A model generated the notes under the pieces. The model saw nothing but the letters and a program-made list of their open reading frames with translations. It was not told the DNA's origin and made no database searches. This document shows positions 1-64,000 of a stretch of DNA of 64,000 bases, piece by piece. Each line of letters begins with the position of its first letter. The first letter of the stretch is position 1. Location of the stretch: positions 64,001 through 128,000 of the IMG/VR virus record IMGVR_UViG_3300006750_000002. One strand, 5' to 3'. Source of the DNA: a virus. Made by a program: the position numbers and the translations under genes.

Positions 1-3000
1 ACTAATGTACTTGGACAAACTAAGGCTTACGACGCCACCCTTTGGCCTGAAGTTAACTTTGTGGAGGAATTTTTTAAAGCACAAGTAATAGGTAATGTGG
101 ATAGTAAACCCGAGTTTGCGTTAAATACCGTTGGTGGAAATTGGGTGCCTATCACCTCATTTGAGTTAGGAGAAGAACAGGTTTACATTAATAAATCTAT
201 AGTACCATTCAACTATGAAATATGGGACCGTTCCATAGTCTTTTCATGTTTTTCTGGATTGTCTACACGACTTAAAGAAAACGTGGCAAAAAATACATTT
301 TATGAACTAGCTAAGGTAGAAGCCGCTAACATCAAAGAGTACTTAACTGGGTTATTAGACCTTAACGAATTATTGAAAAACCAAACTTTCAACTACAATA
401 CGTTTTTAACTTACTTAAAAGAAATTTCACCCCTAAATAACTACCAACTACTAATTAGGGACCAATTTAATACACCATATATAAGACTTAAAAGTAATAG
501 CGGGAGATTTACTCTAACACCCTTTAACACTTTTAAATCACTAACATACCAACTAAATAACGGGGAAATAGAGAGTTCTTTATCTACGTTAGATAATGTT
601 TTGTCTTCTGGAAATGTTAGGGATAATAACATCTTGGAGACATTTCCATTTTCTCATTTTGTTTCAAACGACCCAAACACTTCTTGGACAGTAAATAATT
701 TAGCTGCGGGACCACAAATATCTAGTTATGAGTCTTTAAATAGTATACAACAAAGTCTAGCATATCAACAAGACCAAAAAGTATTCGCTTCTATAATACC
801 GGACAATACCACATCTTCGGTATTGGAAGATATTCAATTTTATACTGACGCGGATTGGGCGTCTAAAACAGCTATAACAGATTTAGCGACTAAAATTGAT
901 ACTAGATTTATCAATAATCAAAACACTAGAAATTCTTGGGAGGTTTTTTATGAAAAAGTACAACTCCAAACAGACAGTAGTTATGTGTGTAATCAAAATT
1001 TAGTCACAACAGAGGGAGACCTAGATTATGGAGATAATTATGAGGGGGAAATCTTCTCTAAACAAATTACTTCATTGTTGAATACCCCATACTTTATTAA
1101 TAGTATGGTCGAGGGTGTAGATAACGAGATTAATAATATTGACTCACCTTATAAGTCAGCCGCTTACCTATTCTTACATTCTTTACCCCTACCTACCTTA
1201 AGGGAAAAAACATTACTATCTAATCAGTCTACGTATAATTTATATGGTGACTATATCGCTAAAACTCTGAACCAGGTGTCCGCGACACATCCATTACCTA
1301 GTGCTTGGATTTTAAAATATGGGGCAATTTGGCACAGATATAAGGAGTTCATTAATAATAATACGGACTTTTTAACTTCGGTATGGACAGATTTCGACGC
1401 TAACACATATTTTAACAATGGTAGTGGTTTGGTGTACACATATGATTTAAATGTGGGTCCTAATAACAATTTAATGAGTTTCGGAGGACAGTGGTCCCCT
1501 ACCCCCACGATGGACCAACTTAATTTAGGTTTTTACCCTGAACTAAACAACTATATTTATTATTTCGTTACTGGGGAGTTATTATATGACGGATTTAACA
1601 TTAGTGGGTTCCCCATAACAGATAACCAAGTCAACCAACTTATAACCCAAGAAGCTTTATATTTAAAGAATGCGGAAGAATTAACCATAACCTCCTTAAC
1701 GACGGACCCAATACAGACCAGAGCAAATTTTTGGTTTAACTACTACGATTTAACTATGGAGTCTTATTTAAGTGGTTATACTACGGAACAATATCTATTA
1801 TTTCCGTGTGAAGGTGGAATGAAGAAATCCCAAGTGGAATTTGAAGTTAGTTCACCATATTCCTTAACTAATAACCCCAATGTAACTAATGGAGCGGCAC
1901 GGCTTGTCTGGTCACTTTCTAACTACGGATATTTTGAACACCATCAGAACACTTTTCCACAACCAGACCAGTACCTAAAGAAAATAATGGTAGACCAAGA
2001 AGAACAACTTTCTTTTAACATTACCAATAATGAAGAATATGCGTCTATTGAAGAATTATTTGACATATTTAGTCCCGAAATTTTAGATACGTTTGAAGGG
2101 TACTTCTTAAATTTTAGTGAGACGTTTAATGTTGACCCCCCCATTGCTTACGAAAAAGAAGACATAATGAGTCTAAATTTCCAACAGATAGTTAGGGAAT
2201 TCTTAAAAATAGACCAAAATAAGGTTAACGATAGTCAAAGCAATACACAGTTAAGTTACAATTTAGGACAGACACAATTAAATAAAATTAATTCTACACT
2301 TAGAGAATTTCTAACCCACCAAAAGGCTTTTAATTTTTATAATCCTAAAGATATTAATCTAGAAGTGTTTAGAAGTTTGACACCTTCTTCAGGAGCAACA
2401 CCAACGGTCTCGTTTGGTAGGTATACGGGGAACTTACCACCAGATATAAGTTTAATTGATTCAACCACACTATATCTTGATGAATGGAAAGAATTAAGGA
2501 AACAGGTGGGGTTCTACACTAACTCACTCTCATCTGCTTACACATTAAACTTAATCTATAATGATAGTGGAAATTATGTTACTGAATTTTTTCGTGAGCT
2601 TAATATTGAGTTTAACGTACCTAATATAAAATTGTTAAGGAAAATAATTAGAATGTATGTGACCGTTAGAATTGATGCGGGGGCTACCGAGAATATTGAC
2701 AATGTAGAATTCTTACAAAGAATAAAAACTGAAGTTGTAGAATCTTGGGAATTCTCCCAGTTCGATTTCCTTAACCAACTATTCATACAACTTAAGACGG
2801 TATTACCACAGACAGCTGAAACTCAGATAGAGGAATTTACTGACAATTCCACTTATAATAGTGACGAAAATAAACTTGAACAATATCAAGTATTTAAGAC
2901 TCTAAACGATAAGTGGATTTCAGGTGAGGAGTTTAGTAATAAATACCTATTTGAAGATTTTTTATTTTATGATGTGGCTAATAGAGATATTGGGGACAAA

Positions 3001-4710
3001 GCAATAATAACCACGGATGCCATTAAAAGTTTCGGACACATTAATAACACCAATAAAAGTTTATTAACTATAATCGGTTCTTTACTACAAGGTAATTTCT
3101 TTAACTTTATGGGGATGCCTTCCTATATTAATTTTTATGGGATGACATCTAATGGGGACACCCCGATACCTAAACTAAGCACACAAGACGAAGCAGACGC
3201 ACTTTTTGGTACACATCTAGAAGTTGACACATTAGATTCAGGACCAAAATTTTTATGCCAATATGTTGGCCCACCATCTACACAGTTAGGTGGGGAACTC
3301 ACCAAAAAGAGCAAATATGAAAACGATTCATTTATGTTGGGGAGAACCGTCCAAAACCCACTACTTTCTACCGATTATGACCCACAAAAAAATAATAAAG
3401 TTGTGGCGTTTGCCGTAGATTTTGGAATACAAAGTCAAGGTGTATTTAAAGGGATTAGTTTAGACCAAAGTGAATTTAAAAATACTTCCGAATCCTTTGT
3501 TGTTACAGAGGCTATGGCACAATCCGCTAACGATAAAAGTATAATGACCCAAGGGCTCAGTTTATTTAATATATATAAAAGTCGTTCCTATACGTGTAAG
3601 ATAGAAGCGATGGGGAACGTTTGTATCCAACCCACAATGTATTTTGAATTACGACACGTACCTATGTTTAGTGGGCCATACCTTATATTGGATGTAGAAC
3701 ATAACATACAACCCAACACTATGACTACTACCTTTACTGGTGTTAGGGTCCCTTTCCACAAAATGCCTGAAATAAGTCAATTGGTGGCTAAGGTAAATCA
3801 AACATTTTTAAATAAAGTAAGGAAGAAAGTTAAACAAGAAAAAGAAATTGCGAGAAAAGGAGGGTTTGAAGCTGAAAGTGATACTGAACTTGAATCAGTT
3901 AAAAAAGGAAATACTAATTTTATAGGTAGGGACGACGATAAGGTAGATTATATTATCATCCATGTTACAGCGGGTGTAGATTACGGTGCCGACCCTATCA
4001 GTAACATCAATCAACAACATCTAAATCGTGGATTTGCGGGTATTGGATACCACTATCTAATATCTAGAGGTACCGGAGGTAGTAAACCAGACGGTACATT
4101 ATATGGTGCAAGACCTTATGGTAAGGTTGGAGCACACGTACTCGGACACAATGAAAGGTCAATAAGTGTGAGTATGATTGCTAATTGTGATAAAATGGGG
4201 ACTTATACTTCAGTTGGAGATTATGCGACAGATAAACAAAAGGATACATTAGAATGGACCTTATTGTATTTGTTATTTAAAGGTGGACTATTTAAAGTCA
4301 AGGAATCCCAAACGGGCAGGTATGGGGTAATAGTTAAAACAGGTTCGGGAGACGAGTTGGTGGAAGACCCCACGGAAATTACAGACAATAATAAAGGGGT
4401 GGTCCCTAATTTATGGAAGAATGTCTTAAAAGGGCATAATAATTTTTCCAATAAGAGATGTCCATGTTTTAGAGTGGAGAGAGAATTGGAGGGTAGATTG
4501 GGGGTAAACCTAAGAAAAAAATTAGCGATAGTGGTAAATGAGTTAAATAGTATTGCACAATTTAACCCATTTAACAGTGATGAAACATCACAAGAAAAAA
4601 TGATAGACATTATAGGTTTAGGTAAAAGAGGAAGTGGTGGTGCTTATGTTCCTAGTCCGTGGGAGACCAACTCGGGACAATTTGGTGGAAACGATTTAGC
4701 TATGAACTAA
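1..4710 (+). CDS. 5'-truncated baseplate hub-like virion protein with C-terminal N-acetylmuramoyl-L-alanine amidase (tail-associated lysin)
   Basis: Frame is open from base 1 (TNVLGQTKAYDATLWPEVNFVEEFF...), so the GTG at 61 is not the true start. Hub-like segment VVAFAVDFG...SYTCKIEAMGNVCIQPTMYFELRHVPMFSGPYLILDVEH. Amidase_2 motifs IIIHVT, GIGYHY, GAHVLGHN, KGHNNFSNKRCPCF (T7 lysozyme-type His/Tyr/His/Cys). Confidence 0.8.
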   Translation, partial: TNVLGQTKAYDATLWPEVNFVEEFFKAQVIGNVDSKPEFALNTVGGNWVPITSFELGEEQVYINKSIVPFNYEIWDRSIVFSCFSGLSTRLKENVAKNTFYELAKVEAANIKEYLTGLLDLNELLKNQTFNYNTFLTYLKEISPLNNYQLLIRDQFNTPYIRLKSNSGRFTLTPFNTFKSLTYQLNNGEIESSLSTLDNVLSSGNVRDNNILETFPFSHFVSNDPNTSWTVNNLAAGPQISSYESLNSIQQSLAYQQDQKVFASIIPDNTTSSVLEDIQFYTDADWASKTAITDLATKIDTRFINNQNTRNSWEVFYEKVQLQTDSSYVCNQNLVTTEGDLDYGDNYEGEIFSKQITSLLNTPYFINSMVEGVDNEINNIDSPYKSAAYLFLHSLPLPTLREKTLLSNQSTYNLYGDYIAKTLNQVSATHPLPSAWILKYGAIWHRYKEFINNNTDFLTSVWTDFDANTYFNNGSGLVYTYDLNVGPNNNLMSFGGQWSPTPTMDQLNLGFYPELNNYIYYFVTGELLYDGFNISGFPITDNQVNQLITQEALYLKNAEELTITSLTTDPIQTRANFWFNYYDLTMESYLSGYTTEQYLLFPCEGGMKKSQVEFEVSSPYSLTNNPNVTNGAARLVWSLSNYGYFEHHQNTFPQPDQYLKKIMVDQEEQLSFNITNNEEYASIEELFDIFSPEILDTFEGYFLNFSETFNVDPPIAYEKEDIMSLNFQQIVREFLKIDQNKVNDSQSNTQLSYNLGQTQLNKINSTLREFLTHQKAFNFYNPKDINLEVFRSLTPSSGATPTVSFGRYTGNLPPDISLIDSTTLYLDEWKELRKQVGFYTNSLSSAYTLNLIYNDSGNYVTEFFRELNIEFNVPNIKLLRKIIRMYVTVRIDAGATENIDNVEFLQRIKTEVVESWEFSQFDFLNQLFIQLKTVLPQTAETQIEEFTDNSTYNSDENKLEQYQVFKTLNDKWISGEEFSNKYLFEDFLFYDVANRDIGDKAIITTDAIKSFGHINNTNKSLLTIIGSLLQGNFFNFMGMPSYINFYGMTSNGDTPIPKLSTQDEADALFGTHLEVDTLDSGPKFLCQYVGPPSTQLGGELTKKSKYENDSFMLGRTVQNPLLSTDYDPQKNNKVVAFAVDFGIQSQGVFKGISLDQSEFKNTSESFVVTEAMAQSANDKSIMTQGLSLFNIYKSRSYTCKIEAMGNVCIQPTMYFELRHVPMFSGPYLILDVEHNIQPNTMTTTFTGVRVPFHKMPEISQLVAKVNQTFLNKVRKKVKQEKEIARKGGFEAESDTELESVKKGNTNFIGRDDDKVDYIIIHVTAGVDYGADPISNINQQHLNRGFAGIGYHYLISRGTGGSKPDGTLYGARPYGKVGAHVLGHNERSISVSMIANCDKMGTYTSVGDYATDKQKDTLEWTLLYLLFKGGLFKVKESQTGRYGVIVKTGSGDELVEDPTEITDNNKGVVPNLWKNVLKGHNNFSNKRCPCFRVERELEGRLGVNLRKKLAIVVNELNSIAQFNPFNSDETSQEKMIDIIGLGKRGSGGAYVPSPWETNSGQFGGNDLAMN

Positions 4711-4734
4711 TTCAGTGGTTTACAATTATTGTAA

Positions 4735-4742
4735 TATTTATA
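4735..4742 (+). promoter_or_regulatory. TATTTATA putative late-promoter motif, preceded by palindrome TTACAAT-T-ATTGTAA (4720-4734)
   Basis: Motif 17 nt before ATG 4760; same motif recurs upstream of many genes in the window. Confidence 0.5.
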
Positions 4743-4759
4743 TATAAAATAAGATTATT

Positions 4760-4966
4760 ATGAAAAACATAGAAAAAAATTTAGACACATTTCTAGGCAA
4801 CAAAACACAACCTAACAAAAATGTTAAGGTCGAAGAAGAAGGCTTTGAAGAAGTTTGTGATAAAGATACTGGGGAATGTACAACCGTTAAGTCGAAAGAC
4901 GGACTTATTGAAAGAGTCAATAAAAAAATAATCGTAGAAGACGGTAGAAGTCTTTTAATGGATTAA
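4760..4966 (+). CDS. small hypothetical protein
   Basis: 68-aa ATG ORF with A-rich leader, co-directional with neighbours. Confidence 0.7.
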   Translation: MKNIEKNLDTFLGNKTQPNKNVKVEEEGFEEVCDKDTGECTTVKSKDGLIERVNKKIIVEDGRSLLMD

Positions 4967-4978
4967 AAAAATATTAAA

Positions 4979-5701
4979 ATGGGTCGTAGAAAAGAAATTG
5001 AAAATATTTTATCTGAAGAATTAAAAAGATTTAATCAGATAGGTGGGTATGTTGAAGGCCTACATGAACAATTTTTAGGTTTTAGTAACGTTAAAAGTGA
5101 ATTGGGTGAGCAAGCAGAAGAGGGTGACGAAACTACAACTGATGATTCAGATGATTTAAATATTGAGTTGGAAGATACTACGGATACTGGTGACGATACA
5201 AACACAGAAGAAAGTGGTGAGGATTTAAATATTGAGATGGACGACTTAGGTACAGAAGAAGATTTGGACTTAAATGAACCTAGTGGAAATTCAGAAGAGA
5301 TTGACGTTACCGACATAGTAACCATTACTAAAGAAACTGGTGAAAAAACGGAAGAGTTGGAAGGCACTATAGGAAAACAAAAAGATAGTATTGATTCTCT
5401 AATCTCTAAATTAGATGACCTGGAAACCAAACTAAATGGTATGGATAAAGTAATGGCGTCCATAAATGACTTAGAAGGTAAGATAGAAGAGTACAGACCA
5501 CAAACACCAGAAGAAAAACTAGAACTTCGTTACTTAGATAGTGGACCGTTTAACCAGTCACCTAAAAAATATTGGGAGGATAAAAAAGGAGATTTGAAGA
5601 AACAAAAAGACAAACATGAGTACGTATTAACTTCGGATGAAGTGGAGAACGTAAACGACAATGATATCAAAAATAGTTGGGCCTACAGTCCAGAAGATTA
5701 A
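4979..5701 (+). CDS. acidic coiled-coil protein, possibly head scaffold/internal protein
   Basis: 240 aa; D/E-rich N-half, heptad region IDSLISKLDDLETKLNGMDKVMASINDLEGKIEE; N-terminal ILSEELKRF motif. Confidence 0.55.
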   Translation: MGRRKEIENILSEELKRFNQIGGYVEGLHEQFLGFSNVKSELGEQAEEGDETTTDDSDDLNIELEDTTDTGDDTNTEESGEDLNIEMDDLGTEEDLDLNEPSGNSEEIDVTDIVTITKETGEKTEELEGTIGKQKDSIDSLISKLDDLETKLNGMDKVMASINDLEGKIEEYRPQTPEEKLELRYLDSGPFNQSPKKYWEDKKGDLKKQKDKHEYVLTSDEVENVNDNDIKNSWAYSPED

Positions 5702-5726
5702 TAAAATTAACCACATAATATTGGAC

Positions 5727-5761
5727 AAAAAAAGGGGGAGGTCATTGACTTCCCCTTTTTT
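5727..5761 (+). terminator. rho-independent (probably bidirectional) terminator
   Basis: AAAAAAAGGGGGAG-GTCATTGA-CTTCCCCTTTTTT stem-loop flanked by A and T tracts, 25 nt after the stop at 5701. Confidence 0.85.
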
Positions 5762-5775
5762 GTGTATTATATTTT
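5745..5775 (+). promoter_or_regulatory. promoter for the replication operon, overlapping the terminator
   Basis: TTGACT (5745-5750), 17 nt, TATATT(TT) (5768-5775); also fits Bacteroidota TTG-N20-TAnnTTT. Confidence 0.6.
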
Positions 5776-5812
5776 CACATATAAAACTTTTAATTAATTA
5801 AAAAAAAAACAA

Positions 5813-6694
5813 ATGGGCACTTTAGACGCAATTTTAAAACAATACGAACAAGGACAAGTTCAAAGTAACGGACCGAAAAATAATATTAGTAGAGAAGACA
5901 GACTTAAAAAATACTTCGCTACTTATCTACCACAAGGAGAAAAAGAAGGTGAACGTAATATCAGAATTCTACCTACTAGTGATGGTAGTTCACCATTTAA
6001 GGAGGTGTTTTTCCATGAAATCCAAGTGGACGGTAAGTGGGTAAAATTGATGGACCCAGGAAAGAACGGTGACGGTTCACCAACAGGTGATAGGAGTCCA
6101 CTAAATGAAGTGGAAGAAGCACTTAAATTAACTGGTAACCAGAAAGACAAAGACATCGCTAGACAATACCGTTCTAAGAAATTTTACATTGTTAAAGTGA
6201 TTGACCGTGACGCAGAAGATGACGGCGTAAAATTTTGGAGATTTAAATGGAATTATAAAGGTGATGGTGTAATGGATAAGATTATCCCTATCTTTCAAAA
6301 AAGAGGAGACATTACAGACGCTAAAGAAGGTAGAGACTTAACTTTAATGTTAAAATCAGTACCACTTCCTAGTGGAAAAGGCAATTATACGGTTGTATCT
6401 ATGGTTATGGCTGAAGACCCATCCGTATTGGCGGGAGATGAAGCTACAACTAAAGAGTGGTTAGGAAATGTAGAAACATACAAAGATGTTTACGCACAAA
6501 GACCTGTAGAATATTTAGAGGCTGTATCTAGAGGGGAAACACCAGTTTGGGATACGGACCTTAAGAAATATGTTTATGGTGATACTGAATCTAGCATTGA
6601 TATGGGTGGAAACACACCTCAGTCACCTATTAACACTACTACTACAGTAGACCCACAAGCAAACGACTCAGAGTCTGACGATTTACCATTCTAA
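5813..6694 (+). CDS. single-stranded DNA-binding protein, T4 gp32-like
   Basis: IRILP...PFKEVFFH, KFYIVKVIDRD...GVKFWRF, DITDAKEGRDLTL and acidic C-terminal tail SESDDLPF. Confidence 0.8.
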   Translation: MGTLDAILKQYEQGQVQSNGPKNNISREDRLKKYFATYLPQGEKEGERNIRILPTSDGSSPFKEVFFHEIQVDGKWVKLMDPGKNGDGSPTGDRSPLNEVEEALKLTGNQKDKDIARQYRSKKFYIVKVIDRDAEDDGVKFWRFKWNYKGDGVMDKIIPIFQKRGDITDAKEGRDLTLMLKSVPLPSGKGNYTVVSMVMAEDPSVLAGDEATTKEWLGNVETYKDVYAQRPVEYLEAVSRGETPVWDTDLKKYVYGDTESSIDMGGNTPQSPINTTTTVDPQANDSESDDLPF

Positions 6695-6706
6695 TAGTAA
6701 AAACTA

Positions 6707-7702
6707 ATGGCAATTAAGAAAAAAAGTTTTAAAGACATTAAAAGTAAGTTTTCTAAGAAAGCTTCCTTCAAACCAGACAGGTTTTTTGATTTGGGGGATG
6801 CGTTCTTAGACGCAACTGGTCTACCAGGTCCAGCTATGGGACACATTAACATGTTTTTAGGGCATACCGATACTGGTAAAACAACTGCTTTAGTTAAAAC
6901 AGCGGTAGACGCTCAGAAAAAAGGGATTCTACCCGTGTTTATAATTACAGAACAAAAATGGGATTTTGACCACGCTAAATTAATGGGTTTAGATTGTGAA
7001 ATGGCTGAGAACGGAGAGTGGGACGGGTTTTTTCTATTCAATAATGAGTTTCAATACATAGAACAAATCACCGACTACGTCAATGAGTTATTAGATGCTC
7101 AAGAAAGTGGTGAATTGGAATATGATTTAGTGTTATTATGGGACTCAGTAGGTTCTGTCCCGTGTAAAATGACCTTTGACGGTAAAGGTGGTAAACAACA
7201 TAACGCGAGTGTATTATCAGATAAAATCGGTATGGGAATAAATCAAAGGATTACCGGTTCTAGAAATACGAATTCCACACAATTAAATACACTGGTTACC
7301 GTGAACCAACCCTGGGTAGAATTACCGGACAATCCCTTTTCACAACCTAAAATCAAAGCTAAAGGGGGAGAATCACTATGGTTAAATTCAACCATAGTGT
7401 TTTTATTTGGTAATCAGAAGAACTCTGGAACCTCTAAGATAACAGCTACTAAAGATAAAAGAAAAGTTAAATTCGCGACACGAACCAAAATATCAATTAT
7501 GAAAAACCACGTTAACGGTTTGGGGTATGAGGACGGAAAAATACTAGTAAGCCCACACGGATTCCTTAAGGGTAAGGACGCTGGAGAAGAAAAAAAATCA
7601 ATAGAAGGGTATAAGACTGAAAATTCTGAGTACTGGAAAGACATTATAGGTTCTGATGGAGATTATAACTTAGCAGTTGAAGAAACTGGTGAAATATTTT
7701 AA
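6707..7702 (+). CDS. recA: RecA/UvsX-family recombinase
   Basis: Walker A GHTDTGKTT, Walker B LVLLWDSVG, TVNQ and GGESL motifs. Confidence 0.85.
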   Translation: MAIKKKSFKDIKSKFSKKASFKPDRFFDLGDAFLDATGLPGPAMGHINMFLGHTDTGKTTALVKTAVDAQKKGILPVFIITEQKWDFDHAKLMGLDCEMAENGEWDGFFLFNNEFQYIEQITDYVNELLDAQESGELEYDLVLLWDSVGSVPCKMTFDGKGGKQHNASVLSDKIGMGINQRITGSRNTNSTQLNTLVTVNQPWVELPDNPFSQPKIKAKGGESLWLNSTIVFLFGNQKNSGTSKITATKDKRKVKFATRTKISIMKNHVNGLGYEDGKILVSPHGFLKGKDAGEEKKSIEGYKTENSEYWKDIIGSDGDYNLAVEETGEIF

Positions 7703-7713
7703 ATTAAAAAAAA

Positions 7714-8160
7714 ATGGAAGAAAATATGGTAAAAGTAGAAAAAGGTAACAAAATTAAAGTACATTATACTGGCACTTTAAATGATGGTAATAAATTTGAT
7801 AGTTCCCACGATAGAGGGCAGACTCTAGATTTTGAAGTCGGTACTGGTCAGATGATAAAAGGATTTGATGAAGGTGTAATAGGTATGGAAGTAGGTGAGA
7901 CTAAAGACTTACACCTAAAGCCAGAGGACGCTTATGGACTAAGAAAAGAAGAAGCTCAAACAGAAGTTCCTAAGAAGGCACTTCCATCAGACTTTAACCC
8001 TAAAATTGGGGAAACAGTTCAGGGTCAAACAATCGATGGAAGGCCGATTTTAGCGAAGGTTAAAGAATTACAAGAAGATAAGGTAATTTTAGATTTGAAC
8101 CACCCATTAGCAGGTGAAGAACTTAATTTTAATATTGAGTTAATAGAGATAGGAAAGTAG
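7714..8160 (+). CDS. slyD: FKBP-type peptidyl-prolyl isomerase, SlyD-like, no C-terminal metal-binding tail
   Basis: KVHYTGTLNDGNKFDSS, GQMIKGFDEGVIGM, PEDAYG, insert-in-flap region, DLNHPLAGEELNF. Confidence 0.92.
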   Translation: MEENMVKVEKGNKIKVHYTGTLNDGNKFDSSHDRGQTLDFEVGTGQMIKGFDEGVIGMEVGETKDLHLKPEDAYGLRKEEAQTEVPKKALPSDFNPKIGETVQGQTIDGRPILAKVKELQEDKVILDLNHPLAGEELNFNIELIEIGK

Positions 8161-8184
8161 TGTTTAATTTGATAATAAAACAAA

Positions 8185-9201
8185 ATGTTAAAGACATTAG
8201 TTGTCGATGGTAATAGTGTATTACAAACAGGATTTCACGGAGTAAAGGATTTTTACCACAATGATAAGCATTTTGGAGCTATTTTCTATTTCCTTAACAC
8301 TCTTAAGAAAAATTTAGAAAAAGAGCCCTACGATAAAGTAGTTGTCTTCTGGGACGGTAAAAAAAATTACAAATATCGTAGGGATTTATACCCACCATAT
8401 AAAGTAAAAGATAAAAAAAGACTAGACAAAGACAAAGTTGACGACATGTTTCGTCAAAAAAACAGAATATCACAATACCTAGAAGAGTTTTTTGTCAGAC
8501 AAGGAGGGTACGGTAGTTGTGAAGCGGACGATTGTATTTCATACTATTGTAAACATTCTCCCCAAGAGAGCAAGACAGTTCTGACAAATGATAAAGACCT
8601 ATTACAGTTAGTAGACCAGATAACGACAGTCTATCTTACTCATACTGACACCCTAGTCACATATGAAGATAAAATTAAAATAGGTAAACTCCCATTAATG
8701 ATTCCTCCATGCAACATCCCAACCTTTAAAATTTTATTAGGTGATAGAAGTGACAATATCAAAGGAATTATGTACTTTGGTGAAAAGTCTTTAATTAAAC
8801 ATTTCCCAGAAATAGAAATAGGTAGGGTGTCTATAGAAGAAATATTAAATAAAACTAGGGGCATACTATCCACTGGAAATAAAGATAGAGGATTAAAAAA
8901 TTTATCGGAAGGTGTTTCGTCGGATGGAAGAAAGGGGGAAGATTTTTTTGAAGTTAATGAAAAAATAATAGATTTGACTAATACATTTTTAACTGAAGAA
9001 GCAAAAACCGACATAATAGATTTAATAAATGAACCTTTGGACCCTGAAGGTAGAGAGAAAGAAAATGTAGTACAGATGATGAAAGAAGATGGGTTATTTA
9101 CTGTACTACCTAAAAAAGATGATAGTTGGACATCTTTTATCCACCCATTAATACAACTAAGAAATAAAGAAATTAACTATTTTAAAATACAAAAAAACTA
9201 A
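8185..9201 (+). CDS. 5'-3' exonuclease / flap endonuclease (T4 RNase H or Pol I N-terminal type)
   Basis: VVDGNS, VVFWDG, YPPYK, EADDCI, TNDKDLLQL, LLGDRSDNIKG motifs. Confidence 0.9.
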   Translation: MLKTLVVDGNSVLQTGFHGVKDFYHNDKHFGAIFYFLNTLKKNLEKEPYDKVVVFWDGKKNYKYRRDLYPPYKVKDKKRLDKDKVDDMFRQKNRISQYLEEFFVRQGGYGSCEADDCISYYCKHSPQESKTVLTNDKDLLQLVDQITTVYLTHTDTLVTYEDKIKIGKLPLMIPPCNIPTFKILLGDRSDNIKGIMYFGEKSLIKHFPEIEIGRVSIEEILNKTRGILSTGNKDRGLKNLSEGVSSDGRKGEDFFEVNEKIIDLTNTFLTEEAKTDIIDLINEPLDPEGREKENVVQMMKEDGLFTVLPKKDDSWTSFIHPLIQLRNKEINYFKIQKN

Positions 9202-9203
9202 AA

Positions 9204-9653
9204 ATGGAAGACAAAAAAATAACAAAGTTTGAGTTCCTGCTAACATTAGATGACCACATTATCTGCCAACGATTTTTTAATGTGAAGGGATACCGACCCA
9301 AAAACCTAAAGTCGGTAGATTTATATGAAACCGTGGAATACATGAAAAACCAAGTATCTAGGTCATTAAAAATGAAATCTATGGATTATTTATTATCCAT
9401 TTATAACCCCTATACTTGTGCTGTTAACCTCTCAGAACAAGACCGTGAAAACGGAACCAAAGAAGAATTCAGTATCCATATAAAATTGAACAATGAGATA
9501 GTAATGCATAGGGTTTTTCCAGCTTGGGTCTACCCTGGAAAGGTAAGGTATACGGTAGACATTAGACCCTTTATTTCATCATTTTTAGGGGACTTAAGTG
9601 ACGTGTTATCGACCGAAAATGTGGAAAGAAAATATTTAGAAACGACTCTTTAA
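9204..9653 (+). CDS. hypothetical protein
   Basis: 149-aa ORF tightly packed between exonuclease and helicase. Confidence 0.7.
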   Translation: MEDKKITKFEFLLTLDDHIICQRFFNVKGYRPKNLKSVDLYETVEYMKNQVSRSLKMKSMDYLLSIYNPYTCAVNLSEQDRENGTKEEFSIHIKLNNEIVMHRVFPAWVYPGKVRYTVDIRPFISSFLGDLSDVLSTENVERKYLETTL

Positions 9654-9689
9654 TAGTATTTATTAATTACCCAAAAAGATTTAAAATAG

Positions 9690-11075
9690 ATGAAAGAGAG
9701 TAAGAGTTTTGGTTACCTAGGGCACACGTTTCAAGTCAAACTTATTAACCAAATAATAACCGACAAAAAATTTGCAAATAACATAATTGAGGTCATAGAA
9801 CCAAAGTATTTCGACAATCAATATTTTAAATTGATTGGTCAGATGAGTAAAGAATATTTTGAGAAATATAGTACCCCACCTACCTTTGACGTACTAGACC
9901 AAATGACACGACTAGAAGTGTCTTCTGATATGGCAAGAACTAACATCTTCGATATGTTGGCAGAGATTAGAGAATGTGATGTGGAGGACCACTTGTGGAT
10001 ACAAGAAAAAGCTTTAAAATTTTGTAAACAACAGGAATTAAAAAAGGCTATCACCAAAGTTAATAAGATAATTGAAAAAGGAGACTTTGAATCTTATGAT
10101 AAGTGTGAAGAGTACATTAGGATAGCTACTCAGATAGGTGAGGTAGATGATGGGGCTATGGACGTATTCCAAGACCTAGACGAGGTCCTTGTTGATGACT
10201 TTAGAGACCCAATACCATTAGGCATAAATGGGATAGACAATATTTTAGATGGGGGACTCGCTAAAGGGGAAATCGGTGTGTTTTTAGCTCCTACAGGTGT
10301 AGGGAAAACCACGATTTTAACTAAGGTAGCTAACACTGCTTATAATATGGGTTTCAGTGTATTACAGATATTTTTCGAGGATAACCCAAAAGTCATACAA
10401 AGAAAACATTTAACCTGTTGGTCAGGAATACCGGCACAAGAACAATCCACAAGAAGAGAAGAGGTTCTGGAAAAAATAGCACCATATAAAAACGGTAGGG
10501 GGAAACTAATAATAGAAAAACTACCCTCTGATAGGATAACGATTCTTTCAATAAAGAACAGAATAAGAAAATTAGTTGCGGAGGGGAATAAGTTCGATAT
10601 GATTGTTTTAGACTATATTGATTGTGTTTTACCAGATAAACACTTTAATGAGGTGTGGCAAGGAGAAGGTCTTGTAATGAGACAATTTGAAAGTATGTGT
10701 AATGAATTAGATGTTGCGGGATGGACTGCCGCTCAAGGTAATAGGACATCTATAAGTTCTGACGTAGTGACTACTGATATGATGGGTGGTTCCATTAAGA
10801 AAGCCCAAGTAGGACATGTTATCATTACATTAGCTAAGTCTCTACCACAAAAAGAAATGGGTCTTGCCACAATCGCCATTACTAAATCTAGGGTAGGGAA
10901 AGACGGCATTGTCTTTGAAAATTGTAAGTTTGACAATGCCACATTAGAAATAGATACAGAACAATCGCAGACTTTATTAGGGTTAGAACAAGATAGAGAA
11001 AGAAGAACAGCTGAACGGGTGAGAGCCGCGTTAGACAGACGAAACCAACAAATAAATCAAAAACAAAACACATAA
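9690..11075 (+). CDS. dnaB: replicative DNA helicase, DnaB / T4 gp41-like
   Basis: Walker A APTGVGKTT, IVLDYID, TAAQGNR, ITKSRVG. Confidence 0.9.
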   Translation: MKESKSFGYLGHTFQVKLINQIITDKKFANNIIEVIEPKYFDNQYFKLIGQMSKEYFEKYSTPPTFDVLDQMTRLEVSSDMARTNIFDMLAEIRECDVEDHLWIQEKALKFCKQQELKKAITKVNKIIEKGDFESYDKCEEYIRIATQIGEVDDGAMDVFQDLDEVLVDDFRDPIPLGINGIDNILDGGLAKGEIGVFLAPTGVGKTTILTKVANTAYNMGFSVLQIFFEDNPKVIQRKHLTCWSGIPAQEQSTRREEVLEKIAPYKNGRGKLIIEKLPSDRITILSIKNRIRKLVAEGNKFDMIVLDYIDCVLPDKHFNEVWQGEGLVMRQFESMCNELDVAGWTAAQGNRTSISSDVVTTDMMGGSIKKAQVGHVIITLAKSLPQKEMGLATIAITKSRVGKDGIVFENCKFDNATLEIDTEQSQTLLGLEQDRERRTAERVRAALDRRNQQINQKQNT

Positions 11076-11076
11076 G

Positions 11077-12984
11077 ATGAGTGAAAGTCAAAATATGCAA
11101 ATATCAAATAGAATATTGTCAGACATTACCGTATACATGAAGTATGCAAAGTACCAACCAGAATTAAACAGAAGAGAGACTTGGGAGGAGTTGGTTACTA
11201 GAAATAAAAACATGCATATTAAAAAGTACCCCACACTAAAAGATGAAATTGAAGAAAAGTATAAATTAGTGTACAGTAAAAAAATATTACCTTCGATGAG
11301 GTCGATGCAATTCGGTGGAAAACCTATTGAAATCTCTCCTAATAGAATTTACAATTGTGCTTACTTACCGATAGATTCGATTGACTCGTTCAGTGAAACA
11401 ATGTTTTTATTGTTAGGTGGAACTGGAGTCGGGTACTCAGTCCAAAAACATCATGTGGTAAAATTACCAGTAATTCAAAAACCGTTCCCAAAACGAAAGA
11501 AAAGATTTTTAATTGGGGACTCTATTGAAGGTTGGGCAGACGCAATTAAAGTCTTAATGAAATCGTATATGAATGGTGTGTGTTCTAGAATCGAATTTGA
11601 CTTTTCAGACATTAGACCAAAAGGGGCAAGGCTTATAACCTCTGGTGGTAAAGCTCCAGGACCCCAACCACTAAAAGAATGCCTACTTAAAGTGGAAGGT
11701 ATATTGGAATCAAAAGAAAATGGTGAACAATTATCCACATTAGAAGTACATGATATTATTTGTCATATCGCGGATGCTGTATTGGCGGGAGGAATTAGAA
11801 GGGCAGCTTTAATATCTTTATTTTCAGCTGATGATGATGAGATGATTGGGGGTAAAGCTGGTAATTGGTGGGAATTGAACCCACAGAGAGGTAGAGCAAA
11901 TAATTCTGCGTGTCTAATGAGACATAAAATTACTAAAGAGTTTTTTATGGAGTTATGGCAAAGAGTAGAATTGTCAGGTGCTGGAGAACCAGGAATTTAC
12001 TTTAACAATGACAAAGATTGGGGGACAAACCCCTGTTGTGAAATTGCGTTGAGACCTAACCAGTTCTGCAATCTCTGTGAGGTTAATGTTTCAAACATAG
12101 TGTCACAGGAAGATTTAAATGAAAGAGTTAAAGCAGCTGCGTTTATTGGGACCTTACAGGCGGGGTACACCTCTTTCCATTACTTGAGAGAAATATGGCA
12201 AGAGACCACAGAAAAAGATGCTTTAATTGGTGTTTCTATGACTGGAATTGGTTCTGGTAAAGTATTGGATTACGACATGTCAAAATCAGCAAGCTTAGTA
12301 AAAAGAGAAAATAGTAGAGTCTCTAGGTTAATCGGAATAAACCAATCAGCTAGATGTACTACAGTAAAACCAGCGGGCACTACATCATTAACCTTAGGTA
12401 CGTCATCTGGCATCCATGCATGGCATAATGATTATTATATTAGGAGAATTAGAGTAGGTAAAAATGAATCTATGTATGGTTATTTGAGTGAAAATCATCC
12501 AGAATTGATTGAAGATGATTATTTTAGAGGTCATGATACCGCGGTAATATCCATTCCTCAGAAATCTCCAGATGGGTCAATCCTAAGGACAGAATCCCCA
12601 TTCCAACTACTAGAAAGAGTAAAAAAAGTAGCTCAAGAATGGGTAAAAGTTGGACATAGAAAAGGTTCTAACACACATAATGTGTCAGCTACTATTTCAT
12701 TAAGAAACCACGAATGGGATGCTGCTGGTGAGTGGATGTGGGAAAATAGAAAACACTATAACGGATTATCGGTACTGCCTTATAATGGAGGTACGTATAC
12801 CCAGGCACCATTTGAAGATATTACTAAAGAAAAATATGATGAAATGATGGAATCGTTAATGGACATTGACTTAACTAGAGTTATCGAGTTAGATGATAAC
12901 ACTAATTTATCTGGAGAATTGGCTTGTGCAGGTGGTGTTTGTGAAATAGATGTGGATTTAAGTGAAATTAAACTAGAGGTATAG
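11077..12984 (+). CDS. nrdJ: class II (adenosylcobalamin-dependent, monomeric type) ribonucleotide reductase
   Basis: LPSMRSMQFGG, NCAY, GGIRRAA, TNPCCEI, NLCEVN, TTVKPAGT and C-terminal ACAGGVCEI Cys pair; no beta-subunit gene adjacent. Confidence 0.9.
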   Translation: MSESQNMQISNRILSDITVYMKYAKYQPELNRRETWEELVTRNKNMHIKKYPTLKDEIEEKYKLVYSKKILPSMRSMQFGGKPIEISPNRIYNCAYLPIDSIDSFSETMFLLLGGTGVGYSVQKHHVVKLPVIQKPFPKRKKRFLIGDSIEGWADAIKVLMKSYMNGVCSRIEFDFSDIRPKGARLITSGGKAPGPQPLKECLLKVEGILESKENGEQLSTLEVHDIICHIADAVLAGGIRRAALISLFSADDDEMIGGKAGNWWELNPQRGRANNSACLMRHKITKEFFMELWQRVELSGAGEPGIYFNNDKDWGTNPCCEIALRPNQFCNLCEVNVSNIVSQEDLNERVKAAAFIGTLQAGYTSFHYLREIWQETTEKDALIGVSMTGIGSGKVLDYDMSKSASLVKRENSRVSRLIGINQSARCTTVKPAGTTSLTLGTSSGIHAWHNDYYIRRIRVGKNESMYGYLSENHPELIEDDYFRGHDTAVISIPQKSPDGSILRTESPFQLLERVKKVAQEWVKVGHRKGSNTHNVSATISLRNHEWDAAGEWMWENRKHYNGLSVLPYNGGTYTQAPFEDITKEKYDEMMESLMDIDLTRVIELDDNTNLSGELACAGGVCEIDVDLSEIKLEV

Positions 12985-13058
12985 ATATACCATATTGTCT
13001 TAGGGTTGAAAGAGGTAGGTTATTGGGTTAGTTAGGGTGGTTAGTATTTATATGTTAT

Positions 13059-13253
13059 GTGTTTAAAAAAAAATTTGAAAAAGAAGATTTTTATTTGAAT
13101 GATAAAGGCTTAATGGTATTAACAGAAAAATACCATATAAAAAGAGGTTCTTGTTGTGGTGGAAAATGTAAACATTGCCCCTATTTCCCATCATACCAAA
13201 AATCTAATAAAGAACTCAGAGAAGATGTGTACGTTGGACCTACACGGTTATAA
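13059..13253 (+). CDS. small Cys-rich protein, DUF5522-like
   Basis: DFYLNDKGLMVLTEKYHIKRGSCCGGKCKHCPY pattern. Confidence 0.7.
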   Translation: MFKKKFEKEDFYLNDKGLMVLTEKYHIKRGSCCGGKCKHCPYFPSYQKSNKELREDVYVGPTRL

Positions 13254-13443
13254 AATTGATGAGATGTATGGTGTTATTGATAGTTTTTTGTGTGACCATA
13301 AGTTATATAAAACAAAAAATTTAGAAGTAATTACTGGAAACGGTAAGGTAATTAAATCCGTAGTCACTGTATTAGCAGAGAATTACGGATTTCTATGTAA
13401 ACCACACATATACAATAAAGAAGTTATGTCTCTTTCAGTTTAG
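13225..13443 (+). CDS. stand-alone Smr (MutS2 C-terminal-like) domain protein
   Basis: ATG at 13225 gives MCTLDLHG...EVITGNG, both Smr signature motifs; overlaps the previous ORF by 29 nt. Confidence 0.7.
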   Translation: MCTLDLHGYKIDEMYGVIDSFLCDHKLYKTKNLEVITGNGKVIKSVVTVLAENYGFLCKPHIYNKEVMSLSV

Positions 13444-13476
13444 AATTATAAAACCTAATATTTATAAATAAAACTC

Positions 13477-13935
13477 ATGGTAGAAAGAGAGACGTTTGGT
13501 ATAGATTTTCCTTTTCAAGATAGTGCGTATGGTGACTATTTGAAAATGACAGAAACTCCTGAAGCCGAAATTAAAGCTAATTTAATACATCTACTATTAA
13601 CTAGAAAAGGAAGTAGGTATTTCTTACCGGATTTCGGAACTTCTCTGTATGAGTATATTTTTGAACCTCTTGACTCACCTACTTTTTCGTCTATCGAAGC
13701 GGAAATTAGAGAACAAGTCATAAAATACATACCTAATCTTAAGATAACTAGTATTGACGTGACAAGTGCCTTAGACACTGAAGAACTACCTGGGACGATA
13801 GTTGCGGATAATGACCCTAGAGTATATAGGGTTGCGGGTCAAGGGACTAAAGAACATACCGCTAAAGTGCGGATTGATTTTACCATAACTAGTGATGCTT
13901 TTGAAACACGAGACTTCGTAATAATTAATATTTAA
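13477..13935 (+). CDS. baseplate wedge subunit, T4 gp25-like
   Basis: GIDFPF, NLIHLLLTRKGSRYFLPDFGTSLYEYIFEP, IKYIPNLKITSIDV. Confidence 0.88.
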   Translation: MVERETFGIDFPFQDSAYGDYLKMTETPEAEIKANLIHLLLTRKGSRYFLPDFGTSLYEYIFEPLDSPTFSSIEAEIREQVIKYIPNLKITSIDVTSALDTEELPGTIVADNDPRVYRVAGQGTKEHTAKVRIDFTITSDAFETRDFVIINI

Positions 13936-13937
13936 TA

Positions 13938-15791
13938 ATGGCTAATAATAAAATATCATATTCTGAGAGAGACTTTGTGGGGTTAAGGGGAGAGCTTCTA
14001 ACCTACGTTCAGGACCAATACCCAGACCTCATCCAAAATGCTAATGACGCCTCTCTATTTTCAGTGTTTTTAGATTTAAATGCTGCAATAGGGGACAACC
14101 TCCATTACCATATAGATAGAAGTCTTCAAGAAACAGTCCTTCAGTATGCTAACCAAAGGTCATCAATATATAATATCGCTAGGACTTATGGTTTAAAAAT
14201 ACCCGGGACTAGACCTTCCGTGTCGGTTTGTGATTTTACCATAACCGTACCAGTACTACAAACGTCAGGAGGAGGTGATAAAGAAGACTTTAGGTATTTA
14301 GGCACATTAAGAAGAGGGTCACAAGCTAAGGGGGCCGGCCAAGTATTTGAAAACATTCACGATGTTGATTTTTCGGTACCATTTGACGCTACAGGATTCC
14401 CCAATAGAACTAAAGTACCTAATTTTAACAATAATGGGAATATAGTTAGTTATACTATCACAAAAAGAGAAGTGGTTATAAATGGCATAACTAAAGTCTT
14501 TAAAAGAGTAATTAGTGGTAGTGATGTGTTACCATTCTTAAAAATATATTTACCAGAAAAAAATGTTTTAGGTGTTACCGGAGTACTCCAAAAAGACGGA
14601 ACCAACATACAAGCGGTCCCAAAAGCTACTGAATTCATTAACTCCCAAAATAAATGGTATGAGGTGGATGCTTTAGCTCAAGATAAAGTTTTTGTCGTGG
14701 ACACTAGTAAACCTTCTGATTTACCTGGAGTTAAAGTGGGTAAGTGGAAACCCGTAAATCAAAGATTTATTACGGAGTATACACCCGAAGGGTTTTTCTA
14801 TCTTACAATGGGTGGTGGTACTAGTAGTGGGCAAGAGAGTTTAGACGACTTTACACAACAAGGGTTTACCATGGATTTAAGTAGGTATATGAATAACCTA
14901 TCTTTAGGTCTTTCCCCTAGAGCTAATACTACCTTATTCATACAGTATCGTGTCGGTGGTGGTAAATCCACAAATATTGGACCAAATACTGTGAATAGTT
15001 TTGGGACTATAGATTTTGTTGTTAATGGGCCTAACGTTAATCTAAATAGGTCAGTAAGTGAGTCGTTAAGTGTAAACAACGTTACTGCGGCAATTGGAGG
15101 AGCTAACCAACCTACAGTGGAAGAGATTAGAAACTACATTGGATTTAATTTTTCTTCTCAAAAAAGAGCTGTAACCTTATCTGACTATAAGGTACTAATA
15201 GATACAATGCCTTCAGTTTTCGGTGCTCCCGCTAAGTGTGGTGTCATGGAAGTAGAAAATAAAGTAATGGTGAAACTACTTTCCTACAATACAGATGGTA
15301 CTTTAACGTCTAATGTGAGTACTACTCTAATGAACAATATAAGTGAATATTTGTCAGATTATAGGATGTTAAACGACTACATAACCATCCAACCGGCAGA
15401 AGTAATTGACCTATCTTTAGAAGTGGATTTATTAATTGACCCTTCATTTAATAGTGGTGTTATTATCACTAATATAATTAATGCTACAAATGATTTCTTT
15501 GCTCCTAAGAATAGAGAAATGGGGACAGATATTTTTGTGGGGGAACTAATTAAAAATCTTGCTGCTCAAGATGGTGTAAAAAACTTAATAGACTTAAGAA
15601 TCTACAATAAAGTCGGGGGTGAGTACTCCAGTAACCAAGTGTCCCAAAGATACTCAAACCCCGAAACTAAACAGGTAGAATTGATTGATGGGGTGATATT
15701 TGCACAACCAACACAATCATTTCAAGTTAAGTTCGCAACCAAAGATGTTGTGGTACGAGTAAAATCAACAAATCAAACAACAGTAACCTAA
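13938..15791 (+). CDS. baseplate wedge subunit, T4 gp6 / baseplate J-like
   Basis: RDFVGLRGELLTYVQDQYPD...YHIDRSLQE...SSIYNIARTYG; YRVGGG; QKRAVTLSDY; follows gp25. Confidence 0.85.
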   Translation: MANNKISYSERDFVGLRGELLTYVQDQYPDLIQNANDASLFSVFLDLNAAIGDNLHYHIDRSLQETVLQYANQRSSIYNIARTYGLKIPGTRPSVSVCDFTITVPVLQTSGGGDKEDFRYLGTLRRGSQAKGAGQVFENIHDVDFSVPFDATGFPNRTKVPNFNNNGNIVSYTITKREVVINGITKVFKRVISGSDVLPFLKIYLPEKNVLGVTGVLQKDGTNIQAVPKATEFINSQNKWYEVDALAQDKVFVVDTSKPSDLPGVKVGKWKPVNQRFITEYTPEGFFYLTMGGGTSSGQESLDDFTQQGFTMDLSRYMNNLSLGLSPRANTTLFIQYRVGGGKSTNIGPNTVNSFGTIDFVVNGPNVNLNRSVSESLSVNNVTAAIGGANQPTVEEIRNYIGFNFSSQKRAVTLSDYKVLIDTMPSVFGAPAKCGVMEVENKVMVKLLSYNTDGTLTSNVSTTLMNNISEYLSDYRMLNDYITIQPAEVIDLSLEVDLLIDPSFNSGVIITNIINATNDFFAPKNREMGTDIFVGELIKNLAAQDGVKNLIDLRIYNKVGGEYSSNQVSQRYSNPETKQVELIDGVIFAQPTQSFQVKFATKDVVVRVKSTNQTTVT

Positions 15792-15865
15792 TTCGTTTAC
15801 ATATTTTAATCTCCGATTAAATTTGATTTTGAGTAAATAACTATTTATTTTATAAAGAATCAAGT

Positions 15866-18800
15866 ATGTCTAAATCTTATAGGATTAAAGCAAAACCTAA
15901 TGAAGACAAAAATATTTTTGTTAATTTAGAACAAGACTTTGACCAATTAGAAATATTAAGTTTAAAAATTGTCAAATCAGATGCCTATTCTAGGACATGT
16001 GCTGATTATGGCGTGGTCGTAGGTCGTGCTCAAGCAAATGGTGGCTTTGGTATCCCTAACGCTAAGGTTTCTATTTTTATACCTATTACTGATGAGGATG
16101 CGGAAGATGAAGTAATTTCACAACTATACCCTTTTAAAAAAATTAGTGATAAAAACGAAGAGGGTTATAGGTATAATCTATTACCTAAAATTTCGGAAAG
16201 TTGTAACCACAATGCCACTGGAAACTTTTTTACTCCAGAAGAGGTAATCAATAACCCTGTAATATTAGAGGTATTTGAAAAATACTATAAGTACACCACT
16301 AAGACTAATGAAAGTGGTGATTACATGTTGTGGGGGATACCCCTAGGTAATCAAACCATACACGCAAGTATAGATGTTAGTGACATAGGGTGTTATTCGA
16401 TGAGACCGTATCAATTCATAAGGCAAGGAGTGAGTGCTTCTAAGTTTGAAAGTGCGTTAGAATTTAAAACTTCTGAAAATCTGGACACATTGCCTCAGAT
16501 ATCTTTACAAAATAAAGCCATAGAAGTGGTCCCTTTTTGGGGAGATGAGAAACTATGTGGGGTGGGGATAACTAGAGTAGATTTTGATTTACGAGACTCG
16601 GGTGTAGAGATAGTTCCGAGTTCTACTTTTATTGGTTCTATTATTACTGATGATGATAGTAATTACGTCTCAATAGATGGGGTACCAACCAAAGGACAAG
16701 GTCAGTTATGTAATCTTACTACAGGTACTGGAACCATTGAAGCGATTAGGCACACGATATTGAAAGAAGATGATGGGTGTACAACTAAACTGGAGAAGTT
16801 TAATTTAGATAATGGTGGTAAGGTTATTGACGGAAATGGTGCGTGGGTAACCCAACTACCAATGAACCTAGACTTCTTAATAACCAACGAATACGGGCAA
16901 AATATAGTGTCAGACGACCCTAAGGTTGGGATACCTACAAAGGCTAAATATAGGTTTAGAATTTCTTTCGATGGGACAGGTGGGGAAGTTAGAAGCGGAA
17001 GATATTTAGTACCTAACCTAAGAGAATACTCAGACCCAACCCAAACGGATAGGTCCTATAATTTTTCAGACAAATTAGAAGATTATCCAGAAGTGACTAC
17101 ACCTACTGATATCTATGGTTCTCCCGCAAATCAATGTGCTGACTATTTTTATGAGTTTGCACCTAATAGAGTATATACAGTCGCTAATTTTATAGATAAT
17201 TATCGAAAAAATGTGATACACAGCGAAGACAATAGAACAGCTAATAGTAGGTGGAGATTCCTAGGGATTAAAACCATTAACCCACCTGCAGAAAGCCGAT
17301 GTACGGACATCACTAAAGAATTTCCTGTAAGTGATGCGTTTAGAGGGGGGACCACTAGGTTTTCCACTATGCAAATTACTAGATTATTACAAGTAATAAC
17401 ACTTACACTCACAGCTTTAATAATTGGAATACAACTGTTAATGATGGTCCAATCATTTGGTAATCAGGCTCTTAGAGGCACTACGGTGATGTCATTAATA
17501 ACCACTGCGGGCATAGCATCCGCTTCGGTTATTAATGCACCTGTAGGTGCCGCGATTATGTCTAATTTCATAGCAGACCTGATTTCGGCTATCTTCGCAG
17601 TAATTTTATCTGTAGGACTTATTTATATACCTGTGGGTATTAGTATGGTACAGAATTTTTATGTGGTAAGACAATTATATAATTACCCTAACTGTGAACC
17701 ATGTTTCTGTGGTACGGCTTATAAATTTAATCCTTATGCACTAATAAGTGGGTTAATGAACCCTAGTGATAGGGTCCAACAAGAGACGATTGGTGACGAC
17801 CCCGGTAGTGTAAATAATTGTAATGGGGAACGATATATGGAGGGGTTTAAGGAGCACAACGCTTGGTTTTGGAAGGGCAAACAAAACGACCACCCTAAAG
17901 GGTGTTATGTTCTCCAGTTTAGGGATGGTGTAATGGTCGCCTATATCACTGCCCTCAGTGCGATTACTGCATTTTGTTTCATCCCTTTTAATGTTGGGGC
18001 AATCGGAACGTACGTCGCTTTAAGTCTTGGACTTATGGCGGTATTAATAGCAGTAATAGATAGTGTTTATAAAATATATGTGAGTCTAAATCAATGGAGA
18101 ATTCTTGCTAATATCTATACAGGTTTGTGTGAAGGAGTATTTAATATGAAGTTTAGTAATAATTGGATTAACGGTACCTTATATTACCCCAAGTTCATAA
18201 CAAAACAACTAAAGATTAACCCAACTAGTGGCCTACCTACGCCCAACTCCACTACGGACTATTGTGATAGGGTAGTTAAACATATGGATGATGGTACGGG
18301 TAGTTTCTTCTATTATAGAAGTTGCCCATACGAATTATCTGAATTTATCGATTATAATCACAACGTTGATGTTGGGGTCGGACCCGCCGCGGAACATAAG
18401 GGCATAAATTTCCCAACTACCATAACAGATTTGGGGCCATTGGACCCTTGCATATTGGAACTATGTGAAGAAAATATTGAAGACAGTGACCAATGTATCT
18501 TTATTCAGAAATTAAAACCTAGTAGCTTCCAACCCACTGACGAGCTTTTGGGTATGATTATAGAAAGAAAAATAAGTGTAATAAGTGTGAATGGAGATGG
18601 GTATTATTCTTTTAACTGGGCTGGAATAAATAAGTTCTTTGGTTCTGACGACGCTCCCAGTAACAATATGAACGTTAATTTGGGGAATAGAAGATGGGGA
18701 AGTAACGGTACCTCCAGTAATCCTGGTGACAGAAGGAATAGAGCGATAGATGGTGGTATCGCACAAACACTAGCGACAAATAACCAAATGGGGATATCAG

Positions 18801-19345
18801 TTTATACGAGTGACGAAACTGACCCGTATTACGGTACTACTACTCCGTGGTACACTAACTTTGGTGTCCCGGGTGAGGACTCCGCTAATGCCATTACTCG
18901 GTTTTCTACCAGAATATCATTAATGCCTAGAGATACGGACCTAATAAAATGTATTCAGGGTGGGGTAAATGGGTCCCAAAACACCCAAGTAATACCTTAT
19001 TATGGGTGGAGGTCTAATGTAGGTTATGGTAATTGGGATAACGACTATGATTGGGGTAACGTAAGTGTAAAAGGAAACCAACAAGGGATACTATACCAAG
19101 CCCCAGACAGTGAGGGTGATGATGGGACTTGGGCAACACCATATTATTATGATGGGGGGACATTACCTCCGTTAGGTTATTTTATGAGTGTCCCCTTACC
19201 ACCAGCTACTGACCCACCTCTATCACAAACAGGAACTTTCAGACTGGGAACTGGGTTGTATTTTTATTTTGGTCTCCGTCAAGGAGGGTCCGCTTACGAA
19301 AGGTTCATAAACGAATACTTACCACCAAAAGATGATGGAGAGTAA
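15866..19345 (+). CDS. baseplate-region protein with carboxypeptidase-regulatory-like N-terminal domain and hydrophobic (membrane-like) segments
   Basis: 1159 aa; VVGRAQANGGFGIPNAKVSIF...TKTNESGDYMLWGIPLG; two long uncharged hydrophobic blocks at about 17380-17650 and 17925-18070. Confidence 0.6.
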   Translation: MSKSYRIKAKPNEDKNIFVNLEQDFDQLEILSLKIVKSDAYSRTCADYGVVVGRAQANGGFGIPNAKVSIFIPITDEDAEDEVISQLYPFKKISDKNEEGYRYNLLPKISESCNHNATGNFFTPEEVINNPVILEVFEKYYKYTTKTNESGDYMLWGIPLGNQTIHASIDVSDIGCYSMRPYQFIRQGVSASKFESALEFKTSENLDTLPQISLQNKAIEVVPFWGDEKLCGVGITRVDFDLRDSGVEIVPSSTFIGSIITDDDSNYVSIDGVPTKGQGQLCNLTTGTGTIEAIRHTILKEDDGCTTKLEKFNLDNGGKVIDGNGAWVTQLPMNLDFLITNEYGQNIVSDDPKVGIPTKAKYRFRISFDGTGGEVRSGRYLVPNLREYSDPTQTDRSYNFSDKLEDYPEVTTPTDIYGSPANQCADYFYEFAPNRVYTVANFIDNYRKNVIHSEDNRTANSRWRFLGIKTINPPAESRCTDITKEFPVSDAFRGGTTRFSTMQITRLLQVITLTLTALIIGIQLLMMVQSFGNQALRGTTVMSLITTAGIASASVINAPVGAAIMSNFIADLISAIFAVILSVGLIYIPVGISMVQNFYVVRQLYNYPNCEPCFCGTAYKFNPYALISGLMNPSDRVQQETIGDDPGSVNNCNGERYMEGFKEHNAWFWKGKQNDHPKGCYVLQFRDGVMVAYITALSAITAFCFIPFNVGAIGTYVALSLGLMAVLIAVIDSVYKIYVSLNQWRILANIYTGLCEGVFNMKFSNNWINGTLYYPKFITKQLKINPTSGLPTPNSTTDYCDRVVKHMDDGTGSFFYYRSCPYELSEFIDYNHNVDVGVGPAAEHKGINFPTTITDLGPLDPCILELCEENIEDSDQCIFIQKLKPSSFQPTDELLGMIIERKISVISVNGDGYYSFNWAGINKFFGSDDAPSNNMNVNLGNRRWGSNGTSSNPGDRRNRAIDGGIAQTLATNNQMGISVYTSDETDPYYGTTTPWYTNFGVPGEDSANAITRFSTRISLMPRDTDLIKCIQGGVNGSQNTQVIPYYGWRSNVGYGNWDNDYDWGNVSVKGNQQGILYQAPDSEGDDGTWATPYYYDGGTLPPLGYFMSVPLPPATDPPLSQTGTFRLGTGLYFYFGLRQGGSAYERFINEYLPPKDDGE

Positions 19346-21053
19346 CTATAAACTTATACCACCAGATAAACAGTATAAGGGGGCTCCATTAGTGGACACC
19401 GTCCTAAATATTACTTTAGAAGATACTAATAGGCATTTAATAGAGGGCGATATTACAATCCCCTTAAATTTAGCTGAACGTTTTAATGATGAAAGACAAA
19501 ATTTTTCATTATATAGGGTATATGGTAAACTCCAACCCTATATTGAAAACGCTTACTCAGGAAGAGCAGACCAAACCATGTCTAATCTTATCTATAACAT
19601 GTATTTGACCTCACCTTATTTAAGTCAAAATCCAAACTCAGTAAATTTTATAGGTTATCCAGATTTTTCGGAGTTTGATTTTGTAAGAAATGATGTGGAT
19701 GAGTCGGTTAATGATGAAACTAATTGGAATTTATATATAACAATTCCTACGACATGTCATGAAGAACAAGAGATGAGTTATATGTGGGAAGAAGGTGGTA
19801 CTGTGATGGCTTTTATGGCATTTGAGGGCATACCCTACCATATTACTAATAAAACGGTTGGTGGTAAAAATTTATTAGAATTCACATGTCCCGTCCCCCA
19901 CGGTTTAACACAGGGGGAGTACGTGGTTTTAGATATAAAAGCACCACTTCCTTATAGTTTTTCGAACGGAATTAACACATATCCTGTATATAGTGTAGGC
20001 AACAATAATAGAAACTCTACTAAGTTTGTTTTCAACTTATATATACCCCAAGTGGATGTCGGATTCAACCCCATAAGTGACGGCACTATGGGTGTCTTTA
20101 GAAGACAGATAGTTAAAGGGGATATTACCACCCTATCTAATTATTATGTATTAATTCATGAAATAATAACTAATGTAGAAGATTATCAGATAACCAAATG
20201 TGGATTCGCTGAAGGAATATTTAAAAAGGTAGAAAAGTTCCAATCCAGTACCGAAACCCCAAACGCTGAAGATAGGGTAGCGGTTAAACAAGCTTACCCA
20301 ACATACCTTTATACTTTTACAAAAGATATAAATGTTAAAAGATATTTAGATAATTTAAAAAGACCTATCACTACCCTCTATGTGAGTATATTTTTAAGAA
20401 ACAACTTAGGGTATTTTGATTACCCACCTAAGTATGGTTGGGAATGGAATTTTCCCTACAGTTTTGAAGATACGACAGTGGTAGGTAACACAGTAAAAGG
20501 GGCACCTGGTGACCCCCAAGTAGTCAGTGGGGTAATTTATAATGAACAGTTCCCCATTGTCCCCGGAAGTTTAAAGTCTGGAAAACCATTAGTTCCGGGA
20601 GATAAGTTAAGAGGAGCATTTACTGAATATAATACTTCGGAACTACAGGAAAGAACTATTTCTAAAATAAAACATAAATTTACTTTTAATCCTTACATTT
20701 TTGATGGGAGTAAAGGATACGTTTATACTCCCCACTACCCTGTACCGATAAGAGTTTATTCGGACTATATTGAATCTGGAGACCCGAAGAAGGTTGCGAA
20801 TATCCCAGACTATTCCACCTACTCTGAACTGGAAAAAACTTGGAAATGGAGGGACATCTACGAAATCGGGTTCGTTGAGGGTGGTAACGGTGTGGATTAT
20901 CCTTTTTTAAATGCTGCACATTACCCTAAAAGGGACATAGATTTTTTTACTTCTCGTACCGTTAGGAGTACAGCGTTTAACTCTAATTCCACAATATCTT
21001 TAAGTGGTGCAAATAATACTTTAGAAAATTTTGTAATAGATGGCTGTGAATAA
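19332..21053 (+). CDS. hypothetical structural protein (baseplate module)
   Basis: 573-aa ORF overlapping both neighbours inside the baseplate operon. Confidence 0.6.
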   Translation: MMESNYKLIPPDKQYKGAPLVDTVLNITLEDTNRHLIEGDITIPLNLAERFNDERQNFSLYRVYGKLQPYIENAYSGRADQTMSNLIYNMYLTSPYLSQNPNSVNFIGYPDFSEFDFVRNDVDESVNDETNWNLYITIPTTCHEEQEMSYMWEEGGTVMAFMAFEGIPYHITNKTVGGKNLLEFTCPVPHGLTQGEYVVLDIKAPLPYSFSNGINTYPVYSVGNNNRNSTKFVFNLYIPQVDVGFNPISDGTMGVFRRQIVKGDITTLSNYYVLIHEIITNVEDYQITKCGFAEGIFKKVEKFQSSTETPNAEDRVAVKQAYPTYLYTFTKDINVKRYLDNLKRPITTLYVSIFLRNNLGYFDYPPKYGWEWNFPYSFEDTTVVGNTVKGAPGDPQVVSGVIYNEQFPIVPGSLKSGKPLVPGDKLRGAFTEYNTSELQERTISKIKHKFTFNPYIFDGSKGYVYTPHYPVPIRVYSDYIESGDPKKVANIPDYSTYSELEKTWKWRDIYEIGFVEGGNGVDYPFLNAAHYPKRDIDFFTSRTVRSTAFNSNSTISLSGANNTLENFVIDGCE

Positions 21054-22053
21054 ATTAAAATTGAGAGTTAATCAGATTAAAGATGGGGTTTACGACCGTC
21101 AAATACTTTTTCCTTTGGGTCAAAGTTATGATGAAGTAGGTAGGGAAGACTTAATTGGTGTTTATGAGGATGAAACCATCGACAAACTTGTGGGAATTAA
21201 AAGGGATTATGAGGTCACCAGATATACCCACGCGCCTTTAGAGAATGGGGACCCAAGTCCTAACCTATTCTATAATTTTATGTTTGGGAGTCTAGATTCT
21301 ATTCTCAACACCTTTACAACTAATTTCCCATCTACACCCACTCCAGTGACAATGTGGGGAAATATCCCACCGTGCCCACCTGGGATAGAAGACTTTTGGA
21401 CACAATATAGTGACAATCCCATATATTTACCCGCAACCCCAACAACCCCCAACACATGGTACGGATACGATTTTCAGACATTTACACCTGAGGAGACATA
21501 TAAGAGTAATAAAAATTTCACCAAAAGCTTCTTTAAATTAGACTTATACAATAGTATGGATAGGAAAAAACAAAAATTATTCATCAGTATAATAATAAAC
21601 CCTATGAACGGAAATAAAATGTTACGGCCCACCTTAAGTGTGCAATGTCCAGTGGATGAACTAGATGGTAGGTGGAACTGTAGACCCGAAGGTGAACAAT
21701 TCTGCCCTACACCTGAATTTGAGTTAGACCCAGTTAATAATAACGAAGGTTACTTTATTTATTGGTTAAAGGAAAAAAAATTAATAGACCTTAACGTGTT
21801 TTATATGAGTTGTAAATTTTACAATGCAAAAACAGGAGAGGTCACACAACTCATTAATGAGAACCAAATGACTATTGATAGTGACACTTCTCAACCCTAC
21901 AGCATTTCCAAGGAAACCTATTATTATTATAGGGTAGTTTTAAATCAAGATAGGTTTCAATATACCATCTACAAGACTAGTGATGGTACTAGAGTAGGCG
22001 AAAACAGTGGTAACCCCATAAACTTTTATCAATATTTCAATGCACCATACTAG
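21040..22053 (+). CDS. hypothetical structural protein (baseplate module)
   Basis: 337-aa ORF, coupled overlaps with neighbours. Confidence 0.6.
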   Translation: MAVNKLKLRVNQIKDGVYDRQILFPLGQSYDEVGREDLIGVYEDETIDKLVGIKRDYEVTRYTHAPLENGDPSPNLFYNFMFGSLDSILNTFTTNFPSTPTPVTMWGNIPPCPPGIEDFWTQYSDNPIYLPATPTTPNTWYGYDFQTFTPEETYKSNKNFTKSFFKLDLYNSMDRKKQKLFISIIINPMNGNKMLRPTLSVQCPVDELDGRWNCRPEGEQFCPTPEFELDPVNNNEGYFIYWLKEKKLIDLNVFYMSCKFYNAKTGEVTQLINENQMTIDSDTSQPYSISKETYYYYRVVLNQDRFQYTIYKTSDGTRVGENSGNPINFYQYFNAPY

Positions 22054-22054
22054 T

Positions 22055-23668
22055 ATGGAAGAATATAAATTTAAAATAAAAAGAAAATTTTATCCTGGTG
22101 AAACGGAATCAATTCCCCCTAACCTACCACCAGGGTATGTTAATGAAACGTCTTTTGGTGTGCCACAAGGACAGAATTGTTTAAATTGTTATTTTTACAA
22201 TAGTGGCATGTGTGATTATTGGAATGGTGAAGTTAGGGATAATTACTGGTGTGGCACGTGGACGGACCCACAAACACTCCAACAGGACTTGCCCGACCCC
22301 CCACCATGTATAACAGGGGTTACGGTACCCATAATTATTACAGAAGACTTTAATGATATTGGAGTTTATACACCTTGGGACGGTTTAGTCTTACAAAGAG
22401 ATGTTATAAATAATTTTATATATGTTGGGAATGGTTTATCTATGACGGTAACGAATACATCAGATGTAGATTTTAAAAGATTTTTAACCTTTTCTGATTA
22501 TACAATATTGTGGGGAGACGGCCAGTCAGGTAATCTAACACTACAACAAACCTCACTGACCCACACTTATCTGACACCTGGAGAGTATAAACTAACTTTA
22601 GAGCAGATTAACCCATGGGGTACGACTAGAATTAGTAAAATTATACAACTCCCATATAATGGAAGTGTGGTTATTCCTAATCCGTACGGCACGGTAGAAA
22701 TACAACCACCAAATTTTGGTGACCCAATAGGGTGTGATACAGTACTGCAGAATTATATCTTTAGTGGGGATAGTAACCCTGACGTTTATGACTTTTTTAG
22801 TTTTAACTATGTAACCGTTCCTTTTGAAGTGACTGGACACACCACTACCAGCAACTTAAATCTTTTCATACAATATGGTTCTGGAGGGCTACCACCGACT
22901 GGAACAATGATTGACCTAACATCAGAATTGGAGGGGGAGATATTGGAAAATACCCCACAATATACGGCATATACGATTAATGATATTAAATATACTGATT
23001 TTAGTGGGGGTACGACATTATTTACTGCGTTAAGTACTGGGTTAAATTCGGAAAATTTAGAGTGGGAATGTTGTGATGAGACATTAAGTGACCCATGCCC
23101 GTGTGAAGAAAAAGGTGATACCATACCTAAAGGGGATTATGATGGTAACATAACTTATATGCAGGGCACCACAGTACAACATGATGGGTGTTGTTGGTAC
23201 TGTCACCCAAAGTCACCTAGTGTTACTGAATGTTCGGGAGCCCCACGATTCGACGATAACGTATGGCAACCATGTTTACCGTGTACTAACGAGAGTTCCG
23301 TAAACCCTAGAAGTTCTAATATGGTAATAGAAACAACAGAATATTCCCCTTCCTTTACTTATAATAGGGGGGATATGGTGTCCTTTTACGGAGCCTTATA
23401 TACCTTTGAGGGAACAAGAATACTATCGGATAGTGGGGCCACTGAGATTAGTACCGTCTCGGGATGGATTGAATTGACGTATGACTCCACCTATTTAAAT
23501 AGTGATAATATACCTGTGACGGAGATTAGTCCCTATCAGGACCAAAATGAAAGAGTTTGGATTGGTGGGTATACCACCAATCCAGAATTTAGTGTAGAGG
23601 ACTGGGAAACCAAATCCCAACAACCTGTGACACATTATAGTATTTGGGAAAATATTAAAAATAAATGA
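22055..23668 (+). CDS. structural protein with HiPIP-like Cys motif, PKD domain and CBM5/12-like modules
   Basis: Likely start ATG 22055 (MEEYKF), just after the upstream stop. CLNC...C...WC motif; ILWGDG...THTYLTPGEYKLTL (PKD); YSPSFTYNRGDMVSFYGALY (CBM5/12-like). Confidence 0.6.
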   Translation: MEEYKFKIKRKFYPGETESIPPNLPPGYVNETSFGVPQGQNCLNCYFYNSGMCDYWNGEVRDNYWCGTWTDPQTLQQDLPDPPPCITGVTVPIIITEDFNDIGVYTPWDGLVLQRDVINNFIYVGNGLSMTVTNTSDVDFKRFLTFSDYTILWGDGQSGNLTLQQTSLTHTYLTPGEYKLTLEQINPWGTTRISKIIQLPYNGSVVIPNPYGTVEIQPPNFGDPIGCDTVLQNYIFSGDSNPDVYDFFSFNYVTVPFEVTGHTTTSNLNLFIQYGSGGLPPTGTMIDLTSELEGEILENTPQYTAYTINDIKYTDFSGGTTLFTALSTGLNSENLEWECCDETLSDPCPCEEKGDTIPKGDYDGNITYMQGTTVQHDGCCWYCHPKSPSVTECSGAPRFDDNVWQPCLPCTNESSVNPRSSNMVIETTEYSPSFTYNRGDMVSFYGALYTFEGTRILSDSGATEISTVSGWIELTYDSTYLNSDNIPVTEISPYQDQNERVWIGGYTTNPEFSVEDWETKSQQPVTHYSIWENIKNK

Positions 23669-23684
23669 TAGATAAATACATAAA

Positions 23685-26576
23685 ATGTCCGAACCAATAT
23701 TAGACTACGCCAATGCCGACTCAGAGGTCAGGCTTACCATGATGGGTGGGCCCAACCCATGCGGTGCGTATTACCCTACGTCCGGACCACTGTGGACCGA
23801 CAATATTGTAGAAGAAAAATGTTGGTCAAAAAACCCTGACCGTAATTATGGTAGTAATACACCACAACAGGGTTCAGGGTTTTGTTGTGACATGTTCAAT
23901 CGAGTAAATCCCGATACGACCGGAGACGCTTGGGAACTGGGACCTACTTACAGCCGATTCGATACGGTTGTTGGAACAGGATACTCGTGCCCTGGTTGTG
24001 GTCAACATTATTACAATAACACTCCATACGCAGGGTTCGAATACCCCGCGACTGCATCAAGTTTACAAAACCCATATTGGACCGATACGACGCCCTGTGA
24101 AGTGGACAGATGTGGATTGCCACCTGCAATCTGGAGACCTACAGAATATGTGACGCAATGGTCTGCATGTGTGTACCACATCGATGCTGGTTGTACAATG
24201 AATCACTCGTTTGGTTTGATTATGGGTGGGAATAATCCTACAGTAAACATAGCACACCCTGGGTCCCCCAATGGAAGGTGTAGTAGTAATTGCATGCAAT
24301 TAGGTATAGGATATTGGGAAAACGTGGCTGCTGGAGAATATATGAACCCCCACCAACCTGGACACTTCGATGATACGATTATTTACGATGGTGAAATGGG
24401 GACTCCAGACGCTAACGGTAATTCTGGACCTACGGGGCCGAAGTTAATTTGGGCTGGGTTTTGCCCAACTCAAATGGAGGAGGACAATATTGACTTGGAG
24501 ACTCTCGTTAATTATAATATCAGTAGTTGTCCCAATGGCGGCCCAAACCAAGACCGACAAGAGTTCGATTTAGAACCTGGGGGTGGTGACCAGTCCGTAC
24601 CAGGGTTAGGTGATACTACATCTATTGAGTGGGACCCTGATTTGGGAAATATCCCACAATCAGTAGATTACCCATTTCAACAACTGACTGCGGGGGGTAC
24701 AACGTATAGAGGATATTTACCTGACCTTGGTGTTGTAAGTCCCGATAACGCATGGGGGTTACTTTCCCCTGCGTTGGGAGGGACTGAATCACAACCAGAT
24801 AGTTATTTGTGGGCCCGTAAAAGTGTTTGGAGGGTGTCAGCCGCTAACGACCAACCATTTCCGACTTCTGACGAAGATGCTTTCCAAGTTTGTGAGTACA
24901 CTAGTTTTGGTTGCACAGACCCTTCTTTTGGTAGTTATAATGAGGACGCGAGATTAGATTGTAATGGCACACCGACAACGAATACGTTCTTAACTTCATA
25001 TTCTCTTATAGCTACGTGTGAGAATATAAATGGTGACCCAGGTATTTGTTGGGGCCCTGACGGATTCGCCTGTGGGAATTGCATAGACCCAAATACGAAC
25101 ACCTACTATACAGCCCCTACTGACGTTGGTGGAGGTTCTGTAGGGATGGGTGAGTATTATGACGGAGCTGAGATTATGTCAGAATCGAGTCCAAATATTC
25201 CATTGGAACCTGGAGGGTGTACACAAGAGATGTTAAACGCATGTGGAGCAACTGGAACACTGACTCCGACTGCTTGGAATTTAATGCAGGTCACCAGACC
25301 ATCATCTTGGTTATATGGTGGTGGCGCAGCCTCAATCCCTGACCCAACCGTAACAGGAGTTAATGGAGAAGCACGCTTTTGGGATAAAGACGGTAGAAAC
25401 GTTTTGGAAGACCCAGACCTTATAGGAAAGAGACCATTATGCCAATGTAGTAATTCGGGATGCCTGTACCCCGACGCGGACAATTATTCACCTATCAATA
25501 CCACTGATTGTAGTGATATGCCAGCCCCCACCGACCCTTCTATTTTACCGTACTGGGAACAACATGGTGATATATCTTGTTGTAGATTACAAGTGTATGG
25601 GTGTTCAGACGATACTTCAGATAACTATTTTTGTTCTATAGATTTAGATGGTGACGACATTCCCGATAATGCTCAATTTTGTATGACCTCGGATACTGGT
25701 ATACCGTGTTGGGATGAAGCTACTGGTTACAACCAAGACTGTGATGATAATGCCGTCCTGATGGATTTGACAATACCTAACACCAATACCTCCACTGGGT
25801 TATTCACGGTAACCATCCAAAACGACGGAACATGTGATATGTCTTTAATACCTGGTTGTATGGATGATGGTGGTTTAGGTTTGGCCGGTACTCCTTGGAT
25901 GGCACCAGTATTTCCAGGATACGCGGCAATGAATTTTGACCCCGACGCAACAATACACGCGGCATCTATGTGTGAATTTATGTTTGGTTGTCCCGACCCC
26001 TTAGCACAAAATGTTATAGACGGATTCCCAGTTTGTCCAATTAATGTGAATATGACGGGGACCATTGATGAAGTAGTGGATTATATTTATGGAGGATATG
26101 GCCTCACCATCGACGCCGCGTTCGTAGAAGATAATTTATTTCCGAATATTGAATGTTGTGATTATGAACTTGCTGGAGAAGGTCCTGGTTGTACTGACCC
26201 TAACGCTTTAAATTATAATCCATTAGCAGGTACAGATGACGGGAGTTGTCTATATAATATAGAAGGTTGTACAGACCCAGAAGCATTAAATTTTAACCCA
26301 CTTGCTACTTTAGACGACTCTTCATGTTTATACCCTGGAGACTACCCTGTAGAAGGAAGTAACTTCTTAGATGGCAGTGAAATGGAAATATGTAGAGAAC
26401 CATTAACAAAAGAAGAGGTGTTAATGAACGTTTGCCAACCAACAGAAATACAATCAGAAGTATTTATTGAAAGAGGTAAACAATCTGTGTTTGAACCCAA
26501 CCAAAGATTAGACGAAGTAAAGACGATAGGAGGTTTAAAAATATACGGATATGGGTTTTATAATATAAAAGAATAA
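23685..26576 (+). CDS. Cys-rich structural/adhesin-like protein with GC(T/M)DPxAxNY repeats
   Basis: 963 aa; GCTDPNALNYNPLAGTDDGSCLY, GCTDPEALNFNPLATLDDSSCLY and several degenerate copies. Confidence 0.65.
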   Translation: MSEPILDYANADSEVRLTMMGGPNPCGAYYPTSGPLWTDNIVEEKCWSKNPDRNYGSNTPQQGSGFCCDMFNRVNPDTTGDAWELGPTYSRFDTVVGTGYSCPGCGQHYYNNTPYAGFEYPATASSLQNPYWTDTTPCEVDRCGLPPAIWRPTEYVTQWSACVYHIDAGCTMNHSFGLIMGGNNPTVNIAHPGSPNGRCSSNCMQLGIGYWENVAAGEYMNPHQPGHFDDTIIYDGEMGTPDANGNSGPTGPKLIWAGFCPTQMEEDNIDLETLVNYNISSCPNGGPNQDRQEFDLEPGGGDQSVPGLGDTTSIEWDPDLGNIPQSVDYPFQQLTAGGTTYRGYLPDLGVVSPDNAWGLLSPALGGTESQPDSYLWARKSVWRVSAANDQPFPTSDEDAFQVCEYTSFGCTDPSFGSYNEDARLDCNGTPTTNTFLTSYSLIATCENINGDPGICWGPDGFACGNCIDPNTNTYYTAPTDVGGGSVGMGEYYDGAEIMSESSPNIPLEPGGCTQEMLNACGATGTLTPTAWNLMQVTRPSSWLYGGGAASIPDPTVTGVNGEARFWDKDGRNVLEDPDLIGKRPLCQCSNSGCLYPDADNYSPINTTDCSDMPAPTDPSILPYWEQHGDISCCRLQVYGCSDDTSDNYFCSIDLDGDDIPDNAQFCMTSDTGIPCWDEATGYNQDCDDNAVLMDLTIPNTNTSTGLFTVTIQNDGTCDMSLIPGCMDDGGLGLAGTPWMAPVFPGYAAMNFDPDATIHAASMCEFMFGCPDPLAQNVIDGFPVCPINVNMTGTIDEVVDYIYGGYGLTIDAAFVEDNLFPNIECCDYELAGEGPGCTDPNALNYNPLAGTDDGSCLYNIEGCTDPEALNFNPLATLDDSSCLYPGDYPVEGSNFLDGSEMEICREPLTKEEVLMNVCQPTEIQSEVFIERGKQSVFEPNQRLDEVKTIGGLKIYGYGFYNIKE

Positions 26577-26588
26577 ATATAAAATAAG

Positions 26589-27500
26589 ATGGCATTAGGA
26601 ACATACGGAATAAAAAGATTGTCGGACGTATCTCCAGAAAATGTGGAGATAGTTTCACTCTACACACCTAGTAGAGAGTCGGCTAGTGAAACTATTATTA
26701 AAAAATTAAATGCTAAAAGTATTTTAACACCATATTACCATAATACGGAAACTGGTGGAACTCCAGATATTGAATTACTTGGTGGGGTATACAACTTAAA
26801 ACTACCTTACAATGACTTTAAAGATAAAGGAATTTATAATTTAATCATTAGACCTTTAGAGATTAGAACATCTATAACTGATTGTGGGGTGCTCTCATCG
26901 TTACCAACCGTTAAAGGGTTAGTTTTTGATTTAAATAATGTGCCGACAGAATCTAGAAACAAATTTGTTAACAACGGATTAGTGGGGTATAGGGTAGAGT
27001 ATTTAAATAGTGATGGTACAAAAATTCCTAATTTTTATAGAATTGTAACATCGTCTTTTTTCTGTGAACCTGTAACACAAAATGTGACTAATAGTAACCA
27101 AAAAGCTATTCGATATAGATATATAAATGGTGGAAGTAATTTACTATTTTGTACATTAACACCTACATCAGCACCCTCTAATAAACCTACAGCTTTACCA
27201 TACATAGGTCAACCAGCACAAAATGTTATTATTTGTAATACACATTTTAATCCTATCCACTTGGAAATAGAAATGGTAGATTATGATGTGGATAGTTTAG
27301 GTATCGCTCTTTATGGTAATCAAACTAAATCACTTAGTGATGGGGTATATACCATATACGACACTAATAATAATATTTATAAACAATACAATTTATATGA
27401 AACTAGAGACCAGTTTGGTGAACCACTATATGAGGTAAGACAAGATAGGGGCAATAACATTGACTTTACAAAAGCATTTAGTAATATCGCGCAACAGTAA
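26589..27500 (+). CDS. hypothetical structural protein (baseplate module)
   Basis: 303-aa ORF; TAATG coupling to the next gene. Confidence 0.6.
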   Translation: MALGTYGIKRLSDVSPENVEIVSLYTPSRESASETIIKKLNAKSILTPYYHNTETGGTPDIELLGGVYNLKLPYNDFKDKGIYNLIIRPLEIRTSITDCGVLSSLPTVKGLVFDLNNVPTESRNKFVNNGLVGYRVEYLNSDGTKIPNFYRIVTSSFFCEPVTQNVTNSNQKAIRYRYINGGSNLLFCTLTPTSAPSNKPTALPYIGQPAQNVIICNTHFNPIHLEIEMVDYDVDSLGIALYGNQTKSLSDGVYTIYDTNNNIYKQYNLYETRDQFGEPLYEVRQDRGNNIDFTKAFSNIAQQ

Positions 27501-30500
27501 TGGCCACAATTTATAACAATAATAGTCTTATACCTGGAAATGGTGCTGATGTGTTTGGGGATAAACTGGTCGGCAATCAGTTTGTTGATGGTGTTTCACA
27601 GTTTACTCTAGGTAATTTTGAAATCAAAAGTAACAACAACCAAAAAGACTCTAGAGATTTTAGTTTAGGGAATTTTTCAGAACCAATATCCCTTGAAACC
27701 CTTAACATTACTAGCCCTGAAGAATCTAGAATAATAGCTTCTAATAGGTTGGAAGTTTTTATAAATTATAATAGGAGTAATGTTACTAATTTTACACTTT
27801 ATGGCTCTTTAAGGGAACGGTTAAGAGTAGCTGTCACAAATATCGTTAAAAACTTCCCAGCAGCGGTTATTTTCAAGAAAACAAGAACTTGGTTAGATTA
27901 CCTTAGTGGGGAAACGGCTACCAACATTAACTATGACCCGAATATCAATAAAACCAATTTAAATCTTAACGTACTAAACGCTTATAACCCATTTAATATA
28001 GAATATAGTATTAATGGAAATGTTTACACCGACCCTAACGTCTCACCTTTAAGGAATTTAACGTTAGAATATGAAAAGTACTCACTGTTTTATGGGGATA
28101 AAGAATATCCTTTAACTTTTCTAAGGCCGACAACAGGGACGAGTAATACCGGAGTTATTAGGGTCGTAGTTGAGGGAGACCCCTTTAGTGGCACCTCAAC
28201 AACCAGTGAAACTTTCTATATTAGACCAAACACACTAACAACTGAAGAGGTGTTTGATAGTATGGAAGATATGGAAAAGTTCTTAGTCGAAAGAACCACT
28301 AACCCCATATATACTGCGACATTTGACCAACCAAGGGAAACGAGTACGGGTAGCATTATTAAATCTAGTGTATCAGTAACTTGGCCTTCATCAGATAATT
28401 GGAATCTGATTATAGACGGTAGTCTTTTTACAAGTTATTTAAGGCAACTATACGATATTGCGGATACTTACGATTCTTACAAAACAAACCTAGTTTCTAG
28501 ATTTTTAACAACTGCCTCATTAAAAGAGTTTGATACTTATGATGAAAAAGTAGATAAAATATTAAAAATATATGGTAGGAGTTTTGACCAGATAAAAAAG
28601 TATATTGATGGACTGGCTTACATGGCCACTACGACTTATGACGGGTTGGATAACATACCTAACGAACTATTAAAGAATTTTGCTCAAACGTTGGGGTGGA
28701 AAACACCGTCAGCTATAAAGAATGAAGGTCTTTTGGATAGTATGTTTAAACGAAACACTACTACGGAGTACGAAGGTCTAGCACAGAACCAAACACCAAC
28801 TGAACTTAATTATGAATTATATAGAAGGTTACTAGCGAATACAGCTTATTTGTTTAAATCTAAGGGGACTAGAAGAGGCATTGAATTTATGTTAAGATTT
28901 GTTGGGGCTCCTGAAGCGTTGATAGAGTTTAATGAGCATGTTTATGTTGCGGGACAACCTCTTAATATGAAAAATTTTAAGGACTACTCATTAAAAATTT
29001 CTGGGGGTACGTACACTGAAGAGGTTCCTGTTTTTGACACTTATTTTTCTGCGGCTACAGGAACTTTTCCACCCATAGTTATTACTGGGTATACATTTGG
29101 TTATGAAACGGTAACACAGACCACCAATATCATACCTGAAGCTCTTCCAGTTGACAAAGAAGGGTATCCGACAGTGCCACGATATGGGGAGGATTCCTAT
29201 TTCCAATCAGGTGCGGGATGGTTCGAAGAAACTATAGAACACCAAGGTAAAAAGGTAATAGATTATAAAACCTCAGTTTTTACGGGAAACACTCCTTTTA
29301 TTAAAACAAAATTAAATCAATTTTCTTATGGAGAACCTTACTTACAACTCTATAGGAAGTTTCCAGATTCTAAGTTAGGGTTTCCCATTGTTAGGACTGT
29401 AGATAATAAAAAATCTTGGGTAAGGAAAGACTCACACCAACGAAGGTATCTAAATCTACCCGATAGTGGAACTAATTACCAAACAGAAAACGATAAGCTT
29501 GTTGTTAATGTTAAAAACGTTGATATTTTCTTAAATATTGGGCAAGGTTTAGAGTGGGATGTCTGGAATTTTTCTAAAAAATATAGTTGCCCTTTCGGAC
29601 CGAACGCTTTAAGTTCCCCTTACCCTGGGGTAGGTGGGCCTGACTGGACGGAAATAGTTGCGGACGCATCTAAATTATCGTTCTTCGAATTTGCTCAGAA
29701 ATTCTGGACCGTTTTAATCAACGTTAAAAATAGGTTGACAATTGATGACGGACATGCTGGTGGTTATCCCACATTACTTAGCATATATTTAGATTATTTA
29801 AAGAGCGACCAAACATGTGGAATCCCAAGTAACCAATATACCTATGAAAAAATGGTCGCATATGTTGAAAACATGGGTGATTATTGGGTAAGGTTACTAG
29901 AACAACTAGTCCCATCGACAACTATTTGGCAAGGTGGGATTAAATATGAAAATTCTATATTTCACAGATACAAATACGCTTACAAACACGAACCATTATG
30001 TAATGATTTAGAATGTTTCGGTTCATTTGTTAATTGCTGTTACCCAATAACAAATAACATTTTAGTGGACGCAGTAAAAGAATGTGGGGGATTGGCGTTT
30101 TCGGGAGCTACTTGGCAAAATAAAATTACTTTAGGTGGTACGGTTTATACTGGTAACACTTACTACAGTAGTACTACAATAACTGACATCCCTAGTACAG
30201 ACATATGGTTAAATGATATGGTTAGTATTGTAAGTGGCATTACGGCAGACGTGACTGACCCTAACCATGTCCTTACGTATTATCTAATTAACGACAATAA
30301 TACACCCGTTGGAATCCCCATAGACCAACCAAATTGTATTGTAATACAAGGTCCGTGTAGTGGAGGTACGGATTTATGGAATTATAATAACGGTTCACAA
30401 CCAAACTGTTTTAAATCAGATATTTGTCTTAATTTACAAACTACACAAGCAGCCCCACTGCCTAACGGCACAGATATTTGGGCATTTTATGATACTACTT

Positions 30501-33500
30501 CTACCTATGGGGATACAGCTTTAGCAGCTAAAACCACATTAGATGATTGGGTTACTAGTTTAGGTACTGATTTCACAGGTAATGTTTACCATATGGGAGT
30601 CGCCACGGAAACGTGGTTAGAATGGGCTAGATATCCAATATCTGGTGGAACAATAAATTTAAAGCCTAGTCTTAACCCAGCAGTACATGCAGAGTTCGGC
30701 CCTTCTGGGCCGACCCAATACTTAGGTTTTAATGTATTCCCAGATGGTACGACATTTGGCACACCAACTAACCCTTCTGATGGTTTCCGTGGTTACTTAC
30801 CGATGACGGGAGTTAGTAGGGACGTATTAACAGTGTACTTTATTGATGAAGCTGGTTCATCAGTTGATGATGATGATGGCACTTATAATGCAAAATACCA
30901 TTATTTTCCAGATAAAGTGGTTTGTACTACCAAGTCTCCACCCGATGGTGCGGTTGTTGATTGGTCTGAGACCACTACTCCTTCCGCACTCACACAACCA
31001 TATCCTCTGTATGTGAAGCATTTTGATGAGTTTATGGACGCCTTTAATAATTACAATAGTTTTAAAGGTTTTGTGTACCCTATAATTTATAGTAATAATA
31101 ACTTTCACAATAATTTTCCATTACATGTGTATGGTGCATTAAGTACTAGTACGGTTTTACTTAGTGATTTAGTGGAAAACCCTACAGTTACCGCAGCTGG
31201 TGGTTCATTAAGTGCTATTACACTAACTAACCCATATACGGGACTTACTGGTACTAATGACACTACGGCTTATACTGGACCAGGTTTAGAAAACTTTGGT
31301 TTTGGTGCTAATTATAGTTTAGGGGCCACCGCCTGTAACGGTTTGATTTGTGGGGACATTGGTTTTAACACTAGTTGTATAAGACCTTTACAGTCCGGTG
31401 GTTTAGTGGATAGCACTGCATTTTTCACAGGGCCTCGATTTCAAGAAGACCTTTTAGAGTTTCTACAAGGTAATGCAGGTGGTGCAGCTTTTTCATTATT
31501 AACATGTGAAATATGTGTCCCCATATGTTACCAAGAAAGTACTGATAGGCCAGGTACAGCACCTCCTTGGAGTTTCGGTGTGGGGTACAACTACGGCGAT
31601 ACGGTATTATTCGAAGGTAACATATATATTTGGCAAGGTGAGGATGGAATATCTGGCCAGGAACCCGACTCATCAGATAATTGGGTAATGTTACCACCAC
31701 CAGGTTGTGTACCATTTTTAGGGGGTAATAATTTTAGGCTCCACGACGATTGTGCCGATTTTAGTGTTATACCAGGAAATCCAGAAGTCTCTGGAACCAC
31801 TATCACAACCTACCCAGAAATATTTAAAGATGGGATATCCAACATTGGGGCACAAGATTGTTTTGAATCCCAATACATGTCTTGTGAAGAATTAACAAAC
31901 CCGTGTGGTTGTAAGGAAACCTATGGTCAATTTGATATTTCTACCGTCTTTTTTGAGGTAGGAGACGTGGTATGCTGTCCAACAGGTGGGCAGGCGTGGA
32001 TTAGACTCATGGATGCGAAGTACTGTCAGGATAAAGAGCCATTTATTGGGGGACTTTGTGACACCTCACCATCCGTAGATAGTAAATGTTGGAGACTATG
32101 TGATAGTGAAAATTCTGGAGCAGGGTTGACCAGTGGTGGTAGAAAAGGGGAAAGTAAAGAAAGGGTATTAAGAAAATACAGTCCTTTCTTCTCTAATTAT
32201 CTAGACCCATGTGACCCCGAAATAGCCCCACCTGATGATGATTGTGGTTGTGAGAATGTAGCGGAGAAGAATCTAGATTTAGATTTTTACCTAATTGAAC
32301 CTTCAGGTACTCCACCCTCCGTTTTAAATTTTGTTATGGCTGAGGAGTTTGGCAATTCGGAATGGACCACCTCATTAACTGCTGCGGGAAGAGACACCCA
32401 AATCTACAAAGCTGAAATTAATGTGTGTAATTTAGGGGATAAGTTTACACATTATTTTAGAGTATACCATTTGGAAGGAGCGGTTCCAGGGGAGCACGGA
32501 GAGACTACCTACGGTGACTACAAGATTGATTTTAACGTAAACCCAAACTGTAACATAGAATTTTATTACGCCGTTACAAGAAGTGATACAAGACTTTATA
32601 TGCATATCCCCCCAGCTACTATGGTCAACGCCACTATAGAAATAGTAAACAACCCCCTCGTCGGTAGTAACATATTAAGTGACAACATCGATGCTAGTGA
32701 CGGCATTAATGGTTTAACATCACTAACCTTCCGATTAGGGTCACAGGGGAGTAGTGACCCATTCATATACCATCTTTTTAGGGCACCAGACAGCAATCAC
32801 TTAACAGATAATGGTGCCAACTTGAGTCAGGGAGACATAACCCCTCGGGACCGTTATTGGGGGTTATGTACTACAACTGAGTATAAGTTCCGGAATGTCA
32901 CTTGTATGTATGGGGCTTTAAGTGATGTAGAACTAAACAGTATAGTGGGTGAGACAATAGATGGAACATCTGATTATAGGTTTAATTGGGAAATGGAGCT
33001 CTCTTGTGAAGGAAACGAGACCACAAACTTAACATTTACAGTTAACCTAATACCAGATGCAGAACAGAGTGGACGAGGTGGTAATGTTAGGGACATTGGC
33101 AACTCCATTATAGGCACACCACTCCAACCAGGTGTCGGGGGTAAGAGTCTCAGTGTCGGGGGAGTCTCCCAACCAATGCCTCCTACACGTAAGAGGTTAT
33201 ACACCACTTACAACGCACCGTTTTCTAACGTAGGTGGAGGGACCGACATGTCCTCCCCTATTATAAATCAAAACGAAAGTGCTGCGGAAAAAACAATCTC
33301 CATTTCTAATATTCAAAATAGTGGTAACTTAACTAGGATACCTATAAGTGAAACCATAACAGACATTAACAAAGACATTGATATTGACAATTATAAAGTA
33401 ATTAGTAGTGAAATGTTTATTGTCCGTAACACCAACCCATTACAAAAAAATAGAGTTGTTAATTATAATTTCCCTCAATTTGTGATAGATTTGAAAGATG

Positions 33501-35959
33501 GGAGAACCTATGAAACTTTCATAGATAATGGCATAAAGAGAGTTAAATTAACTTGGTTAGATGATTTTACTAAAAACAGTAAAAGTAAAATTAATATAGA
33601 ATTTATTAGTAAAGAAAATAAAAAGAGGTTTGAACAAGATTTAAAACTTAAGAATATTGGGCAGGGGGTAGAGTTTTTACCTCATTACACACCTCAAAAT
33701 ACACGACCACAATCCACCGTTGGGAAGACTACATTTGTTGACTTAAGAGATTGGGCTACGAGAAGTTTAGGTAATGTGGATGATTTTTCTAATTCACGCA
33801 TCATATATGGTAGTGATAACTTGGTAAAAAGATTTGAAATAGGACCAACATTTACAACACACCTCGCCAATTCACAATATAAGGTTGGGTTGGTACCTAT
33901 AGGTGACCCCAAGACAGAGTTTTTAGTTTCGACTATGGGTTCGTTTGACGACTATTTAAAAAACCAAACAGGAACTACTAGTAGTGCGATTACCATAACA
34001 TTAAGTGGGGTAAGTGGATACTATTCGGGGTATACTAATTTAAGTGGGTATACTAATAACGAAGGTTTAAATTTAAGCCCTGACTTTGTTTTCGATATTT
34101 CATTATTAGACAATAAAATGTCATTACGTTCAGGGATAGCTCTTTCTGACCCTACTTTTTCTGAAACACGACAAGTGGATGGTATAATATCTGGTGATTT
34201 TAAGTTAATTGGTGACCGTAGAAACTTACGTCCAGCTATTCCCACAGGATTATTAAATGAGGACGACCAATTATTTTTATTACCTCGAGAAGATGTGGCC
34301 ACGGGAGGGAACTATTTCTCTTATAAAGTACCTAAAACACAAAAGTATAGGGTACAATATAAGAGCTGTATTAATTTTGAATATTTTGATGAGGGGTGGT
34401 GCACATATTTAGACACGTTTAGAACACAAAGTAATAATCTTTTTCCTGTAAATGATTATGATTTTAAACAACTTATAAATTCTAGTATTATATACGCGGG
34501 TGGAAGCCTAACCGCACCAAATGATTTCAATGAAGGCAATGTGGTTAATGATTCATACGCCTCATTAGGTATAACAAATAAGTTATGTCCTATTTTTGGT
34601 TATAACCCCAATAATGGAATTAAAGATTTTTACATTAATGTTTATGTGGAGAGACAACTGTCAGGAACAACCGCTACTACGGTGATTGGTAATTACATTA
34701 TAGGTAATAACTCAACACAATACCCTAACGCTAATGATTACCTCACCCTACCTTTAAACCAATCAGATAAGTTCACTAATCTTTACGAATGTTCTGGATT
34801 AACTTCCACGACTAAAATATTTGAAAAGAAATTCATACCATATATTGATACTGGATGTATTGAATTGAATAAAGATGATGAGATTAGATTAAGGATAAAT
34901 TTGGAATGGGAAAATACCACTAAAAATAATAGTATATTAACAAGTAGTGGTCTTACAGCGTCCACCATCTCCTTAAAAGTGGGGACAGATTATGACCCTA
35001 TTACACCAGAAAGGCCATGGTTCAGGGTTATTAATAAAGAATGTAATGTAGGTGAGGGTAACGCTTATTTATATTGGCAAGCTAATGAAACTGGACCTGT
35101 TTCAGGTGAATTATTTTCTAATGGGACCAGAGTACCACCTACCGAGGGAAGTGAGGTAGGTAAACTAATCTTCGTGACCAAAGGAGACGTATTGGGTTAC
35201 ATAACCCCAAATATTCGTGTTAACAACTTACAAAATTTAAATTATTTTGACACACCAGATGTTAAAAACTACAGTGGTAATTTAAAGTTAATACCTACGA
35301 GTAAGAAGACTAATAGGTGGGTAGAAAGTTTAGAGAAAAATAGAATAAAGGATTTTAGAATAAATTCATCTAAAGTATTAAATGTAGATAAAGATATGGA
35401 GATTCTGTGGAATGTACCTGTTCCAGTACAAGATAATGTTGAAAGCATTAGTTTAGACGACCCACAATACACCTATATGGTAGAGTCCAGAGTTAAGGTA
35501 AAAGGAACGACAAATACCTTTACCATTCTCAATACTTATAAGCCTGAAATTAAATCAGACACTATTAAAGATATTAAAGTAAACTCTTCTGGGTTAGTCG
35601 CACCAGAAAGCATTACATATACTTCTTCAAGACCTTTAGAAGAGAGAACTATAGGCTTTGAAAACAGTAATACTATAATTAGAGAAAGAGTGGTAGCGAT
35701 AGAGAGTGTGATATATGATAAAAATACCCCAACTGCTGATAACGAAAGGACACAATACTGTAAATGTGGTGATTCTTCTTATATAGCGGTACCTTCTGAT
35801 AGCACGGTAGGGTGTAATAGATGGTGTTGTGTTAATAGTTACCAGAATTCCACATATTATCCATGTGGGGAAAAAACAATAAATGAATGGGCGGAGGGCC
35901 TAAATCTTACACGAGTAGTGATGCCTGCACCCACAAATGGAATAATAAGAAGATTATAA
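27500..35959 (+). CDS. giant baseplate/tail protein (gp7 / tail protein I-like core, vWA-like and CBM5/12-like domains)
   Basis: 2819 aa uninterrupted; LLKNFAQTLGW...YRRLLANTAYLFKSKGTRRGIEFMLRFVG is a wedge/tail-protein-I type motif; WSFGVGYNYGDTVLFEGNIY...GQEPDSSDNW. Confidence 0.65.
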   Translation: MATIYNNNSLIPGNGADVFGDKLVGNQFVDGVSQFTLGNFEIKSNNNQKDSRDFSLGNFSEPISLETLNITSPEESRIIASNRLEVFINYNRSNVTNFTLYGSLRERLRVAVTNIVKNFPAAVIFKKTRTWLDYLSGETATNINYDPNINKTNLNLNVLNAYNPFNIEYSINGNVYTDPNVSPLRNLTLEYEKYSLFYGDKEYPLTFLRPTTGTSNTGVIRVVVEGDPFSGTSTTSETFYIRPNTLTTEEVFDSMEDMEKFLVERTTNPIYTATFDQPRETSTGSIIKSSVSVTWPSSDNWNLIIDGSLFTSYLRQLYDIADTYDSYKTNLVSRFLTTASLKEFDTYDEKVDKILKIYGRSFDQIKKYIDGLAYMATTTYDGLDNIPNELLKNFAQTLGWKTPSAIKNEGLLDSMFKRNTTTEYEGLAQNQTPTELNYELYRRLLANTAYLFKSKGTRRGIEFMLRFVGAPEALIEFNEHVYVAGQPLNMKNFKDYSLKISGGTYTEEVPVFDTYFSAATGTFPPIVITGYTFGYETVTQTTNIIPEALPVDKEGYPTVPRYGEDSYFQSGAGWFEETIEHQGKKVIDYKTSVFTGNTPFIKTKLNQFSYGEPYLQLYRKFPDSKLGFPIVRTVDNKKSWVRKDSHQRRYLNLPDSGTNYQTENDKLVVNVKNVDIFLNIGQGLEWDVWNFSKKYSCPFGPNALSSPYPGVGGPDWTEIVADASKLSFFEFAQKFWTVLINVKNRLTIDDGHAGGYPTLLSIYLDYLKSDQTCGIPSNQYTYEKMVAYVENMGDYWVRLLEQLVPSTTIWQGGIKYENSIFHRYKYAYKHEPLCNDLECFGSFVNCCYPITNNILVDAVKECGGLAFSGATWQNKITLGGTVYTGNTYYSSTTITDIPSTDIWLNDMVSIVSGITADVTDPNHVLTYYLINDNNTPVGIPIDQPNCIVIQGPCSGGTDLWNYNNGSQPNCFKSDICLNLQTTQAAPLPNGTDIWAFYDTTSTYGDTALAAKTTLDDWVTSLGTDFTGNVYHMGVATETWLEWARYPISGGTINLKPSLNPAVHAEFGPSGPTQYLGFNVFPDGTTFGTPTNPSDGFRGYLPMTGVSRDVLTVYFIDEAGSSVDDDDGTYNAKYHYFPDKVVCTTKSPPDGAVVDWSETTTPSALTQPYPLYVKHFDEFMDAFNNYNSFKGFVYPIIYSNNNFHNNFPLHVYGALSTSTVLLSDLVENPTVTAAGGSLSAITLTNPYTGLTGTNDTTAYTGPGLENFGFGANYSLGATACNGLICGDIGFNTSCIRPLQSGGLVDSTAFFTGPRFQEDLLEFLQGNAGGAAFSLLTCEICVPICYQESTDRPGTAPPWSFGVGYNYGDTVLFEGNIYIWQGEDGISGQEPDSSDNWVMLPPPGCVPFLGGNNFRLHDDCADFSVIPGNPEVSGTTITTYPEIFKDGISNIGAQDCFESQYMSCEELTNPCGCKETYGQFDISTVFFEVGDVVCCPTGGQAWIRLMDAKYCQDKEPFIGGLCDTSPSVDSKCWRLCDSENSGAGLTSGGRKGESKERVLRKYSPFFSNYLDPCDPEIAPPDDDCGCENVAEKNLDLDFYLIEPSGTPPSVLNFVMAEEFGNSEWTTSLTAAGRDTQIYKAEINVCNLGDKFTHYFRVYHLEGAVPGEHGETTYGDYKIDFNVNPNCNIEFYYAVTRSDTRLYMHIPPATMVNATIEIVNNPLVGSNILSDNIDASDGINGLTSLTFRLGSQGSSDPFIYHLFRAPDSNHLTDNGANLSQGDITPRDRYWGLCTTTEYKFRNVTCMYGALSDVELNSIVGETIDGTSDYRFNWEMELSCEGNETTNLTFTVNLIPDAEQSGRGGNVRDIGNSIIGTPLQPGVGGKSLSVGGVSQPMPPTRKRLYTTYNAPFSNVGGGTDMSSPIINQNESAAEKTISISNIQNSGNLTRIPISETITDINKDIDIDNYKVISSEMFIVRNTNPLQKNRVVNYNFPQFVIDLKDGRTYETFIDNGIKRVKLTWLDDFTKNSKSKINIEFISKENKKRFEQDLKLKNIGQGVEFLPHYTPQNTRPQSTVGKTTFVDLRDWATRSLGNVDDFSNSRIIYGSDNLVKRFEIGPTFTTHLANSQYKVGLVPIGDPKTEFLVSTMGSFDDYLKNQTGTTSSAITITLSGVSGYYSGYTNLSGYTNNEGLNLSPDFVFDISLLDNKMSLRSGIALSDPTFSETRQVDGIISGDFKLIGDRRNLRPAIPTGLLNEDDQLFLLPREDVATGGNYFSYKVPKTQKYRVQYKSCINFEYFDEGWCTYLDTFRTQSNNLFPVNDYDFKQLINSSIIYAGGSLTAPNDFNEGNVVNDSYASLGITNKLCPIFGYNPNNGIKDFYINVYVERQLSGTTATTVIGNYIIGNNSTQYPNANDYLTLPLNQSDKFTNLYECSGLTSTTKIFEKKFIPYIDTGCIELNKDDEIRLRINLEWENTTKNNSILTSSGLTASTISLKVGTDYDPITPERPWFRVINKECNVGEGNAYLYWQANETGPVSGELFSNGTRVPPTEGSEVGKLIFVTKGDVLGYITPNIRVNNLQNLNYFDTPDVKNYSGNLKLIPTSKKTNRWVESLEKNRIKDFRINSSKVLNVDKDMEILWNVPVPVQDNVESISLDDPQYTYMVESRVKVKGTTNTFTILNTYKPEIKSDTIKDIKVNSSGLVAPESITYTSSRPLEERTIGFENSNTIIRERVVAIESVIYDKNTPTADNERTQYCKCGDSSYIAVPSDSTVGCNRWCCVNSYQNSTYYPCGEKTINEWAEGLNLTRVVMPAPTNGIIRRL

Positions 35960-35960
35960 C

Positions 35961-38900
35961 ATGGGTACTTATTTTACTAATGATTTTGAATTAAATAAAT
36001 GTAGTAGTCCCGGCTATCCTTTTTTAGTGGGCTGGGACCAAACTAACACAGTAGAAAACGCGGTATCAAGTTGCAATGGTTCGATAACTAATCTTACTTT
36101 TTCAGGAGGTACTCCTCCTTATAGTTTTAAGTTAACGTATCCTGATATTGTTGTGGGACCACCAAAAACGGGAATCACCACTAATTTTGTGGGATTATGT
36201 GCTGGTCAATATACAGCACAAACAACTGATTCTTTATATTCTTCTACCACTAGTTTCATAACAATTTTACCTTTAACTGCGGGAACATTAACCGCTGGTG
36301 TGGTGGACACTAGTTGTGAGTCTAACATAAATGATTTTTGTACTATAGAGGTTAGTGGGTTCACACACTCATCTGATAATTTTACCTATCTTTTATATAA
36401 GGACAATAATCTTTATAATACCTACCAAGGAAGTAATGGGGAAGAAAATCACGTATTTTCTAATCTTACTCATGGTAACTATACTTTAACCGCGTATGAT
36501 GGGAATAGTGCGTCCTACTCAAGCCAAAAGACAGAGTTATGTACTTGTTTAAATGGGTACACCTTAGACTCATCTAATGTATTTGGATATACGGGACTTT
36601 CCACCACTAATATTGCAGAAGAATGGAGGCAATATAACTTATTTAATGACTATAAAATTATATTTAGAACCGTTTTGGGACCACACTTACTGCCTCCATT
36701 TAATACTAATCCAAACAATATTGTTTTTGAGTCTGGAATAGACCCAGATGGCACAATAAGGGTAGATGACCCTTATTGTTGGTTATACACGGGAAAAACG
36801 TCAACAAGGAAAACTGAAAATACTGTAGATTGGTATTTGGGAGCTTACAATTTGACTATGGAAGATGGTGACGATGTAGGTCCAGCGGGATATAGTCTAG
36901 CTGCGGATGTTGGAACATTTTACTACAACACCACCATAAACAAATTTGTAATTAACTGGAGGCCGTTCCTAACTCCTAACACTTGGATAACCATAAACGC
37001 TACCACTAATAGGGGTCAAAATGTTTTCCCTATTTCTAGTAGTGTGGGTCTTACAGGGGCAACTGCATATAACTCGATAGCTCTCGGAACTGTTAATGAA
37101 GTAGGGTATACCGTTACGGGTAGTACAATGGACGCGATTCAATGGGACCACATCGCTATGGGAGACGATACTTTAGAGCTGACGAACCCATGGCCTTTTA
37201 CCAATAGTAATATACCCATGTTATTTGCTAGTACGTGTAAGTATATGAATTACGTACATGAATTGTCTTTAGGGTCTTCCTTCGCTGATGACGACACTAT
37301 AGGTGTTATATTAGCTACTTTTATCGATAGTGATGGTTTATATGGTCCAAAAGGAACACCACACCAATTAACCCTACACTTTAATACTACGAGTACGGAC
37401 GGTGATAATGTAACTATTGAGTATAATTCCCAAGGAAATTCATCATATGCGTTTTCAATAGATGGTAGACAAACTACAAATTGTGGTTATGAGACCAAGA
37501 TGGGGTGTAGTACTGTCACGGGCATCACCCCTATAACGGGAATTAGTACCACTATATTAAGTAATAATATAGATAAATCTCCATTTAGTTATGGTAATTA
37601 TGATGGACAAGGTACGCCATATGTGAGAATAGAACGTTCTGGCAATTTGGGAGAAAAGTTTAATATCCAAATGACAGACACTATCACTAGTGTAAAAGTG
37701 GGGACCCCACAGACCTTTAATAGTGACTATGAGATAAACTTTAATTTATTAGATAAAAGTACCTGGGTCGGTAATGGTAGAAATGCTGCTTACTACGCGA
37801 ATGAAAAAGATTTATATAAGTTTCTAGGTTCCCAGAGTGTTGGGTATCACCAGGCTTCACAACCGGACTGTTATTTTTATAATATAAACTTTACAGGTAC
37901 CCAGAGTAATTATTTATTTAAGGATTTAAAGTTTGGTGGGAGTAGTACTTTACAATTTCCTTTAGGTAACCCAAACCTACAAGGGGTAGAAGCTTCTAAC
38001 AATCGGGAACTTAACTTTTATGCGTCATTGAGTGGTGGTGGGAACATTGGGGACCCCACGGTACCTAAAGTAAGTCCCCAAGCTAGTGTTAGGTTACAAA
38101 CCACCGAAATTCCTCTTATGACGACCACTGGGGGGACTAAGATTAGTGCGACAACAGACACATATGTTCTTTACAACCCACAAAGTTTTGTTAATAACCA
38201 AGTAGAGCCGTGTACAGAGTTTAATTTTACGTGGACTAAAAACACTACTGACCTTATTAATGGTAATATGGTCCCATATTATTCCGTACACCCTTATATT
38301 CCAGAACAAAAAGCTTTTTCTATGACGCCCTCGTTCACTAGGGTATTCGACAACCCTATGGGGAGGAAATTAATACTAACCTCAAATAACCAGGTAATTG
38401 GTGAAGGGGTAGAAGCAACTGACTGTATTAGATTGGGTAGTTTAGGTGAGGGTTCAGAATTCATTATAAAACCTAATTATATATTTAAAAATAAATTAAA
38501 TGATTTAAACTGTACCTCATGTAATTGTACAGCACCTCCTATAAGTGGGACTACAAAAGAAATTACAAATACGGAAGTGTGGTACGATACTTTTGACCCC
38601 CGTCCTGACCTAAAGATAGTAGGTAACGAAGATTCTACTGGCATATTTAGTTGGAATTGTGATGGTAAAATTAACACCAGAGATTATGGTTTGTATGATA
38701 GTACCACTGATTTTTACTTCTTAAAAGTCCCAGAAATAGGGACGGTGGATTTGGAAACTAATGATATTAGGTACGCTACTAATGATTCGTGTGGAAACCT
38801 ATATACCCAACAAGTAGAGGTACAAGAAGTATTTAATTCTGGGGGTACCAACATATTTAGTGGGACCACCACCTTACCTATTGTTATTTCAGGTACTCCG

Positions 38901-39761
38901 TTCACAATAACTTTAAATTTTGTAGGTAATGGTCCTCTCCAGGTGACCTTAAATGGTTTAACGTTATTCGCGTCTCAGGCTGAAGATTTATCGGACGGCG
39001 GGGACTATTATTTTGATGGGAACTCACAAGTTAAATTTAGGGTGGATACAGTACAACCTGACGATGTAATTAATATCATATACACCCCTGGAAGTTTTTC
39101 TAGGTCTTATTATTACGATAGTTATATTGTTCCCGCTACTATACCTATTGTTAGTGGTGGTACTAGTGCGGGGGGAAATGTTCTTTATACTAATGGGTAT
39201 TATTATTATTTACGTACCACACACACACCCTTAGGTGATATAGGGTTAACACTCAATGGAACAGTCTTATCACCTAATAGTGATTATACTTTAATAAGTG
39301 ATAATGTCGTACAATTTACAGGACTCCAATATCCTGGAGGTTTAACTGAGAATGATTTAATAGGGCAATTTTATTTTACCCATTTTAACTTACTAGGTGT
39401 CTCGGGAGTTAGGAACCCGAAAATCACTGTCATTGCACCTAGAAGTGCTTACTACACTTATGAGTTATTACTAGTTGTTAGAAACTCGGCAGACAGTATA
39501 GTTTATACTGAAACCCAAACCTGCCCACCACAGACGAGTGTCGACAAAATACCTCTAATGAAAACTTTTACCGTACAAACACCAGCACCTGGTGAGTTTA
39601 GTTATAATATAGTGACAACGAGTATATATACTTTAATAAATGGCGACACTATTAGTAACTCCGTAACTTCGAAAACCTATAACTTTTCTATTACTCCAGC
39701 TATATTTTATGATGAAAGTAAGAGAACACCAATAAACAGAACAACAAGTAGTGGGTATTAA
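35961..39761 (+). CDS. tail fibre / receptor-binding-like protein with SprB-like repeats
   Basis: 1266 aa, Thr/Ser/Gly/Asn-rich; CNGSITNLTFSGGTPPYSF...GLCAGQYTAQTTDS; two C-terminal VTLNGLTL...GDYYF / LTLNGTVL...SDYTL modules. Confidence 0.55.
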   Translation: MGTYFTNDFELNKCSSPGYPFLVGWDQTNTVENAVSSCNGSITNLTFSGGTPPYSFKLTYPDIVVGPPKTGITTNFVGLCAGQYTAQTTDSLYSSTTSFITILPLTAGTLTAGVVDTSCESNINDFCTIEVSGFTHSSDNFTYLLYKDNNLYNTYQGSNGEENHVFSNLTHGNYTLTAYDGNSASYSSQKTELCTCLNGYTLDSSNVFGYTGLSTTNIAEEWRQYNLFNDYKIIFRTVLGPHLLPPFNTNPNNIVFESGIDPDGTIRVDDPYCWLYTGKTSTRKTENTVDWYLGAYNLTMEDGDDVGPAGYSLAADVGTFYYNTTINKFVINWRPFLTPNTWITINATTNRGQNVFPISSSVGLTGATAYNSIALGTVNEVGYTVTGSTMDAIQWDHIAMGDDTLELTNPWPFTNSNIPMLFASTCKYMNYVHELSLGSSFADDDTIGVILATFIDSDGLYGPKGTPHQLTLHFNTTSTDGDNVTIEYNSQGNSSYAFSIDGRQTTNCGYETKMGCSTVTGITPITGISTTILSNNIDKSPFSYGNYDGQGTPYVRIERSGNLGEKFNIQMTDTITSVKVGTPQTFNSDYEINFNLLDKSTWVGNGRNAAYYANEKDLYKFLGSQSVGYHQASQPDCYFYNINFTGTQSNYLFKDLKFGGSSTLQFPLGNPNLQGVEASNNRELNFYASLSGGGNIGDPTVPKVSPQASVRLQTTEIPLMTTTGGTKISATTDTYVLYNPQSFVNNQVEPCTEFNFTWTKNTTDLINGNMVPYYSVHPYIPEQKAFSMTPSFTRVFDNPMGRKLILTSNNQVIGEGVEATDCIRLGSLGEGSEFIIKPNYIFKNKLNDLNCTSCNCTAPPISGTTKEITNTEVWYDTFDPRPDLKIVGNEDSTGIFSWNCDGKINTRDYGLYDSTTDFYFLKVPEIGTVDLETNDIRYATNDSCGNLYTQQVEVQEVFNSGGTNIFSGTTTLPIVISGTPFTITLNFVGNGPLQVTLNGLTLFASQAEDLSDGGDYYFDGNSQVKFRVDTVQPDDVINIIYTPGSFSRSYYYDSYIVPATIPIVSGGTSAGGNVLYTNGYYYYLRTTHTPLGDIGLTLNGTVLSPNSDYTLISDNVVQFTGLQYPGGLTENDLIGQFYFTHFNLLGVSGVRNPKITVIAPRSAYYTYELLLVVRNSADSIVYTETQTCPPQTSVDKIPLMKTFTVQTPAPGEFSYNIVTTSIYTLINGDTISNSVTSKTYNFSITPAIFYDESKRTPINRTTSSGY

Positions 39762-39802
39762 CATTAAAACCACTAACATTAATATTTATAAATAAAAAAA
39801 CA

Positions 39803-42268
39803 ATGGGAACAGGATATATGTCAAAAACAGGGAGTAGCGGTCTAATAGCGGTGAGACTGACTGACGCTGGAAGAAAAAAACTATCACAAGGTCAATTATC
39901 GTTGACCAAATTCCAATTAGGGGACAGTGAATTTTGCTATAATTGTTATACTCAAGTATTAACACAATCTAACGGAATTTTCATTATAGAACCTAAATGG
40001 AACGCACAAAACATATCTAACATATCGTACGAGTTAAATAAAATGAATGTTAAGTATCCCATTCCTTTAGTGGATGTTAGTTCAGCTCAAACCTATGGTG
40101 TATTACAACCCCAACCAACCGAAAACCCTGTTTTTAATACTGCAAGACCTAGAGGGTTTTTCTCGGGCAGCACTAATACTTCATATTCAGCTATGACCAC
40201 TTCTGAATACATCTATGGGTCTAATTGGTGTTTACCATTTTCAGGACTAACTGGGACAAGTCAGATGTTATTGGTCAGTGGAGGGTGTAACTCCTTTAAT
40301 TATACCCCAACAATAGGTGACTTGGTTATGGTACAGTATTTTGGGCCTTATCAGGACACTGTCGCAAATTGTAACAGCACCTCTATTAATATACCTCAAA
40401 ATAATCCAGTACCTTATTTATTTTATAATGTGGTTGCGGCTACTACAGATTTAACTGGTGGTACTGTAATTACCAGTGCAAATACAGAGGCAACAATTTT
40501 GGTAAGTGTAGATAGGAATATACCAGATTTTAGTATGTACTCAGACAATGGATTATGTGCTAATATTATCATATACCCACAAGGTAATATGTTAAACTTT
40601 TATGGGGCAGACACCCCCATACCATACTGGTCTCCAGGTTCACTTTCTTTTGATAATAACTGTGATGTTTCAGTAAAAGATGTGGCGGTTTGGAATATGA
40701 ACGTTAACTGGACACAATACTATGACAATAATTTAAATTGGGCAACTGTCGCTGGCACCAACAATACTGTTTATGGGGACGTTGACACATATGGTTCTAG
40801 TGGTTATTGTGGAACTAAGGAATATTTAGGATATAATAATTTTGAAGGTCAGTTTGACAGTACTAACATGCCGGACTATTATGGCTCTATACCTGTTTTA
40901 GGTTATTCCCCACAATTCTCAGGGACTTACGTTAGAGATTCATTTGGTAACATACGTAGCATTCTCCCTGAAGACCAAAGATGTATCGCTGTTCTTCACT
41001 ACACTAATGAGACTATTTCTAATTTTTATGGTGAGAAATTCTCTTTATACAAAACAGGTGAGGGTGGAGCGAACGGTGTCGGTGAAATGCAAAATTTTAA
41101 AATACACATGCCAACATTAATGTGGCATAAGAAAAAAGGTGGAAATAGTGGGTCTGGTACTGGCACTGGTTTAGGTAATGAGTGTACTATAGGTCAAACT
41201 TTTTATGTACAACCTCCAGGGTATTCGAATGTTGCTCAAGTACAATACATTGCGTCTACTGTTAATCCAGATATGAATGAACCAGGAATTAGGTATTATC
41301 ATTTATGGGACGATAATTTGGCCGCGACTTCTGGGACAACTGCGGTACCTAATAGAGTGGGTAAAGTATTCCCAGATTTACATATGATAACAATAGACGA
41401 CCAAGAATTAGTAGCGTCCATGAGTTATAAGTCTAATAGAAACTGGACACTACCGATGCCTAAATTAGAGTTAGTAGCGGAAAACACCTCAGTTTGTGTG
41501 GCCCCACCTAGTTGTACTGGAGGTTTCTTTAGTAATGGTGGTGGAATAAGCATCCCGAACAGTGAACAAGTGTGGGTTAGTTATTTAATGGAGAGTAGCT
41601 CTGGATATACTACAGGTCTCCACTGTAATTATTACCCTTCTATTGTTGGGGACACCACGACTGGAGCAAAGGACGTATCAGTCCAGTTTGGGACAGAGTT
41701 CCCTTATTTGAGGGAATATAATAATACTTTATGTGTTCCATTTTCTGGTTCCGGTGTTCAAATAGATAAGTTCAATATTATATATCAAAAGACAGCGTAC
41801 GGTGTACCACCAGACCCAGCTTTATGGTCGATAATAGATATGACATCAAGTATTACGGACCATAGTGTGGGTGACCCAGTTCAAGCTACAGGTCTCACAT
41901 CTACAGTATTCTATTTAACGTGTGATACCCTTCTGAGTGCTACTACATATAATCTTCATGATTATATCAACATACCACTTAATAATGGACAAGAACCGAA
42001 CACATTACAATTTGGTGACGAATACTTTTTCTATGGTAATTTAGAAAGTGATATAACCGCAACTATTTATGAAATGAGATATGGTATTACATTGGCTCCT
42101 GGCCAATTCACAACCTCATTAAATCCAAGTTGGGACGCCAATAATTTAGTAAGGATAACAGAAATTGGGTTATATGATAATACTAGTGATTTGATGGCAA
42201 TTGCAAAACTTAAAAGCCCAACTATAAGGAGTGGAGCTCAAACATTCCAGATAAAAATAGATTTTTAA
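39803..42268 (+). CDS. tail-collar-fibre-like structural protein
   Basis: N-terminal RLTDAGRKKL...KFQLGDSE and C-terminal RITEIGLYDNTSDLMAIAKLKSP motifs resembling tail-collar fibre domains. Confidence 0.55.
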   Translation: MGTGYMSKTGSSGLIAVRLTDAGRKKLSQGQLSLTKFQLGDSEFCYNCYTQVLTQSNGIFIIEPKWNAQNISNISYELNKMNVKYPIPLVDVSSAQTYGVLQPQPTENPVFNTARPRGFFSGSTNTSYSAMTTSEYIYGSNWCLPFSGLTGTSQMLLVSGGCNSFNYTPTIGDLVMVQYFGPYQDTVANCNSTSINIPQNNPVPYLFYNVVAATTDLTGGTVITSANTEATILVSVDRNIPDFSMYSDNGLCANIIIYPQGNMLNFYGADTPIPYWSPGSLSFDNNCDVSVKDVAVWNMNVNWTQYYDNNLNWATVAGTNNTVYGDVDTYGSSGYCGTKEYLGYNNFEGQFDSTNMPDYYGSIPVLGYSPQFSGTYVRDSFGNIRSILPEDQRCIAVLHYTNETISNFYGEKFSLYKTGEGGANGVGEMQNFKIHMPTLMWHKKKGGNSGSGTGTGLGNECTIGQTFYVQPPGYSNVAQVQYIASTVNPDMNEPGIRYYHLWDDNLAATSGTTAVPNRVGKVFPDLHMITIDDQELVASMSYKSNRNWTLPMPKLELVAENTSVCVAPPSCTGGFFSNGGGISIPNSEQVWVSYLMESSSGYTTGLHCNYYPSIVGDTTTGAKDVSVQFGTEFPYLREYNNTLCVPFSGSGVQIDKFNIIYQKTAYGVPPDPALWSIIDMTSSITDHSVGDPVQATGLTSTVFYLTCDTLLSATTYNLHDYINIPLNNGQEPNTLQFGDEYFFYGNLESDITATIYEMRYGITLAPGQFTTSLNPSWDANNLVRITEIGLYDNTSDLMAIAKLKSPTIRSGAQTFQIKIDF

Positions 42269-42280
42269 AACATATAATGG

Positions 42281-45200
42281 ATGGGGTTTTTAGGGAATCT
42301 AGATAAAATAAATACTCTTGAATTATTCCTTACCGATAAGGGAAAGGAGTTAATGCTCAAAGAAAATGGATTAGGGTTAGAAGATTTAATTGTTAGGTTT
42401 AGTTTAGATGATGCGGATTATGATTATAGAAGGTCTAGTGCTGCGTGGGTAGATGGAATTTCCCCTATACCAGATGGAAGTTCGTTACCATTTGGCACTG
42501 ACCAAAGTGGGACGAACAATGTGTGGCCAGATGGAAGTTCGTTACCAGATAACAACCCCTGTTGGTCTTGTGGGGGTGTAGATTGTGCACCTCTTTCAGG
42601 AACTTGTTGGTACGATATGCCAGATGTTAGAGGAGATAGGGGAACTAAAATAATTAACTGTTACAACGTTTCAGCTACAACGGAAGGTGTTAAGGCCTGT
42701 ACTAACGTATATGCATTTTATGATGTTACTTCCATAGATAGGGATGCCGCGGACGCCGCTAAACTCGGACTTAATGATTGGTTCGTTGGTATGACTGCTG
42801 CTACACCTAACTATATTGGTAAATTATTTCATATTGCTGTTTTTGGTGAAAGATGGATTAACACAAGTTGGTATCCTTGGAATGGTAAACTAGATACTTG
42901 GGAATGGACACCATGTGGTAATAGTGAACCAGGTTCACCATTAGGATATCCTTGTAACGATAATAGTTCTACTTTCATTGGTACTAATCCAGACTACCTT
43001 GAACCTGTAACTGGTTTATATTTACAAGCTGATAATGGTACAGACTCAGGTGTTGGTACTGGGGATTGGACTGGATTTAATGAATTACCACCAAACGCTA
43101 TTGTTAGTAGTTACGGTAACGGTACTGGTGGTAGAGCAGAATTTTGGACCACAGGATGTACATTAGTTGATATTCGTGCTCCTGGTTATGGCCACGATAA
43201 AGCGGATATTGGGACCTCTGGTCCTGTTGGAGTTACAGCTTCTACTTCTAACGGAAATATTGGTTACACATTCGACCCTAATGCTTTTAGTGCCAGCACC
43301 ACTTTTAGTGCTTATACCCCAAATGACTTTACAATCACGACTCTAGGGGATGGACTGTCTATAACTGCGGGGGATTTAGAGGGGAATTTGCCGATTAACA
43401 CTTGTGAAGATAATTGTTGTCCGGACCCTGGATATGAGGAGCCAGGATTATTTGGGTGTCAAGATTGTAGCCCATTTGACAACACCATAACAAATGGGTT
43501 TGTATATGAATTTGTAAGTAAGAGTGTCAGTTGGGTTCCCATCAGTTCAAATGTGACTGGTGGTACTATGGACTTGCAGCTATATACAAATATAGCTGAT
43601 TGTGTTAAATATAGAGGTATGGACCGTAATGTGTTGATTGTGGATATATTCGATGAGGCACAAGGAGGTAGTAATGCATATTCAAGTGCCGGTTACAGTG
43701 CTGGTGTTCTTCCTTTGGGACAGAAGACTTTTTATAATGGGGTGGATGGTATCCCCAGTACGATGCTCACAGAGACTTTAGGTGACTCGGGTGGTGAACT
43801 CTCCCCTACTTGGGCAACGAACGACTACACTGGGTATCATGGTGGTGGTCCTTCTGTTACAGACTGTACAAGTTGTGTGCCAGACTTAGTCAACAATTGG
43901 GGTATATACTCCCCCACAGGAGCAGACACACAATTCCAGGCCAGACAACAACAACCCACCGTAGATTGGAAGTACTCACAAGACCTCTTCTTAAAAACAC
44001 ACCCATTCTATGAAAATTTCCAAGGGTTTGTGTATCCTGTGGTTCCTTTAGTGGACCCCACTGGTAACACCAATACATCTAAAATGGTTTTCCCTCTTCA
44101 TTTATATGGAGCTATTTATGGGGAGCTGGTTCCTCTTAGTGAATTCCAAGACAACCCAACCGTTGTCGTATTAGGAGGCACACTCGCGGAGTGCACACTA
44201 ACGAATCCTTATGACGTGTTAACCCCTGTCACATATGACCCTAGTGGAGTTCAAGTAACTTCACAAAATAGTGACTATAACTGGGAACCTTTTGATTCTT
44301 CAACATTTTCACCTAGTGAGGGAATAATAAATCTCACTATCCCTAAAGGAATGAGAAATTGGGGTTGGGACTTCAACCCCACAGTAGGATGTCCAACATT
44401 ACCTTGTAATGTTGCTAACATATTTAGTGGTGGGACATTTGAAGCGGATTTAACTAGTTACACAAGTGGTTCACTTCCATTGACGACCGTATCTTCAGGG
44501 TGTACCGAATGTCAATGCCTCCCTGCTGTTTTTATTAACAAAAGGGGTCCAGTTGAAGTTATAAATGAAGGACCTGGTGGGGGCACTAACCCGCCACCAG
44601 ACAACCCTATAACTACGGGTATTTGTGGACCAATACCTGATTTTGTTTCAAATGGATTTAGTGCTTCTAGATTTATAGGGCAATCGGGCAAACCTTCAGG
44701 GGACCCAACAATAAACGAGGAGCTATATGTTCCTAAATCTTACACTAATTTTAGAAGTGGATTAGCGGACAGTGATACGGGAATAGGGGCAAATGTACCA
44801 CCTCTTAGGACTACCTCCCATGTCGATAACTATAGTCCAGCATATAGCATTGATTTTACGATTACCCTACAACAGTTTTATGAAAAAGATAAACTAATGT
44901 GGGACGTAGAGTTTATCAGCACTTCACGATACGGTGAGTATTTAATACAAGAAGGTGACGGTTCAAAGTTCTATTGGTTAATAGGGTCTGGGTATAAAGG
45001 AAGTAGGAGAAACCCTAAGGAAACTAAAGCTTGTATTAGTCCTACTCTTGCTATACTAAACCTACATAGAAGGGATAGTGTCGGTGTTAACATAGCTTAT
45101 CTTAGGGGTTATTGGACTGAGAGTGAAAATTATGTGAGTAAAAGAAATAATATCAACCAAGGTTCTACAGAAGAAGTATTGAGTTATGAATTTTGTGTTA

Positions 45201-45298
45201 CTATGGCGTATAGTTACCGAGGGAAACTACTTAAGAAAACTAAAAGATTTAACGTAACTGGAAATAATTATGGGTATAAGTTAATTGATAAGTCATAA
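42281..45298 (+). CDS. Cys/Gly-rich tail-associated protein with vWA-like domain
   Basis: 1005 aa; N-terminal LTDKGKELM...RFSLDDADYDY; internal domain paralogous to part of the 2819-aa protein. Confidence 0.55.
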   Translation: MGFLGNLDKINTLELFLTDKGKELMLKENGLGLEDLIVRFSLDDADYDYRRSSAAWVDGISPIPDGSSLPFGTDQSGTNNVWPDGSSLPDNNPCWSCGGVDCAPLSGTCWYDMPDVRGDRGTKIINCYNVSATTEGVKACTNVYAFYDVTSIDRDAADAAKLGLNDWFVGMTAATPNYIGKLFHIAVFGERWINTSWYPWNGKLDTWEWTPCGNSEPGSPLGYPCNDNSSTFIGTNPDYLEPVTGLYLQADNGTDSGVGTGDWTGFNELPPNAIVSSYGNGTGGRAEFWTTGCTLVDIRAPGYGHDKADIGTSGPVGVTASTSNGNIGYTFDPNAFSASTTFSAYTPNDFTITTLGDGLSITAGDLEGNLPINTCEDNCCPDPGYEEPGLFGCQDCSPFDNTITNGFVYEFVSKSVSWVPISSNVTGGTMDLQLYTNIADCVKYRGMDRNVLIVDIFDEAQGGSNAYSSAGYSAGVLPLGQKTFYNGVDGIPSTMLTETLGDSGGELSPTWATNDYTGYHGGGPSVTDCTSCVPDLVNNWGIYSPTGADTQFQARQQQPTVDWKYSQDLFLKTHPFYENFQGFVYPVVPLVDPTGNTNTSKMVFPLHLYGAIYGELVPLSEFQDNPTVVVLGGTLAECTLTNPYDVLTPVTYDPSGVQVTSQNSDYNWEPFDSSTFSPSEGIINLTIPKGMRNWGWDFNPTVGCPTLPCNVANIFSGGTFEADLTSYTSGSLPLTTVSSGCTECQCLPAVFINKRGPVEVINEGPGGGTNPPPDNPITTGICGPIPDFVSNGFSASRFIGQSGKPSGDPTINEELYVPKSYTNFRSGLADSDTGIGANVPPLRTTSHVDNYSPAYSIDFTITLQQFYEKDKLMWDVEFISTSRYGEYLIQEGDGSKFYWLIGSGYKGSRRNPKETKACISPTLAILNLHRRDSVGVNIAYLRGYWTESENYVSKRNNINQGSTEEVLSYEFCVTMAYSYRGKLLKKTKRFNVTGNNYGYKLIDKS

Positions 45299-45353
45299 TA
45301 GTTTACATTCAGGAAATAAAAATTAAGATAATTATATAATAAGGAACAACATA

Positions 45354-47027
45354 ATGGGATATATAACAAGTGCAACTACACAATATTTAGACCTTCACAT
45401 GACGGAAAGGGGTAGGAAATTCCTATTGCAAGGAAGCCTTGCGGACCATATAGTTAAATTTGCTTTGGGTGACACCGATAAAGATTACCGTAACGCTTTA
45501 AATCTAAGTTCTGGTTTTGTACCAGACGTGACCGGTAATCATGCTAACTGTATTTTTGGTGTTAATGACGGTTATGAGATTAGAAATAAGATTACTTATG
45601 TAGAGGGTGGGACTTCATTAAGTAGCCAACAACAGAGTTCTGCGATGATGGGAAGTTACATGGACCCGACTACTAACACTCCAGTTTGGGGTACTAGAAT
45701 GACTACTAACTTATACCTACATGATTGGTTCACCGCTTTTAGAGTCGCTGCATTTTCAGAGATAGGGAACCACTCCTGGACTAATTTAACAAAGAGTGAC
45801 TTTACGGAATATTTTAACACTATATACCAACCATCAGGTAAAGCTTGGTCTTTAAATATCGGTGGCTTATTTGACGCGATGGAAACTAAAGGAAGGGGAG
45901 TTGGAATAACCATAGCTGATAAATTCTTCACCCAAGAGAGGAACTCATATAACCCATCTAATAATGAAATTAAGTTGGTCGGAGCGACAGCAGCACTATT
46001 CCCTATATTTTTTGGGGGAGCATATGTAACGTCTAAGAACAAAGAAGTTACGTTAAAAGGAGCTCAACGAGGCTTGAGGAGAAAAGTGACCACCATTTCC
46101 TCACCTTTTGCACTTACTAGTGATACCTTTAAAAACATTAAAAACCAAGCCTTTGTAGGGTCGGGCAAAATGACTTTAAGTTTAGGGTCTTATTTAGATT
46201 ATGGTTACATGTTTGGACAATTGGTGGAAAATATTACATATTACCCATCCTATGGTTATTATAACGGAAGTGGTGGGATGTATAATATATTTGACGTGCA
46301 GAACCCTAGTTTTAATAGTAGATTTGCTGAAGGTAAGGGGAAAGAATTAAATACCTTAGTACCTATGGGCAGAGCAATACTCCCATTCGACACTACAAGT
46401 AACGCATACTTTCCTCTCCAGACAAATCAAATTAATACTAATAGTACCACTAATTTTAAATCGGAATCTGGGACTGCGGTAGGTATGAACCTGTCGGATA
46501 GTACCGCACCACTTAACACTTTAAGTAAATTTTTATCAGGTACCGCACTTTACACTATAAATTCAGAAGCTAGGGCCTACGATAAGGTATTCCAACCTGA
46601 TAGACCCTCAGGTGAATTAAGAGAACCTAAGACTGGGTTAGAATTACTTATATCACACACCATAGACTTCTTTGATGCGTTAACGGTAGACCCACGAAGT
46701 AGTAATTTTATTACCACTACAGGTTCAGGTTTAGAAAAAGAATATAATATTTCTTTTACCTTTGAAATTACTAATAGTAATAACCCGCAAGTTTCCCCAG
46801 CATCGTTAACGGTCAACATTAACTTTAGTTTAAAAGCTTTATTTGAAAACTTTACATATTTAGAACCAACCTCCACGAGCCCTAGTAGGATTCTGGTATG
46901 GGACAGTAGTAAAAAAGAAAATAAGTTCTATGGAGCTGGTGCTGCGGTAAGTGATTATACCATAAACCCACTAGCTTCTACCACTACAGGTGGATATGCA
47001 ATATTTAACAGTAGCTCAATAACATAA
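45354..47027 (+). CDS. tail-associated structural protein
   Basis: 557 aa; N-terminal MTERGRKFLL...KFALGDTDKDY paralogous to the two upstream genes. Confidence 0.55.
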   Translation: MGYITSATTQYLDLHMTERGRKFLLQGSLADHIVKFALGDTDKDYRNALNLSSGFVPDVTGNHANCIFGVNDGYEIRNKITYVEGGTSLSSQQQSSAMMGSYMDPTTNTPVWGTRMTTNLYLHDWFTAFRVAAFSEIGNHSWTNLTKSDFTEYFNTIYQPSGKAWSLNIGGLFDAMETKGRGVGITIADKFFTQERNSYNPSNNEIKLVGATAALFPIFFGGAYVTSKNKEVTLKGAQRGLRRKVTTISSPFALTSDTFKNIKNQAFVGSGKMTLSLGSYLDYGYMFGQLVENITYYPSYGYYNGSGGMYNIFDVQNPSFNSRFAEGKGKELNTLVPMGRAILPFDTTSNAYFPLQTNQINTNSTTNFKSESGTAVGMNLSDSTAPLNTLSKFLSGTALYTINSEARAYDKVFQPDRPSGELREPKTGLELLISHTIDFFDALTVDPRSSNFITTTGSGLEKEYNISFTFEITNSNNPQVSPASLTVNINFSLKALFENFTYLEPTSTSPSRILVWDSSKKENKFYGAGAAVSDYTINPLASTTTGGYAIFNSSSIT

Positions 47028-47030
47028 GAT

Positions 47031-47447
47031 ATGTCAAATCAAACAAGAACAATAATAAATAACTTTATAAGTCAATTTGGGAACACGCCCAATGGAGTTA
47101 CCCCACTTAAATATGGTGCGGGTACTAGTTATACAGACGCGTCTAATAGTTCTACCGCAATTGTAGCGGGTAATAATGCTCATACTAGAGGAGAAATAGA
47201 TGGGTCTAATCATGTAAGGACTTTATTTATATCGGTATTAAATGAAAAAGGAGATGAACAAGTAGATGGGGTTAACCTACTTACGTATACTCCAGCTATC
47301 ACATACCAGAGTAATAAAAATGGAATTACCGACCCAAGACTGGTAAAAAAACTACATTTCCAGGGAGCTCAATTTTTAACCTTGTCATCAGATGGGCAAT
47401 CCCTAATCCCATTGAGAACTAACACACCCAATAGAACAACGGTCTAA
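47031..47447 (+). CDS. hypothetical protein
   Basis: 138-aa ORF in the structural operon. Confidence 0.6.
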   Translation: MSNQTRTIINNFISQFGNTPNGVTPLKYGAGTSYTDASNSSTAIVAGNNAHTRGEIDGSNHVRTLFISVLNEKGDEQVDGVNLLTYTPAITYQSNKNGITDPRLVKKLHFQGAQFLTLSSDGQSLIPLRTNTPNRTTV

Positions 47448-47470
47448 ACAGTAAAAAAATATATATAAAA

Positions 47471-48574
47471 ATGGATTTTAAACCAGTATCAAGTAAAACA
47501 GTAGAAAGTGAAATAGTACCTTTCGGCACATTAAATCCCGCTTTTAATGGGTATAACCAAGTGATAGGTAATGCTTTGAAGATGACGGTCGCACAAAGAA
47601 ACCCTAACAATGGTAGAGCGTTTTCTAATCTGTATCCATCTTTTAACTTACCTGCTGCTAATTTTGTGGTAAATTCGTGGGACATAGAATGGAGTTCTAA
47701 CGCCTTAGAAAATATAGATAATGACGATAATGTGGTAGTGATTGAGATACCTAAGAATAGTTATGGGGAATTAATAGATGGTCGGACCATTAAATTAACA
47801 TTACCTCATCTAGATGGAACCGCATTTGATTGTTATAGTTCTTATTATTTACCTTCTAATGCGTCTAGTGACCCTAGTCCAGAAGCGGAATATTTTGGAC
47901 ACACATCCGCTTTAAATTTGGGATACCCCAATCCAGATGTTGAGACACCTAGCACTAATGTATCATTTCTATTTTCTGATAAATTTCGTACACCAGCGGG
48001 TGGAGGAAGTTGGGCAGATGGATATACTACATCATCACCACCAGCAGGTTATCCAGATGCCACCACATTCTTTAGTTTCGAATCAGGTGGGGATAAGAAG
48101 GTCGCTTTAAGTTCTTCTGGGGCAACTACAGGGTTAGACCAACCTATTGGAATTTGTTATCTAGATAAAGGCTTTATTGTGTTAACTGATTCAGGTGTGA
48201 CTCAGAATATTAAGTGGTCAGCCTGTACCGATGGGGGTTCAGGATATACCTATAGTGCTTTAACACAAGTTAGTTTTGCTACAGACTCTTCCCTAACATT
48301 TTACAGCTTTGAAAAACAATGGGTGTTGAATGTATTATGTGAAGCTGGTGTACAAGAGTTCGGGGTGACAAAAAACCAAACCGCAGCAGATTTAAACCCC
48401 ACTGTTAACGCAGATGGGGAGTATGAGTTATTTTCTGTTAACAAACCTGTTTACATTAGTGAAGTCGGGTTGTATGATACTGATGGGAATATGTTAGCGA
48501 TAGCTAAACCCGATAAACCAGTAGAAAAGTATTATAACAATCCCAGTTACTTTGGATTGAAATTTAGATTTTAA
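47471..48574 (+). CDS. tail-associated structural protein (tail-collar-like C-terminus)
   Basis: C-terminal YISEVGLYDTDGNMLAIAKPDKP, paralogous to the C-terminus of 39803..42268. Confidence 0.55.
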   Translation: MDFKPVSSKTVESEIVPFGTLNPAFNGYNQVIGNALKMTVAQRNPNNGRAFSNLYPSFNLPAANFVVNSWDIEWSSNALENIDNDDNVVVIEIPKNSYGELIDGRTIKLTLPHLDGTAFDCYSSYYLPSNASSDPSPEAEYFGHTSALNLGYPNPDVETPSTNVSFLFSDKFRTPAGGGSWADGYTTSSPPAGYPDATTFFSFESGGDKKVALSSSGATTGLDQPIGICYLDKGFIVLTDSGVTQNIKWSACTDGGSGYTYSALTQVSFATDSSLTFYSFEKQWVLNVLCEAGVQEFGVTKNQTAADLNPTVNADGEYELFSVNKPVYISEVGLYDTDGNMLAIAKPDKPVEKYYNNPSYFGLKFRF

Positions 48575-49168
48575 ATGTCGGTAAAAAGAGAACCTAAAAT
48601 TCTAGGATTAGATGTGTCCACTAAAACCATAGGTTGGGCACTATTTGGTATAAACTCTAAAAGTCTGTTAGAACTAACCCATTTTTCCCCTAGGGTATCA
48701 CCAAGACCTGAAGATAAGATAGAAGAACTCCTAAAGAAGGCAGTTGCTTTTCAAGAGAAACTAAAAGAAGTTAAAGACTTTAACATAACCAAAGTCGTTA
48801 TAGAAGAACCCCTACTCACATCTAATAACATTTACACAGTAAGTGCGTTGTTAAGGTATAATTCTATGATAGTTAAAACGGTATACGATGTTTTAGGTAT
48901 AGTGCCTAATTTTATATCGACATATAATTCACGAAAATTTGCTCACCCTCCCCTTTATAGTTATAATGATAAAGGCAAAAAAGTTTTATTTGGAGGGTAC
49001 CCAAAAGGGTGTGATAAAAAACACCTGGTTTGGGAACTGGTTAAAGAGTCCGAACCACAAATTGTTTGGCCTCACGCTAGAACAGGAAACCTTAAAAAAG
49101 AGTGTTATGACATGTCAGACGCTTATACCTGTGTCAAAGGGTACATGACCCAAAACGAAATCTGGTAA
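48575..49168 (+). CDS. ruvC: RuvC-like Holliday junction resolvase
   Basis: ILGLDVSTKTIGWAL, VVIEE, DMSDAY catalytic pattern of the RNase H fold. Confidence 0.8.
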   Translation: MSVKREPKILGLDVSTKTIGWALFGINSKSLLELTHFSPRVSPRPEDKIEELLKKAVAFQEKLKEVKDFNITKVVIEEPLLTSNNIYTVSALLRYNSMIVKTVYDVLGIVPNFISTYNSRKFAHPPLYSYNDKGKKVLFGGYPKGCDKKHLVWELVKESEPQIVWPHARTGNLKKECYDMSDAYTCVKGYMTQNEIW

Positions 49169-49198
49169 TTGACATTTCATTTGTAAATGTTATCTTTA
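49169..49198 (+). promoter_or_regulatory. promoter for the primase/recombination cluster
   Basis: TTGACA (49169-49174), 16 nt, TATCTTTA (49191-49198) with TGn extension; ATG at 49203. Confidence 0.6.
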
Positions 49199-49202
49199 AC
49201 AG

Positions 49203-50126
49203 ATGGAAGACCACAATCTTATAATTGAAATATTAGAAGACATTTTAGGTGATTCTTATAGACACCACCCAGGGAAAGGACAAATAGCTTTTGACTGCCC
49301 AGTATGTTCTTATGACTTAAAAGGACTAGATAGGGGTGATGGTAAAGGTAACTTGGAGGTGAACTACCAACTGGGGGTCTTTAAATGTTGGGCATGTTCT
49401 GAAACTAATTACACTAAAGGTCGGTTAGGTAAACTAATAAAAAAATGGGGAACCTCCAGACACCTTAGGGATTTTGAATTATTGAGCCCTGAAGAGTTCC
49501 ATTATAAAAATACTAAATATAATAAAGAACTAAAATTACCTATAGGGTATGTGTCACTTATGGATATATCACCTTACGATTTAAATGGTAAACAAGCGTG
49601 GAACTATCTTAGAAAAAGAAATATAAGTAAAGAACTTGTACAAAAATATAAAATTGGATTCACGACGGAAGGAGAATATAAATTTAGAATTATTGTCCCT
49701 TCATATAACCTTAATGGTGAACTACAGTTTTTTATAGCAAGAAGTTATGTGAATAGTAAGTTAAAGTATAAAAATCCTGAACAAGAGAAAAGTAACATCA
49801 TATTCAATGATGAACACATTAATTGGGATGATGACATTTATTTGGTAGAAGGAGTTTTCGATATGTTTTTTATTGAAAACAGTATTCCTCTTTTAGGTAA
49901 GGTAGTTCCAGATAGTTTATGGCAGAGATTATATGAAGAGTGTAAAGGTAATGTTATAATTTGTTTAGATGGTGATGCTTGGGAAGACTCTGTTAGGTTG
50001 TATGAAAAAATAAACGGTGGTAAGTTACGAGGAAGAGTTAGGGTAGTTAAATTACCCACTGATAAAGATATCGCAGAACTCAAAGGAGAAATAAAAGAAG
50101 AAAATATATTAGAATTGCATAAATAA
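49203..50126 (+). CDS. dnaG: DNA primase (Zn-ribbon plus TOPRIM)
   Basis: CPVC...CWAC zinc ribbon; IYLVEGVFD and CLDGDA TOPRIM motifs; KDIAE. Confidence 0.85.
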   Translation: MEDHNLIIEILEDILGDSYRHHPGKGQIAFDCPVCSYDLKGLDRGDGKGNLEVNYQLGVFKCWACSETNYTKGRLGKLIKKWGTSRHLRDFELLSPEEFHYKNTKYNKELKLPIGYVSLMDISPYDLNGKQAWNYLRKRNISKELVQKYKIGFTTEGEYKFRIIVPSYNLNGELQFFIARSYVNSKLKYKNPEQEKSNIIFNDEHINWDDDIYLVEGVFDMFFIENSIPLLGKVVPDSLWQRLYEECKGNVIICLDGDAWEDSVRLYEKINGGKLRGRVRVVKLPTDKDIAELKGEIKEENILELHK

Positions 50127-50902
50127 TGGATATAAGTGTAGAATTAAGTGTCTTTAATAACATAAAGTACTTTGATGACCCCCACAAATACTATATTGAT
50201 GGTGAAGAAATGAATTCTGTAACCAGAGTTATAGGGTTATTTAAACAAAAGTTTGACAGTGATTATTGGTCAGAAAAAAAAGCAAAGGAAAGAGGAATAA
50301 GTAAAGATGAGATTTTAAGTGAATGGAAATATAAATCGGATTATTCGTGTGAAAAGGGAACATTATTTCATGAGTATGCTGAAAATTATTTAAATAATAA
50401 AGTATTTCCGTACAATAACTCTAGGATTAAAAAATTATTGGGAGAGGGGGAAAAGGACGTAAAAAAGGATTTTGATAAAATTAAAGAAATGTTCCACAAA
50501 TTTTATGACGATTCTTATGGTAAATTAATACCGATAAAGTCAGAGGTTATTGTGGGTGATGAGACTCTTAAAATTTGTGGGATGGTCGACCAACTCTTCT
50601 GGAATAATAAAGTTAATGAGTTACAAATTTGGGATTGGAAAACCAACAAAGAGATTAAAAGGAATAATAGATGGCAACAGTTTAATGAGCCCCTATCACA
50701 TCTCGATGTGTGTGAATTTAATACGTATTCAATACAACTATCTTTATACAAATACTTAATAGAAAAAAACACTAAAATAAAATTAGGTGATTCTTATATT
50801 GTGTGGTTTAACGAAAAAAATGACACATACGAACCAATTAAATGTAGAGACTATAGGGAAGAAGTAATATCATTAATAGAAGAGTTTAATAAAACACTAT
50901 GA
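50126..50902 (+). CDS. PD-(D/E)XK exonuclease
   Basis: GTLFHEY, ICGMVDQL, IWDWKT, QLSLY motifs. Confidence 0.8.
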   Translation: MDISVELSVFNNIKYFDDPHKYYIDGEEMNSVTRVIGLFKQKFDSDYWSEKKAKERGISKDEILSEWKYKSDYSCEKGTLFHEYAENYLNNKVFPYNNSRIKKLLGEGEKDVKKDFDKIKEMFHKFYDDSYGKLIPIKSEVIVGDETLKICGMVDQLFWNNKVNELQIWDWKTNKEIKRNNRWQQFNEPLSHLDVCEFNTYSIQLSLYKYLIEKNTKIKLGDSYIVWFNEKNDTYEPIKCRDYREEVISLIEEFNKTL

Positions 50903-51681
50903 TTGAAAAAATAATACATTTTTCTGATTTACATATAAAACTTTATAAAGACCATAAACAGTATAAAGACATATTATGTAGGTGCTTTAAAGAGTGGTCA
51001 GACTTAGAACCTGACCGAATTGTTTTTACGGGAGATTTGGTACACTCTAAAAACCAAATGACTCCAGAACTTATTAATATGGTTACGTGGGCATTATCTC
51101 AATGCAGTAAAATTTGCCCTACAATAATATTGATAGGTAATCATGATTTTTTGGAAAATAATTTAGATAGGGTAGACGCTCTTTCTCCTATAATTAATAC
51201 CATGGGTAATTCTGACATTATGTATTTTAAAAACTCTGGGGTGGAAGAAGATGAAAATATAAATTGGATTGTATATTCATTAATGGACCACAATAAAAGG
51301 CCAGATTTTACACCAGACCCAGGTAAGGTAAATATTGGTTTATTTCATGGACCCATCCAAGGACTAGTTACTGATATGGGATTTGCGTTTGAGGACGGAT
51401 ACAATACAAATGAATTCAGAGGGTGTGACTTAGTACTTGCTGGCGACATACACAAACATCAAATTTTAGGGATTCCTAATAATAAGAAAGCCTATATGGT
51501 GGGTTCATTAATCCAACAAAACTTCGGGGAAAATGTACGTAAACATGGTTACGGGGTTTATAATATAAAGAACGACGAATATAAATTCATAGAAGTAGAT
51601 AATCGGTCCCCTTATTTAAATTTTAAAATAAAAGATATAACAGACATTGAAAATGGGAAAGAAAAACTCACCAACTTCTAA
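50899..51681 (+). CDS. sbcD: SbcD/Mre11 (T4 gp47-like) nuclease, catalytic core only
   Basis: FSDLH, TGDL, IGNHD, LFHGP, AGDIH, GSL metallophosphoesterase motifs; only 260 aa. Confidence 0.85.
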   Translation: MIEKIIHFSDLHIKLYKDHKQYKDILCRCFKEWSDLEPDRIVFTGDLVHSKNQMTPELINMVTWALSQCSKICPTIILIGNHDFLENNLDRVDALSPIINTMGNSDIMYFKNSGVEEDENINWIVYSLMDHNKRPDFTPDPGKVNIGLFHGPIQGLVTDMGFAFEDGYNTNEFRGCDLVLAGDIHKHQILGIPNNKKAYMVGSLIQQNFGENVRKHGYGVYNIKNDEYKFIEVDNRSPYLNFKIKDITDIENGKEKLTNF

Positions 51682-52207
51682 CATACCTAAAGACCTATTA
51701 AAAGAGATAGAAATGTTTTGTGATTTAAACAAAGTAGATGACCCTAATAAGTTTTTGTTGGGATGTCTAAAGGGTGGTTTCGCGATAGAAAAATTCGGAA
51801 GAACACCTATTAAATCTGGAAAAGAAATTATTGAGAAGGAAGTGGAGAAAGAAGTGATTAGAGAAGTCGAAAAGATTGTGGAAGTTGTTAAACTAGTTGA
51901 AAGAGAGGTTCCGGTTGAGGTAGAAAAAATAGTCACTAAAACAGAGTACATTACTGACGATTCTGCGATTAAAAATCTGTTGGTAAAAATAGAGAGTTTA
52001 GAAGATGAGTTAAAAATAAAACCTAAAGAAGTGAAGGTAGAGGTGGAGGATAAAAGGCAGTTAAACACTTTACAAAACGAAATAAAAAACTTAAAAAATA
52101 AAATAGAAGAATATGAAGATGTTCTAAATCATTTTAGACGATTTAGTGGTAGTAACGTTACCCATCTTGCATCTTCTAGATTAAACGATAACTTATATAA
52201 AGATTAA
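51653..52207 (+). CDS. hypothetical protein with E/K/V/I-rich repeats and coiled coil
   Basis: ATG at 51653; IIEKEVEKEVIREVEKIVEVVKLVEREVPVEVEKIV. Confidence 0.65.
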   Translation: MGKKNSPTSNIPKDLLKEIEMFCDLNKVDDPNKFLLGCLKGGFAIEKFGRTPIKSGKEIIEKEVEKEVIREVEKIVEVVKLVEREVPVEVEKIVTKTEYITDDSAIKNLLVKIESLEDELKIKPKEVKVEVEDKRQLNTLQNEIKNLKNKIEEYEDVLNHFRRFSGSNVTHLASSRLNDNLYKD

Positions 52208-52211
52208 AATT

Positions 52212-52529
52212 ATGGAATTATTAATTTGGTTAACAACAGCGTATGGAATGTCACAAATATTAGTTTATGGGAGCATTTTTGATACCCACAGAGAGTGGAT
52301 AACTAATAGGTCTAAATTTTTTGGAGATTTATTAGGTTGTATGATGTGTACCTCCACCTGGGTAGGGTTTGCCTTCTCAGCTGCCCTATGGTCACCAACA
52401 GAACAACTAGACCTACTCATACCCTATAGTAATATATTTTTTGACGGTATGTTAGCTAGTGGAGGTGTCTGGGCAATCAACGCTATAGTAGAATGGTTCG
52501 AACAAAATCGTCCTGAAAAAGAAGACTAG
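52212..52529 (+). CDS. small membrane protein, DUF1360-like
   Basis: Hydrophobic segments and LLGCMMCTSTWVG (CxxC-W). Confidence 0.6.
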   Translation: MELLIWLTTAYGMSQILVYGSIFDTHREWITNRSKFFGDLLGCMMCTSTWVGFAFSAALWSPTEQLDLLIPYSNIFFDGMLASGGVWAINAIVEWFEQNRPEKED

Positions 52530-52533
52530 TAAT

Positions 52534-54855
52534 ATGGTTAACAAAGATGAATTAAATAACCCTTTTATAAAGGTAACGTGGGAAGATAGTCCAGAAAATT
52601 TTACACAGGAGAAAATTAAAAGACTAAAGAGCCATTTTAAAAAAAAGTACAATTCTGAGAGAGTTAATGTCCTAACTAGGGTATCAGGTGTCGACACACC
52701 TAATAACCCCCAAGAGGTCACTGAAAACGTCATAGATAAAGAATATCAGAAGAGACTTGTAAAAGAATTTTTAAAAGAACAAGAGGTTATCGTAGATTGG
52801 GATAAGTTCGTTAGGTTGGACAATAGGGTAGAATCTAACATCCAGGAGGAAGAAAACACAACAAATAAAAAATGGTCCGTTAAATGGGTCGAGTTTAGTA
52901 ATTTTCTATCTTTTGGGGAAGGTAATAAAATAGACTTCACTAAGTATCCAGGAATTACAGCGGTCGATTCTAGTCCAGCTAACTTTGGGGGCAAAACCAC
53001 CTTAACGGTAGACTTATTATTGTTCCTATTTTTTAATGTAACCACTAAATCTTCAAAAGCTATAGAAGTGTTTAATAGATTCACAGATAAGAATAGGGTT
53101 TTAGTTAGTGGGGAAGTAGAAATTGATGGGGATAACTTTATTATAGAAAGAGGAGTAATACGTAGACAAACAAAAAAAGGCGAGTGGTCGGTAAAGACAG
53201 AATTAAATCTAAGTAAAAGATTAAGTGATGGTACTTCACAAAATCTACAAGGGGAACAAAGAAGAGAAACAGAAGAATTTCTAAAGAATTCTATAGGTAC
53301 TATGGATGATTTTTTACTAACTATCCTAACCACATCAAACAACCTTGAAAACTTATTAGAAGCCAAACCAACACAAAGAGGGCAAATACTTACAAGATTT
53401 GTTGGGTTAGAGAAACTAAAGAAGAAAGAAGAAAACTGTAAAGAGATTTATTCAGAGTGGAATAAAAAGATTATATCTAATCATTATAATATTAATGATT
53501 TAACTACTGATATTGTGAACTTGAAAGAAGAGATTAGAGAATTACAATTAACTAATGAATCGTCCAGTAAAGAAATAAAAACTTTAGAACTAAAGTATGG
53601 TGATGTGGTTACCTATAAAGAAAAATTAATATCTTCACAACATAACGACATAAATCCTGATTTGGTTAAAGTTAATCCTGAAACTTTAGAAGAAGAGATA
53701 GGTAAGTTGGGTGTAGAAGGCACTAAACTAAAACATAAATTAGATTTAATTATTTTAGATAAACCATCGACCATATATAGTGAAGATGAATATAAACTTT
53801 TGATAAAAGAAAACAAAACCCTAATCAAAGAAGACCTAGAGATTAAGAGTGAAATTAAAAATATAAATAAACTAATTAAAAATTTAGAAGAGGGGAAGAA
53901 CTGTCCTATGTGTAAACAACTATTGGAGGATGTGGACCATACCCAGGAGATTAAGGATAACCAGGTTAATTTAAAAGAGATTGTGGAAGACTCCAAAAAA
54001 ATCATGGATAAATTAGAAAATAGTGAACAGGCAATGGGTGAATGTGAAAGCATTAAATCTAGTTGGGAAGGATACGAAAAAGAATCCTTAAAAAAAATAA
54101 AAGTAGAGCTAGACATCAAAGAAAATAATATTACCCGTAAAGAAAAAACTTCCCTACTCAAAGAATGGGAGAGTAATAAAAGTAAGTTAGAGGAGAATAG
54201 AGTAGTGGAAAAGAAGTTGGTTTCTGCAAGGACTCTAATTGAAACCATTATAGCTGATAGAGACCAACTAAAAAGTAAAACTACATCCAACAATTCTAAA
54301 GTAACCCAAAAGAATGGAGAGATTCTAGATAAGACTAGTAAGATTAGTGAAATTAAAAAAGAAGAAGGTGTAGATAAAGTATTTAAGTCTTACTTAATTG
54401 CATACGGTAAAAATGGAATTTCTAAACTCATTTTAAGAAATACCATCCCTTATCTTAATAGTGAGTTAAATAGGTTATTGTCAGATAGTTGTGAATTCAC
54501 ACTACAACTTAGAATAAATGATAGGAACGAATTAGAATTTTGGATGGTAGACAATGGAACTGGAATTGAAAAATTAATGTCTAGTGGAAGTGGATATGAA
54601 AAGACTATCGCGTCCCTCGCATTGCGTTCGGTACTGTCTAAAGTATGTGCATTACCTAAACCTAACATAGTATGTTTTGATGAAGCGTTTGGGAAAGTTA
54701 GTGATGAAAATCTAGAGTTGGTTGGTAGGTTCTTTACAAAAATTAAAGATTACTTTGAAAGGATATTTGTAATTTCTCACAATCCATTAGTTAAAGACTG
54801 GTGTGACCAAACCATCACTGTTAAGAAAGAAAATAATGTCTCTAGGGTTATTTAA
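52534..54855 (+). CDS. sbcC: SbcC/Rad50 (T4 gp46-like) ATPase with about 110-aa N-terminal extension
   Basis: FSNFLSF, Walker A NFGGKTT, long coiled coil with CPMC zinc hook, signature SSGSGYE, Walker B VCFDEAF, H-loop ISH. Confidence 0.9.
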   Translation: MVNKDELNNPFIKVTWEDSPENFTQEKIKRLKSHFKKKYNSERVNVLTRVSGVDTPNNPQEVTENVIDKEYQKRLVKEFLKEQEVIVDWDKFVRLDNRVESNIQEEENTTNKKWSVKWVEFSNFLSFGEGNKIDFTKYPGITAVDSSPANFGGKTTLTVDLLLFLFFNVTTKSSKAIEVFNRFTDKNRVLVSGEVEIDGDNFIIERGVIRRQTKKGEWSVKTELNLSKRLSDGTSQNLQGEQRRETEEFLKNSIGTMDDFLLTILTTSNNLENLLEAKPTQRGQILTRFVGLEKLKKKEENCKEIYSEWNKKIISNHYNINDLTTDIVNLKEEIRELQLTNESSSKEIKTLELKYGDVVTYKEKLISSQHNDINPDLVKVNPETLEEEIGKLGVEGTKLKHKLDLIILDKPSTIYSEDEYKLLIKENKTLIKEDLEIKSEIKNINKLIKNLEEGKNCPMCKQLLEDVDHTQEIKDNQVNLKEIVEDSKKIMDKLENSEQAMGECESIKSSWEGYEKESLKKIKVELDIKENNITRKEKTSLLKEWESNKSKLEENRVVEKKLVSARTLIETIIADRDQLKSKTTSNNSKVTQKNGEILDKTSKISEIKKEEGVDKVFKSYLIAYGKNGISKLILRNTIPYLNSELNRLLSDSCEFTLQLRINDRNELEFWMVDNGTGIEKLMSSGSGYEKTIASLALRSVLSKVCALPKPNIVCFDEAFGKVSDENLELVGRFFTKIKDYFERIFVISHNPLVKDWCDQTITVKKENNVSRVI

Positions 54856-54870
54856 AATCATAGGATAGAA

Positions 54871-54901
54871 TTTGGTAGTGTCGATTTTATTATTATCTTT
54901 G
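54871..54901 (+). promoter_or_regulatory. Bacteroidota-type housekeeping (early) promoter
   Basis: TTTG (54871-54874), 19 nt, TATCTTTG (54894-54901): matches the -33/-7 consensus. Confidence 0.8.
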
Positions 54902-54927
54902 TAGTCTAACATTTTAAATAAGGTAAT

Positions 54928-55452
54928 ATGGACAACTTAAGAGAAGTACGACAAATGGCAAATCGATTGATGAGTGAAGAGTTTACGTTCACAGCATTCG
55001 GCAAAACCCACACACTTTCAGGTAACAATCTTGGTTACAGCTTCAAGTTCGATAACGCACGTCGGAGACTAGGGTGTTGTAATTATCGTACAAAGACCAT
55101 CAGTCTATCAAAACATCTTTGCCTTATGAACCTTGATAAGGTTGAGGGCAAACTTAAAGATACTGTATTACATGAGTTGGCACACGCATTTGATGTGGCG
55201 TTATATGGTTTAAGTAGTGGTCACGGACCTAGGTGGGTACGAATAGCACAATCAATCGGGTGTGATGGACAGCGTTGTTACAGTAGTGAGGATGTGAAGG
55301 AGGTAACCAATAGCAAGTATACTCACACTTGTCCAACGTGTGGAAACACAACACCTAGACATAAGAAGATAAGGAGGTCTTATAGTTGTGCACCGTGTTC
55401 AGGTGGGAGATACAACCCACAACACAAGTTGATTTTGACTCAGAATTATTAA
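54928..55452 (+). CDS. SprT-like zinc metalloprotease
   Basis: RRLGCC, TVLHELAH, GHGPRW, C-terminal CPTC...CAPC zinc ribbon. Confidence 0.85.
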   Translation: MDNLREVRQMANRLMSEEFTFTAFGKTHTLSGNNLGYSFKFDNARRRLGCCNYRTKTISLSKHLCLMNLDKVEGKLKDTVLHELAHAFDVALYGLSSGHGPRWVRIAQSIGCDGQRCYSSEDVKEVTNSKYTHTCPTCGNTTPRHKKIRRSYSCAPCSGGRYNPQHKLILTQNY

Positions 55453-55499
55453 TAAGTGATAGGTGCCTGAATTAAGTTTGGGGATGAATAAATTATTTA

Positions 55500-55530
55500 T
55501 TTGGTAGTGTCGAAATAATTACTATCTTTG
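55500..55530 (+). promoter_or_regulatory. Bacteroidota-type housekeeping (early) promoter, second copy
   Basis: TTTG (55500-55503), 19 nt, TATCTTTG (55523-55530); shares TTTGGTAGTGTCGA with the 54871 copy. Confidence 0.8.
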
Positions 55531-55550
55531 TAATACACAAAAAGAGAAAT

Positions 55551-56087
55551 ATGAATATCATCGAAACTACAACACAAAAAGACTTTTACGGAAACAACAT
55601 TACTAGAAAAAAAATCAAAGACGGATTTTTTAAAGATTCGAATGTAATATCAGAATCACAAAGTAAGTTAGCTCAATCAGAAAATCGTGATTGTGTGGTA
55701 AGAGCATTCATGATGGCTTTAGATTTACCATATGATAAAGCCCATAAGTTTGTAGAAATCAAATTCAACCGTAAACCAGGTAAAGGAACTTATACTCGTA
55801 TGCATTTGAATAATGTAATAAATCGTCAGAAGAATGGTTATAAGATGAAAATGTTGGGTTACCACCCGAAATATAGTAATGGAAAGAAAAAATTAGTTAA
55901 CCCTAAATATAAAAAAGAAACTGGATACACAGTAAAATCTTTTATGGAACAACATCCTGTAGGTCGTTACTTTATGATTGTTAGAGGACACGCATTAGCG
56001 TTAGTTGACGGTATATTGTATGGTAATTCTTGTGAACAATACGATGGATTTCGTAGACCGATAAGATTTGTTATTGAGTGTAAGTAA
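55551..56087 (+). CDS. hypothetical protein with possible Cys-His dyad
   Basis: RDCVVRA...GHALALVDG; own promoter. Confidence 0.6.
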   Translation: MNIIETTTQKDFYGNNITRKKIKDGFFKDSNVISESQSKLAQSENRDCVVRAFMMALDLPYDKAHKFVEIKFNRKPGKGTYTRMHLNNVINRQKNGYKMKMLGYHPKYSNGKKKLVNPKYKKETGYTVKSFMEQHPVGRYFMIVRGHALALVDGILYGNSCEQYDGFRRPIRFVIECK

Positions 56088-56447
56088 TTAGAATTCCATA
56101 TTGTCGAAAGGTTCGATAAGGTTACCACGATTCTTAAATCCTACCCCACCTACATAGGTTTCCATATTACCCATTTTTCTTCTTTCGTAGTCTAGAATAG
56201 ATAATGCTAATTTTCTATCGTATTCTTTGTCGTCAGTTTCAGGAACTACCCCATCATAATAGATAGAACCTCTAAATCTTCTAACAGGGTTAGGGGAGTC
56301 CATTATCTCATCATAAGTAGAATCATCTATTTCGAATTCATAGTCATCCACAGGAAGTCTACTCTCCATTTCTTCTTCCTCTTGTTCGTTAAGGACTTTA
56401 CCTAAAGCTTTTTTAATGTCACTTTCTGTAATTCTAATTTTATTCAT
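56088..56447 (-). CDS. hypothetical, putative head-internal protein
   Basis: N-terminus KIRITESDIKKALGKVLNEQ resembles a motif in the 563-aa protein; TATTTATA on the minus strand at 56461-56468. Confidence 0.65.
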   Translation of the reverse strand: MNKIRITESDIKKALGKVLNEQEEEEMESRLPVDDYEFEIDDSTYDEIMDSPNPVRRFRGSIYYDGVVPETDDKEYDRKLALSILDYERRKMGNMETYVGGVGFKNRGNLIEPFDNMEF

Positions 56448-56483
56448 GGTATTCTTTTAATATAAATATAAACAAGGCTAAAT

Positions 56484-56512
56484 AAAAAAAGGGAATCTTT
56501 CAATTCCCTTTT
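56484..56512 (-). terminator. rho-independent terminator for the minus-strand transcript
   Basis: Plus strand AAAAAAAGGGAAT-CTTTCA-ATTCCCTTTT; gives hairpin plus T7 tract on the minus strand, 17 nt after the micro-ORF stop. Confidence 0.85.
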
Positions 56513-56529
56513 AATTAATTATTTAGTTT

Positions 56530-56592
56530 TTAACAATTGCAACAAGTACATTCACATTTGGTAGTACAGTTACATTCTTTACAATCACACAT
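56530..56592 (-). CDS. 20-aa Cys-rich metallothionein-like micropeptide (MCDCKECNCTTKCECTCCNC)
   Basis: Hand-translated: ATG at 56592, TAA at 56530; 9 Cys in 20 aa; A-rich leader; lies between the 563-aa gene stop and the terminator. Confidence 0.7.
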   Translation of the reverse strand: MCDCKECNCTTKCECTCCNC

Positions 56593-56617
56593 GATATTTT
56601 GTTTTTATAATGTTTAT

Positions 56618-58309
56618 TTAATCTACCTCACAACAGCTTTTACAACCTTTATTAACTGTAGGGTAATTTCCAGCTAATGTTGCTTGTTTTATTATTTTAT
56701 TGTCTCCACTTCTTTTTCCAAATTTGACACAACGACAAGTTACTTTTCCCCCTTCTAATTTCTTTTTTCTCTTACACCAGTCATGAAAATCATCTTCGGT
56801 TCCTCTTCTTTCAATATCGGCATCTGCTTTTTGCATCCAGTCCTTATCTTTTTTTTTTTCGTTAAGAACTCTGTCTACGATTTTGTAAAGGTCAGCCTCT
56901 GTAAGTTTGATTACGTTTTTTCTAGGATTTCTAGATTCCTTAAGGTCTTCTTCAGCTTTTTTAGAAATTTCTGTCGATTGTTCATTTAAGACTCTATATT
57001 TAGGTCTGTTAGTTCTTCCTCCCCCTAAAGATTTTTTACTAATACTTTTCTTTCTAGGGTTTCTAGACTCACTCAACTCATCCTTCTTCTTATCCTCTTT
57101 TTTCCCCCCTTTAAGCTGGGCTTTTAATTGAGCAATTAAAGCTTGTAATTCTCCATCACCCAAGTCCTTCATACTACCTATCCCTTTTCCACCACCACCG
57201 AATGGGTTGCTCACTGTAGTAACGTCAAATCCTGCACTATATGACCCTGCGTCATAAGCTGGTCTTGGACTTCCTTTACTTGATTTACTTGATTTACTTG
57301 ATTTACTTGATTTGGAATCGTCTCCTTTTTCTTTTGTAGAGTCATCTCCATCACCATCTCCATCACCATCTCCAGGAACATAGTCATCATCATCTTTTCC
57401 ATCATCTCCACCAGTATCTTCACCATCATCTCCACCAGTATCTTCACCAGTATCTTCACCATCATCTCCACCAGTATCTTCACCATCATCTCCACCAGTA
57501 TCTTCAGGAGCCCAATCCCATGGCGGTGGTGGGGCTGTACCACCCTCACCAGTATCTCCACCAGTATCTCCACCAGTATCTCCACCAGTATCTCCACCAG
57601 TACCAACACCTGAGTCTGTACCAGTATCTCCACCAGTATCTCCACCCGTTTCTTCCTCTGTTAATAATTTAACGTCTTTATATGTCATGCCGTCCTCAAA
57701 CAACATCATCTGTTTAATTCTGTCTAGTTGTTCTTGCATTGAACTTTTCATAGTATTTTGGTTTTCTTTATAAATATGTTTACTTTCTTCTTTTACCGTA
57801 AACATATCTGCGTTTTTTCTTATAGTTGCGTTATAGGTTTTTAATTCAGGACTTTTCTTACTTTGCCCCATTAAATGACCAGCATTTTTCTTCTCGATAT
57901 CCAACTTACCTTCTTCATCATAATTCTCCGAGTCTGCATTACAGTTTGTCTCATGGGAGACCTTTTCAGTTGGGTGATGCACCCCCCTAATTTCCACATA
58001 ATCGTCCCCAGTGTGGCTGTCTTGGGGGTTATAGTAATCTTTTTCTGGGTGGAGAGGCCTTTTGTTAGTCTCTTCGTCGTTAAAATTTTGACTATGGAAC
58101 CAGTAACTCCCCTCAAACGAAGGACTATCGTTAGGTATCCTCATAACACCCTTACCGATTCCACCTTCTGGCCATCCTGTGGCGGTATTGAATTCTGGCG
58201 TGTCTATAGGATGGATTCTATCTTTGGTGAAATCATTTTTTTTAACACCCTTTTTTACTTCTTTTTTAGAATCATCCTTCGATTCATTAAATTGGTAAGT
58301 TATTTTCAT
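56618..58309 (-). CDS. low-complexity putative head-internal protein
   Basis: 563 aa; [15 protein letters not shown] repeats; multiple L-x-E motifs; basic Cys-containing C-terminal domain KDWMQKA...WCK...KVTCRCV. Confidence 0.6.
57275..57650 (-). repeat. coding tandem repeats (9, 12 and 24 bp units)
   Basis: Plus strand TTTACTTGA x4 (57275-57310); CACCATCATCTCCACCAGTATCTT at 57421, 57457, 57481; CACCAGTATCTC x4 (57547-57594). Confidence 0.9.
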
Positions 58310-58316
58310 TTTATTT

Positions 58317-58348
58317 TTTGTTTACACCAATAAATATGACTATATTTG
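58317..58348 (+). promoter_or_regulatory. Bacteroidota-type promoter in a divergent intergenic region
   Basis: TTTG (58317-58320), 20 nt, TATATTTG (58341-58348); a minus-strand TATTTATT (58329-58336) lies inside the spacer. Confidence 0.7.
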
Positions 58349-58369
58349 TTAAACAAAATATTTATAATT

Positions 58370-58933
58370 ATGAAAAGAAAGAAAAATTATTTTTTATTCA
58401 TAGTGGGAAACTTTACTGAACCCACCACCATACAAGCAAATGTTTCTGATACCATCCATACCCTAACAATGGTACTTAACGGAGGGACACTTAGATATGT
58501 TCACCACGATAATTTAATGGTATGTCACTTTCAGAGTAGTGAAACCCTAGAAGATATAGATTGGCTATTAGGCTCTACTTTAAATGATGACATATTTGCT
58601 TATTTTTTATTACCTAAACCTAGACAAATGGGTATAAGATTAGATGTAGATTTGGAAAAACACCTAACAGATTTAAAATCTAAACCAACCATTGACGACC
58701 CAAGTATTGATGAGACTATAATGGGGGGTATTAAGCATATAGGTGAAACATTTACTTCGATACAAGAAGAAATGGGTGAAATAGAATTTCAACCAAATCA
58801 CAACCATATAGAAACCAGCTACGACAAGTATACTGTAGATGAGATTTTAGATAAAATAATAGATAATGAACGTGGTTTGGAATCTTTAAGTGGAGAAGAG
58901 ATAGACTTCCTGGACAGTCAGGGGGAGGAATGA
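58370..58933 (+). CDS. hypothetical protein
   Basis: ATG at 58370 preferred over TTG 58346, which overlaps the promoter; C-terminal VDEILDKI...GLESLSGEEIDFL. Confidence 0.65.
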   Translation: MKRKKNYFLFIVGNFTEPTTIQANVSDTIHTLTMVLNGGTLRYVHHDNLMVCHFQSSETLEDIDWLLGSTLNDDIFAYFLLPKPRQMGIRLDVDLEKHLTDLKSKPTIDDPSIDETIMGGIKHIGETFTSIQEEMGEIEFQPNHNHIETSYDKYTVDEILDKIIDNERGLESLSGEEIDFLDSQGEE

Positions 58934-58941
58934 CAGGCAGT

Positions 58942-58983
58942 CTGACAAAATGTCAGTAAATATATAGTGGTACACAAATTGAT
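58942..58983 (+). promoter_or_regulatory. palindrome CTGACA-AAA-TGTCAG plus sigma54-like TGGTAC-N5-TTGAT upstream of the sigma gene
   Basis: Perfect inverted repeat 58942-58956; GG at 58969-58970 and GA at 58981-58982 separated by 10 nt. Confidence 0.45.
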
Positions 58984-59007
58984 TATTAACTTTATTAAAA
59001 TATACAT

Positions 59008-59802
59008 ATGAAAAAAACAGGACCTTTTATAAACCAAGATGAGATATCTCACTACTTGAAAGACGTGAGAAAAATAGACGTTTTAACAGTTAACAGAGAA
59101 AAAACGTTATCAAAGATAATGTTAAATTCCCCAACTCCTGAACAAAAAAAACAAATAGAAGAGGAGTTAATGTTGGGGAACCTACGATTTGTTATTAGTG
59201 TGGCTAGAGACTATCAGAACCAAGGAGTGGACTTACCCGACTTAATTGCGGAAGGGAATCACGGATTATTAAAAGCCATTAAGAATTTTGACTGGGGTAA
59301 AGGTAATAGATTTATCTCATATGCTGTATGGTGGGTAAAACAGTCTATTTTTCAGTGTTTAAATGAACATGCTAGGACTATTCGTCTACCTGCTAATATA
59401 GTCCAAGAAGTACAAAGAGCTAAAAAAATGGGAAATGTGGAAAACCATATGATAGATAGTAAACTTCAGAATTTACCTTATACCATTAATTTAGATAAAC
59501 CTATAAATGAAGAGGGTGATACCTTAGTGAGTGTCATTGAAAATAAAGACGCGGATAATCCAGAAGAAATATTTAATACTGATGAACAGTTAAAAATAGA
59601 GTTAAGAAAAATAATGGAAGTCTTGGACGATAGGGAAATTAAGATAGTTGGAGACTACTTTGGTCTAACTGAGACTCCCCGCACATTGTCCGCAATCGGA
59701 GAAGACTTTAACCTAACCAAGGAGAGAGTTAGACAGATTAAGGAGAAAGCACTACGTAAATTAAGAAATGAGAGTAGAGAACTTTTAGATTATATAGTAT
59801 AA
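59008..59802 (+). CDS. RNA polymerase sigma70-family factor (regions 1.2, 2, 3, 4; no region 1.1)
   Basis: YLKDV, GNLRFVISVARDY, DLIAEGN, RFISYAVWWVKQSI, RTIRLP, TLSAIGEDFNLTKERVRQIKEKALRKLR. Confidence 0.92.
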   Translation: MKKTGPFINQDEISHYLKDVRKIDVLTVNREKTLSKIMLNSPTPEQKKQIEEELMLGNLRFVISVARDYQNQGVDLPDLIAEGNHGLLKAIKNFDWGKGNRFISYAVWWVKQSIFQCLNEHARTIRLPANIVQEVQRAKKMGNVENHMIDSKLQNLPYTINLDKPINEEGDTLVSVIENKDADNPEEIFNTDEQLKIELRKIMEVLDDREIKIVGDYFGLTETPRTLSAIGEDFNLTKERVRQIKEKALRKLRNESRELLDYIV

Positions 59803-59830
59803 TTTATATTTATAGTATAATGTACAAATT

Positions 59831-60958
59831 ATGAAAGAAAGACTATTTCCTTTTTTAATTGCTTTATCTGCTCTTAGTGTGTCAGCTTCCGCTGCGTTCT
59901 ATTCTGTTTTTGGTTTAAGTAAATTATTTGCGGGAGCGAGTTACCAGGTAATGGTTATGGCTGGTTCTTTAGAATTCGCTAAATTAGTTGTGGCCTCATT
60001 ACTGTATCAGTATTGGGGTACCATAAATAAGTTATTAAGAACTTATCTTTCCCTAGCAATTTTAGTTTTAATCTTAATAACAAGTGGAGGAATCTACGGA
60101 TTTTTGTCAGGAGCTTACCAAGAGGCAGCTACTCAATCAGAGTTATTAGGTAAAGGGTTAAGAGTCTTAGAACTAAAACAAAATAGATTTGAGGAACGGA
60201 AAAGTGATTTGGCCCTCGAAAAAGAACAGTTAAATAAATCCATATCAGACCTAAGAATTTCACTCTCTAACCCAGCTCAAGTATCTTGGTATGATAAGAA
60301 TGCGGGAGAAGTTATAACTACAACCTCCTCCTCCACTAGAAGAGCATTACAAGGTGAGCTAGATAAAACCATAATAGATAGGAATACTACAAATATTAGG
60401 TTAGAGGCGATTCAAGACTCACTCCTTAGATTAGATAGGGAGGTACTGGACTTAGAAATCAGTAATGAAGGGCAAAGTGAATTAGGGCCTTTAAAGTACC
60501 TTTCCGAAGTCACAGGTAAGCCGATGAATAAAGTAGTTAATTGGTTCTTACTCCTTATTATTTTTGTATTTGACCCACTAGCTATTGCTATGGTTATAGC
60601 GGCTAATTTTGCTTTTTCTAGAGTAAAACGGAAAAATAAAAAGCCGAAAGAGGGTACTTTAGTGAATGATAAAGTTAGTGACATAGAAGAAGATATACGC
60701 AATACAATGGCAGAGCATCCAGAGGAGGGTTACCACCCACCTAGAAACGAAGAAAAATTATCAGTAGAAGAATTAAGTAAAATTGTTGGTAAAGAGGAAA
60801 GTAACTTACAGCCCGTAAAACCTTCTGAAGAAGACTTGAAAAAATTGGAAAACGTGTTAGGTTTACATAAAACTAGTACGTCACAACCCATTAATGTTGG
60901 AGATAATAAGAAAGTGTTAACCTATCGAAAAAGACTTGGAGACGACAATAAAAAATAA
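59831..60958 (+). CDS. multi-pass membrane protein with long coiled coil
   Basis: About three N-terminal TM segments, coiled coil, and C-terminal TM FLLLIIFVFDPLAIAMVIAANF. Confidence 0.7.
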   Translation: MKERLFPFLIALSALSVSASAAFYSVFGLSKLFAGASYQVMVMAGSLEFAKLVVASLLYQYWGTINKLLRTYLSLAILVLILITSGGIYGFLSGAYQEAATQSELLGKGLRVLELKQNRFEERKSDLALEKEQLNKSISDLRISLSNPAQVSWYDKNAGEVITTTSSSTRRALQGELDKTIIDRNTTNIRLEAIQDSLLRLDREVLDLEISNEGQSELGPLKYLSEVTGKPMNKVVNWFLLLIIFVFDPLAIAMVIAANFAFSRVKRKNKKPKEGTLVNDKVSDIEEDIRNTMAEHPEEGYHPPRNEEKLSVEELSKIVGKEESNLQPVKPSEEDLKKLENVLGLHKTSTSQPINVGDNKKVLTYRKRLGDDNKK

Positions 60959-61547
60959 AAAAGAGTTATTCTATTATAAGGAAAAGTGTAATAAAACACA
61001 AATTATACTATGCCATACCTCTAGACCACTAACTTATTTTAGTAATAGTCTAAAATATAGGTTGGATGGTGAGTACACCAGGATACCAACCTATAACATC
61101 TCTAAAAATGGTAATGTAATCCAAAATTTTAACCCAGAGAACTATTCGGATTTTTTCGGTATAGAAGAAGTGGATAAAAGTTCCATTATTGTGTGCTTAG
61201 AAAATTTAGGGTGGTTAAAATATAATACCTTAAACGACAAGTACATCAACTGGATTGGGGATACTTATAAAGGAAAGGTATATCAGAAAAGATGGAGAGA
61301 TAGGACTTTTTGGTCTAATTATCCAGATAAACAGTTATGGGCATGTGCAAAACTTATAGTAAAAATATGTTCCGACTATGACATACCTCTAGAATTGATT
61401 GGGCACAACGTAAAGATTGATGGTGTGAGAAGCTTTTCAGGAGTTACCACTAGAAGTAATTATGGTGAATGCTGGACAGACCTTAGTCCGTCTTTTGATT
61501 TTGAGAAATTAAAAACATACATAGATGAAGAAAATGAAATACAATAA
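60936..61547 (+). CDS. Amidase_2-fold protein (endolysin-like, possibly degenerate active site)
   Basis: QIILCHT, YNISKNGNVIQ, SIIVCLENLGWL, YPDKQLWACAKL...YDIP, TDLSPSF; TTG start uncertain. Confidence 0.6.
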   Translation: METTIKNKKELFYYKEKCNKTQIILCHTSRPLTYFSNSLKYRLDGEYTRIPTYNISKNGNVIQNFNPENYSDFFGIEEVDKSSIIVCLENLGWLKYNTLNDKYINWIGDTYKGKVYQKRWRDRTFWSNYPDKQLWACAKLIVKICSDYDIPLELIGHNVKIDGVRSFSGVTTRSNYGECWTDLSPSFDFEKLKTYIDEENEIQ

Positions 61548-62145
61548 AAAAACGGTAAACGGGGATTATAGTAATATAATGTATGACGACATGAAAGACA
61601 TGTTAAATAAGGTACGTTTTATAAATGAACAAGTGGACGGTGAAATAAATGTTGATATGGATGACGAACCTGAATCACGACCTCAGGTGGAAGAAGAGAA
61701 GACTAAAGAATATACTGTCAGTGGTGGAAAAATTATAGTACATGGTGCCACCGAACAAGATTTAGTTTTAACTGAGGAAGAACAATCCACATTTCAAGAA
61801 ACTATGGAACAGTTTGTTGAAGAAGTGTCAGATATGGCACAATACCATCCCTTAAATATTTATAAAAACAATGTAGAATGGTCGGGAGACCTTCTAAGGT
61901 TTGATGTAAGATTCTATTATTCTATTGCGGAAGTAGAAGGTACTTACATTGGTAACGCAAATATGGTTAAGGTAGATAATAAATTTATGGAAATCCTAGA
62001 AAAAGTTAAAACTTTTTACAGTACGTTTGAAGCTAAGTGGGCAAAGATTTTAGCTGATAGAAGAACTACACAAGTAGAAACTGAAGAAGGGTTAGGTGAT
62101 GATGAACTTGGGGTTGACGTAGAAATGGATAGTAATATAGAATAG
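61525..62145 (+). CDS. acidic hypothetical protein
   Basis: 206 aa; DMKDMLNKVRFINEQ near the N-terminus. Confidence 0.65.
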   Translation: MKKMKYNKKTVNGDYSNIMYDDMKDMLNKVRFINEQVDGEINVDMDDEPESRPQVEEEKTKEYTVSGGKIIVHGATEQDLVLTEEEQSTFQETMEQFVEEVSDMAQYHPLNIYKNNVEWSGDLLRFDVRFYYSIAEVEGTYIGNANMVKVDNKFMEILEKVKTFYSTFEAKWAKILADRRTTQVETEEGLGDDELGVDVEMDSNIE

Positions 62146-62152
62146 AAAAGAT

Positions 62153-62464
62153 ATGAAAGAATTTTTAAAAAAAGCTTGGAAATATATTTTAGGGTTTATA
62201 GGGTTCTTTGCCGGGTTAGTTTGGTTCCTAAACTCAAACACTAACCGAAAGGTGGAAAAGCTAAAAGACCAGATTAAGGATAATGAGGGGGACACTAAAG
62301 TAATTAAAAAAGAGTTAGAACGTACTTTAAAGGCTAAAGGTCGGATAAAGAAAGATATAAAGTCTACCGACGAAAAATTAAAAAAGGTTAATAACAAAAA
62401 ACCTAAGATTAAACGTAAGACGGGTAAACAAGCCGCGGATGACTTAAAGAAGAGACTAAAATAA
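62153..62464 (+). CDS. N-terminally anchored basic coiled-coil membrane protein (i-spanin-like)
   Basis: WKYILGFIGFFAGLVWFL TM segment followed by Lys-rich coiled coil. Confidence 0.5.
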   Translation: MKEFLKKAWKYILGFIGFFAGLVWFLNSNTNRKVEKLKDQIKDNEGDTKVIKKELERTLKAKGRIKKDIKSTDEKLKKVNNKKPKIKRKTGKQAADDLKKRLK

Positions 62465-62890
62465 ATGAAAACACATTTACGAACGTTAGTTAAATTACAC
62501 ATAGGGCATCTTCTCATATTGGCACTCTTAATATTATCTGGTGGTGTTCTAAATGCACAGACGGTAGACACTTCATTTACGTTTAGTGAATGGGAAGTGA
62601 TAAAGCTAGACTCAATAATACAAGCACAAGAACAAACTATTAAAATTCAGGGTGAGAAAATTGAAACGTTAGAATCCCAATTGCTTAACTATAAACTACT
62701 AAACCAGCAAGACAGTCTACATGTAGCTTTATTAAATCAGAATGTGGACTTTTTAAATAGTAGAATTAATCTCTATATTGACTTGAATAAAGAATTAAGA
62801 CCTAAATGGTACAATAAACCAGGGGTACATTTTTTCTTAGGAGCGTTGACCATAACTACCAGTGCTGTAGTTCTTAATTTAATCAGGTAA
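62465..62890 (+). CDS. secreted coiled-coil protein with C-terminal hydrophobic anchor (spanin-like)
   Basis: Signal-peptide-like LLILALLILSGGVLNAQ, coiled coil, KWYNKPGVHFFLGALTITTSAVVL. Confidence 0.5.
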   Translation: MKTHLRTLVKLHIGHLLILALLILSGGVLNAQTVDTSFTFSEWEVIKLDSIIQAQEQTIKIQGEKIETLESQLLNYKLLNQQDSLHVALLNQNVDFLNSRINLYIDLNKELRPKWYNKPGVHFFLGALTITTSAVVLNLIR

Positions 62891-62933
62891 CAAACCCTAT
62901 CTTCTTAGTATTTATATGATATACCTTGTATAG

Positions 62934-63191
62934 ATGGCACTTACTAACACAGACAAAAAAGAGATAGAGAGAATTGCTAGAAAAGAAATCAAAGACTTCC
63001 TTAAAACTACTTCTTTTGAAAAGGACGTTATTGATGTGGTGGAAAAACAACTAAAAAGAAAGAATAGTAAACTTTCTAAAACTCATCGTGCGGAAGTGGT
63101 AGATGTGAGCACTAAGGTATTAATAGAACTATATAAAACTTTCTGGTTAAGAAGGAATTTTTGGGATAGCCAAATTAAAAATGTTAAGTAA
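62934..63191 (+). CDS. small hypothetical protein
   Basis: 85-aa ORF preceded by TATTTATA (62909-62916). Confidence 0.65.
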   Translation: MALTNTDKKEIERIARKEIKDFLKTTSFEKDVIDVVEKQLKRKNSKLSKTHRAEVVDVSTKVLIELYKTFWLRRNFWDSQIKNVK

Positions 63192-63193
63192 AT

Positions 63194-63943
63194 ATGAACG
63201 CATTAGACCAACATGAACGTAATATGAAAAGAATGGTTAACAATGTTAGCCAAGAATTAGGGCCTAGAAAAGGAATTGAAGCTGTTAAATCACGAGACGA
63301 ACTTATGAAAGTAGCTGAAACTAACGAAGAGTTAAGTGAAGATGAAGAATTCGAAGAACAAACTTCTGCGGGTGCGTCAGGGGCATTTGTAGCTCCTATG
63401 GGGTGGACAGCAGACCAGGGAATAAATAAAGAGGAAGAATTCGAAGAACAAACTTCTGCGGGTGCGTCAGGGGCATACTCCCAACCCGCTATATGGGCAA
63501 AAAATAAAAAGAACTGGAGAGCGGTAAGTGACCCTAACTTTCCTAAGTATGGGGGACCTGGAGCGAAATATGTTAGAATAAAAGAAAAATGTGGAAAGTT
63601 TCCATATTGTAACCAAGGGAGTATGGACGCTTTAGAGTTCTATGAAGATAAAACTTTACAAGAAGCTATTAAAAACGTTTCTAAAAAAACTAATAAATCA
63701 GAAACTTATTTAAAAAATATAATTTTACGGGAGATGCAAAGCATGTTTCAAAAAGACATGAAAAAATATAAGGTTGAAAAAATGAAACCTTACAAAAAAA
63801 AATACACTAAAGAAGAGGTTGATGAGATGATTAAGAGAGGGTTTTACCATTCACCCATCACATCTTTAGTGGGTAATGTGAAAATGGATAAACCCATTGG
63901 TCAGATTTATTCCATGAAAGGTAATAAACCTAAGTACGAATAG
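63194..63943 (+). CDS. hypothetical, putative head-associated protein with duplicated EEFEEQTSAGASGA
   Basis: 249 aa; internal exact duplication. Confidence 0.6.
   Translation: MNALDQHERNMKRMVNNVSQELGPRKGIEAVKSRDELMKVAETNEELSEDEEFEEQTSAGASGAFVAPMGWTADQGINKEEEFEEQTSAGASGAYSQPAIWAKNKKNWRAVSDPNFPKYGGPGAKYVRIKEKCGKFPYCNQGSMDALEFYEDKTLQEAIKNVSKKTNKSETYLKNIILREMQSMFQKDMKKYKVEKMKPYKKKYTKEEVDEMIKRGFYHSPITSLVGNVKMDKPIGQIYSMKGNKPKYE
63344..63476 (+). repeat. 43-bp exact direct repeat (two copies, 90-bp period)
   Basis: GAAGAATTCGAAGAACAAACTTCTGCGGGTGCGTCAGGGGCAT at 63344-63386 and 63434-63476. Confidence 0.9.
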
Positions 63944-63982
63944 GATTAAATGTATATTTATATAATATAAAAGAAAAAGGTC

Positions 63983-64000
63983 ATGTCTAAAATTAAAGTA
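63983..64000 (+). CDS. start of a 3'-truncated ORF (MSKIKV...)
   Basis: ATG after TATTTATA (63955-63962) and an A-rich leader; runs off the window. Confidence 0.45.

Follow-up and report, generated by a model that had tools for sequence, protein, structure and literature searches.

Metallothioneins are polyphyletic; bacterial SmtA has more than 50 residues, a zinc-finger-like fold and His ligands, and the fungal family-1 Cu-metallothioneins, at about 25 residues, are the smallest known. Those of Neurospora crassa and Agaricus bisporus have seven Cys and bind about six Cu(I) (PMC13107397), and in the mammalian beta-domain nine Cys bind three divalent ions as M(II)3Cys9 (PMC2872756, PMC13107397). 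Mycobacterial polycysteine attenuators are very short Cys-rich ORFs that stand, leaderless, as the first ORF of cysteine-metabolism operons (Canestrari et al., bioRxiv 10.1101/834739); they need consecutive Cys codons (at least two, usually at least three) and an RNA duplex that hides the next ribosome-binding site (bioRxiv 10.1101/834739). The internal proteins of T-even phages form a hypervariable, injected anti-restriction set in which the only common feature is the propeptide (PMC3012670, PMC9026906). In the full-text literature we found no phage or viral metallothionein of the kind described below, and one preprint names metallothionein-annotated auxiliary genes of fumarole viruses in a list that gives no detail of them.

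Here, we analyze a micro-ORF that, judged from contig comparisons, is a member of a large unannotated family of peptides of 20–22 residues with nine Cys, carried by many uncultured marine phages. The peptide resembles the mammalian beta-domain in its nine Cys, its CxC motifs, its lack of aromatics, its Lys/Ser/Thr/Gly/Asn/Asp filler and a thiol number sufficient for a three-metal cluster; it differs in holding the nine Cys within 19 residues (approximately 25–30 in the mammalian case), in the two adjacent Cys close to its C-terminus and in being encoded by a gene of its own. We do not count it as a vertebrate-type beta-domain, given that the Cys number matches, the spacing differs and a family profile matches no PDB chain at E up to 10. 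Like the fungal Cu-metallothioneins, the phage peptides are single-domain, very short, rich in Cys-x-Cys and free of aromatics, but, with 20–22 residues and nine Cys, these viral peptides are shorter still and have no sequence relationship to them. With SmtA and BmtA they share the standing of Cys-rich metal-binding candidates of the prokaryote world. A Pfam search at E up to 10 gave no match to the SmtA/BmtA family (PF02069), which is also not found in the 191-kb record, with a positive Synechococcus control, and we do not place the peptide in that family.

The micro-ORF and its surroundings in the window

The window, that is, the whole stretch of 64,000 nucleotides that was analyzed, covers positions 64,001 to 128,000 of the IMG/VR record IMGVR_UViG_3300006750_000002, a 190.9-kb, approximately 60%-complete jumbo-phage fragment with 35% G+C. 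The sequence-only reading had claimed a minus-strand ORF of 20 residues with nine Cys that begins behind an A-rich leader 25 nt past the stop of a 563-aa gene and is followed by a rho-independent terminator. The ORF is present exactly at 56530-56592 and runs from an ATG at 56592 (-) to TAA with the spacing C-x-C-x2-C-x-C-x3-C-x-C-x-C-C-x-C, eight TGT and one TGC codons for Cys, and no aromatic residue; its distance from the 563-aa gene and its leader were confirmed (Table 1), and the terminator holds up because an 11-pair hairpin with a T-run begins 17 nt after the micro-ORF stop. The terminator is nearly invariant in all seven contigs of the window clade (the window, L002, L003, L299, L300, L344 and L365). 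The accompanying idea that the micro-ORF is the last gene of a transcript stands for the window clade and one other large group and falls for group b, in which the next gene begins 12 nt past the micro-ORF stop with no terminator between.

Table 1 Features at the micro-ORF locus (positions in the window)
Feature	Position	Strand	Remark
Nine-Cys micropeptide gene, 20 codons + TAA (stop 56530-56532)	56530..56592	-	T-T-K subtype between Cys4 and Cys5
A-rich leader, 25 nt, without SD, between 563-aa gene stop and micro-ORF ATG	56593..56617	-	
Intrinsic terminator: A-tract + G+C-cored hairpin (11 pairs, loop of 4) + T-run	56480..56512	-	
563-aa low-complexity acidic/Gly-rich gene, upstream of micro-ORF	56618..58309	-	Ends TAA
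119-aa gene, downstream of micro-ORF	56088..56447	-	

The initiation context is good by the standards of this phage, in which leaders are usually A-rich and G-poor and an SD-like core precedes only 5 of 128 long genes: scored with a position weight matrix of the phage's own gene starts, the micro-ORF leader lies at the 84th percentile of real starts and the 99th of all ATGs. A sigma-70 promoter scan around the locus scored no better than shuffles, and no clear Bacteroidota-type promoter was seen by eye upstream of the 563-aa gene. At least 17 marine metagenome runs contain half or more of the words sampled from a 2.5-kb stretch around the locus, contigs from three marine DNA runs carry the micro-ORF unchanged, and the runs listed as matching the stretch include no RNA run. 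Among the genes nearby, at window positions 52534-55452 (+) and 59008-59802 (+), are ones for a Rad50/SbcC-like ATPase that matches a zinc hook, a SprT-like zinc metalloprotease bearing a zinc ribbon and a sigma-70-family factor of the phage; we found no functional tie of any of these three to the micropeptide.

Within the 191-kb record, a search of all six frames for 20-codon windows with nine Cys returned only the micro-ORF, and the runner-up has six Cys. After mononucleotide shuffling of the genome the best windows had 5–8 Cys, with eight reached in 1 of 20 shuffles. Nine Cys codons are improbable by chance, as had been proposed, given that the shuffles stop at eight and the same skeleton recurs in other phages; base composition alone makes the micro-ORF unlikely, not impossible, and the decisive evidence is its conservation elsewhere.

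A nine-cysteine family under purifying selection

Degenerate-pattern scans place the same skeleton, C-x-C-x2-C-x-C-x3-C-x-C-x-C-C-x-C followed by a stop, at more than 130 viral and 52 metagenome loci. A DNA pattern covering the eight residues that follow Met matched 12 viral loci encoding eight peptides, and two unrelated contigs among them carry canonical AGGAG/GGAGG boxes; in two syntenic sister phages the peptide is either identical (L002) or differs by two replacements alongside synonymous changes (L003). A pattern for the last six residues plus the stop gave at least 122 viral matches, and among the matches listed 82 are family ORFs of 20–22 codons and 40 are chance matches in other frames. 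The same C-terminal pattern found 52 family ORFs in 119 matches in metagenome contigs, in the same neighbourhoods as the viral set. In the viral set, at least 45 different peptides are encoded by 57 different ORF DNAs, which stand in at least 67 distinct flanking contexts. The genes of this family, which occur in well over a hundred marine phage contigs, fall short of the minimum ORF length and so escape standard annotation.

No internal indel is needed to align the family. Of the nine Cys columns, eight do not vary at all and one is more than 90% conserved; Thr15 and Asn18 hardly vary, Gly9 and Ser11 are the strongly favoured residues at their positions, and all peptides terminate exactly on the last Cys, with 0–3 residues before the first. 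Cys makes up 41–45% of the residues (45% in the window peptide), the fillers are Lys, Asp, Glu, Asn, Gly, Ser and Thr, and Phe, Tyr and Trp are absent from every family peptide listed. A single variant contains a His, which replaces Cys6 through a two-base change in two contigs (L147:1424-1486 (+), also L013 and L017) and is the only non-Cys residue at any skeleton position among the family members found.

The family peptides matched no family in Pfam, NCBIfam or PHROG at E up to 10, and a family profile matched none of all PDB chains at E up to 10, a negative result weakened by HMMER composition filters, which probably suppress matches of Cys-rich sequences. Neither tblastn with a family peptide nor blastn with the carrier loci found anything meaningful in 50,697 GenBank phage records, a result limited by the low-complexity filter.

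Substitutions in the family follow the reading frame. TGT/TGC turnover occurs at every Cys position, TCA and AGT codons both occur for Ser11, three to four different codons serve for Gly9 and for Thr15, and third codon positions are two- to threefold as diverse as first and second ones. The overall pN/pS (Nei-Gojobori) is 0.23, and at the Cys codons pN is 0.003 against a pS of 0.93; the filler codons, at a ratio of 0.63, are weakly constrained. When the six frames are compared, the sense frame has the lowest pN/pS. One further frame is free of stops and has a ratio of 1.19, indicating no purifying selection, which leaves the sense frame as the only stop-free one under such selection, and the three antisense frames have ratios of 0.44–1.55 and stops in some members.

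Part of the Cys invariance is inherent in the search patterns, and the test was therefore repeated on loci picked only by their neighbouring gene. The micro-ORF was present in 45 of 79 such loci in one group and in about 12 of 60 in another, in which many flanks are cut. All of these ORFs are intact with the full skeleton, and they include new C-terminal variants beyond the reach of the search pattern. Related phage contigs clearly have the conserved but synonymously varied Cys codons that the sequence-only reading had named as the check on its proposal, and the contrast of pN and pS at these codons across the family supports a real, selected micro-gene.

Could the micro-ORF still be a chance or non-functional ORF, or a conserved non-coding DNA or RNA element with one frame open by accident? 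In favour of this are its very small size and the one shuffled genome that came within one Cys of it. A chance origin would, however, have to account for a skeleton repeated at well over 100 loci in at least eight unrelated neighbourhoods, for substitutions biased to third positions, for the lowest pN/pS in the sense frame with no frame breaks, and for the proper SD boxes that precede relatives in SD-using phages. Such an origin is effectively refuted by the comparative data, and we regard it as extremely improbable.

A compact cassette in variable neighbourhoods

The micro-gene is a compact cassette of 63–80 nt that is either intact or cleanly absent, usually at operon 3' ends. At loci that lack it the upstream stop runs directly into the downstream sequence, and the difference between occupied and empty loci is a block of 63–80 nt (the ORF with or without a 14-nt leader). 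In some group-a loci the ATG overlaps the upstream stop as TAATG. One comparison (L143-L146 against L153, at about 1400-1500) has an 80-nt block, made up of a 14-nt leader and a 66-nt ORF, that is present or absent between similar CTGTAA / CTGTTAA flanks, which suggests insertion or deletion by microhomology. The only decayed copy that we found (L226-L228, at about 1340-1380) is a shortened remnant that has lost the ATG and mid-skeleton and is fused in frame to the end of the upstream ORF.

The surroundings fall into at least eight unrelated gene arrangements with no enzyme in common, no conserved maturase or partner gene across them and no linked metal-homeostasis genes. We rejected a RiPP precursor on the grounds that only 0–3 residues precede the first Cys and no enzyme is common to the neighbourhoods. 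In the seven contigs of the window clade, the block of micro-ORF, spacer, terminator and 119-aa gene is nearly identical in nucleotides, and the genes directly upstream of the micro-ORF are of four unrelated kinds, with the 563-aa gene replaced (56447-56620 compared). The short A-rich leader is therefore read as a recombination junction, given that four unrelated upstream genes abut a near-identical block. Around more distant homologues of the 119-aa gene (L004-L010), a micro-ORF is absent from the nearest 5 kb.

The nearest cultured relative of group a is Flavobacterium phage immuto (terminase 58% identical), which lacks the family skeleton. In this group a covarying hairpin comes next on the 3' side of the micro-ORF; behind it lie an intrinsic terminator and a conserved box, and beyond the box is a gene whose N-terminus is of FAD/NAD(P)-binding type. 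The hairpin has an invariant loop, GATTCATAGCC, on a stem of 4–5 bp that occurs in at least seven compensatory versions, and the terminator and the conserved box CGTATATTAAC come after it. The region (L027:3300-3414, L218-L276 just upstream of 1501, and many metagenome loci) falls between the last gene of the operon and the FAD/NAD(P)-binding-type 453-aa gene, and it has no Rfam match at E up to 1. Hairpin, terminator and box are also present where the micro-ORF is absent.

These arrangements bear on a cis-acting role, in which ribosomes would slow on the nine Cys codons when Cys-tRNA is scarce and thereby alter terminator read-through or coupling to the next gene, the peptide itself being irrelevant. 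Hairpins or a terminator do lie 8–17 nt past the micro-ORF in the window clade and group a, with a co-oriented gene beyond, and the next gene of group b is equally close. The combination of conserved Cys codons and loosely constrained fillers fits as well, and conserved Cys codons with free synonymous change are also expected of a Cys-sensing ribosome-stalling ORF; the mycobacterial polycysteine short ORFs (bioRxiv 10.1101/834739) provide a precedent. The phage ORF is like these in being unannotated, very short, Cys-rich and inside an operon, but it is usually last in the operon, its Cys are spaced and the genes downstream are unrelated phage genes.

The details fit a sensor poorly. The fold contains no antiterminator pairing between the micro-ORF and the terminator arms, the same hairpins and terminators persist at loci without the micro-ORF, the downstream genes vary by context and none serves cysteine metabolism, and the micro-ORF, usually last and not first in its transcript, has one adjacent Cys pair only. 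A stalling tract would also leave unexplained the fixed length and spacing, the exact end on the last Cys, the conserved Gly9, Ser11 (in two codon families), Thr15 and Asn18, and the tolerance of Cys-to-His replacement; length, spacing and filler conservation are, as far as the alignment can tell, constraints on the peptide. We consider the sensor role improbable. The described attenuator types were rejected separately. The micro-ORF follows the 563-aa gene and precedes a terminator, so it is not the leaderless first ORF of the mycobacterial type, nor does its one C-C pair, with no duplex in the MFE or centroid fold, match the Cys run and RNA duplex of that type. As for a classic leader-peptide attenuator, the locus has the terminator and no antiterminator, and terminators persist without the micro-ORF.

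The picture that we propose for the cassette is that it inserts directly after the stop of another gene, usually at an operon 3' end, and spreads among marine phages that would mostly be T4-like or of Bacteroidota type. Because it sits right behind a gene's stop, the peptide would be translated from the mRNA of its host operon, through the A-rich non-SD leader or by stop/start coupling. The exact gain or loss of an approximately 80-nt cassette at stop codons illustrates how such micro-genes pass from one phage genome to another.

Metal-thiolate clusters, head proteins and protein targets

A peptide-level function points most simply to metal. The peptide matches the operational class of metallothioneins in its small size and high Cys content in CxC, CC and CxxC motifs (nine Cys in 20 residues) and in its few or no aromatics and His. 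A member of this class would also bind several d10 metal ions in thiolate clusters that have a characteristic spectroscopic signature. For closely spaced thiolates without aromatics the simplest chemistry is a metal-thiolate cluster, and His is the other common ligand of thiolate clusters or Zn. The Cys-to-His replacement fits a ligand role better than disulfide formation or codon stalling. For both reasons we favour, at slightly better than even confidence, a miniature metallothionein-like peptide with nine thiolates around metal ions. Its nine Cys thiolates would wrap a small metal-thiolate cluster, which by analogy with nine-Cys beta-type domains would most simply hold three divalent ions (Zn or Cd), or several Cu(I), and a role in buffering or delivering metal during infection may follow. 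The metallothionein-like interpretation offered by the sequence-only reading stands in composition, CxC/CC motifs, lack of aromatics and thiol number, and not in homology to any metallothionein family; with no detectable homology to metallothionein families or solved structures, the resemblance is compositional. The further proposals of that reading, namely that the peptide buffers Zn, Cu or Cd, supplies the Cys-rich proteins of the phage or is itself packaged, gained no support from the comparisons.

The genes that accompany the cassette suggest another setting. N-termini of the form phi-x-x-phi-[LIV]-x-E occur in 14 of 26 neighbour clusters, compared with about 21% of all N-termini in these loci. 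The N-terminus of the 563-aa gene (58283-58309 (-)), MKITYQFNE, resembles the capsid-targeting sequence of T4 internal proteins, of which ipII and ipIII both begin MKTYQEFIAE when checked, and flanking genes with capsid-targeting-like N-termini are found at further loci (L011, L042, L045, L057, L065, L107, L128 and L133). At L128 the micro-ORF has the gene of a gp21-type prohead protease on one side and a scaffold-like gene on the other. In the 60%-complete record of the window a gp21-type protease (PF03420) was not found, a search in which control genomes gave no match either, and the gp23 match is sub-threshold, so for the 563-aa gene the capsid-targeting reading is one of resemblance. Together the neighbours suggest that the cassette sits in loci resembling hypervariable internal-head-protein loci. 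Like the T4 internal-protein loci, these would be hypervariable cassettes of small late genes whose neighbours have N-termini resembling the ipII/ipIII propeptide; unlike their products, the micropeptide is without such a propeptide.

This setting opens the possibility that the translated peptide does not store or buffer metal but acts as a small Cys or metal-knuckle ligand that binds a protein of the host or the phage and inhibits or modifies it (in counter-defence or takeover, for instance), as a thiol/redox peptide, or as a companion packaged with head-internal proteins. The preference for neighbours with capsid-targeting-like N-termini and the position of the micro-ORF at L128 are in line with this, as are the accessory, cassette-like distribution and the precedent of hypervariable, injected anti-restriction proteins in T-even phages (PMC3012670, PMC9026906). 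So are the changes within the window clade, which are mostly charge swaps at filler positions with the Cys untouched, next to flanking non-coding DNA that is almost invariant; such swaps could equally fit a binding interface under diversifying selection. Weighing against it, the peptide starts M-(K)-C and lacks an N-terminus of the capsid-targeting kind, and the contexts have no conserved partner in common. Recognition of a protein target would also largely presuppose metal binding, because a 19-residue nine-Cys skeleton offers little surface unless folded round metal. We judge a function of this kind, apart from metal storage or buffering, to be rather unlikely.

For the metallothionein-like peptide, the fullest scenario joins these strands and is in our view possible, if doubtful. 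In it, a mobile mini-gene of about 80 nt, residing in late or head-internal-protein loci of abundant ocean phages, would encode a metallothionein-type peptide smaller than any other known to be made on ribosomes, its nine thiolates within 19 residues forming one three-metal or Cu(I) cluster, and would serve to reprogramme or exploit the Zn, Cu and Cd pools of marine Bacteroidota during infection, possibly delivered, as peptide or metal, with packaged proteins. Zn, Cu and Cd are scarce and biologically limiting in the ocean, and if the peptide binds metal, trace-metal handling would join the host processes that are manipulated by ocean phages. No genetically encoded peptide of metallothionein type would then be shorter, and it would be the first viral one to be characterized, as well as a minimal model of thiolate-cluster folding and a very small metal-binding tag.

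Some Cys-rich ORFs found by the scans lie outside the family. Three micro-ORFs of 14–25 residues (L012:3517-3558 (+), L018 (-) at about 5855-5930 and L022:4692-4751 (+)) have only the N-terminal motif in common with it, and two of them sit behind canonical SD boxes; they are possibly more distant relatives or convergent peptides. In cellular genome contigs the N-terminal motif of the window subtype had a sole match, an unrelated Cys-rich ORF of a Peribacteria MAG (contig CAZDFH010000004.1, L023:140-280 (-)) with a C-D-C-K-E-C-N-C motif and one in-frame TGA. Under table 25, with TGA recoding in this lineage as an assumption, that ORF encodes 47 residues, 17 of them Cys.
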